Shown in pieces: positions 1-35,304 of a stretch of 35,304 bases of DNA. A program made the position numbers and the translations under genes. The stretch lies in IMG/VR virus record IMGVR_UViG_3300014656_000080, positions 1 to 35,304 of that record, one strand, 5' to 3'. The notes beneath the pieces were generated by a model. That model ran no database searches. It was given only the letters and a program-made list of their open reading frames with translations, and was not told the DNA's origin. Positions within the stretch are counted from its first letter, which is position 1; each line of letters begins with the position of its first letter. The stretch comes from a virus (Duplodnaviria; Caudoviricetes).

Positions 1-203
1 CCAATTTACATGATATAGTCGTTATTAATTTACCGCCTATGGTGTTTCGATTGAAGCAAAAAAGATATCCGTCAGATCAACAGCTAAAAAAGTTTTAAAA
101 AAAGGAGGCGCGACCTCGGATGTCAAATATATTATTTTGGGAGAATGGGACAGGCAGATGTTGATTTTGAAAAATTTATAAAATAAACGATAATCCTATA
201 CCG

Positions 204-238
204 CCCCGGCCTTGTGCCGGGGTTCTTTTTTTTGTTTT
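204..238 (+). terminator. Rho-independent terminator upstream of the recombinase unit
   Basis: CCCCGGC-cttgt-GCCGGGG hairpin (204-222) followed by TTCTTTTTTTTGTTTT. Confidence 0.8.
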
Positions 239-282
239 AAGCCTTCCTTGACTTTCTCCCCTGCCTATGAAATAAATCCAGT

Positions 283-348
283 CATATCATATCATATGAG
301 ATCGAACCATATCATATCATATGATATAAAATCAAATCATATGATATC
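283..348. repeat. ATCAT-periodic repeat array with three TCATATGA palindromes; probable protein-binding or recombination site
   Basis: CATATCATATCATATGA is exact at 283-299 and 308-324 and degenerate at 328-344. ATATCATATGATAT at 314-327 is a perfect palindrome. The array ends right before the AAGGAGG RBS of the recombinase. Confidence 0.8.
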
Positions 349-356
349 AAGGAGGA

Positions 357-938
357 ATGATGGCTTCCAATGGAAAATACACTCTGAAACTGTCTGAAAT
401 CAAGCGTCTTCTTTATAACTGCCAAAGCCTTCGGGAAAGGATAATGATCCGATTAATGGTTCATTGTGGGCTCCGAAGGGAAGAAGTGGCATCCATCCTG
501 ATCGAGAAAATTGATTGGGGTCGAGAACGGATCTCTTTTATCGGAAAAGGTCGATTAGCCGGAATCACTCCGGTGCCGGCCAGCCTCCTTCAGGACATCA
601 AATTTTTCCTGGTAGGCAAAAAAGGAGGTTATCTTTTTCCGGCAGCCAAAGTGAAAAATGCCCATTTGACGGTGACCCAGATTAACCGCATTGTCACCAA
701 TATCGGAAAGCGGGCCCAGATCACCTCACCCAACCCGAACAGCAAAACAGGGAACCTAAACCCCCACCTTTTACGCCACACCTTTGCCCGACTTTGTAAG
801 GATTCTGGGATGTCAATCGAGGTAGTTCAGGGGTTACTCAGGCACCGCAGTTTTAAAACAACCTATGACACATATGGAACCTTGAATTATGACGACATCC
901 AGCAAAAATACCAAGAAAAATTTCTCTCCTACGAATAA
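357..938 (+). CDS. Tyrosine recombinase/integrase family protein, catalytic domain only (193 aa)
   Basis: Catalytic motifs GLRREE (R), GKG (K), HLLRH (HxxR), LLRH and TTYDTY (Y nucleophile); RBS AAGGAGG at 349-355. Confidence 0.92.
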   Translation: MMASNGKYTLKLSEIKRLLYNCQSLRERIMIRLMVHCGLRREEVASILIEKIDWGRERISFIGKGRLAGITPVPASLLQDIKFFLVGKKGGYLFPAAKVKNAHLTVTQINRIVTNIGKRAQITSPNPNSKTGNLNPHLLRHTFARLCKDSGMSIEVVQGLLRHRSFKTTYDTYGTLNYDDIQQKYQEKFLSYE

Positions 939-1248
939 CAAGTTTCTGGTTTCCTTGGACGGAGTGCTCAGGGTTCAGTGTATAGATTGTAAGGGGAAGT
1001 GTGCCTGTATCGCCCTGCCCTCTTTCAGCATGTACTTTTGCGAAAATCCTACTTGTCGGAACAATCTGGAACTCAGATACACCGATAAGGGTGAGTTTGA
1101 ACTGCATGATTATGGTGCCTGTTTTAAAGATGAAGAAGTTCAGGCTTCAATTGAAAAATTAATTAAGGAACAACAGGTTTTGATTGGGCCTCAACCAGCA
1201 AAGATCTATCAATTTCCTAACCCCATTAAAACGCAAAAAGACCGGTAA
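889..1248 (+). CDS. Hypothetical Zn-finger protein (true start probably downstream of 889)
   Basis: CIDCKGKC...CENPTC Cys pairs; follows the recombinase and ends in the bidirectional terminator. Confidence 0.5.
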   Translation: MTTSSKNTKKNFSPTNNKFLVSLDGVLRVQCIDCKGKCACIALPSFSMYFCENPTCRNNLELRYTDKGEFELHDYGACFKDEEVQASIEKLIKEQQVLIGPQPAKIYQFPNPIKTQKDR

Positions 1249-1272
1249 TTTTCGCTTTTACCGGCCTTTTTT
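1235..1272. terminator. Bidirectional terminator between the convergent recombinase and tail/rSAM units
   Basis: AAAAAG-ACCGGTAA-loop-TTACCGGC-CTTTTTT: hairpin with an A-run on the left and a T-run on the right. Confidence 0.75.
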
Positions 1273-1294
1273 GTACGATTTAACTCTTGGAATT

Positions 1295-1540
1295 TTAAAC
1301 AGCCTTTTCGAGGGTGCCAGCGTCCCAGGCTTCGATTGCTGCAAGGGTAAGAGCAGCGATTTTTATCATTCGTTCCCGGAACCCCTTCTCTTTTGCCCGG
1401 GAACTCAAACCACAAGTGTATTCCACAATAGAACGGCCCATTCCCACTTCAGTGATTTCAACACCACTATTTTTTTTCTCTTCGAAATCACATTCTTCCA
1501 GAATTTCGCCAAGTATCATTTCTTGTTTTTGAAGATCCAT
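1295..1540 (-). CDS. Hypothetical protein, possibly MazG/NTP-pyrophosphatase-like helical protein
   Basis: C-terminal FRERMIKIAALTLAAIEAWD resembles the R-x-E-L-I-x-V-A-A-x-A-x-A-x-I-E helix of small phage MazG-like proteins. Confidence 0.45.
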   Translation of the reverse strand: MDLQKQEMILGEILEECDFEEKKNSGVEITEVGMGRSIVEYTCGLSSRAKEKGFRERMIKIAALTLAAIEAWDAGTLEKAV

Positions 1541-1595
1541 AATTTTTCCATTAAAAAGGTGTTTTGAATGAGGGATAATTTACCGGTCGTCGGAA

Positions 1596-1895
1596 TTAAT
1601 AACAACTCCCGATCCGGACAGAAGCCGTCTCGCCCGTGGCACAGATAACTGCCACTTTTTCACATTGGACTGGGAGTTCTACCAAACCGTCTCCGTTGGT
1701 GATTTTGAAGTCGGTGGTTTCAGCCGTATCTTCATCAAATGCCAGGAATACATCATTCGGTCCGTCGTTGCGTACAAGTAATTTCTTGCTCGCACGTTTG
1801 AGTTCCACTAAACCAGAGGCCCCGGTGGATGCAATTATATTGCTTTCAATACTTTCGGCATAGAGCATATCGCTCCAAGTGTAATGTCTTGCCAT
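1596..1895 (-). CDS. Hypothetical small beta-rich protein (99 aa), coupled to the second radical SAM gene
   Basis: Starts 1 nt after the stop of 1897..3114; alternating beta-strand pattern (LLVRNDGPNDVFLAFD). Confidence 0.65.
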   Translation of the reverse strand: MARHYTWSDMLYAESIESNIIASTGASGLVELKRASKKLLVRNDGPNDVFLAFDEDTAETTDFKITNGDGLVELPVQCEKVAVICATGETASVRIGSCY

Positions 1896-1896
1896 A

Positions 1897-3114
1897 TTAC
1901 TTTTCCTCCTCCTGAAATTTGGAAATCAAGTCCAAAAAATTACCCGTAACAAGGTAAAAAGCGGCTGCAAAGATCCCCAAGTAATAAAAATAACTGTTCC
2001 GACAAGATGCTTCCCAGGCTTCCCCTGGTTTAGTCATCATACAACCGCCTTTGCATAGTTGTTGTACCAAACACCCCCGGCAGCCTGGTTTTTGTGACCA
2101 GATAGTCATTTGTGAAGTGTCGATGGATTCCAAATCATTCAAATGGCCAATTTTTTCGGTTGTATTGTGGCAATAAAGTATATTGCCTTCCAAATCACAG
2201 GCAATATTTCCGGCCTTGTTCATACCGCATTTCCCGTAAAGAGAACTCGCAGGCCGATGGTTTTCGAGTGATTCAATAAAGTGTTTAACATGGGACATGA
2301 ACGAGGTTTTTTTAAGCTTTCCGGAAAGTATCCCACTCGTGATCATATCTGACATCAAACTGCCTGTAACGTCATCAAATTGGAGTGCCTTATTATCCTT
2401 GGTACGTTCTCCGATTGAAGCGGCGCCTTCAAAGCTGACAATGACATCGTTGCCGACCCTTCTTTGCAAATGTTGGACAATTACATAGGGGTCCAGATTC
2501 CCAGGTGTGAGGACGGCATTAAAAACAGAACGATCTTTATACCCCGGGCTCTCGGCCAACTCTTTTACAATACCAAGGATTTCAGGATCATGAAGAGGGT
2601 CATCAGAGCGAAGAAATTGCCCGGGACCGTCATGACTAATAACCAAGTGGATATTATATTTTTTCAGGAAATCAATTTTTTCCCGGGTGAGTAAGGAACC
2701 ATTGGAAATTATGCTCATTTTTGCTTCCGGGAAAATTTTCCACAACTCGGGAGCCAAGACAACAATTTTATCCCAATACAAAAGCGGTTCCCCACCCCAG
2801 AACTCGATTTTATTCAGGTTCCAGTTCTTTTCTGCCACCATCTTCAGGAAGGCTTTTATATCAGGTTTTTTTATGGGGTTAATCGGGATATTTTCTGTTT
2901 GACTGCAATACTCACAGTGGTAATTGCACTGAAGTCCCAAAAGGATTTTCAGTATTTTTACCTTCTTTTTATCTTTGTCCGGACAACCCTCTGGTGATAG
3001 CCATTCCCTTTGTGGATCTGGATACAATGGTTTGCCATCAGTATCCGTTAATAAATTCATGGCTGGATCATATACAAAGGCTTCCTTTTTTTCATTAACG
3101 AGCAAATAATTCAT
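1897..3114 (-). CDS. Radical SAM protein with SPASM domain (405 aa)
   Basis: CNYHCEYC (CxxxCxxC), FWGGEPLL, SNGSLL, ISHDG; SPASM-type KCG...GNILYCH...CRGC-x5-C-x3-C...C. Confidence 0.95.
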   Translation of the reverse strand: MNYLLVNEKKEAFVYDPAMNLLTDTDGKPLYPDPQREWLSPEGCPDKDKKKVKILKILLGLQCNYHCEYCSQTENIPINPIKKPDIKAFLKMVAEKNWNLNKIEFWGGEPLLYWDKIVVLAPELWKIFPEAKMSIISNGSLLTREKIDFLKKYNIHLVISHDGPGQFLRSDDPLHDPEILGIVKELAESPGYKDRSVFNAVLTPGNLDPYVIVQHLQRRVGNDVIVSFEGAASIGERTKDNKALQFDDVTGSLMSDMITSGILSGKLKKTSFMSHVKHFIESLENHRPASSLYGKCGMNKAGNIACDLEGNILYCHNTTEKIGHLNDLESIDTSQMTIWSQKPGCRGCLVQQLCKGGCMMTKPGEAWEASCRNSYFYYLGIFAAAFYLVTGNFLDLISKFQEEEK

Positions 3115-4046
3115 ACAGAGAGTTCCTTAAAAAGTTTATGTTGTTCCAAGGCCAAAAAGCAGTCCACTTCATGGGTGGTGGAAAGATAACAATTTCCCTG
3201 GCACCAAGGAGCTGCCTCACACTCTTGGCATTTTTCACTTTCAATGTATTGTCGTGTCATGGGTGGTGGGACATAGCCGTCCAAAGTCCCGATTCTATTT
3301 TCTATATTGGCGCAGTAATGACAGGGGTAAACATTGCCGGCCAGGTCGGTGGTGAGTTTTCCTTCGTGACAACAAAAAGAATTCTGGGTTGCAGGCTTTG
3401 AGAAAGCGTCTTTCCAGCGTTTTAATTGTTGAGAAAAAAATTGTTCGGCAAAGAAATCACCCCTTTCCCGTAATTTTTCTAAGTCCCTCAAATGGGCCAT
3501 ATGGATTTTCACATCTTCGTGGGTCAGGTAATATTCTCCAGGACAATCCGGAGTGGCCCGGACATAGCCGACAGCCGTATAAAATTGGCGGTTGAAAGTC
3601 CTGCCTAAAGCGGCCACGAATTCTCTGAATTGCCAAAGGTTGACGTTGCCCCGGCGGATCAAAAAACTGATGCTGCTCTTTTTTATGTTGGAAAAGGCTT
3701 CCCACCTGGCGGCGCCATACTCAGAATGTTCACTGAGACAGACATAAAAATTGTTTTCATTAAGATACTGAACTTTTTCTTGATCCAAAAGGCTGCCGTT
3801 AGTGATCATTATAACTTTGTCGAACTGTAAACCAGCAGCCAGGAAAAAATTGTGGACGGTTTTGATCGTGTCCCAGTACAATAGGGGCTCGCCACCCCAG
3901 TACCCTATTTCACGGATGTTATTGGCCCGGATATAATCAAGAATTTTGTCCATGTCGGGAACAACCGGTGCAATAGGATTTTTCGGCTGCAAACAATAAT
4001 CACAATCAAAATTGCACCGGTTCCCTAAGAAAACATTTAACATCAA
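3111..4046 (-). CDS. Radical SAM protein with SPASM domain (311 aa; likely ATG at 4043)
   Basis: CNFDCDYC, YWGGEPLL, TNGSLL; SPASM-type CC...GNVYPCHYC...CQEC-x5-C-x3-C...C; start and stop overlap both neighbours. Confidence 0.95.
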   Translation of the reverse strand: MMLNVFLGNRCNFDCDYCLQPKNPIAPVVPDMDKILDYIRANNIREIGYWGGEPLLYWDTIKTVHNFFLAAGLQFDKVIMITNGSLLDQEKVQYLNENNFYVCLSEHSEYGAARWEAFSNIKKSSISFLIRRGNVNLWQFREFVAALGRTFNRQFYTAVGYVRATPDCPGEYYLTHEDVKIHMAHLRDLEKLRERGDFFAEQFFSQQLKRWKDAFSKPATQNSFCCHEGKLTTDLAGNVYPCHYCANIENRIGTLDGYVPPPMTRQYIESEKCQECEAAPWCQGNCYLSTTHEVDCFLALEQHKLFKELSV

Positions 4047-4990
4047 GCAACTACCGTGATGTCAATTGAGGAAGAGTTTTCATACCATTTATAGCCGAAT
4101 TTAACAGTGGCCAGTTCACCTACTGAAAGACCAAGGGCCATGAAGGTGAATTCTCCCAATCCATCGACCAGCTCAAGGTTAGTCCTGGGCAAATAACCGG
4201 CATCAGTTTTGATGTAAACCTTGATATCACCATTGTAAGCACCCCCATCTGCATTGGTCACTTCGACGGGCATTTGTACCGTCCCTCCAGCAGAACATTC
4301 GAGGGTTTCATCGGTTGTCATTATTTCATAAAAATTTGCTCCGAAATCATGAAACCCGGCCTTTGTGATCGGAACTTCAACATCAAAAGTAAGATTGCTA
4401 TAATAACCGATGTCCTCACTCACGGTGAGCCGGATACCGTCACCACTGAAACCGCCAAGCGATGAGCCAAGGTAAATTTGGGCAATGGCGCTGACCCCTT
4501 GCCTCAAGATATAATTACGACCGTCTTGTTTACTGGTTTTAGTGGCTGCAAATTTGTTATGGGGCAATATTAAAGAGCCGTCAGCCTTCATCAAAATTGT
4601 TATGTCCGAATGAATCGCCCAAAGTGTTTCTGGATTCAAACCATGGACATCAAAAGATTTGTCCAGGGTGAGAACACTCCGCAACCGAAAGGCATATTCT
4701 TCTGATTTACCAAACAATTCACCAGGGATCAGGTTCCCAAGAGTGTAATGTACTGGCAAGGGGGCATCATTATGTACCAGTTCCGGCAATTCGGTTTCAA
4801 AAGTGCAATTGGCTGGATACACTTCACTTCCGTCGCAAAGGCTTATCCAAACATCTGTTCCGTTTTCATCGGTGAGTTGTAGGGTGTCATATGTGGCAAA
4901 ACTAACTTGGTCCTCTTCGACCAAAGTGCGGATTAAATATTTTCTGCCAAGGCCAGTTGTAATTCCACATCCAAAATCTTTTTTTTCCAT
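4043..4990 (-). CDS. Hypothetical protein (315 aa) with C-terminal Ig/invasin-like beta-sandwich; accessory gene of the rSAM cassette
   Basis: RBS AAGGAG; stop overlaps the rSAM start (TGATG); beta-rich C-terminus GYLPRTNLELVDGLGEFTFMALGLSVGELATVKFGY. Confidence 0.75.
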   Translation of the reverse strand: MEKKDFGCGITTGLGRKYLIRTLVEEDQVSFATYDTLQLTDENGTDVWISLCDGSEVYPANCTFETELPELVHNDAPLPVHYTLGNLIPGELFGKSEEYAFRLRSVLTLDKSFDVHGLNPETLWAIHSDITILMKADGSLILPHNKFAATKTSKQDGRNYILRQGVSAIAQIYLGSSLGGFSGDGIRLTVSEDIGYYSNLTFDVEVPITKAGFHDFGANFYEIMTTDETLECSAGGTVQMPVEVTNADGGAYNGDIKVYIKTDAGYLPRTNLELVDGLGEFTFMALGLSVGELATVKFGYKWYENSSSIDITVVA

Positions 4991-4999
4991 AGTTGCTCC

Positions 5000-5632
5000 T
5001 TATGCGTTATCACTGCAATCACAATCACAGTCGGTGCTACAATAAGTTGGATGATTTTCTATCCATGAATAATCAATCATCCCGGTGGCGCCGATAACCT
5101 GAAGACCATCCACGTAAAGTCCATCCGTACACGAAATTGCACCAGCCACGGTAATAGAAGCCGTAAAAGTGGTATGAGTGTGGTTGGTGGACGCATAGGT
5201 GGTATGAGTATGGCTAAGGGCTGCATATGTGGCCGAATAATCATGGGTGTGACTAAGGGTCGCATAAACACCACTATGGACATGACTGAGGGCTGCATAA
5301 GCGGTTGAATAGTCATGGGCATGAGTAAGAGCCGCATAAGCGGAAGCATGGTTATGATCAACAGTCGAATAAACACCAGCATGAGCATGACTGAGGGTGG
5401 CATAAACGGTGGCATGATTGTGATCAATGGCAGCATAATCAGTATCATGGTTATGATCGCCCATGCTGATTGGAACCCATCCGGCAGATCCACCAAAATA
5501 AAACTCCCCATCACCAGAGTATCGAACGATTCTTCGGCGATCTTCAGTAGTCCAAGTTGGCAAAGTGGCCAATTCTTGTACTTTTATGGAAGCTTGAAAA
5601 TCATATGGTACATATATTTTTTTGTCTGACAT
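5000..5632 (-). CDS. HxH-repeat tail fibre/tip-like protein with Cys-rich C-terminus (candidate rSAM substrate)
   Basis: Nine HxH doublets in 10-13 aa repeats; C-terminus YCSTDCDCDCSDNA; lies directly downstream of the tail fibre gene. Confidence 0.75.
   Translation of the reverse strand: MSDKKIYVPYDFQASIKVQELATLPTWTTEDRRRIVRYSGDGEFYFGGSAGWVPISMGDHNHDTDYAAIDHNHATVYATLSHAHAGVYSTVDHNHASAYAALTHAHDYSTAYAALSHVHSGVYATLSHTHDYSATYAALSHTHTTYASTNHTHTTFTASITVAGAISCTDGLYVDGLQVIGATGMIDYSWIENHPTYCSTDCDCDCSDNA
5174..5455 (-). repeat. Intragenic tandem repeat encoding nine HxH-(x2-5)-Y[AS]xxx units
   Basis: DHNHDTDYAAI DHNHATVYATL SHAHAGVYSTV DHNHASAYAAL THAHDYSTAYAAL SHVHSGVYATL SHTHDYSATYAAL SHTHTTYAST NHTH. 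Confidence 0.9.
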
Positions 5633-5650
5633 ATCTTGCCTCGCAATTTA

Positions 5651-5700
5651 ACAGTAATCATTTACTGTCATAGTTTAGGATAGAAAAAGTTCTGAGTCAA
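5651..5700 (-). promoter_or_regulatory. Sigma70-type promoter plus palindromic operator for the HxH/rSAM cassette
   Basis: Minus strand TTGACT (5700-5695), 17 bp spacer, TAAACT (5677-5672); operator ACAGTAA-TCAT-TTACTGT at 5651-5668. Confidence 0.7.
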
Positions 5701-5704
5701 CGTG

Positions 5705-6604
5705 TTAAGCAGAAATACCATAAATCAAAGCTTTACCCGCGATACTGGCCCCGCCAAATGTAATCACGAGTTCATTGCTGTCCGTGTAATCAATTTCACC
5801 TTCGATACCTGCACCGTCATCATCAAAAACCTGAACGATTAAATTTGCAGTATCGAGGAAATGTTCCACTGTCCATGTGTCGCTGGCTGAACTCTGGACG
5901 TGAACATAATCTTTTTTCAGTTTGTTTTCTATATTCCGAATATCAACAAGCATTTCAGTTGTGATCTGGGCATTGCCTTCAAGCCTGTAAATAACTGCCA
6001 AACCGTGGCAAAAATGCTGAATATTGTTACCATCAACATAATTGGCGGGTGTTACCCCTCCTTCACTAACCCTCACTTCCCAAACCAAACCGATACGCCG
6101 GGATGTTTCAAGATTTATACTGGTATCTTTCATGTCTGGGTCATCGGTGGGTGAATACTCTTTGTAATAAACATCGATATAAATTTCATCGACCCGATCA
6201 CCATCCGTTGGTGTTGTCAATGTGGTGGGGCCAAAAGTTTGGTTGGTGTATTCCTTGTTGCTAAGGCAAATAGGCATCCAGCCATCCACAAAAATATACC
6301 CGGCCCCGGCGGCGGTACTGTCACCTCCGGTGATTGTGAAGTTGTTGTTGGGAGTGTTACCAGACTCGGTAATTTTAAAACCAGAATCATAAGCCCCGTT
6401 CCCCTGGATATGTTGGACCGCCCGTCGAAGGAGGTTGATGATAATCTCGGTGTTCTCGTTAAGCTCACGATCAAGCAAGGGAATACCATTCGATGTGCCG
6501 GGTTCCCGATACTCTTTGGCCACCATGTAATAGCCTTTTGATTCATCATAAGCCCAACCGCTATATTCACCCTCCCAATCCGTTCCTGTGTTTCCAGTAA
6601 TCAT
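5705..6604 (-). CDS. Baseplate-proximal tail fibre protein (299 aa)
   Basis: Position after the wedge gene; N-terminal KGYYMV...PLLDRELNE and RVDEIYIDVY motifs typical of fibre-attachment domains; C-terminal YVHVQSSASDTWTVEH module common in tail proteins. Confidence 0.7.
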   Translation of the reverse strand: MITGNTGTDWEGEYSGWAYDESKGYYMVAKEYREPGTSNGIPLLDRELNENTEIIINLLRRAVQHIQGNGAYDSGFKITESGNTPNNNFTITGGDSTAAGAGYIFVDGWMPICLSNKEYTNQTFGPTTLTTPTDGDRVDEIYIDVYYKEYSPTDDPDMKDTSINLETSRRIGLVWEVRVSEGGVTPANYVDGNNIQHFCHGLAVIYRLEGNAQITTEMLVDIRNIENKLKKDYVHVQSSASDTWTVEHFLDTANLIVQVFDDDGAGIEGEIDYTDSNELVITFGGASIAGKALIYGISA

Positions 6605-6616
6605 ATGTTTAATCTC

Positions 6617-7567
6617 CTATAAATAAATTGTAAAAAAATCGGTCGTTTTCGTAAAAGGCAAAATGTAATCAGTGTCATGTACCGGAGTCGTGGTATTATT
6701 CATATACATCCAAGATTCTGCTGGTAAATCTTTCCAAAACACTTTACATCTGGTGCCGGCTTCCTTAACCGCATGGACAAGAACTCTCAATTCCGCAACC
6801 TCTTCAGTTCCCCAGGTTGAGATTGTGTTATCAGGCATAATTATACCAAAGACCCCAGGTTCAATACTGATCGATGTTGAATCGGCAATGGGATATTGTG
6901 TATTATGTAATGGTGTGCTCGCTGAATTCATATCCATTCTGGCAGTCTGAGTGAAGATTAAATCAATTACCTCAATGTCATATCCATAATATTTAAAAAG
7001 AATTTTTGACATTGCCACATTGTTAGATTTTGGCAGTTTCACTTCATTGATCGCCCGTTGCCCGAAAGCGGCATCCCCTTCACCTGTATTTCTGGTGCTG
7101 TTAAGGAACCCACACCAGTAATCCGTAATGATACCTTCAGAACCTTGAACGTTCATCATACGCAATGCTTCTTCCTTCATTGTATGGGCTTCTTTAAGTT
7201 CGATGGCCAAGGCTTTTATAAGCGCCCAGGTGGGTGAAGTGAAAGAATAAACCATACTATCCCGGGAGTTGTCGGCCTCCATAAGCCTCATAGCGCTCAT
7301 GGTTCCATCACCAAAGACGACGGTGGTATAATTATAAATGTCGTTTATTTCATCTGCAACTTCCTGAATGGTTTTTCCTTCCAAATCGATTTCAAAATCA
7401 TTTGAAAAACTGGAAAACCTTTTTCCGCTGATTACATTATCCTGAACCGTATATTTTAATCTTGCGTCGGCATCATCATAATTTATTGTGAATGCAGAAA
7501 TTGCCTGTGGGCTGATATTAAAACAAGTCGGAAGGAACTCAAGCATTTTTGTAAGTGTGCTGCTCAT
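6617..7567 (-). CDS. Baseplate wedge subunit (gpI/gp7-like)
   Basis: Follows baseplate J; DYWCGFLNSTRNTGEGDAAFGQR and VKEAGT motifs typical of wedge proteins. Confidence 0.7.
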   Translation of the reverse strand: MSSTLTKMLEFLPTCFNISPQAISAFTINYDDADARLKYTVQDNVISGKRFSSFSNDFEIDLEGKTIQEVADEINDIYNYTTVVFGDGTMSAMRLMEADNSRDSMVYSFTSPTWALIKALAIELKEAHTMKEEALRMMNVQGSEGIITDYWCGFLNSTRNTGEGDAAFGQRAINEVKLPKSNNVAMSKILFKYYGYDIEVIDLIFTQTARMDMNSASTPLHNTQYPIADSTSISIEPGVFGIIMPDNTISTWGTEEVAELRVLVHAVKEAGTRCKVFWKDLPAESWMYMNNTTTPVHDTDYILPFTKTTDFFTIYL

Positions 7568-7582
7568 ATCAGGATACCCCTT

Positions 7583-8713
7583 CTACTCTGTGAGATAGGA
7601 AAGGGTAACCGTACCCATTACATTCTTATAATACCAATCAGTGGCAACAGAATTGGCTTCAGGGGCGGTTAAACTAAGATCCTCCACCCCATCAACCGAT
7701 TTTATAACTTTGTGTAATTCTGCCCAGATCAATGTTTTCCCGATATCCAGACTTTGAAAATAATCATCAATCGCTTGTTTGATCAGAACCTCAATCGCAG
7801 TTTGGTCCTCATCTTCATCCACGGTAACGGTAGCCGTCACTGGGATTATATCCAAAGAAACGGCATAGACCGTCAGAATTATTCCGGCACCTTTCCACCC
7901 GGGAACTTTCTCGCCATCATCGTCGGTGTACCCATAAAGTTCCTTGGTGGCCTTTGCGATCAGTTCTGTTGAGGCCCCATCCACCCCATTCCACAAATAT
8001 ACATTTACATACCCGACATCTCCGGCTGGATCGTCGTCAATGCAGGGCTCATGAACAATATATTTTACGACCTCTTCGGTTATATTGTCATAATCGTCGG
8101 TTATATTGACAATTGAGGTTCCATATTCGATGGATGATTTAGTGGAACGGGCCAAAGTGTTAAGCCATTGTTGAAACCGCAATTTCCGCTCTAAATCGGT
8201 TTCTTCATCTGAACCAGTGGTAAAAGCCGAAGGGTTTGAAACACTAACAATTGCATCGTCCAGAGTTGAAACGATTTCGGTGATCACACTGGTAAGGCAA
8301 TTCGTTTCTTCACCGGTGTCAGAACAAACGACATAAACATACCCCTGAGTTTCACTGGAAGCGATGGTAAAATCTTCTTGTGTTTCATAAACATAATCGC
8401 CACCAGGGATTTGTACCTGGGTTCCTTTTGGTATGGTCACCTCAGAAGTTCCCGATTTTTGAAACAAAACATATCCACTGGCGGCGGCTTCTGCCGTGCG
8501 GTCAAATGAAAACGTTTTATAAATGGCAACAGGAACGGCCTCATAAAGGCCTTTCAACATGGCCTGATAGTATTGGTCAATTTCGGTGGCCGTAGCTTCC
8601 AAAACTGTCCGGACTTTTGAACCGATGTTAAAATCAGTCAGATCATCGGACATTGCCGTCATCCGGTTGATCATAGATGCCATGATACTATCATGGGACT
8701 TTATCTGAAACAT
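7583..8713 (-). CDS. Baseplate J-like wedge protein
   Basis: TDFNIGSKVRTVLEA, TIPKGTQV, GSDEETDLERKLRF and IKSVDGVED motifs. Confidence 0.92.
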   Translation of the reverse strand: MFQIKSHDSIMASMINRMTAMSDDLTDFNIGSKVRTVLEATATEIDQYYQAMLKGLYEAVPVAIYKTFSFDRTAEAAASGYVLFQKSGTSEVTIPKGTQVQIPGGDYVYETQEDFTIASSETQGYVYVVCSDTGEETNCLTSVITEIVSTLDDAIVSVSNPSAFTTGSDEETDLERKLRFQQWLNTLARSTKSSIEYGTSIVNITDDYDNITEEVVKYIVHEPCIDDDPAGDVGYVNVYLWNGVDGASTELIAKATKELYGYTDDDGEKVPGWKGAGIILTVYAVSLDIIPVTATVTVDEDEDQTAIEVLIKQAIDDYFQSLDIGKTLIWAELHKVIKSVDGVEDLSLTAPEANSVATDWYYKNVMGTVTLSYLTE

Positions 8714-11134
8714 TTAATTCCCTCCTATTACAAAATTGAGATCTGTCGCTGTATTACTGCTGACAGATTCCACCTTTACTGAAAATTTGATACTGTCACC
8801 GGCGGTAACGCCATAAACACTTTTAATGCTGTCTATCCGTGGTTCTCTTTGCAGGGCCTCAACCAGGGCAGCCTTTGCAAGGACTCTGGTCGATGGTGTG
8901 TTTTTCTCACCGATAACGGCAAGCAGACCACACCCATATTTGGGATGGATAATCAAACTTTCATAATCACTCACTACCCGATGGATAATCGCCTGTTTCA
9001 GGTTTTCAAGACCTGTCGTCAAAGAAAGATCGCCATCTTTAACATCGAGGAACCCGAATTCATTTAGAGTCAGATCCCCACCATAAATCTCGGTATCACT
9101 TTGAACGGCATTTGCGCTATCACCACTCATTACTGGAACCTTGAGTTCGATTCCTGGAGTAAGGTTGGTCAAATTCGTTTCTGTATTAAATATTTTCACT
9201 TCATCACCAAACAGGAAGCCAACAGAATATCCATCGACGGTGACATAATTTTCGAGATAATCCACGGAACTGACGGTATAAGACTGAGCTTCTGTTTTAC
9301 CGGAGATGAATAAAGTATATCCGACAAAAATATCTTTGACTGCAGCTACCGGAAACTTTTGAAGGCCCGGAGAAACGTTTGAAGTGAGTGTAGTTTTTCC
9401 GTCATAAACTCCAGAACCAACAAGGTTTGTATACCGGACCACTGATATTGGAGCAGTAAAAAGTTGACTAATTGTTTCATAGAAGGTGATAATTTTGCCC
9501 TTAATTTCTTTAACCTGAACACTTTGTTGGTGACCATACGCATCTTTTAATTCCAACACACAACCGACTTCGGCGTACCGGGTCGGCACATCGATATTAA
9601 GTTCCAAACTTGTAGAGCCATGGTAAAGGTCTTTGCTAACGGTAAAAGTGGTGAGAGGTACGTTCATGGAAGCTGCATTTTCAATCACAATGTCATTTGC
9701 AGCAGCAATTTCTGTCCACCGGTCTACTTGGCCAAATTCCTGATAAGCAATATCTATGAGTGATTGCCCGGTTTTGACCAGCACCGTTTTAAACTGAGAA
9801 ATCTTTGTAAGATTTTCATCATAGTCATCATCTGAGGCCAAAGATTTATCAAGGGTGATTGTGTTGAGCGTAGTTTCAATTGCATTGTAAACTTCATCCA
9901 ATGTGTATGAATCCGCCGACCTGGTAATACCCCGTAAAGTGACCAAGGTAGTATCAAGGGTGCTGCTCACAACAACCGGTGTCTCAGGCGAAGAAAAAAC
10001 ATTCGACAAATTATCATCTTCATGTTTGATGCCGATTGTCGTTGAGATGCCACCTTGTCTGGATGCTTCTTTCAATTCAGAGATAAAAAGAACCGTATTG
10101 CCTGTGCTATCAGACAAAGATCCGGCTTCAATACCATGGGTGGCCGCACAATCGGTGATGCCACTAATGGCTGAAAAATCAGGCAACCAGGATTCTTGGA
10201 TACCATTGGCCAAATAGCAGTTGAATTCGCCAAGAACAGTTGAAAGCTGGTTCAATTCTATCATTATATCAAGGTCCAGATTTTGGATAATGGTCTGGGC
10301 ATCTCTAACGGCATCCAAAGTTGAGGAAATTGTGCTTGTAATGCCATATAAGAAATTTGCGATATCGGCGGCTCCGGAGGAAACCGTATTGATAACGTCC
10401 ACGGCATCTTGAATAAAAGTTCCAAACGTTTGGCAAACTGAAGTCGTAAAAGCAGATACTTTGGCAGCCAGGGCCGTTGCCCGACTGACTAAAGTGGTGA
10501 GCCAGTTCCGTGACTGGATCTTATTGGTTACTGCAGAGGTTTGGGCATGGGAAACATCTCCCATGTCAGTAATGATTTTGAAGGTCAAATTGTATTGGTA
10601 TAATAACGGTTTTACTTTGTTCCGAAGCAATTGAAAATCAACCGGAATAATTTCAAAAACAAGATCATCCACATTATTGATAATGACCAGTTTAATATCG
10701 CTTGGATCTTGCTGGTTTTTTAGTTTATCAAGTCGCAATTCAAAATATTTATTGATAAAATTTCGGTGTAACAGATTAAATGCTTCATACCCATCCACAT
10801 TCTGGACTCCAGGACGGGCGCGCCAACCAGTTGTCCCTCTAATATTAAGAGTGGCCAGTCCAAGTCCAAATTCATCAATGAAGGGGTCACCAAGGGTTTG
10901 CGTAACTTGAACACGATGTTGCCGGGAGACGTTGAACTCTTCAGGATTAACGGGGAAAATAAATTCATTTGATGATGGAAGCGCACCCCTGATACTGCCA
11001 TCGGTGTAAAGGCGCAGAGAGACTTTTTTCTGATACTGACTGTGGCTCGGTGTGGCTGAATTTGAGCTTGACTCAGAAGCACTCAAATCAGTTAAGGTTA
11101 AAGATGCTGGATAGTATTTTGTGACGTTAAACAT
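8714..11134 (-). CDS. Fused baseplate protein: tube-initiator-like N-terminus, LysM domain and C-terminal gp25/GPW-like sheath initiator (806 aa)
   Basis: N-terminal FPVNPEEFNV...QTLG..FIDEFG...IRGTTGW; LysM VKTGQSLIDIAYQEFGQVDRWTEIAAAN; C-terminal GDLSLTTGLENLKQAIIHR...HPKYG...EPRI. Confidence 0.8.
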   Translation of the reverse strand: MFNVTKYYPASLTLTDLSASESSSNSATPSHSQYQKKVSLRLYTDGSIRGALPSSNEFIFPVNPEEFNVSRQHRVQVTQTLGDPFIDEFGLGLATLNIRGTTGWRARPGVQNVDGYEAFNLLHRNFINKYFELRLDKLKNQQDPSDIKLVIINNVDDLVFEIIPVDFQLLRNKVKPLLYQYNLTFKIITDMGDVSHAQTSAVTNKIQSRNWLTTLVSRATALAAKVSAFTTSVCQTFGTFIQDAVDVINTVSSGAADIANFLYGITSTISSTLDAVRDAQTIIQNLDLDIMIELNQLSTVLGEFNCYLANGIQESWLPDFSAISGITDCAATHGIEAGSLSDSTGNTVLFISELKEASRQGGISTTIGIKHEDDNLSNVFSSPETPVVVSSTLDTTLVTLRGITRSADSYTLDEVYNAIETTLNTITLDKSLASDDDYDENLTKISQFKTVLVKTGQSLIDIAYQEFGQVDRWTEIAAANDIVIENAASMNVPLTTFTVSKDLYHGSTSLELNIDVPTRYAEVGCVLELKDAYGHQQSVQVKEIKGKIITFYETISQLFTAPISVVRYTNLVGSGVYDGKTTLTSNVSPGLQKFPVAAVKDIFVGYTLFISGKTEAQSYTVSSVDYLENYVTVDGYSVGFLFGDEVKIFNTETNLTNLTPGIELKVPVMSGDSANAVQSDTEIYGGDLTLNEFGFLDVKDGDLSLTTGLENLKQAIIHRVVSDYESLIIHPKYGCGLLAVIGEKNTPSTRVLAKAALVEALQREPRIDSIKSVYGVTAGDSIKFSVKVESVSSNTATDLNFVIGGN

Positions 11135-11145
11135 TCGTCCCTCCG

Positions 11146-12255
11146 TTAAGATGCCATAGTTTCAGATGTGGCAGCCAATGAAATGTCTGGCGGTGAAGCA
11201 AGCGATGCTGTTTGGTTCGGCGTTGTAGTTGTGCCGGCAGGATCATCATGGTTATGGTCATGTTCATTCAGCCAAGTATTTAGGGAGGAAACAAGGGTTC
11301 CCATGTAAGTATGGGTTCGTTCGTCTAACAATTTGTAAAGGGTGCTGGTTCCAAGGTCGATATTACCCGATTTAATCTCGGCATGGGTCGAAACGATTGT
11401 AACCTTACCAGAAGCATCAACTGTGATCGTCGTACCACTGGAATGGCCTATATGGACTTGTGCTGTGGACTCGTCACCTGATGCCGGGGGGTCATTGGCA
11501 CTGTCGATTGTTTTGCCCCCGGCAGTTGCCTTGGCAATGTCGTCAATGTCCGGCCCAATTGAGATCCATGTGCCACTTCGATGAGACACTTTAATTTCAC
11601 CGTCATGGCCCATAAAAACCCGGGAACCTGTGGTATGCTGAAAATAATATCCTTTCCGGTCTTCTTTTTTAAGTTGGAACGGAGTCTTTTCTGCATCCCG
11701 GTTCTGGTCTGAAAGGTCTGTGAGGTTCCGAGTCCCACCTTTTTTGACAACTTTAAAATAAGAATGGTCCGGATAACGAATTTCTTCTTCACTGGAAACA
11801 TCTTCTCCTCCGTTCTCGGATACTGTGTCTCCTGTGATCCGGTGGTATCTGTCACCTTCATGGCGATCCAATTTTTGATTGGTACCTACCGAATCGGGAA
11901 AACTTAATTGGTTCTCATCGGGGTACATAAAGCCCAAAACAACCGGTATGGTACCAATGCCCTCAACAAACCCGATAATGGCGTATATATCCCTTTTATC
12001 GTATCCCACGGGGGTATCATAACCGTCTTCATCTTCTGTTTTAGGGTTGTGAGGTTTTGGTAAGTGGCTCAACCCGCTTGATGAAGAAGCAAAAGAGGTA
12101 AGGACCGGAACATTATAATGGACCCCAGAACCATTCACCATTGTGATATCAACCGTTTTGGCCTCTGGATCGGAGGCAATTACTTTACCGAGCCGAATAG
12201 AATCCTGCCAGTTTTTTGGCGATTTGTTTGGGTTTTTTCGAAGTGCTTCTTGCAT
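11146..12255 (-). CDS. Baseplate central spike (gpV/gp5-like)
   Basis: N-terminal OB-fold (RLGKVIASDPEAKTVDI...PVVLGF); repeated H-x-[ST]-G-[ST] beta repeats; C-terminal HDHNH metal-binding apex motif. Confidence 0.8.
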   Translation of the reverse strand: MQEALRKNPNKSPKNWQDSIRLGKVIASDPEAKTVDITMVNGSGVHYNVPVLTSFASSSSGLSHLPKPHNPKTEDEDGYDTPVGYDKRDIYAIIGFVEGIGTIPVVLGFMYPDENQLSFPDSVGTNQKLDRHEGDRYHRITGDTVSENGGEDVSSEEEIRYPDHSYFKVVKKGGTRNLTDLSDQNRDAEKTPFQLKKEDRKGYYFQHTTGSRVFMGHDGEIKVSHRSGTWISIGPDIDDIAKATAGGKTIDSANDPPASGDESTAQVHIGHSSGTTITVDASGKVTIVSTHAEIKSGNIDLGTSTLYKLLDERTHTYMGTLVSSLNTWLNEHDHNHDDPAGTTTTPNQTASLASPPDISLAATSETMAS

Positions 12256-12268
12256 GGCCTTTCCCTAT

Positions 12269-13645
12269 TTATATGATAAATTCACCGTTACTATTATTTA
12301 TTTCAGTCCAGGTTTTCAAATACCCATCGCCACGTTCCACTGATACAGATGTTTGAAAACTTTCAGATCCATGTTCCAGGTTGAGTTGATGGGAAACCCC
12401 CGCTATGTAAAACTCCGGTTTCACACCGGCCCGTGTGTCAAAAGTGATATACTTCCCGGGGCGAATATCTGAATCCCCTTTTACGGTAAAGGAACCGGAT
12501 TCATAGTTGCCGTTATTCTTCATGGCCTTATGCAGTATTTTGTTCAGTTTAATAGCAAGTTCTTTTGAGGTTCCTAAATCACCCTTGTCAAAATATTCAC
12601 TGGTGTTTTCAAACTTACGGAATCCAAACCGGTTTAAACCCGCATCTTCATCATCATGTGGAATCATAATCGGGTTGGTTGTAAGGGCATCCACCGTACT
12701 TGCACTGCTCATAACCGTGGCTTTAAAAGCGGTTGTTCCGCCGATCAGGTTTTGTATCGGGTAAGTGAAAAAATAGTTTTTTACTTCAGCATCGGATCTG
12801 CTAAGGTTGAAAGATATGACACTGCTCGGTGTGATCCTAATCATGGGGTCGAGAGTCTGTTCTTCAACATCGGAATCAGGTTCAACGATATAATCATTGT
12901 CAACGGAATAATCTTTCCACGGTGTTTCCCGGAAAACCAGGGTTGGACCAGTGGATAAGTCCATTATGAAAAGCTCATTCCATGGAGCATTATCAAAATA
13001 CCGCAACAGATCCCAAACACTTCCGTCGTCTTGTGTAAGGCAAAATTGATTAACCGATCCTAAAATAGTGGTACTGGCAAGGTAATCTATTGACGGAACT
13101 CTCGGTATAAGTTCCTGAATCTCTGTCAACTGGTCTTGGGCAACAGATAAAATATCTTTAATAATCCCTGTTGGCTTCCCGGTGAGCTGTACGCCATATT
13201 TTTCTTTAAATTTCTCATGTCCGGGGAGGGCCATGAGTCTCAGATCTGAACTCAATTCTTTTAAATAATAGATCCGGGAGATCTCAAGAATTTTGCCAAA
13301 GTCCCTGCCGGAAATTGTGTACCCACGGTTTGGGCTTCCGTTGTTATCGACCATGGCACTTCTGGAAACATTATCGACAAAACCTCTCATTACAATCGGG
13401 ATCTCTATGTCTTCGTAATTCCGGGTAAAGCCGATTTCAATGTAATCCATTGGGGAAACTCGGTAATACCATGACAGGACTGGTTTTCTGTCCGTGGCCG
13501 GCAACATTGAGATTTCGAAAGAACCAGATGGATCTGCCAAAGTTTTATTGACAGAAAGTGTTTTTACCCATGGGGTCAAATCAATTTCATCTTCTCTTGT
13601 GTAGAGAGTTACTTTTACCCTGATTTTGTAAGTTGTAATTGCCAT
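12269..13645 (-). CDS. Baseplate hub / tail protein (gp27/gpD-like)
   Basis: Follows the tape measure gene; ISGRDFGKIL, PWNELF, GSFTVKGDSDIRPG and FYIAGVSH motifs. Confidence 0.8.
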   Translation of the reverse strand: MAITTYKIRVKVTLYTREDEIDLTPWVKTLSVNKTLADPSGSFEISMLPATDRKPVLSWYYRVSPMDYIEIGFTRNYEDIEIPIVMRGFVDNVSRSAMVDNNGSPNRGYTISGRDFGKILEISRIYYLKELSSDLRLMALPGHEKFKEKYGVQLTGKPTGIIKDILSVAQDQLTEIQELIPRVPSIDYLASTTILGSVNQFCLTQDDGSVWDLLRYFDNAPWNELFIMDLSTGPTLVFRETPWKDYSVDNDYIVEPDSDVEEQTLDPMIRITPSSVISFNLSRSDAEVKNYFFTYPIQNLIGGTTAFKATVMSSASTVDALTTNPIMIPHDDEDAGLNRFGFRKFENTSEYFDKGDLGTSKELAIKLNKILHKAMKNNGNYESGSFTVKGDSDIRPGKYITFDTRAGVKPEFYIAGVSHQLNLEHGSESFQTSVSVERGDGYLKTWTEINNSNGEFII

Positions 13646-13648
13646 TTT

Positions 13649-15532
13649 TTATCCCTTCCCGTTGCCGTCACCGGCAGCCGACGCACTCCCAGGAAATTTT
13701 ACACCATTAAATTTATTAGCAGCCTCTTTCATGCTGGCAGCCGACTCTTTAAAATCAGCAGCAGCCGACTTCAGATCTTCAAAATTTATGTCCCCGTATT
13801 TGGATTCATCAAACTTAATTTTTTCTCCACTTCTGGTTGTATTGGGAGCGTATTGTTTATCGGATATGAGGTTGGAATTTATGGCGCTATTTTCTCCAGC
13901 ATCCAAATTGTAATCAACAGTTTTTGCTCTTGCCTTTTCTCCTCCACCAAAATGGTCCCGGATTATTCCAACAATTTCATTTACCCCAACCACAAGGGCA
14001 GTGATCAATGGCAAGATGTCCAGGCCCAACCGTTCGAGGTTGGTATTAAAGTCCACCAAGGCAGTGGCGGTTTGTTCTTCAACGGTTTGGAGCATGCCAT
14101 GTTTTGAAACGGCATTAAAAATTTCTTCTTTTGAACTTTCTTCTGTAACTCCTTTAAGACCTTTGAGACGGGTGTCACTCAAGATTCTCTTTAACTCTTT
14201 TTTGTCCCCACCACTGTTATTAATTTCGGCCAATAATCCATATTTATCAGCACTGATTTTGCCCAAATCTCCACCGGAGGCTTTTTCCAATTGATCGAGG
14301 AAATCGTTCTGGCCAGGGCCTGCTTTCCGGAGTGCTTTCTCAAGCCCATCGGCCTGGTGCATAGAAATACCGAACATTGTTTTCATGGCATGTTGCCTTG
14401 TTCTGCCGTCCGGGAAATCCCTTTTCATTGATGCCATTACTTTTTCAAGGTTTTTATTATCCCCGAAAGCACCCTCTTCCTGCTTATATTTAAAATCATA
14501 ATAATTTTCACCGGGAGCGATGGCGTTATACATAAGCATTTCGCCGAATTCCCCACCACCGGGGTTCATAATCCCGTTATTCATCTTGGATAGGACATTT
14601 GCACCCCGGTTACCCATGAGGCCCGGGCGGCCAGATTGATTCATGCTGGTCAAGGCCCCGACCATTCCCCCGACTCCCTCGGGTTTGGTGAGCATCTGCA
14701 TTTGAGTGTTCACAAGGGTGTTAATCGAGGAAAGCACTTCGCCTTCACGGCCCTTCATACTTCCCCGAGAAACACCGTCTGCAATCAATGCAGCAAATTC
14801 GTTCGCCCTCATTTTGCCCAACGACCCGAAGGCCCCAGCATTGGCCAAACCGCCCATCTGATTAAAAGTTTGGGCCTTATCCATGCCCATACCCTTCGCC
14901 AAATTACCCATGGTATTAATCTGGCCACTCAAATGGCCTTTTTGGGTACCGGCCTGGGCAACATACGCTTGGGTATATTGGAGGAGATCTTTCCGGGCAA
15001 TACCGAGGGCCGATGAAGTTCTGGTAATACGATTGACAAATTGTTCTTGCCCATTACCAACAATACTGAGCCGTTTTGTGAGGGAATCGAGGGCTCGGTT
15101 ATATTCCATGGCGGATTGGATGCCCTTAGTAATACCGGCAGTCACAGTCAGGGCAATACCAACCGCCCCCAGAGCAGTACCAGTCATATCAACCGCACCA
15201 ACCGCACCAGGCAGTTTTCTAAGGAAGCCCCTTTTTACTGGCGGTTGGCTCCCACCTCTTCTTGGAACCGGTTGGATGGAACTGGGACGGCTGCCAGGGG
15301 GTCGTTTGTAAGTGGGCCGGTTGGGGCCTTTTCCTACTGTCGGCAATTTGCCGGTTGCGCCACTGTCCCTAAGTATGGAAGGAAGTCCGTGGCCCGCATC
15401 AGTGACACCCTTAACAGTGTTGGCTAATGATTTGAACTTTTGTTCAAGCCATTCCGTTTTACCGCCAAGAGTTTCAAGTGCTTGTGTATCAGCTTTGAAG
15501 CCGATACTGACCGTGGTTTTTTCAATTCCCAT
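13649..15532 (-). CDS. Tail tape measure protein (627 aa)
   Basis: Ala/Gly-rich helical protein with hydrophobic segments, located between the chaperone genes and the hub. Confidence 0.8.
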   Translation of the reverse strand: MGIEKTTVSIGFKADTQALETLGGKTEWLEQKFKSLANTVKGVTDAGHGLPSILRDSGATGKLPTVGKGPNRPTYKRPPGSRPSSIQPVPRRGGSQPPVKRGFLRKLPGAVGAVDMTGTALGAVGIALTVTAGITKGIQSAMEYNRALDSLTKRLSIVGNGQEQFVNRITRTSSALGIARKDLLQYTQAYVAQAGTQKGHLSGQINTMGNLAKGMGMDKAQTFNQMGGLANAGAFGSLGKMRANEFAALIADGVSRGSMKGREGEVLSSINTLVNTQMQMLTKPEGVGGMVGALTSMNQSGRPGLMGNRGANVLSKMNNGIMNPGGGEFGEMLMYNAIAPGENYYDFKYKQEEGAFGDNKNLEKVMASMKRDFPDGRTRQHAMKTMFGISMHQADGLEKALRKAGPGQNDFLDQLEKASGGDLGKISADKYGLLAEINNSGGDKKELKRILSDTRLKGLKGVTEESSKEEIFNAVSKHGMLQTVEEQTATALVDFNTNLERLGLDILPLITALVVGVNEIVGIIRDHFGGGEKARAKTVDYNLDAGENSAINSNLISDKQYAPNTTRSGEKIKFDESKYGDINFEDLKSAAADFKESAASMKEAANKFNGVKFPGSASAAGDGNGKG

Positions 15533-15812
15533 CGAAATTTACTTCCTCCCAACTTCCGGTATCATCCCTGGACTTCAGAACGTCCAAAAGTTCATCATCT
15601 TCATTCGCCCAGTCTTCCAAGGCTTTGTCGACTTCCACCGTTTCAAACTCATCCAGGGAAGGTTCACGACCTTCATCAAGTACCGTGGTATATTGTGCCA
15701 TTAAATATTCAGCTTCAATCTCGATATCCGTCATTTCAAGGTATCGAGGGTCAGTCGATGGTAAATTATACTTTTTCCGGTACCAATATCTGAGGCTCTT
15801 TGCCTCCTTCAT
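15522..15812 (-). CDS. Tail assembly chaperone, second ORF (likely expressed as a +1 frameshift fusion with the upstream ORF)
   Basis: WYRKKYNLPSTDPRYLEMT motif; overlaps the upstream TAC; frame is open back to the GCCTTTCGT site at 15867-15859. Confidence 0.75.
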   Translation of the reverse strand: MKEAKSLRYWYRKKYNLPSTDPRYLEMTDIEIEAEYLMAQYTTVLDEGREPSLDEFETVEVDKALEDWANEDDELLDVLKSRDDTGSWEEVNFDGN

Positions 15813-16149
15813 CGCCCTTGTCTTCAGTTCCAGATTGTTTTGCGAGCGCAGATGTTCTACGAAAGGCTAACACCTTAGACACAAAGGCAGCGTAAACCGC
15901 CTCCAGCTCCTCGTATGAACAGATTTCTTCCAAATCAAAGGTACTGGGCTTGGAAACAATGGAATTGGTGAGGGTTCCTAACATTGTGGCAATATTTGCG
16001 GCGGTGATGGTGGGATTTTCATTGCCAGCCAAAAGTTTGCTTGTGATGGCATCGGCTTTGAGATCATCTAACAGGTTGGGGAACTTAAAAGTGAAAGATC
16101 CAACCTCTTTGACTACTTCGGTAAACTCTTTTTCTGTGGGCTTGAGCAT
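15766..16149 (-). CDS. Tail assembly chaperone
   Basis: Position between tube and tape measure; GSFTFKFPNLLD; RBS AAGGAG. Confidence 0.8.
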   Translation of the reverse strand: MLKPTEKEFTEVVKEVGSFTFKFPNLLDDLKADAITSKLLAGNENPTITAANIATMLGTLTNSIVSKPSTFDLEEICSYEELEAVYAAFVSKVLAFRRTSALAKQSGTEDKGDEGGKEPQILVPEKV

Positions 16150-16197
16150 GGTGTTTCTCCTTCCAGTTTTTCTGTTTTGGAGTTAATAAAAATATAA

Positions 16198-16244
16198 AGT
16201 AATTATTTACTTTAATTATACTGTGAAAAATTACCTTTCGTCAA
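16198..16244 (-). promoter_or_regulatory. Sigma70-type promoter plus AGTAA-N4-TTACT operator upstream of the chaperone/tape measure genes
   Basis: Minus strand TTGACG (16244-16239), 18 bp spacer, TATAAT (16220-16215); AGTAATTATTTACT at 16198-16211. Confidence 0.75.
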
Positions 16245-16413
16245 TCTTGTTTGTGCTGAAATCGAGGCCAGAACATTTTATTGTCGCTTCTTTCCGCACC
16301 AAATTCAAAAAACCGTTATGGAATTGAAAAGTTAAAACCCCATAGAACTTTTCATTTGAGGCACTTTCAAAAAGTCGGAGGACTTCGCTTGGGTCAGTTA
16401 TTTGTTTTTTCAT
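16231..16413 (-). CDS. Small hypothetical protein (YezD/DUF2292-like)
   Basis: FYGVLTFQFHNGFLNLVRKEATIK pattern; RBS GGGGAG. Confidence 0.6.
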   Translation of the reverse strand: MKKQITDPSEVLRLFESASNEKFYGVLTFQFHNGFLNLVRKEATIKCSGLDFSTNKIDER

Positions 16414-16424
16414 TACACTCCCCC

Positions 16425-16464
16425 AAAAAAAACCCCAGGAAGGGGTTAAATCTCCTGGGGGTTT
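16425..16464 (-). terminator. Rho-independent terminator after the tail tube gene
   Basis: Minus strand CCCCAGGA-loop-TCCTGGGG followed by T8. Confidence 0.8.
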
Positions 16465-16488
16465 GTGTTAAATCGAAGAACCCTTCAA

Positions 16489-16908
16489 TTACATTTGCCC
16501 CGCAACATCCAGGGCCATGAACTGGCAATTAAATGAAATAATGGCATGTTTGGTGACTTCAATGTTTCCAGATGCGTAAGTACACGAAAGATACTTACGC
16601 ATTACTTCACCATCATCCTTGTCGAAGACTTCAATATCAAAGACATTCCCTTCAAGAACGTCTGCACCATTTTCAGGAACAAGGCCGAGCTTATAAAGGG
16701 ACGCTTTTCTTAAAGCCAATTTTCCGACAGAAATGGTGTGTCTTGCCATGGTCGGAACGTGTTCCTGAACCAGGATGTCACCGATGCCAGAGGCCCCTTC
16801 CGGGCCATAGTCATCATTCATGCTTACATTTTGAAGCAATCCGACTTCGTTGCCATCAATAACAATGCGGGCAAGGTTGGCCGAACGGACTTTCAAATTT
16901 TGTTTCAT
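16489..16908 (-). CDS. Tail tube protein
   Basis: 139 aa directly after the sheath; VGLLQNVSMNDDYGPEGASGIGDILVQEHVP typical of Twort/K-like tubes. Confidence 0.88.
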   Translation of the reverse strand: MKQNLKVRSANLARIVIDGNEVGLLQNVSMNDDYGPEGASGIGDILVQEHVPTMARHTISVGKLALRKASLYKLGLVPENGADVLEGNVFDIEVFDKDDGEVMRKYLSCTYASGNIEVTKHAIISFNCQFMALDVAGQM

Positions 16909-16949
16909 TTCTCACCTCCTAAAGTAAATAGATATTTACTGTAATGAGT

Positions 16950-18938
16950 TTACGCACTTGTAGAGCTTGTCGTTGTTGCAGACCCGCTATAAGGAACGAT
17001 AGAAATCCCAACCGGGATATAATTGACAGGAACAACCGGACTACATTGAAAATACACCCGCAGGACATCACCTTCGAGTTCTGCAGTAATGTTCTTATAA
17101 GCCGGACTATCATCGTCACCGGTGATTACCTCTGGTCCAAGTGGGGCAGGACGAGCAAGTTCCTTCAGGGCATTTTCAGTAATGGAAACCGCCCGGGCAA
17201 GAATCGAGGGAGTACCCTTTTGACCAATCAGGGCTTCCAAGGCAGTTCTTACGGTTCGACAAACATAATCCACGGCAAAACCAGTACCCATTTCCACACG
17301 ATTATAATTACCATTGGAGAGCCATGTTGAAACGGATTGGACGACTTTATATCCGGTTCGTGTTTCAGCCAGGGCGATTACACCACCATTGATCATTTCA
17401 TCGGTGTCTGTGGGGATACGAAGTTTTGTTTCCAGACCACTGACAGTGATTGTCTTATTGGTAAGAGAAGTCCCAGGGTCAGAACCGGTGATCATACCTC
17501 CAAGTATGGCGGCGGCCATATACGGGGCAATGGTGGTCAAGACATCGTCGTCATCATATTCCTTGTAACCAGGGGCGACCAAATAGATCCGATCATGGTT
17601 TAAAGAATAAGCACGGGCAATACCTTCATCAACAGTTTCCCCAATGGCCCCGCCCACAATAGCCCGTCTTTCCAAACCACCAGAATTGCTCATATACTGA
17701 CAATGGGTAAGGGCCATGGCATGAACTGATTCACTGGCTGTTAGGGGAACAATACATTGGACATCCTCGGTCTGAAGAGCATCAAAACAGTCTTGCCAAT
17801 CAGAGGTGGTCGCTGTAGTCGTCGTGCCACCATAGAGGTAGGTGTATGTCATGTTTTCGGGCACAACACCTGACTCAGTCGGGCGGTAAGCTTCCATGAA
17901 AGGTTCACTGGAACCATTGAACCAATCAACAATCACCTGAAGATTGGCAGTGATCTCGGTATCCGTTGTTTTGATATCCTTTCCAGTCTCATAATCAAGG
18001 CAGGCTTCAGTATCATAATCACTGTATGTGGTGTTTGCCGTGGCCGTAACGTAATCTTGAGAGTCAAGAAAATCAACCAATTTGGAAACGGTATTGTATG
18101 AAGACAATTCCGCCGTGGCAATGACCTTTTCCGCATCAAGATCCCCGGCTTTAAAGACAACCTGATCGGCTTCTATGACAAGCAAAGCAGATGCTTCATC
18201 CCCGGTATACTGAACATTGAAATAAGTTGCCCCCAAACTATCGACAATATATTCGTCATCATCAAATGTGGCAGCAAGATATTTCGTTCCATCTTCAATC
18301 CCGTCCTGAATTTTGGCCTTAACCCGATTGGTATGAACACCATAATCAGTAGACACCAAAACAAGAGAAGCCGGGGTCAATTCATAGGTGTCGTCCCCAG
18401 AAACCGAACTTTTCCAAGCATATTTGACATCGCAAAGTTGAGTATCGGCATCATACGCCGTAATCAAGTTTGTTTCCCCCTTGGCTGGCCCGGAGGTCAT
18501 GATAATTCTGTAGCCGTTGTAATAACTATCAATCACACCAACAACACCAACATCCAGTCTTATCTGGGAGTCGGGATCATCATCCCCGATATCTTGCAAA
18601 GTACCAATCTCAGTAGTTCCGCCTTCCTGGGGCAATACAAATCTGGAAACGGTGGAAGGTTGAACCCTCAAAGCATAGATATACTGGGGGGAATAAGTCT
18701 CAGATGAAGGGGCGAAAGCCTTTTCAATGGCATCCACGAGTTCACCGCTTGTGTAAAGTTCTTCAGCCTCTAAGGCACTCCCAACTATATTGACAGTTGT
18801 AGGTTCCCCACCGGCGGCCTGACCGATAATTGCCAGGTTGTTGGGTACTGATAAATTCCTGCTTGCCATGCCACTGTCATCGATCTTGGTGGCAACGGCC
18901 GGTGTGACAATTAATCTTCCGTTAAAAAATACTCCCAT
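16950..18938 (-). CDS. Contractile tail sheath protein (662 aa)
   Basis: LAIIGQAAGGEP...SGELVDA N-terminus; SLTNKTI; YKVVQSVSTW; C-terminal SPVVPVNYIPV. Confidence 0.93.
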   Translation of the reverse strand: MGVFFNGRLIVTPAVATKIDDSGMASRNLSVPNNLAIIGQAAGGEPTTVNIVGSALEAEELYTSGELVDAIEKAFAPSSETYSPQYIYALRVQPSTVSRFVLPQEGGTTEIGTLQDIGDDDPDSQIRLDVGVVGVIDSYYNGYRIIMTSGPAKGETNLITAYDADTQLCDVKYAWKSSVSGDDTYELTPASLVLVSTDYGVHTNRVKAKIQDGIEDGTKYLAATFDDDEYIVDSLGATYFNVQYTGDEASALLVIEADQVVFKAGDLDAEKVIATAELSSYNTVSKLVDFLDSQDYVTATANTTYSDYDTEACLDYETGKDIKTTDTEITANLQVIVDWFNGSSEPFMEAYRPTESGVVPENMTYTYLYGGTTTTATTSDWQDCFDALQTEDVQCIVPLTASESVHAMALTHCQYMSNSGGLERRAIVGGAIGETVDEGIARAYSLNHDRIYLVAPGYKEYDDDDVLTTIAPYMAAAILGGMITGSDPGTSLTNKTITVSGLETKLRIPTDTDEMINGGVIALAETRTGYKVVQSVSTWLSNGNYNRVEMGTGFAVDYVCRTVRTALEALIGQKGTPSILARAVSITENALKELARPAPLGPEVITGDDDSPAYKNITAELEGDVLRVYFQCSPVVPVNYIPVGISIVPYSGSATTTSSTSA

Positions 18939-18968
18939 ATTATAATCCTCCTATGTGGGCATTAGCCG

Positions 18969-19154
18969 TTAAGCCGGCATGGTACAAAAATCGGTGAAGT
19001 AGTTCATGAACTCTGCTTGAGTACCCCTGGTAATTTTTTTGGTGTTTTGCATCCAAGAATGGAATCCTCCGATTAATTCCACTTTTTTATTTGTCAGTGA
19101 AAGTCTTTTGCAAAATTCCGTTACTGTGATTTTTTCAGCCGTTATTTTAGCCAT
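18969..19154 (-). CDS. Small pre-sheath protein (61 aa)
   Basis: RBS AAGGGAG; ITVTEFCKRLS...VELIGGF; paralog of the upstream ORF. Confidence 0.7.
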   Translation of the reverse strand: MAKITAEKITVTEFCKRLSLTNKKVELIGGFHSWMQNTKKITRGTQAEFMNYFTDFCTMPA

Positions 19155-19345
19155 TAATTTCTCCCTTTAAACTTTGATAAAATTTTCGTTTGAATAAAAT
19201 TTGATACCCGGGCAATCAATTTTCTGACACTTTTTTTGGCGTTTTCTACCAAAGAATAAAACTTCCCGGTTATCTCCGCCTTTTTGTTTGTCAATGAAAG
19301 TGAAAGCCTTTCACAAGACCCTGTTACTGTTGTTTTTATTGACAT
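19154..19345 (-). CDS. Small protein, paralog of 18969..19154
   Basis: ATG at 19345 with RBS AGGAGG; TVTGSCERLSLSLTNKKAEITGKFYS aligns with the neighbouring ORF. Confidence 0.6.
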   Translation of the reverse strand: MSIKTTVTGSCERLSLSLTNKKAEITGKFYSLVENAKKSVRKLIARVSNFIQTKILSKFKGRN

Positions 19346-19355
19346 TATTCTCCTC

Positions 19356-19985
19356 CTAAACTTCAATATAAGTTTCGTTTGGGCTAAATTTGATAAAAAG
19401 CTCTGTATCTTTGATTATAGAATAATTGGTTGCCCAACTGTTCATTCCTTGGAAGTTCATAACCGTGCTTCTATAGAAAAGATGCTCGGGAAGGTATTGA
19501 TAAACCGGATCAAGATCGGTAGCCGTTACTGCCACTTCGTTCAATCCATATGTTTGCCCTAAAACTTCCCGAGCTGATAAAAGGATATACCGGGCGACGG
19601 CCTCAAGGATCATTGTGGCATCACCGTTGGGTGTGGCACTGATCACACGGAGTGTATAGGCGTTCAGGTTACCTTCATAAACATCACCATCGGAATCTTC
19701 ATCGGTTGTGTCTTCTTCAGCAATGTAATCCCCAATAAAATCTTCCGATGGGGAAACATTGGCCGGGACAACGTACCAACCGGGTAACCGAGTATCATCA
19801 ATCCCATATCCTTGAGAGATCCGGACTTTATTCCCCGAAAGGTAATCTGTGGCCTTCATGACAAAGTCAGAACCCATGACCTCTTCATCAAAAATTTTTG
19901 AAAAATAGCTGGTGTTTGCCTTGACGGTTTCCAGTCCGGCGGCCAAGGTTGCAATAACGATTTTTTCAGGTAATAAAATTGACAT
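19356..19985 (-). CDS. Tail completion/terminator-like protein
   Basis: Acidic 209-aa protein upstream of the sheath; DLDPVYQYLPEHLFYRS motif. Confidence 0.6.
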   Translation of the reverse strand: MSILLPEKIVIATLAAGLETVKANTSYFSKIFDEEVMGSDFVMKATDYLSGNKVRISQGYGIDDTRLPGWYVVPANVSPSEDFIGDYIAEEDTTDEDSDGDVYEGNLNAYTLRVISATPNGDATMILEAVARYILLSAREVLGQTYGLNEVAVTATDLDPVYQYLPEHLFYRSTVMNFQGMNSWATNYSIIKDTELFIKFSPNETYIEV

Positions 19986-20747
19986 TTATATAATCCTTTT
20001 AATAATATCGGTGATGTAAGAATGAACATGCTGAACCAGTTTCCGGGGTTTGATCCCTGGATGCCACCAACTGTTTGAATCACTGTTCTCAGAAACCCGC
20101 CGAAAAGTGGTGTACTGGTGCTGTGTGGCCTTGTCATAGGTCTTGGCCACTTTATACATATTGGCGTATGGGCTTGTTTTCCAAGCATAAGCCCCAGGAC
20201 GGCCTTTCTTAATGGGCAACTGTGTTCTCATACCATAACCGTTGAAATCGCCTGTACGACCTCCCCAGGCAGTCCCGCCGGTTGACTTTTCAGTGCTGAC
20301 CTTTAATTTCCTTGCTGCATTGTAAATCATGCTCTTTTTATTGCCCTTCGGGGTGAGGCCTGTGGACGGCATCGGACTCCCCACCCTTTTTCCGGTTGAT
20401 CCCGGGGTACCATGCCGGAAGGGGATCACATTGTACTTGATTCCCTTTTTGGTTCTTTTAGCATTGGGACCGGCAAGCATCCCCGGTTTCATATCATATG
20501 GTGCCATACCATTTTCGATGTTGTTCGGTAGCTCACCCACAAGGTGGATATGGCACCAGTCACCATCAACTTTAACAGGCTGAATCCCGGCAATATAATC
20601 CGCAGAAGAACTTCCGAGAGTCTGCATGGCATGGTTGATCCATTCACCTCTGACCATTTCAGCCAGGGTGACCATCCGTTCCCTCATCATCTCAAGGTTG
20701 TAACCTACTGAGGGAAGATGGCCTGATATGTCGATTTGAATTGGCAT
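19986..20747 (-). CDS. Neck/tail-completion protein
   Basis: IENGMAPYDMKPGML, IPFRHGTP and YTTFRRVSENSDSNSWWHPG motifs typical of Twort/K-like neck proteins. Confidence 0.7.
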   Translation of the reverse strand: MPIQIDISGHLPSVGYNLEMMRERMVTLAEMVRGEWINHAMQTLGSSSADYIAGIQPVKVDGDWCHIHLVGELPNNIENGMAPYDMKPGMLAGPNAKRTKKGIKYNVIPFRHGTPGSTGKRVGSPMPSTGLTPKGNKKSMIYNAARKLKVSTEKSTGGTAWGGRTGDFNGYGMRTQLPIKKGRPGAYAWKTSPYANMYKVAKTYDKATQHQYTTFRRVSENSDSNSWWHPGIKPRKLVQHVHSYITDIIKRII

Positions 20748-23428
20748 TATTTCAAGTAAGCGGGTCCACGATGTGTAACTTTGTGAAGACCAAAATTTTT
20801 ATCGGTCATAATATTACCCCTGGCATGTTTTGCAGGGGTGTTCCAATTGGCGGCCTTCAAGATGTCACCGTTCTCTTTGTTAATGAAACCCCAGACAGAT
20901 TTTTGCCCTTTACCGCCCATGGAATGATCGATCACCTTGATATACTTTTTCCCAGTGGTGTAACTAAATTTTCCCGGGGGAACGTTTTTAAGGTGTTTAT
21001 CGTGATATTCATTGGCCATGTTCTGAATACCTGAAACAAAACCGTCCAGAGCCTTATCGAAAGACGGGGCCTTACCGGCTGGATCTTGTTTAAGAGCATC
21101 CGCCCCCACCTTTCCCGGGGATTTCGGGATTGCACCAGATCCTGAATCATTGGCAGTCTTGGCCATATTGGTAGGCCGGGGATTATCCAATTGTTTGGCG
21201 GCAAACTCCTGGGCGGCAGCCAAATCTTTCAATGGGGCCTCAGTGTGCAACCTCCGATCTCCGTTTACTGTGGTTTCAACTGCATAACCAGAACCAGAAC
21301 TGTGGGACGTGATCTTCACATGAACACCATCTTTAAAAGCGGTGCCGATCTGTTTTAACCTGTCCAGGTGACTCTGTTTCGGTTTCTTGCCGGTTGAAGG
21401 GGGAATATCCTTCTTGGCCGGGGCCGGGTCTTTAGTGGGCGGGGCTTTTTTAATTGCACTGGCAGCCTTTACTGGTATGTCTGCTGGTACTGGGTCACCT
21501 TTAACGTGGAAGGCATTTTTCTTGGCGTATTCCCGGGCTTTATCTTCACTCGGGAAACGTTTTTCCACCCAGGAACCATTTGCCATGTCTTCATCTTTGG
21601 AGCCATGGAGCACAAAGTTTTTACCGGGTCTGCCCGGGGAATGTCCAATTACAGTTCTTTTGATGGTCACTTTCGGAACAAATTGCCGTGGAGTGTTGGT
21701 ATCTTTCTCTCCATAAATATTGTCGAGCATCTGTTTGATCTGTGGTTGGGTAAATTCATGTTGGTAATTGTAAGGCAAATGGGTACCAGCTTTTGAATGA
21801 ACGTGGGTCAAAGCATCCCTCATCTCGGCCTTGGTCATGCCTTCAAGTTTGTGTTGCGTAATAAACTGCCGGAGCCTGTCGTGTTGGCCTTTGTTATTGC
21901 CCATATCAAAGTCATGATAAGTTTTGTTGGCCTTCATCACCATATCTTCGTGTGTAGGGTTGGCAGAAGGTGTATCCGGCTCAACTTTTTTGGGTGCAGG
22001 TTTCTTTACAGGGTCAGGGCCACGGTCAAATCCACCGGAGATAGTGGGTAGGTCTTTTACCGGTGGAACCTTGTCAAAACTTTTAATCTTATCCATAAAA
22101 TCTTCTTGGGAAGAATAATGTTTGAGCCTTTCCAAGAATTGTGCTTTTGCCGCAGCCTGAGTTTTCCCGGTAGCACCTTTAAGACCGGTTGTTTTTTCTG
22201 AAATAACCCATTCCCCATCTGTTTTATGGATAAAAAAATCAATTTTATCAAAACCTTCGATATTAATCGTTTTTCCGGTCACTTTTTCAAAACCAGTATT
22301 TTTTTTGATCATGAACTCGCCCTTGACCTCTTTCTTTACAGGGGTTGGGGTGGCTGCATCGGCAGCGGCCTTGGCATCTGCTTTGGCAGTTTTTTCATCT
22401 TCGGCCTTTTTTGCCCGTTCTGCTCTATCCCTCCACATACCTTTTTTGTTGAGCGTAACAATTGATTCGGGTTTGATGTACCGCCCATTACCACCCCTGA
22501 TCGGTTCTGCCCAATAGGAACCATCAGCGTGTTGTTTGCCAAGTTCCACTTCAATTTTTGACCCGCCGGTGTCGTAACTAACCCAATCACCGGTATAGTA
22601 TTTTTCTGGTTTGGCAACGGTTTTGGGTTGGGTATCATCCTTTTGTGGCATAACAGGGTTCCCTTTGTGATCCCCACTTCCAACCGTTCCCGTGGCAGCC
22701 TCTCCGATTCGTCGAGACAGTTTTAATTGTTCTGAAGCGGTTAAGTCCGGATACTTTTTCCTGATCGCATCAAGGCGGTTGCTGGAACCTAATTTAGCAA
22801 GGTCCATATTATCTTTTACAGACGGTTTGGTGGAAAGTTCCGGGTAATCCGGGTGGGATTTTATCTTGCCATTTTTTATGGCGAGTTTGACAGATTCTTT
22901 ATGGGCAATTTTCCATTGATCGGAATAAGATGTGTCGTGAACATCCAACCCGAGTTTTGAACCTTGACCTCTTTTGACCCCTGTTCTCTTTTCCGTGTCA
23001 GAAATAAATTCTTCCTGGCTCATTTCATGAGATTTTTTATCTTTTTTCGGGGTACCATCAATGTGCTCAAGATGTTCCGGCTTCAGATCGGAACGAACAC
23101 CATCAACGAGGCCCGAAACATGTTCTTTCTTTCCGGACTTATCATTGTGCTCGTTATATGCCCTGACTGTGAATTCTTTCCCATGGTGCTTTGATTTGGG
23201 ATTGTTGATTTTGAACTTTTCACCTTGTTCTATGGTATGTTCAACCTCGCTTTTGTGGCGGGCATCATCATAATCCTTGATAAACAAAAGTTTGCCGGTT
23301 TTATCCCGGCGGAAGTGGGCCTTTACATGGGATTTTTCAAATTCTTCCCCATAATATGCAAATGTTCCCAAAGACTTTGAATCTCCACCTTCAAGACTTT
23401 TTGCTAAAAGCTGATCGTATATTCCCAT
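20747..23428 (-). CDS. Large Lys-rich multi-module (polyvalent-like) protein, probable internal head protein (893 aa)
   Basis: N-terminal LAKS/FEKS motifs and SHVK...DD.R motif; several small modules joined by Pro/Lys/Ala linkers; C-terminal GKKYIKV...GDILKAANWNTPAKHARGNI module. Confidence 0.75.
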   Translation of the reverse strand: MGIYDQLLAKSLEGGDSKSLGTFAYYGEEFEKSHVKAHFRRDKTGKLLFIKDYDDARHKSEVEHTIEQGEKFKINNPKSKHHGKEFTVRAYNEHNDKSGKKEHVSGLVDGVRSDLKPEHLEHIDGTPKKDKKSHEMSQEEFISDTEKRTGVKRGQGSKLGLDVHDTSYSDQWKIAHKESVKLAIKNGKIKSHPDYPELSTKPSVKDNMDLAKLGSSNRLDAIRKKYPDLTASEQLKLSRRIGEAATGTVGSGDHKGNPVMPQKDDTQPKTVAKPEKYYTGDWVSYDTGGSKIEVELGKQHADGSYWAEPIRGGNGRYIKPESIVTLNKKGMWRDRAERAKKAEDEKTAKADAKAAADAATPTPVKKEVKGEFMIKKNTGFEKVTGKTINIEGFDKIDFFIHKTDGEWVISEKTTGLKGATGKTQAAAKAQFLERLKHYSSQEDFMDKIKSFDKVPPVKDLPTISGGFDRGPDPVKKPAPKKVEPDTPSANPTHEDMVMKANKTYHDFDMGNNKGQHDRLRQFITQHKLEGMTKAEMRDALTHVHSKAGTHLPYNYQHEFTQPQIKQMLDNIYGEKDTNTPRQFVPKVTIKRTVIGHSPGRPGKNFVLHGSKDEDMANGSWVEKRFPSEDKAREYAKKNAFHVKGDPVPADIPVKAASAIKKAPPTKDPAPAKKDIPPSTGKKPKQSHLDRLKQIGTAFKDGVHVKITSHSSGSGYAVETTVNGDRRLHTEAPLKDLAAAQEFAAKQLDNPRPTNMAKTANDSGSGAIPKSPGKVGADALKQDPAGKAPSFDKALDGFVSGIQNMANEYHDKHLKNVPPGKFSYTTGKKYIKVIDHSMGGKGQKSVWGFINKENGDILKAANWNTPAKHARGNIMTDKNFGLHKVTHRGPAYLK

Positions 23429-23444
23429 GCTGCACCTCTATTAA

Positions 23445-23466
23445 AGTAATTATTTACTTTAGCATA
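23445..23466 (-). promoter_or_regulatory. AGTAA-N4-TTACT operator with possible -10 (TATGCT) upstream of the 893-aa gene
   Basis: AGTAATTATTTACT at 23445-23458. Confidence 0.6.
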
Positions 23467-23488
23467 TATTCAAAAAAACACATAATAA

Positions 23489-24148
23489 TTAATCTTCGAC
23501 AAGATATTCCATTCGAGCCAAACACTGTAGGGGAAGGCGATGATGTACCGCCGACGGTTGCTGAAATTTTATTTGTGTATCCCTCATTGAGTGGGGCGCT
23601 TGTAAACAGAGCCAAGAAGGGTGCATTTTATAAGCAATCGAATAGTAATCCCCGGCGGTAGGGCCATCGGCCACCCAATTAATTTCCCCGTCATCGGTAA
23701 GGGTGTAATTGGTATCAGGTTGATAGATGACACCGTTTTTCCCGACCACTCTGAAGACTTCCACAATTGCAAACCGGGCTTTATCCACTGTGGTGTCTTC
23801 GTCACGCTCGATAAGCTGGCTGAACTGCATTACCGAGTTCCGATTAACAAGACGGTCATGATATCCCAAATTTGTTTCAGCCAAGACGGTAACCATCATA
23901 GAGCCGAGCAAAAAACCACCGGTTTCGGAAAACTGTTTTTCCACACTGATATTCATGCACATGGCTTGAATCGTTTCTGCCCCATAATACTGATACCCAT
24001 TGGTGCAATATAAACAATTCGGATCTGGTTGGCCGGTTGAAGAATCTAAACAGGGGCAACGGATCGCATGCTGGAGTTCCATTTCATATCCGTGCCGTTC
24101 AATGAGATCATCAAAGCTTTTTTCCGAAAAATCAATTCTTTTACCCAT
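23489..24148 (-). CDS. Head closure/neck protein
   Basis: AIRCPC...CLYCTNG motif and LGYHDRL, typical of Twort/K-like neck proteins; position after the adaptor. Confidence 0.7.
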   Translation of the reverse strand: MGKRIDFSEKSFDDLIERHGYEMELQHAIRCPCLDSSTGQPDPNCLYCTNGYQYYGAETIQAMCMNISVEKQFSETGGFLLGSMMVTVLAETNLGYHDRLVNRNSVMQFSQLIERDEDTTVDKARFAIVEVFRVVGKNGVIYQPDTNYTLTDDGEINWVADGPTAGDYYSIAYKMHPSWLCLQAPHSMRDTQIKFQQPSAVHHRLPLQCLARMEYLVED

Positions 24149-24149
24149 T

Positions 24150-24890
24150 CTATGCCACCCCTAAACGCAAGCCTTTGTAAAATGCCTTTAATTCCGGTAA
24201 CTGTGCTTTGATCTCACGTTCATACTGCCTTATACGGGCAGAATAGGCCGAATTTTCGGCAGACTGGGTGGTAGTGATACTTTCGGACAAACCATCAATT
24301 GAAAGGCTCTGAGAAGCAATACCGGCCCCCAGGAGGATATCACCCATGATATTCAAGATGCCCATGCACGCCTTCATCGAAATAAGATCAAAGATATTGG
24401 CCGGAATGGAACCATCTTCGAACCCCGCCGTATAAGAAACTTTGAATAAATGGGGCATGTTGCTCAACCGACCGGTAATCAGAGGCAGCAACATACCACT
24501 GCCCTGCCCCATAAGCACCTGGGAAAGCGATCCAGTTGTGGGAACAAGTTGCAATTGGCCTGACTCTTTGTAAATTTGAATCCAGTCTTGGGGAAAACTC
24601 ATGATTTCCACACCGGCATAAGTAGCCATCAGACTTTCAACACTGATAACTGGATACTGGTAAAGTTGGATATAACAAAAAGACTGATACTCATCTATGT
24701 GGTAATCGTGGCTTTCAAGTTTAATAGTGGTCGGGGCAATTTTGATCTGTAATTGGGTTTCACACCAACCCACAGCCCGGGCAATCCAACTTTCGATATT
24801 TGATTTCGGGTATTCATTCCCATCTTCATCGACCAGGGGAATACCGAAAAGGTAATCGCTGGTAAGTGATTTTACTGTTGGTAATTTCAT
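24150..24890 (-). CDS. Head-tail adaptor/neck protein
   Basis: YLFGIPL, YPVISVE, SYTAGF and GIASQSLSIDGLSESITTT...YSARI motifs. Confidence 0.78.
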   Translation of the reverse strand: MKLPTVKSLTSDYLFGIPLVDEDGNEYPKSNIESWIARAVGWCETQLQIKIAPTTIKLESHDYHIDEYQSFCYIQLYQYPVISVESLMATYAGVEIMSFPQDWIQIYKESGQLQLVPTTGSLSQVLMGQGSGMLLPLITGRLSNMPHLFKVSYTAGFEDGSIPANIFDLISMKACMGILNIMGDILLGAGIASQSLSIDGLSESITTTQSAENSAYSARIRQYEREIKAQLPELKAFYKGLRLGVA

Positions 24891-24896
24891 ATCATG

Positions 24897-25292
24897 TTAC
24901 CCCTTAAATATTTTTAAGACCAGTTGGCCAATGAAGAGAAGGAGAGTAAACAAACCGCCACCAATGACCCCGTAAAACGCCATGGTTACCTTTAATCTGA
25001 TTTGTGCTTTTTCCGCTTTGGAAACCTTACTACCAACCTCTTTGATATCGGTTTTAAAGTCTATCAAATCGGTTTTTTCTGCTTTGTGATGTGAAACTTT
25101 GTCGCACCGTTCTCGGCAGGCGCCCTGTTTTTCTCGGAGAGTGTCGATAGCTTCCCAAACCGAATCAAAGTGTTTCTCTTTTTGTTCTATGGCGGAGGCC
25201 AAATGTTTTAATGTTTCTTTGACCGCACCACGCCATTCAGAAAAACGGGTGATCTCGGTCATTAATGCTTCAGTCTTTTCCAGTTCGCTCAT
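24897..25292 (-). CDS. Holin-like membrane protein (coiled coil plus single C-terminal TM helix)
   Basis: Heptad-rich N-terminus; hydrophobic VTMAFYGVIGGGLFTLLLFIGQLVL followed by basic KIFKG. Confidence 0.5.
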   Translation of the reverse strand: MSELEKTEALMTEITRFSEWRGAVKETLKHLASAIEQKEKHFDSVWEAIDTLREKQGACRERCDKVSHHKAEKTDLIDFKTDIKEVGSKVSKAEKAQIRLKVTMAFYGVIGGGLFTLLLFIGQLVLKIFKG

Positions 25293-25743
25293 GTCTTAAC
25301 CCCGGGTCTGCTGGAATGGTTACCATGAGAATGGTACATTCTTCGGTGATGGCCTGAATGATATGTGGAGTCATTGGTTCAACGACGGCGTAATCGCCTT
25401 GTTCCATAGCCATATTCTCTTTGTTACCCGTGGTAACTATGGCCGACCCCTTTGAACAAAGTAGCCAAAGGCGCTGTTTATGTTCATGTTCCGGAAAAGG
25501 TTTGTCCTCATGCCGTGCTCTTTCCAAAGCCCCTACTGAGAACGAACCATCAGAAGAGTGCGACCATGTTATGAGATTAAAATCACCTGCCGACATAACG
25601 GCATGGCTACCGGTAAGGATTCCGGATTGAAATAAAACTTCGAGTGTTTTTGGGTGGCTTGGGAAACTCTTTTCGATCTTATCAAGTTTGTCTAAACAAT
25701 TTGAGATCTCAACAGTTCCCAAGCATTTTTTTTGCCTTCCCAT
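25270..25743 (-). CDS. Cupin-domain protein
   Basis: FPEHEH motif 1; GDYAVVEPMTPH motif 2. Confidence 0.75.
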   Translation of the reverse strand: MGRQKKCLGTVEISNCLDKLDKIEKSFPSHPKTLEVLFQSGILTGSHAVMSAGDFNLITWSHSSDGSFSVGALERARHEDKPFPEHEHKQRLWLLCSKGSAIVTTGNKENMAMEQGDYAVVEPMTPHIIQAITEECTILMVTIPADPGLRHERTGKD

Positions 25744-25768
25744 GTATTAAATAACCTCTATGGAAAAA

Positions 25769-26083
25769 TTATTTAGACTCTTTTGCCCTGCGCGGTTTCC
25801 TAATCTTCCGTACTGTGGCCACGGGGGTTTCATCCATAGTGGGTTCATCTCCGATGGGTTCATCCCCAAGGACTTCTTCCACGGAGACTTCCACCACAGG
25901 AACCTTTGTCTCTGTTTCTGTCTCTGGACTGCCCAGTTCAATAACATGAAAATTTTTCATGCCCTTGATAGATTTTGCAACCTCATGGGTACATTCACAA
26001 TCGCCATCTTTATCAAACTCACATGAAATTGAGCCTATAATGAGTCTTTTTCCCGCATATTTGGTGTTTCTGATCTTAGCCAT
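25769..26083 (-). CDS. Hypothetical post-capsid protein with acidic linker and basic tail
   Basis: RBS AAGGAG; follows the capsid terminator. Confidence 0.7.
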   Translation of the reverse strand: MAKIRNTKYAGKRLIIGSISCEFDKDGDCECTHEVAKSIKGMKNFHVIELGSPETETETKVPVVEVSVEEVLGDEPIGDEPTMDETPVATVRKIRKPRRAKESK

Positions 26084-26128
26084 GGCCGAACTCCTTATCT
26101 TTTATGGATTCAGGATTTCCCTGATTAT

Positions 26129-26168
26129 AAAAAAGCCGGCCCGGATGGTTTATTCCTGGGCCGGCTTT
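26129..26168 (-). terminator. Rho-independent terminator after the major capsid gene
   Basis: Minus strand AAAGCCGGCCC-loop-GGGCCGGCTTTTTT. Confidence 0.85.
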
Positions 26169-26203
26169 CAAAACTAACTGACTAACTGATTATTGAACAA
26201 GTC

Positions 26204-27619
26204 CTAAGACTGACCGACGTTGATCAACTTTACCCATTTTTTCGGGGCATAGAGGATGAATGTCATGTAACAAAGGATCATCCACCGGATGGAAGGGGCC
26301 AGAGTGGCCAGATCCATTTTCATCAGGGGAGCGAGCTGTTTAACCGAAACGACCTGGGGAGACAATTCGCCGATATAGGCAGTTGAGGTGTTGGCAACCA
26401 GATAACCAGTTTCACGGTAAGTGGTGGTTCCGGAGGCATTCTGGCTATTGGCAGCGATTCTTTTGATAAAATATTTCATCGAACCGTCGGCAACAGTTTT
26501 ATACAGGTTATAATATTCCGGGGCATTGGTTATGGCTGCGGCATTGGTGATGGTCAAAGTCGTACCGAGGGAACCTGTGGCAACAACCAGATCATCAGTA
26601 ATGGCAGTGGCAACAGATTCACCATAACGGTTGACGGCAGATACAGCATAGCTGTAAGTACCGATTCCACCATGACCTGTCCAAACGCCATCATCACCGT
26701 CCATTACGGCGGCGGCCAGGGAAGCGGGAGCTTCAGGGGCTTTGGGGGCAGTGGAAGAACTTGGGGCAATTTTATTGGCATTAAGAAAAACATCGGGGTT
26801 CAACTGAAGCCGACCAAAGGGAGTGTTCACACCACGAACGTTTGTGCCGACATCGATACCCTGTGCAGATGTGGGCATGTTGATACGTTCTGCTGGAATG
26901 ACAGATTTGGAGAAAGCTTCATGGGCGCCGAAGGAATAGAAAACATCGGTGGGATTACCATAGTTGCTGGCGATCTGTTGGGCCGCAAAGTCAAAATTGG
27001 CCTCAGAAAGGGTTGCACCTTTGATATCGATAACGTTGCCAGCATCGATCTGTTTGCCAAGGCCGTTGAACTCAACACCTTCACGATGGGTGGAATCGGT
27101 GGCAGAACCGCCATAACACATATCGGCATCACCGTTGAAAAGGCCCTGCTCCAGGTTTTTTAGAATCCAAAGGATACCATTTGCATTTTCCTGGGCAATA
27201 ACATCACCAATACTGGATTTAACCAATGTCATGGGATGGGAAACGGATCTGGTTGTACCCATGAACTTAACAAGCTCCACGGCACGATTGTAAGAACTGT
27301 CTTCCGTTTCGGGAAGTGTGCCTTCAGGGAGAAACGCCCCGGATTCGCCACCAACACCCGAGAGCTGGTTGTACTCTTCAACGGTGGAGTAAGCGGGTGT
27401 TTTGGGAACTTTTCCCCAAAAGGCGCAATGTTTGGCCTGGTGGGTGAGGACTTTCAAAGAAGCCTCAAGGGATTCAACCCTTAACGCCCCACCGCCGGAA
27501 CTGGGGGAAATTTCATGGCCAGCTTCAAGGGCTTTATTAAGGGACTCAACTTCTCGCATGTTTGAAATGCCAAGGGAATGCACGTCTTCGTACTGTGCAA
27601 GGGTGATAATATCGTTCAT
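26204..27619 (-). CDS. Major capsid protein (Twort/K/SPO1-like, 471 aa)
   Basis: LNKAL cleavage-type site; GGALRVESLEASLKVLT; STVEEYNQ; VKFMGTTRSVS; C-terminal LAPLMKMDLA...PKKWV. Confidence 0.93.
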   Translation of the reverse strand: MNDIITLAQYEDVHSLGISNMREVESLNKALEAGHEISPSSGGGALRVESLEASLKVLTHQAKHCAFWGKVPKTPAYSTVEEYNQLSGVGGESGAFLPEGTLPETEDSSYNRAVELVKFMGTTRSVSHPMTLVKSSIGDVIAQENANGILWILKNLEQGLFNGDADMCYGGSATDSTHREGVEFNGLGKQIDAGNVIDIKGATLSEANFDFAAQQIASNYGNPTDVFYSFGAHEAFSKSVIPAERINMPTSAQGIDVGTNVRGVNTPFGRLQLNPDVFLNANKIAPSSSTAPKAPEAPASLAAAVMDGDDGVWTGHGGIGTYSYAVSAVNRYGESVATAITDDLVVATGSLGTTLTITNAAAITNAPEYYNLYKTVADGSMKYFIKRIAANSQNASGTTTYRETGYLVANTSTAYIGELSPQVVSVKQLAPLMKMDLATLAPSIRWMILCYMTFILYAPKKWVKLINVGQS

Positions 27620-27653
27620 TTTGTTTCCTCCATATGGATAAAAAATAAAAGCA

Positions 27654-27667
27654 AGTAATTATTTACT
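27654..27667. promoter_or_regulatory. AGTAA-N4-TTACT operator upstream of the major capsid gene
   Basis: AGTAATTATTTACT, identical to the copies at 16198 and 23445. Confidence 0.6.
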
Positions 27668-27687
27668 GTAAAGCAAGGTTAAAAAAA

Positions 27688-28431
27688 CTACTGGGTCATA
27701 CCAAGTGCTTTTGCGGCTTTTGGGGAGAGTTCCCCAGTGGAATCATACCGGACAATATCCATGGCAGTGATACCGTCAATGCTTTTCTCAAGGGCCTGAT
27801 CCATCATTTTCAGGACATCCTTTTTGGTGGTGGGAGCGCTGGTTTCACTTTCGCCAAACGATTTGGAAAAGGTGGTTAAACTCTTCCGGCCTTGAGGGGC
27901 ATCAGCAAGGGTATCGAAGGATTTGGCGAGTTTGTCCATTTCACCCATGTTTTGGGTGATCCCCCTATCCATTTCTGTAAAACTGGTTTTCAGGGACTTG
28001 GCCAGTTCGCCGTTGAAAGCCATGACACCGGACAGAGATTTTTCCATGCTGTCCATGCGGGTTTCAATGGATTTTTTAATGGAATCAAGGGCAAAGCCCA
28101 CCTGATCCACAAGATCACCAAGGAAGTCACTGACTTCAATTGCCTTCTCAATGGTTTCAGAACCCTCGATAGCGGAATCAGCAAAGGATTTTTCAACATC
28201 GTCATCGTCATCATCTTCATCGTCCGTGGGAAAACCCTTTTCAATAACTTCGTCGGTGTCGGTCGCTCCATCCTCATCTCCATCGACGGATTTGGAAAGG
28301 TCATCCTCATCGATGGATTTGGAAAGATCTTCTTCTCCGGTGTCCATGATTCCCTTTGCCAGGTTTTCCAAAGCGTCAAGGGATTTCATAAAATCCTTTT
28401 CCTCGACTGTCTCACCTTTCTTATTTTTCAT
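27688..28431 (-). CDS. Capsid scaffolding protein
   Basis: Acidic, helical, between protease and capsid; more than ten hydrophobic-x-K-[SAG] motifs; PQGRKS near the C-terminus. Confidence 0.8.
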   Translation of the reverse strand: MKNKKGETVEEKDFMKSLDALENLAKGIMDTGEEDLSKSIDEDDLSKSVDGDEDGATDTDEVIEKGFPTDDEDDDDDDVEKSFADSAIEGSETIEKAIEVSDFLGDLVDQVGFALDSIKKSIETRMDSMEKSLSGVMAFNGELAKSLKTSFTEMDRGITQNMGEMDKLAKSFDTLADAPQGRKSLTTFSKSFGESETSAPTTKKDVLKMMDQALEKSIDGITAMDIVRYDSTGELSPKAAKALGMTQ

Positions 28432-28456
28432 TGCGTGATTACCTCCAAATATTAAA

Positions 28457-29377
28457 TTAATTTAAAAAATCGATAACAGTTTTATCAAAGAGTAGATCAA
28501 CCATTTTTTTAGCGGCGGCATCGCTGTAACCTCTTTCTTTGACAATCTCTATTGCTTGGGATTTGTTTAGTCTTTTTTTGACATCTTCAGGGACTATGCC
28601 AGAATCAATTTCTTCATCATCTTCCTCCTCTCCTTGTGGAATGTCTTGATTTTTTAAATCTCTTTCCAACGATTCTTTTCTCAAAGCAGAACCGCCAGAT
28701 GCAGGTGGGGATTGGTGACCAGCCTCTAAAGACTTCTCAGTTTCTTCCCCGTTTATTGGGAGAGTTTTTTTGAGTTCTTTTAAGGCATCGGTAACTGATT
28801 TTGTGAGGGAGTCTTCGAGCTTCACCAAAGCTTCTTGGGTTGTGGTATTTGGTTCATCAGCAAACCCATCTTTTTCGATTCTTGCCGAAAGGGACTTACA
28901 AATATTCATGTAAGTATCGGGGTGTACTGGCTCAGCGGTAATGGCAATATCTTTAATCCAAGATTTGTTGATAATTTTACCTGCCCGTTCGTTGACTCTC
29001 CCTTCAACTGAAAAACCCAATTGCCGATCACCGCCGGATTTTTGCAAGGCGGCGGCAAGTTCAACAATGTCTTGGGCTCTTTGTGTATCCAAAAGATAAC
29101 CCTTAACGTGTAACCCCTTAGCTGTGTGTTCTGCGTATGTAGGAACTCCGACTTTACCGCCGGAATCTTTGGCATGGTTGTCATTAAAAAAACCACGTTT
29201 GAGGAAATACGAAAGATCCATCCCTTTTTGGATAACAGTCTCCCCGGAAATATCAGGGGATTGGATTGAGGCAATACCTTCTATCTCAATTCTACCGTCA
29301 CGGGATTTTTTCAGATCAAATGGAATGTGGAATCTAAAACTTCCATCTTCTTTCAAACCAAGGGCACTGTCAGACAT
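28457..29377 (-). CDS. Prohead protease (HK97/U35-like fold)
   Basis: IEGIAS...D..GE, NDNH (His), GFSVEG (Ser), IAITAEPVHPDT; ATG at 29377 with RBS GAGGTG. Confidence 0.9.
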   Translation of the reverse strand: MSDSALGLKEDGSFRFHIPFDLKKSRDGRIEIEGIASIQSPDISGETVIQKGMDLSYFLKRGFFNDNHAKDSGGKVGVPTYAEHTAKGLHVKGYLLDTQRAQDIVELAAALQKSGGDRQLGFSVEGRVNERAGKIINKSWIKDIAITAEPVHPDTYMNICKSLSARIEKDGFADEPNTTTQEALVKLEDSLTKSVTDALKELKKTLPINGEETEKSLEAGHQSPPASGGSALRKESLERDLKNQDIPQGEEEDDEEIDSGIVPEDVKKRLNKSQAIEIVKERGYSDAAAKKMVDLLFDKTVIDFLN

Positions 29378-29400
29378 AAACACCTCACACAATTTGGGAT

Positions 29401-29453
29401 AAAAAAAAGGGGGTCAACAAATTGGAGCAATGGCCAATTTGAAAACCCCCTTT
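29401..29453 (-). terminator. Terminator/attenuator-like hairpin in the protease leader
   Basis: Minus strand AAAGGGGGT-ttt-CAAATTGG-loop-CCAATTTG-ttg-ACCCCC followed by T8. Confidence 0.6.
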
Positions 29454-29508
29454 AAAAATGGAGCTTGACGGCTCGTTACATACGAACCTCCCTAATTTAA
29501 AAAAACTA

Positions 29509-29555
29509 AGTAACTAATTACTTTGATTATAAGAGAAAAAGTTAATGCCTGTCAA
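29509..29555 (-). promoter_or_regulatory. Sigma70-type promoter plus operator for the head operon
   Basis: Minus strand TTGACA (29555-29550), 18 bp spacer, TATAAT (29531-29526); AGTAACTAATTACT at 29509-29522. Confidence 0.78.
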
Positions 29556-29775
29556 CATCAAAAATCACATGTCGCAACCTTTTTTTTACATGTTCAGACT
29601 GAGGTGATAAGTTCAAAGTGACAGGAACTTCTATATTAGACCTACATTTTAAACACTTAGCTAAACATTTACTATTTTCAAATACAAGGATATTTGTTCG
29701 CAATTTTTGTTTACCATCATAATCTCGAATGATTTCATTTTGACAGTTTGGGCATTTTAGAGTTCTTTGAACCAT
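29542..29775 (-). CDS. Zn-ribbon protein, Mu Com-like
   Basis: LKCPNC...AKCLKCR two CxxC knuckles; RBS AAGGAGG. Confidence 0.7.
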   Translation of the reverse strand: MVQRTLKCPNCQNEIIRDYDGKQKLRTNILVFENSKCLAKCLKCRSNIEVPVTLNLSPQSEHVKKRLRHVIFDVDRH

Positions 29776-29783
29776 ATACCTCC

Positions 29784-30623
29784 TTAATTCGTTGCAGGTC
29801 TTTTCTTGAAAGTGATTCTGTCTTTGGAATCGAAGGTTTGAATTTTTGGGTCAAACCGCATGACTTCACAAAAGCAGTGGGGGTGTAAAGGGGGAAGGCC
29901 GGGTTCCTTTTTCAATTCGGCTGCCTTCCGGCCAACATTGTTCCGAGAAGAAAGTTCTTTCAAAGAAAAAACCTTCGGTGTTCCTCCTTTGGAATATGCT
30001 GCCCTGCACAGGTCACAACAATCAGAATGCGATCTGATAATAACGGTGACATCATCACCAAATTGTTTCCGAAGGCCCTGAGCTGTCCCTTGAGTGCGGG
30101 CATTATGAATTTCGGTGTTCACAATGCGGTGCCAATCACGTTGAACGTCCTTTGTGGATACTCGTAGTAGGGTTACCATCTGAGAATGAGTTTTACGGGC
30201 TTTAACTCCTTCTGAAAGGGTTTCCCGTATTTTCCCGAGCATGGCCATTTCCCGGGTAGAATCATGGACAATTCTCAATGTGGTTGCCTCGATGGTGTTG
30301 CCCAAACCTTTACAATACATGGCGGCATTGGTACTGAGCCATTCGGCAGCTTGTTTCTCAATTTCGGATAAAGGCATGGCCAATATAGCAGCCTTAATCA
30401 CCGGATAGGAGGCAATTGCCATGGAGGGATCTAAAGTGGATAGGATGCCGTAAAGATAAGCGTCCTCTATGACAGATCCGGTATCCCCTTTGAACATCCC
30501 TTTACTTCGGAGTTTATCGATATCCAGGCCGGGGAGCGCAATGCCGGTTGTCAGGTAAGTGGAGATGCCAACCCGTTCCTGGATGATTTGGATGATCTCT
30601 TCAATTTCAGTCTTTGTTAACAT
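29784..30623 (-). CDS. MuF-like (SPP1 gp7-like) minor head protein
   Basis: RDWHRIVNTE, CCDLC and PPLHPHCFC motifs; ATG at 30623 with RBS GGGAGG. Confidence 0.85.
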   Translation of the reverse strand: MLTKTEIEEIIQIIQERVGISTYLTTGIALPGLDIDKLRSKGMFKGDTGSVIEDAYLYGILSTLDPSMAIASYPVIKAAILAMPLSEIEKQAAEWLSTNAAMYCKGLGNTIEATTLRIVHDSTREMAMLGKIRETLSEGVKARKTHSQMVTLLRVSTKDVQRDWHRIVNTEIHNARTQGTAQGLRKQFGDDVTVIIRSHSDCCDLCRAAYSKGGTPKVFSLKELSSRNNVGRKAAELKKEPGLPPLHPHCFCEVMRFDPKIQTFDSKDRITFKKRPATN

Positions 30624-30825
30624 CCATCCTCCCATGCCCAAGACCTTTTTGGTACCAATGGTTTTGGAGAAAATCTATACGGCCTTGGCATTTGGTACAA
30701 AGAAAACTTCTCTTCATGAACCGTTTTTCATCCTCTTTGAATTCATGGGGGCCGGGGCACTCATCTAACCGACGGATATTTACCTTTACCTCTTCCAAAA
30801 GTTTTTTGAGTTCACCTTTACCCAC
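30607..30825 (-). CDS. Small Zn-binding hypothetical protein
   Basis: GTG start with RBS GAGGAGG; CPGPHEF...CTKC. Confidence 0.6.
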   Translation of the reverse strand: MGKGELKKLLEEVKVNIRRLDECPGPHEFKEDEKRFMKRSFLCTKCQGRIDFLQNHWYQKGLGHGRMDVNKD

Positions 30826-31030
30826 TAATAACCTCCTCAATTCCTGCCACCATGGAATTCATCTGGGAAGAAAAAGCCATAGTAGAACCAACGGCCATGG
30901 CCTCCAAAGCTGGTGACCTGAATTTACGTTTTGGCCGTTGGATTCCAAGACGGACTGAATGGAGGGCCTTTTCAAGGGTTTCCTCCAATTCATAGTCCGA
31001 TAAGTTATGTTCAAAATTGACTGAAGTCAT
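30818..31030 (-). CDS. Small hypothetical head-region protein with LEKA motif
   Basis: Coupled (TAATG) to the upstream gene; contains LEKAL. Confidence 0.6.
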   Translation of the reverse strand: MTSVNFEHNLSDYELEETLEKALHSVRLGIQRPKRKFRSPALEAMAVGSTMAFSSQMNSMVAGIEEVISG

Positions 31031-31617
31031 TACACTCTATCATCCAAATCTATCGGAGGAAGGGGAGACTTGTCCCTGAAGAAAGCCTTGAAAGTACCAC
31101 GTTTTGTGGCCATGGCTTCAAGGTGTTCCTCGGGGTAACCGGCAGCAATTAAGTTTTGCCGTTCTTCCTCGATCATGGCATGTTCTTCAGGGGTAAACAT
31201 GGTGCGGGTTGGGAGAAGTGGTTCCCGTTCAAGGACAGCCTCAACCAATTCATGTTCCAGTTGACAGATGTCAACCACAAGATCGAGATCCCCCAATTTT
31301 TTAGCAATTTGGTCAGCATCAACCGGGAGAATTTTTCGGAAATCTGCTGTGACATCTTCTCCTTGGTATGTATCTGCCTTGTAATTGGTTAGAAGTGCTT
31401 TGCCCTTCTCATACCCTTTCCGAATTTCTTCAATGTACTTTCTCCCTCGTTCTTTGAGGGTCAAATACCGGCAGGTGTTAAAAAGGAGAAGAAGCCCACC
31501 TTCAATCTCGCTTAGATCTTCGGGGTCATGTTCCCATTTGGTTCTCAGATATTTGTAAGCCTTATCCTCAAATTCTTTGCCCTGATAATCTTCAAGTTCA
31601 CTCGGTTTGTGATCCAT
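31030..31617 (-). CDS. Hypothetical protein
   Basis: About 195-aa ORF filling the space between coupled neighbours; ATG at 31617 with GGAG RBS. Confidence 0.7.
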   Translation of the reverse strand: MDHKPSELEDYQGKEFEDKAYKYLRTKWEHDPEDLSEIEGGLLLLFNTCRYLTLKERGRKYIEEIRKGYEKGKALLTNYKADTYQGEDVTADFRKILPVDADQIAKKLGDLDLVVDICQLEHELVEAVLEREPLLPTRTMFTPEEHAMIEEERQNLIAAGYPEEHLEAMATKRGTFKAFFRDKSPLPPIDLDDRV

Positions 31618-31630
31618 ATTTTTCTCCAAT

Positions 31631-33664
31631 CTATTTTTTAGTCGGTGGGGTGAGTTTTGAGGTCAGCCATGCAGTGGACAGCGTTTTATCATTCGGGTTG
31701 TAGCGGTACCAATCTTTAACTTCGAACCGATCCGGTACTTTTTTGGAGGTGGTCGGGATCATATCTTTCAATGTGGCATCAAGGATTTCAGCATGGAATT
31801 CAGTTGGAATTCTTTTGTTGTAATCTCCTGGGAAAAGTTTCCCATCCACAATATCTTCGACCATGGACACCATTTTTGGAACATATGCAACATTAGAGCC
31901 GTGTTTAATAAGTTTCTGGGCAATTGAGGCCCGGGCGCTCCTACCACCGTCGTACTTTTCTTGGACGGCTTTAATGGTGGGGTAATCCTTGGCATCAACA
32001 CCAGTGATTTCTCTTTTTCTCTTCATCTTACTGCGGTATTGGATCGCTTGTTTCAGTGTATGGGCAAATTCAGGATCTTGATCGGCCTCATCTTTGTAAG
32101 CTTTCAACATCTTGAGGGTATCTTTGGCAAGCTGGAGTTCAATAGTTTTTTTGGCAAACGGTTGGCCAAAACTATTCATCAATTTCCCATGTAGTTCGGT
32201 GGCGGCCTCTCCCTTTGTGATTGAAGCCTCTCCGACACCAAGGCCGGTCATACGCATGAGTACATCGGCATATTCGTCATTATCGGCGTACCATGACATC
32301 ATATCGGCTTCATCCGCCAGGATCTCATGAAAGATAAGAACGTCAAGCATGTTAACGAAAGCACCACCACCGATATCATCAGTTGTTCCTTGGGGATCTT
32401 CCTCAATGGTGGAACCGGAAATTGTGGCAGAAGTATCCGTCATCATGTCTTTCCGGTCACGAAGGATATTTATCTGGTGAAGTTGTTGGGCTTTTTTAGC
32501 CGTGGCATCTTTGACATATTGGTGCAGGCGGGCCTGTAATGTGGGGGCTAAAAAGGGTTCAAAGGTTTCCACCGCATTGGCGATTTTATCTATGAGATCG
32601 ACCCCGGATATTTCTGAAGGATCAACGGTGGGATACTTTTGTACCTCTGTGTTAACGACCCGTTCGATATACGCCCAGTTCTCAAAAATGATAGCCTGTT
32701 TAACATCTGGATCTAAAACCGCATTGCCATGGTTATCATATGACATCTTACCGTTGACATGCAATTCACCGGTTTCCAGTTGCCGGCTCAGTTTTTTGTC
32801 CTTAGTATCTTTGGGGGTTTCGGACAACCCGGCCCGGATATAAGCACCGTTTTCAACCATTTTCTGAAAACGTTCTTTTGGGACAAACCCCTGTTGTTTC
32901 GTCCCGGCGGCGGCGTTCATAATTTTGATATGGTAGCTGGTGTCGGTTACATTACTGATAAACACCTTAACCTCATCAGAAACACGCTGGAACATAACGC
33001 CCTTTGCGATCTCTTTATTGAGCCGTTCATGACGGGCCTTATAGGTTTCCTTGGCCGGGATACCGCTTTGTTTTAAAGCCCAATCCTTGCTGACGATCAT
33101 GTCTTTGCCTTTCCGGTTTTTAACCATGACCGTCTTTGGGGCAATCGCCTTTAGTGTGTCATCAGTTTTCCGATGAACCAGTTCAAGATTCCCAACCCCG
33201 ATGGGGTCACTGCCTTTCCAAGCTCCGTTTTTATCTTCAAACTTAACGGAGGTACGGGGTGAAGCGTTCCCTTTCGTGGTATGACTGCCAACAAAAATCC
33301 CTATCTCCCCTTTTTTGGGGCCCTTAGTAATCCGGACTTTATCACCGTGGGAAAAGTGGTGTAATAGGTTCAGGTCGATATCGTTATCGGACTCGATCTG
33401 TTTGTGATGGTCTGCCCGATCTCCACCAAGGAAATGGCCAACCAGGTTGAGTTTGGTCTTTGTGGTTTTTTTTGCATCTTTATTCGGGTTGACCCAATGG
33501 ATTCGTTTTACCCCATCTTTCCCAAGAATAACAGTTGGGATAAGTCTGGAATAATAGGCATGTTTAAAAAGAGCTTTTTCAAGGGCTTCACTTTCACTGT
33601 GCGAAGCTCCAAAAATTTCATTCAGGGTAAAAATGTTTGATTTTTTTAGTTCAATAATATTCAT
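31631..33664 (-). CDS. 677-aa multi-domain protein: propeptide-like N-terminus, KOW motif, divergent sigma70-like regions 2 and 4
   Basis: LEKA; GDKVRITKGPKKGEIG (KOW); AIIFENWAYIERVV...IANAVETFEP (region 2-like); DVLMRMTGL...TKGEAATEL...KDTLKMLK (region 4-like). Confidence 0.6.
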   Translation of the reverse strand: MNIIELKKSNIFTLNEIFGASHSESEALEKALFKHAYYSRLIPTVILGKDGVKRIHWVNPNKDAKKTTKTKLNLVGHFLGGDRADHHKQIESDNDIDLNLLHHFSHGDKVRITKGPKKGEIGIFVGSHTTKGNASPRTSVKFEDKNGAWKGSDPIGVGNLELVHRKTDDTLKAIAPKTVMVKNRKGKDMIVSKDWALKQSGIPAKETYKARHERLNKEIAKGVMFQRVSDEVKVFISNVTDTSYHIKIMNAAAGTKQQGFVPKERFQKMVENGAYIRAGLSETPKDTKDKKLSRQLETGELHVNGKMSYDNHGNAVLDPDVKQAIIFENWAYIERVVNTEVQKYPTVDPSEISGVDLIDKIANAVETFEPFLAPTLQARLHQYVKDATAKKAQQLHQINILRDRKDMMTDTSATISGSTIEEDPQGTTDDIGGGAFVNMLDVLIFHEILADEADMMSWYADNDEYADVLMRMTGLGVGEASITKGEAATELHGKLMNSFGQPFAKKTIELQLAKDTLKMLKAYKDEADQDPEFAHTLKQAIQYRSKMKRKREITGVDAKDYPTIKAVQEKYDGGRSARASIAQKLIKHGSNVAYVPKMVSMVEDIVDGKLFPGDYNKRIPTEFHAEILDATLKDMIPTTSKKVPDRFEVKDWYRYNPNDKTLSTAWLTSKLTPPTKK

Positions 33665-33737
33665 GAATTACCTCACGAAAAACAACGTATATATTTATTT
33701 ACTTTTATAACAATTCCAGTTTCAACGCAAACTCTTT

Positions 33738-34718
33738 TTACTTGGGTGTCTTGGGCTCGAAGTGTACTCCAACCCAACCACTTTGTTCATCATAATCAAG
33801 ACCAGCTTCCCAGTTTTTCATGGAATGTTTCTTTAAAATGGCATCGGCTGCCTGTTGAACTTTTAAATCCACATTACCCTGGTCGTTGGTCAACTCTTTA
33901 TCATTGTCGAGATATAAACTTACCGAGCCATCATCGTTCAATTCGACGGCCTTCTTTTTGGCACCAAGTTCTTTGGAAACCCTGTCATAAAGATCTTTTC
34001 TAAAATCTTCTGTTTTTAATAGCAAATCATGGCGCTCAACGACTTCATGGGGATCACGTCCCGAAGCATAAACATCGGCCTTGTGCAGGGTGAGGAGGGA
34101 ACCAAAATTGGGATGTTTGACAAACTTGTGGGCTGCGGAAGTTTCCGCCCTGAGAATCTGTGTCCGGAGATTACCATGATGAAGAACTAAATAGGAAATT
34201 TCCGCAGAATCGGTTTTGTTAAAGCCCAGGCGGGTAAGGACTTTTTCCACCATTTTGTACCCCGCATGCTCATGACCGTCAAAGATCACTCCACGGGTCT
34301 TGTGAAATGTCTGGGTTTCAACCTTGCCGATATCATGGAGGAGGGTTGCCCATAGGATATTATCACTGGCATCGGCGGGGAGGTGTTTAAATAATTCCAT
34401 GGTATGATCAAAGGCATCTGGTAAGGGGTGGTGTTCCCCCTGCTCGACACCATAAAGGTTAAGGACTTCGGGAATGGTCTTGGCAAACCCGCCGGTCTTA
34501 ATCTTCTCTGTGAGTTCTTCCCGGCCTTTCTCTGTGTGTAAAAGGTCGGTAATAGCCTCACGCATTTTGATCATGCCCGGATCTGGGGCATTAATAAAGT
34601 GTTTAGCCCAGGAGGACCTTTTCTTCCCGGACTTTGTACGTTTATCATCATGGCTTTTAACGACTGTCACTTTACCCGTTTTTTTATCTGTCCGAGAGTA
34701 TGTTTTTACATGGGACAT
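33738..34718 (-). CDS. HD-domain phosphohydrolase resembling the HD domain of CCA-adding enzymes, with N-terminal SHVK motif
   Basis: QGEHHP..DAFDHT, ATLLHDIGK, FDGHE, YLVLHH and ADV motifs; no nucleotidyltransferase domain. Confidence 0.82.
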   Translation of the reverse strand: MSHVKTYSRTDKKTGKVTVVKSHDDKRTKSGKKRSSWAKHFINAPDPGMIKMREAITDLLHTEKGREELTEKIKTGGFAKTIPEVLNLYGVEQGEHHPLPDAFDHTMELFKHLPADASDNILWATLLHDIGKVETQTFHKTRGVIFDGHEHAGYKMVEKVLTRLGFNKTDSAEISYLVLHHGNLRTQILRAETSAAHKFVKHPNFGSLLTLHKADVYASGRDPHEVVERHDLLLKTEDFRKDLYDRVSKELGAKKKAVELNDDGSVSLYLDNDKELTNDQGNVDLKVQQAADAILKKHSMKNWEAGLDYDEQSGWVGVHFEPKTPK

Positions 34719-35027
34719 TTATTGTTTTTTCCCCGGGAGGTTAATGATCAGTTTCGGATCTTTTTTCCCGAATTTTGCCTTGTGACGGACAGCTTCAAAA
34801 ATTTCCGGGGCCTCAACACGGATAATCGGAGGATGAAGACCAACACCTTCCGGATCTTCGTAAAGACATTCAATGCCTTCCCCTTGGAGAGAACCATTGA
34901 ACATTTCACATTGTGAGCAGTGGTCTTCAGCAAACTCTTGGTTGTAAGAAATCACGGCCGACTGTTTTTCACAGTAAATAAAACTGGCGGAACCGCCGGT
35001 AAAATAATTTAGATGGTTATATTTCAA
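34719..35027 (-). CDS. Hypothetical Cys-containing protein (102 aa)
   Basis: TTG start with RBS AAGGAG; CSQC...C. Confidence 0.6.
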   Translation of the reverse strand: MKYNHLNYFTGGSASFIYCEKQSAVISYNQEFAEDHCSQCEMFNGSLQGEGIECLYEDPEGVGLHPPIIRVEAPEIFEAVRHKAKFGKKDPKLIINLPGKKQ

Positions 35028-35046
35028 ATTTTATTCTCCTTAAATA

Positions 35047-35304
35047 TTAAACCAATTCCATATCGATCCAATACATTGGCAGGACCGCTTCTTGCCTTTT
35101 AACACAATGTTCACTGTTTACAAGGGGACTATAATACCCGGGCACTGTTTTACCCTTAGGACCAAAAATGGTATCAGCGGAATTGGCATCGTCGTGGTTT
35201 CCTTTGTGGGAAGTTTTGACGTTGGTATTATCGGGTTGGTGGGCTTTATCATGCACTTTCCCGAAAGAGCACTTGTTCAAGAACATAACACCCCTGACAC
35301 CCGG
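35047..35304 (-). CDS. C-terminal part of a PARP-like ADP-ribosyltransferase domain protein (truncated by the window edge)
   Basis: Frame is open to the window end; GVMFLNKCSFG...TIFGPKGKTVP...LVNSEHCV...VLPMYWID follows the PARP catalytic C-terminal pattern with a candidate catalytic Glu. Confidence 0.6.
   Translation of the reverse strand, partial: PGVRGVMFLNKCSFGKVHDKAHQPDNTNVKTSHKGNHDDANSADTIFGPKGKTVPGYYSPLVNSEHCVKRQEAVLPMYWIDMELV

Follow-up and report, generated by a model that had tools for sequence, protein, structure and literature searches.

Two radical SAM/SPASM enzymes encoded beside a cysteine-ladder protein in a phage structural module: candidates for thioether stapling of a fibre tip

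The cassette and its products

The window, that is, the whole 35-kb stretch of DNA that was analysed, is an IMG/VR fragment of a genome about 25% complete, and its content is the structural module of a contractile-tailed phage. Direct reading of its minus strand confirmed the five closely packed genes (Table 1) that a previous sequence-only reading had described, together with their junctions (in order, a 9-nt gap, TGATG, ATGA and a 1-nt gap). No peptidase or transporter gene lies within the cassette.

Table 1. Features of the cassette and its surroundings (window coordinates).
Feature	Position	Strand	Description
210-aa ORF, fibre-type putative substrate	5000-5632	-	~58-aa docking-like N-terminal segment, nine HxH repeats, beta segment, C-terminal ladder
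Cys ladder and acidic end of the 210-aa protein	5003-5041	-	C198-S-T-D-C202-D-C204-D-C206-S-D208-N-A; predicted modification core
315-aa partner P ORF	4043-4990	-	N-terminal domain and C-terminal invasin/Big_1-like Ig domain
Radical SAM/SPASM enzyme A	3111-4043	-	310 aa from ATG, no N-terminal RRE, 7-Cys SPASM
Radical SAM/SPASM enzyme B	1897-3114	-	405 aa, PHROG 1802, ~55-aa N-terminal extension, 7-Cys SPASM
99-aa small phage protein ORF	1596-1895	-	co-transcribed with the cassette
299-aa baseplate-region protein, upstream of the cassette	5705-6604	-	possible fibre anchor
Late-gene cis element	5651-5668	-	AGTAA-N4-TTACT palindrome with 7-bp arms, 35 nt before the 210-aa gene

The five genes follow one another without interruption after a cis element that the capsid and tail genes share. 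This element, a candidate promoter or operator, was matched nine times at five window sites (0.90 expected; none of 100 shuffles reached nine), in line with the shared element of the earlier reading. Exact copies are located 30-62 nt before the capsid gene, an 893-aa gene and a 127-aa tail-region gene, and weaker copies precede the tube, protease and 677-aa genes. Scans of the window for sigma-70 promoters and terminators gave nothing usefully above chance.

The gene upstream of the cassette had been taken for a tail fibre gene; this label is a guess, as the 299-aa protein has no Pfam or PHROG tail-fibre match. Only a 60-aa C-terminal domain was matched, by unknown or 'virion structural' families. 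The gene comes after the baseplate J and wedge genes, its orthologue occupies the same place in a close relative (L168), and no significant match to RSP15 gp044 was obtained. The 99-aa gene was rejected as a core part, since among all loci searched it was found only in the window and in L168. The atlas neighbours of the 99-aa protein are unnamed viral clusters.

The 210-aa protein, the C terminus of which reads ...YCSTDCDCDCSDNA (Cys198, 202, 204 and 206; Asp208), is an HxH-repeat protein as first described, with nine units between residues 60 and 153, and has no match in Pfam, PHROG, NCBIfam or PDB. Its four full-length orthologues keep both ends, carry one to six HxH units, and all end in Cys-x-Asp or Cys-x-Glu; one of them matches a tail-fibre PHROG weakly (E 6e-6). 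PHROG tail families were matched by 15/27 top HxH-repeat relatives and by 15 of 30 hand-picked ladder proteins, one of which has a T7-type fibre N terminus. In many phages a ladder forms the C terminus of a bona fide tail fibre, and the 210-aa protein itself probably sits on the virion. In JWF and other phages the ladder is capped by a self-cleaving Hint domain, the cleavage of which would expose the ladder as a new end.

Enzymes A and B (mutual identity 25%) both match PF04055 and PHROG 1802, and each carries CxxxCxxC and SPASM cysteines including CX2CX5CX3C (A: C10/14/17 and C224/241/272/275/281/285/295; B: C63/67/70 and C296/315/345/348/354/358/371; conserved in alignments), in agreement with the claim of two different radical SAM/SPASM enzymes. 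The predicted model of A (pLDDT 92) resembles CteB and anSME, with CteB as its best match. The chain of A opens directly with the first strand of the barrel and hence lacks the leader-binding RRE of ranthipeptide synthases (PapB, CteB, NxxcB, QhpD, CrpC); the ~55-aa N-terminal extension of B is without a PqqD match. In both enzymes a His follows the auxiliary-cluster Cys, as in CteB. At the CteB proximity positions F112/F152/T186/S210/H363/Q364, read by hand, A has L/W/I/S/H/Y and B has S/W/I/S/H/N (two of six identical). A PDB sequence search returned TigE, a cyclopropane synthase, as the top match; over the PDB searches, TigE and anSME place alongside CteB. Among solved structures the nearest relatives are peptide maturases (CteB, TigE, anSME) and not the cofactor- or nucleotide-modifying enzymes considered as a counter-case; both proteins score far below all NCBIfam cut-offs, those of PapB and CteB included.

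The model of partner P is beta-rich, with the Ig domain at residues 222-315. Its N-terminal domain, which we consider novel, gave no clear PDB match in a whole-model search that barely probes that domain, and in BFVD it matched only uncharacterised phage proteins. A role of P as an RRE was ruled out by the predicted beta-rich, Ig-containing model, which has no winged helix, and a role as Cys donor by the lack of any conserved Cys.

Occurrence of ladder, partner and enzymes

Many unrelated phages have ladder, P and B together; where the Cys-rich tail has Cys-x-Asp at its end, A joins them. Among the best 80 of 563 confirmed viral B loci, a ladder ORF was found in 69 (terminal in 63) and no ladder by the search pattern in 11; P was present at 58 of these 80 and at 97/98 A loci. 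When the search was started from the motif alone and limited to terminal ladders followed by 2 kb or more of sequence, a radical SAM gene was nearby in 63/65 (31/32 + 32/33), against 3/76 control matches, for which out-of-frame or internal motifs were used. Querying viral contigs with the sequence of B by itself gave no matches; alignments were needed to reach homologues. The isolated phages RSP15, JWF and RP12 have the same layout. Homology of RP12 ORF75 to P was not detectable.

Cys-tailed proteins therefore accompany the homologous enzymes in both search directions, which answers the objection that such enzymes might usually lack a Cys-tailed neighbour. The idea that enzymes of RiPP type modify the Cys tail of a fibre-like protein was retained at its core because homologues travel with Cys-tailed proteins and the solved relatives are peptide maturases. 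Its restriction to fibres was not: many relatives have short ladder ORFs (60-120 aa, sometimes three consecutive) instead of fibres, a Desulfobacteraceae prophage (L449) among them, and in bacterial chromosomes ten strong homologues of B were seen with neither fibre nor ladder. Bacterial relatives of B also serve YcaO peptide clusters, their cores containing a single (D/N)-Cys dipeptide; no published description of these YcaO-linked relatives was found.

The earlier reading spoke of a twin-enzyme cassette, but the pair is not the conserved unit: B alone is common, and A joins with the Cys-x-Asp end. This end is present in 23/24 A-positive and 3/40 A-negative clusters (64 clusters at 80%); the raw two-by-two counts of A against the Asp end over 162 loci are 74 and 1 in the first row and 8 and 79 in the second. 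Three long-branch rows were left out of the tree-based tests, in which a dependent Pagel model was preferred over an independent one (LRT 37.2, df 4, p 2e-7) and none of 20,000 simulations reached the observed agreement of 58/61. Each trait changes about 10 times on the tree; an independent-pairs sign test (5 to 0 of 6-7 pairs) gave a median p of 0.0625 and did not reach 0.05. These figures refer to A-positive and A-negative loci recruited by different searches, and to an Asp-end trait defined after the data had been seen.

Where an A locus has a terminal ladder, Cys-x-Asp is present in 81 of 82 cases (duplicates between collections included), and A loci without a strict ladder (L111-L113, L052-L054, L193) end in the same way. 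The discordant clusters are L103, which has A and ends in CSCG, and L051, L035 and L160, which have the Asp end without an A-clade enzyme; other short radical SAM paralogues are present at L035 and L160-type loci. CX3D, the motif first linked to A, was weakened by L111-L113, which retain only Cys-x-Asp (i+2).

Mid-ladder spacers are N/D/A/Q at 178/192 positions and R, V, C, K, L or Y at the remaining 14. The x of Cys-x-Asp is unrestricted (N/D/A/Q in 3/25). As a register test, the last ladder spacer (N/D/A in 30/41, against 173/192 mid-ladder) gives a weak signal.

Proposed chemistry and competing explanations

The reading we prefer, tentatively and at a little under even chances, is that the two enzymes put thioether staples into the Cys-ladder tail of a probable virion fibre, B working along the ladder and A making a final Cys-Asp bridge. 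By analogy with CteB, PapB and NxxcB, each enzyme would cleave SAM, and the 5'-deoxyadenosyl radical would take a beta-hydrogen from the acceptor; a substrate Cys bound to auxiliary cluster I, at its open site, would then form the C-S bond, with a change of -2 Da per link. B would use Asn/Asp/Ala/Gln spacers (in the window Asp201, 203 and 205). A would use the carboxylate-bearing residue Asp208; its donor would be Cys206 at i+2, which is favoured, or Cys204 at i+4, the spacing known from PapB. P may be a substrate adaptor that replaces the missing RRE, or an Ig-type adhesin that caps the modified tip. The stapled, non-reducible tip would be displayed on the particle, where disulfides could not form while it is assembled in the cytoplasm.

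That the enzymes act on the ladder by a chemistry other than a side-chain thioether (for instance alpha-carbon sactionines, adjacent-residue rings, anSME-type Cys oxidation, C-C bonds, or removal of the carboxylate of the terminal Asp by A) is unlikely. The rank of TigE and anSME beside CteB, the few shared proximity residues, the 14 deviating spacers and the single-dipeptide cores of the bacterial B relatives are all compatible with it, as is the linkage of adjacent residues by TqqB (PMC9389541). Against it stand the CteB-like seven-Cys SPASM domain with its His after the auxiliary-cluster Cys, spacers that mirror the acceptors of NxxcB and a ladder end that mirrors those of PapB. Cyclopropyl synthases of the TigE/TvgB type have a GYW motif before the SPASM domain and an Ile/Val repeat substrate (PMC10878394); the sole GYW of A is at residue 47 (GGEP strand), B has none, and neither enzyme has the motif where TigE does.

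It is distinctly unlikely that the ladder is a true RiPP without a part in the virion, its core being cut off or acting in the infected cell (superinfection exclusion, anti-defence or metal scavenging) and the fibre-like body serving as leader. The frequent short ladder ORFs, L449 included, and the service of B homologues in ordinary bacterial peptide clusters agree with such a role. So does RP31, the 32 virion proteins of which (PMC5468394, Table S3) include no cassette protein, although an unannotated RP31 ladder ORF lies outside the reach of that list. The ladders that terminate bona fide tail fibres, the Hint caps, the late-gene element, and a cassette without peptidase or transporter argue for the virion instead.

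HxH motifs bind metal in fibres, and alternating Cys together with nine HxH units in one protein could suggest a metal or iron-sulfur core of a trimeric fibre, similar to HxH iron sites, for which the enzymes load or build the centre without crosslinking a chain. We hold this to be very unlikely: the matched SPASM families offer no known precedent, and covalent chemistry is suggested both by the restricted spacers and by the way a single Asp covaries with a single enzyme. The chance that the enzymes merely travel with the tail module and modify P, another virion protein or a host molecule appears slimmer still; P accompanies nearly every A locus and B occurs without a ladder at some loci, but the ladder-first search recovers the enzymes, the ladder ending tracks enzyme content and P has no conserved Cys.

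A broader version of the stapling proposal, which we put forward with more reserve, is a modular RiPP line on phage particles: B would staple the fibre-tip ladder with overlapping thioethers, and a swappable A would add a Cys-Asp lock, possibly between trimer chains, at Cys-x-Asp tips. Leader-free enzymes steered by an Ig partner would thus give hundreds of phages an enzyme-encoded, non-genetic layer on their receptor-binding proteins. If stapling occurs, the fibre tips of many phages carry covalent links that escape both sequence-based structure prediction and standard proteomics, with consequences for studies of host range and for the engineering of phages. Through the covariation of A with Asp, a loose argument from gene neighbourhood becomes a test at the level of one residue and one mutation, and A, as a compact (310 aa), RRE-less predicted crosslinking enzyme, might find use in peptide macrocyclisation.

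Comparison with known systems

Thioethers made by radical SAM enzymes have been described in peptides and in two cellular proteins; no account of them on a virus particle, and no published description of this cassette family, came up in a search that covered subscription papers and bioRxiv supplements thinly. Two other maturation systems were discarded: the anaerobic sulfatase maturase (TIGR03942; 42 and 36 bits against a cut-off of 349, with no sulfatase among 32 window proteins of a genome 25% complete) and the His-Xaa-Ser system (HxsB/HxsC, TIGR03977/03978; 31-55 bits against 268 and 370), as the repeats here are HxH, not HxS. PMC2938197 predicts hydroxylation or sulfation of tail-collar-like proteins by dioxygenases, not by radical SAM enzymes.

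CteB (SCIFF maturase, 5WHY/5WGG) comes first when the model of A is compared by Foldseek (E 6e-13, TM 0.70); the two have the same seven SPASM Cys and share the Ser and His proximity residues, whereas CteB has an RRE, is 20% identical and differs at four of six proximity residues. PapB, the radical SAM/SPASM enzyme of the freyrasin ranthipeptide (PapB/PapA, NF047865), is the best NCBIfam match of A and B, at 66.7 and 68.6 bits against a cut-off of 340, which leaves both outside the family. According to PMC9413430, PapB joins Cys to Asp/Glu at spacings of 0-6, the Cys donor being N-terminal to the acceptor as in the Cys-x-Asp/Glu end that A tracks. The native spacing is CX3D (CX0-6D tolerated), and the window offers C204-x3-D208 and C206-x-D208; the A loci conserve Cys-x-Asp instead, L111-L113 keeping the i+2 spacing only. 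PapB also accepts a C-terminal Gly carboxylate (PMC9413430, PMC12373016), a possible post-hoc reading of the exception L103. Its substrate is a secreted peptide, in contrast to the 210-aa phage fibre-type protein here, and A has no RRE.

NxxcB, which makes the streptococcal Cys-Asn beta-thioether in NxxcA, uses Asn and tolerates Ala, Gln and Asp (PMC9389541), the same set as the prevailing ladder spacers; it makes one link in a short peptide, as opposed to an overlapping ladder of 3-9 Cys, and the likeness drawn here is one of acceptor sets. Among isolated viruses, the Ralstonia phages RSP15, RP12 and RP31 and the Achromobacter phages JWF and 2-1 have PHROG 1802 genes related to B (26-33% identity), each placed after a gene with an Asn-Cys tail; their annotations go no further than radical SAM, sulfatase maturase or MoaA. 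In RSP15, gp047 is homologous to P (E 3e-22), and none of the five has an A orthologue. The closest cellular parallels are CrpC/CrpA of Methanococcus voltae and QhpD/QhpC, in which a SPASM enzyme puts thioethers on a Cys-rich protein encoded next to it; phages are not mentioned in the part of PMC13692751 on protein ranthionine maturases that was available. As described there, those systems are cellular, with a single RRE-bearing enzyme and 17-residue repeats, whereas the window cassette has a pair of enzymes together with an Ig partner, within a virion module.

The cassette and its two enzymes

The lengths and junctions of the five cassette genes, read from the window sequence, agreed with the sequence-only reading. 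The window is a 35-kb virus record, about 25% complete, in which capsid, sheath, tube, baseplate J and wedge genes were located by family searches. The separate promoter/operator proposed before the cassette and shared with structural genes was recovered as a repeated palindrome before the 210-aa gene (nine matches at five sites in the window versus 0.90 expected), and the capsid gene and two further genes of the structural region are each preceded by an exact copy; its role is that of a candidate promoter or operator. The label of tail fibre for the upstream 299-aa gene is unproven, no tail-fibre family being matched in family searches. Elsewhere in the window, an array of ATATC-type repeats that contains an inverted repeat with a perfect junction, possibly a recombination or regulatory site, directly precedes a 193-aa tyrosine recombinase gene, and two pairs of 48–78-nt direct repeats, about 190–197 nt apart, occupy intergenic DNA before the sheath gene.

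Positions of features in the window and in compared phage and bacterial loci (L-numbers)
Feature	Position	Remark
210-aa fibre-type putative substrate	5000–5632	minus strand
P, partner protein	4043–4990	minus strand
A, radical SAM/SPASM enzyme	3111–4043	minus strand
B, radical SAM/SPASM enzyme	1897–3114	minus strand
99-aa gene	1596–1895	minus strand
299-aa gene	5705–6604	
ATATC-type array	282–347	
Tyrosine recombinase	357–938	
Direct-repeat pairs	19027–19395	
RP12 ladder ORF	L003:3975–4172	
Hint-capped ladder	L002:6640–8091	
Three-residue Cys repeats	L168:2190–3262	
Desulfobacteraceae prophage block	L449:4476–8123	
Fibre-less chromosomal B loci (L455, L456, L465, L475, L476, L492, L494, L495, L501, L506)		small ORF upstream of B match

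Enzymes A (310 aa) and B (405 aa) share 25% identity, and both contain CxxxCxxC and seven conserved SPASM cysteines. PapB was the best NCBIfam match of both, with a score far below the cut-off; the model of A (pLDDT 92) matched CteB, anSME and ChlB structurally, and profile searches with A and B ranked TigE, CteB and anSME. The TigE GYW motif was absent from the matching place in A and B, A lacks the space for an RRE, and B carries a short N-terminal extension. Only two of the six CteB catalytic-proximity residues, as defined in PMC10288494, are identical.

Ladder proteins and their neighbours

Candidate Cys/spacer ladders were collected by two DNA-pattern scans (73 and 120 loci, the first 80 of the 120 with full flanks). 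Where a terminal ladder was followed by 2 kb or more of sequence, a radical SAM gene was near it in 31/32 and 32/33 cases, versus 3/76 for control motif matches outside an ORF or within unrelated proteins. Of 563 viral B loci that were confirmed, the best 80 held a ladder ORF in 69 cases (terminal in 63) and P in 58. The expectation that radical SAM genes travel with Cys-tailed proteins holds from the enzyme side and the ladder side.

B was matched in nine cultured-phage records. RSP15 encodes B together with a homologue of P (E 3e-22) and a side fibre whose last residues are NCQCGN; JWF bears an Asn-Cys ladder on a fibre, capped by a Hint domain; and in Ralstonia phage RP12 an unannotated 65-aa ladder ORF ending NCNCNCACTRGSL precedes a radical SAM cluster. 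One ladder protein (L104) combines a T7-type fibre N terminus, collagen and ladder, and 15 of 30 ladder proteins, hand-picked and biased to long ones, matched PHROG tail families. Many phage ladders are carried by short peptides. Hint-capped ladders were seen in L002, L030, L031, L246, L358, L459 and L469; Hint cleavage would leave the ladder as a new C terminus.

The 210-aa protein gave no match in family and PDB searches. An exhaustive search with it returned 515 matches, most to HxH repeats, and 15 of the 27 best HxH-repeat relatives matched tail families. In four full-length orthologues the N-terminal segment and Cys tail are retained and the number of HxH units ranges from one to six; three of them end in Cys-x-Asp and one in Cys-x-Glu. 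Gene order in the closest locus, L168, is that of the window; it contains two ladder genes with the end CDCDCDCTD, as well as the 99-aa gene, which among the loci collected occurred only there and in the window. In L168, L087, L111 and L112 the ladder comes after three-residue Cys repeats of the type ((S/T)YC)n or (TxQC)n, which may be further substrate grammar.

P was modelled confidently (pLDDT 93.5). Its C-terminal Ig domain resembles invasin/intimin or glycosidase Big_1 domains (Z 10–11, rmsd 2.3–2.6 over ~90 residues); structure searches with the model gave no clear match for the N-terminal part, and whole-length matches were uncharacterised phage proteins only. P accompanies A in 97/98 A loci (duplicates between collections included). 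P may be an adaptor or a tip adhesin.

Enzyme A and the Cys-x-Asp end

Presence of A was compared with a Cys-x-Asp end in those loci that encode a full B and have a terminal ladder; the definition of the trait postdates inspection of the data, and A-positive and A-negative loci came from different searches. Counts for both, A only, end only and neither were 23, 1, 3 and 28 in the first set (133 loci, 55 clusters); the enlarged set (29 ladder-first loci added) gave 74, 1, 8 and 79 over 162 raw loci and 23, 1, 3 and 37 over 64 clusters. Each trait changed about ten times on the B tree. With L222, L160 and L162 dropped as long branches, a Pagel test favoured dependence (LRT 37.2, df 4, p 2e-7, one fitted rate at its bound), and 0/20,000 simulations of independent evolution reached the observed agreement of 58/61. 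The conservative independent-pairs test gave about 5 to 0 (p 0.0625) and cannot reach significance.

On genome contigs, 8/8 A loci with a visible ladder had the Cys-x-Asp end, most of them being related to loci in the earlier counts. The A-clade enzymes fall into a single starred group (14 representatives, every tail Asp-ended), and other short radical SAM paralogue families were likewise found only with acidic tails. The end persists in A loci lacking a strict ladder, and in L111–L113 the i+2 spacing alone survives. Exceptions are L103, with A and a ladder ending CSCG, and L051, L035 and L160. In further phage cassettes, whose ladders have acidic tails (CSDDSGGG, CGDDM and CGDSDE), the enzymes belong to two to four radical SAM paralogue families distinct from A and core B (L249–L319 subset, L114, L120, L124, L132, L035). 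The closest named context, one of the eight contig loci, is a Desulfobacteraceae chromosome prophage (L449) in which the P-A-B block recurs alongside two short ORFs that carry ladders; its B groups with the window's B on the tree, a kinship that weakly hints at the window's host.

Proposed chemistry and known systems

At 178/192 mid-ladder positions the spacer is N, D, A or Q, and the x of Cys-x-Asp is free. NxxcB links Cys to Asn by a beta-thioether and also accepts Ala, Gln and Asp (PMC9389541). PapB joins Cys to an Asp or Glu that lies downstream at spacings 0–6 (PMC9413430), and it can use the carboxylate of a C-terminal Gly as well (PMC12373016). QhpD and CrpC are precedents for protein substrates in PMC13692751, the available part of which does not mention phages. 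The best explanation, to which we give slightly less than an even chance, is that B would staple the ladder of the fibre-type protein and A would close the Cys-Asp link, the bond type being predicted and the register tentative for both steps. A PapB-like Gly-carboxylate linkage could account, post hoc, for L103; Gly-ended ladders were also found without A.

A role outside fibres is indicated by ten strong B homologues without a fibre on Ramlibacter, Variovorax and related chromosomes. Those inspected lie in RiPP-like clusters, behind a YcaO/SagD-like gene (a fusion, checked in L465) and a 36–72-aa ORF whose (D/N)-Cys core is succeeded by AISP-like and basic residues; the eight included in the tree group as a single clade among the phage enzymes, and no paper describing YcaO-linked B-family clusters was found. 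These fibre-less clusters support the B family as peptide maturases, yet show that it is not tied to fibres. Virion proteomics of RP31 listed no cassette protein among 32 virion proteins (PMC5468394, Table S3).

No published description of the cassette was found in the literature within reach, which excluded subscription papers and bioRxiv supplements. For the stapling by B and closure by A favoured here, the chemistry class is already known; the setting and the division between two enzymes would be new. The seven-Cys SPASM pattern, described for CteB, SuiB and TigE in PMC10878394, is common to these enzymes and to A and B.
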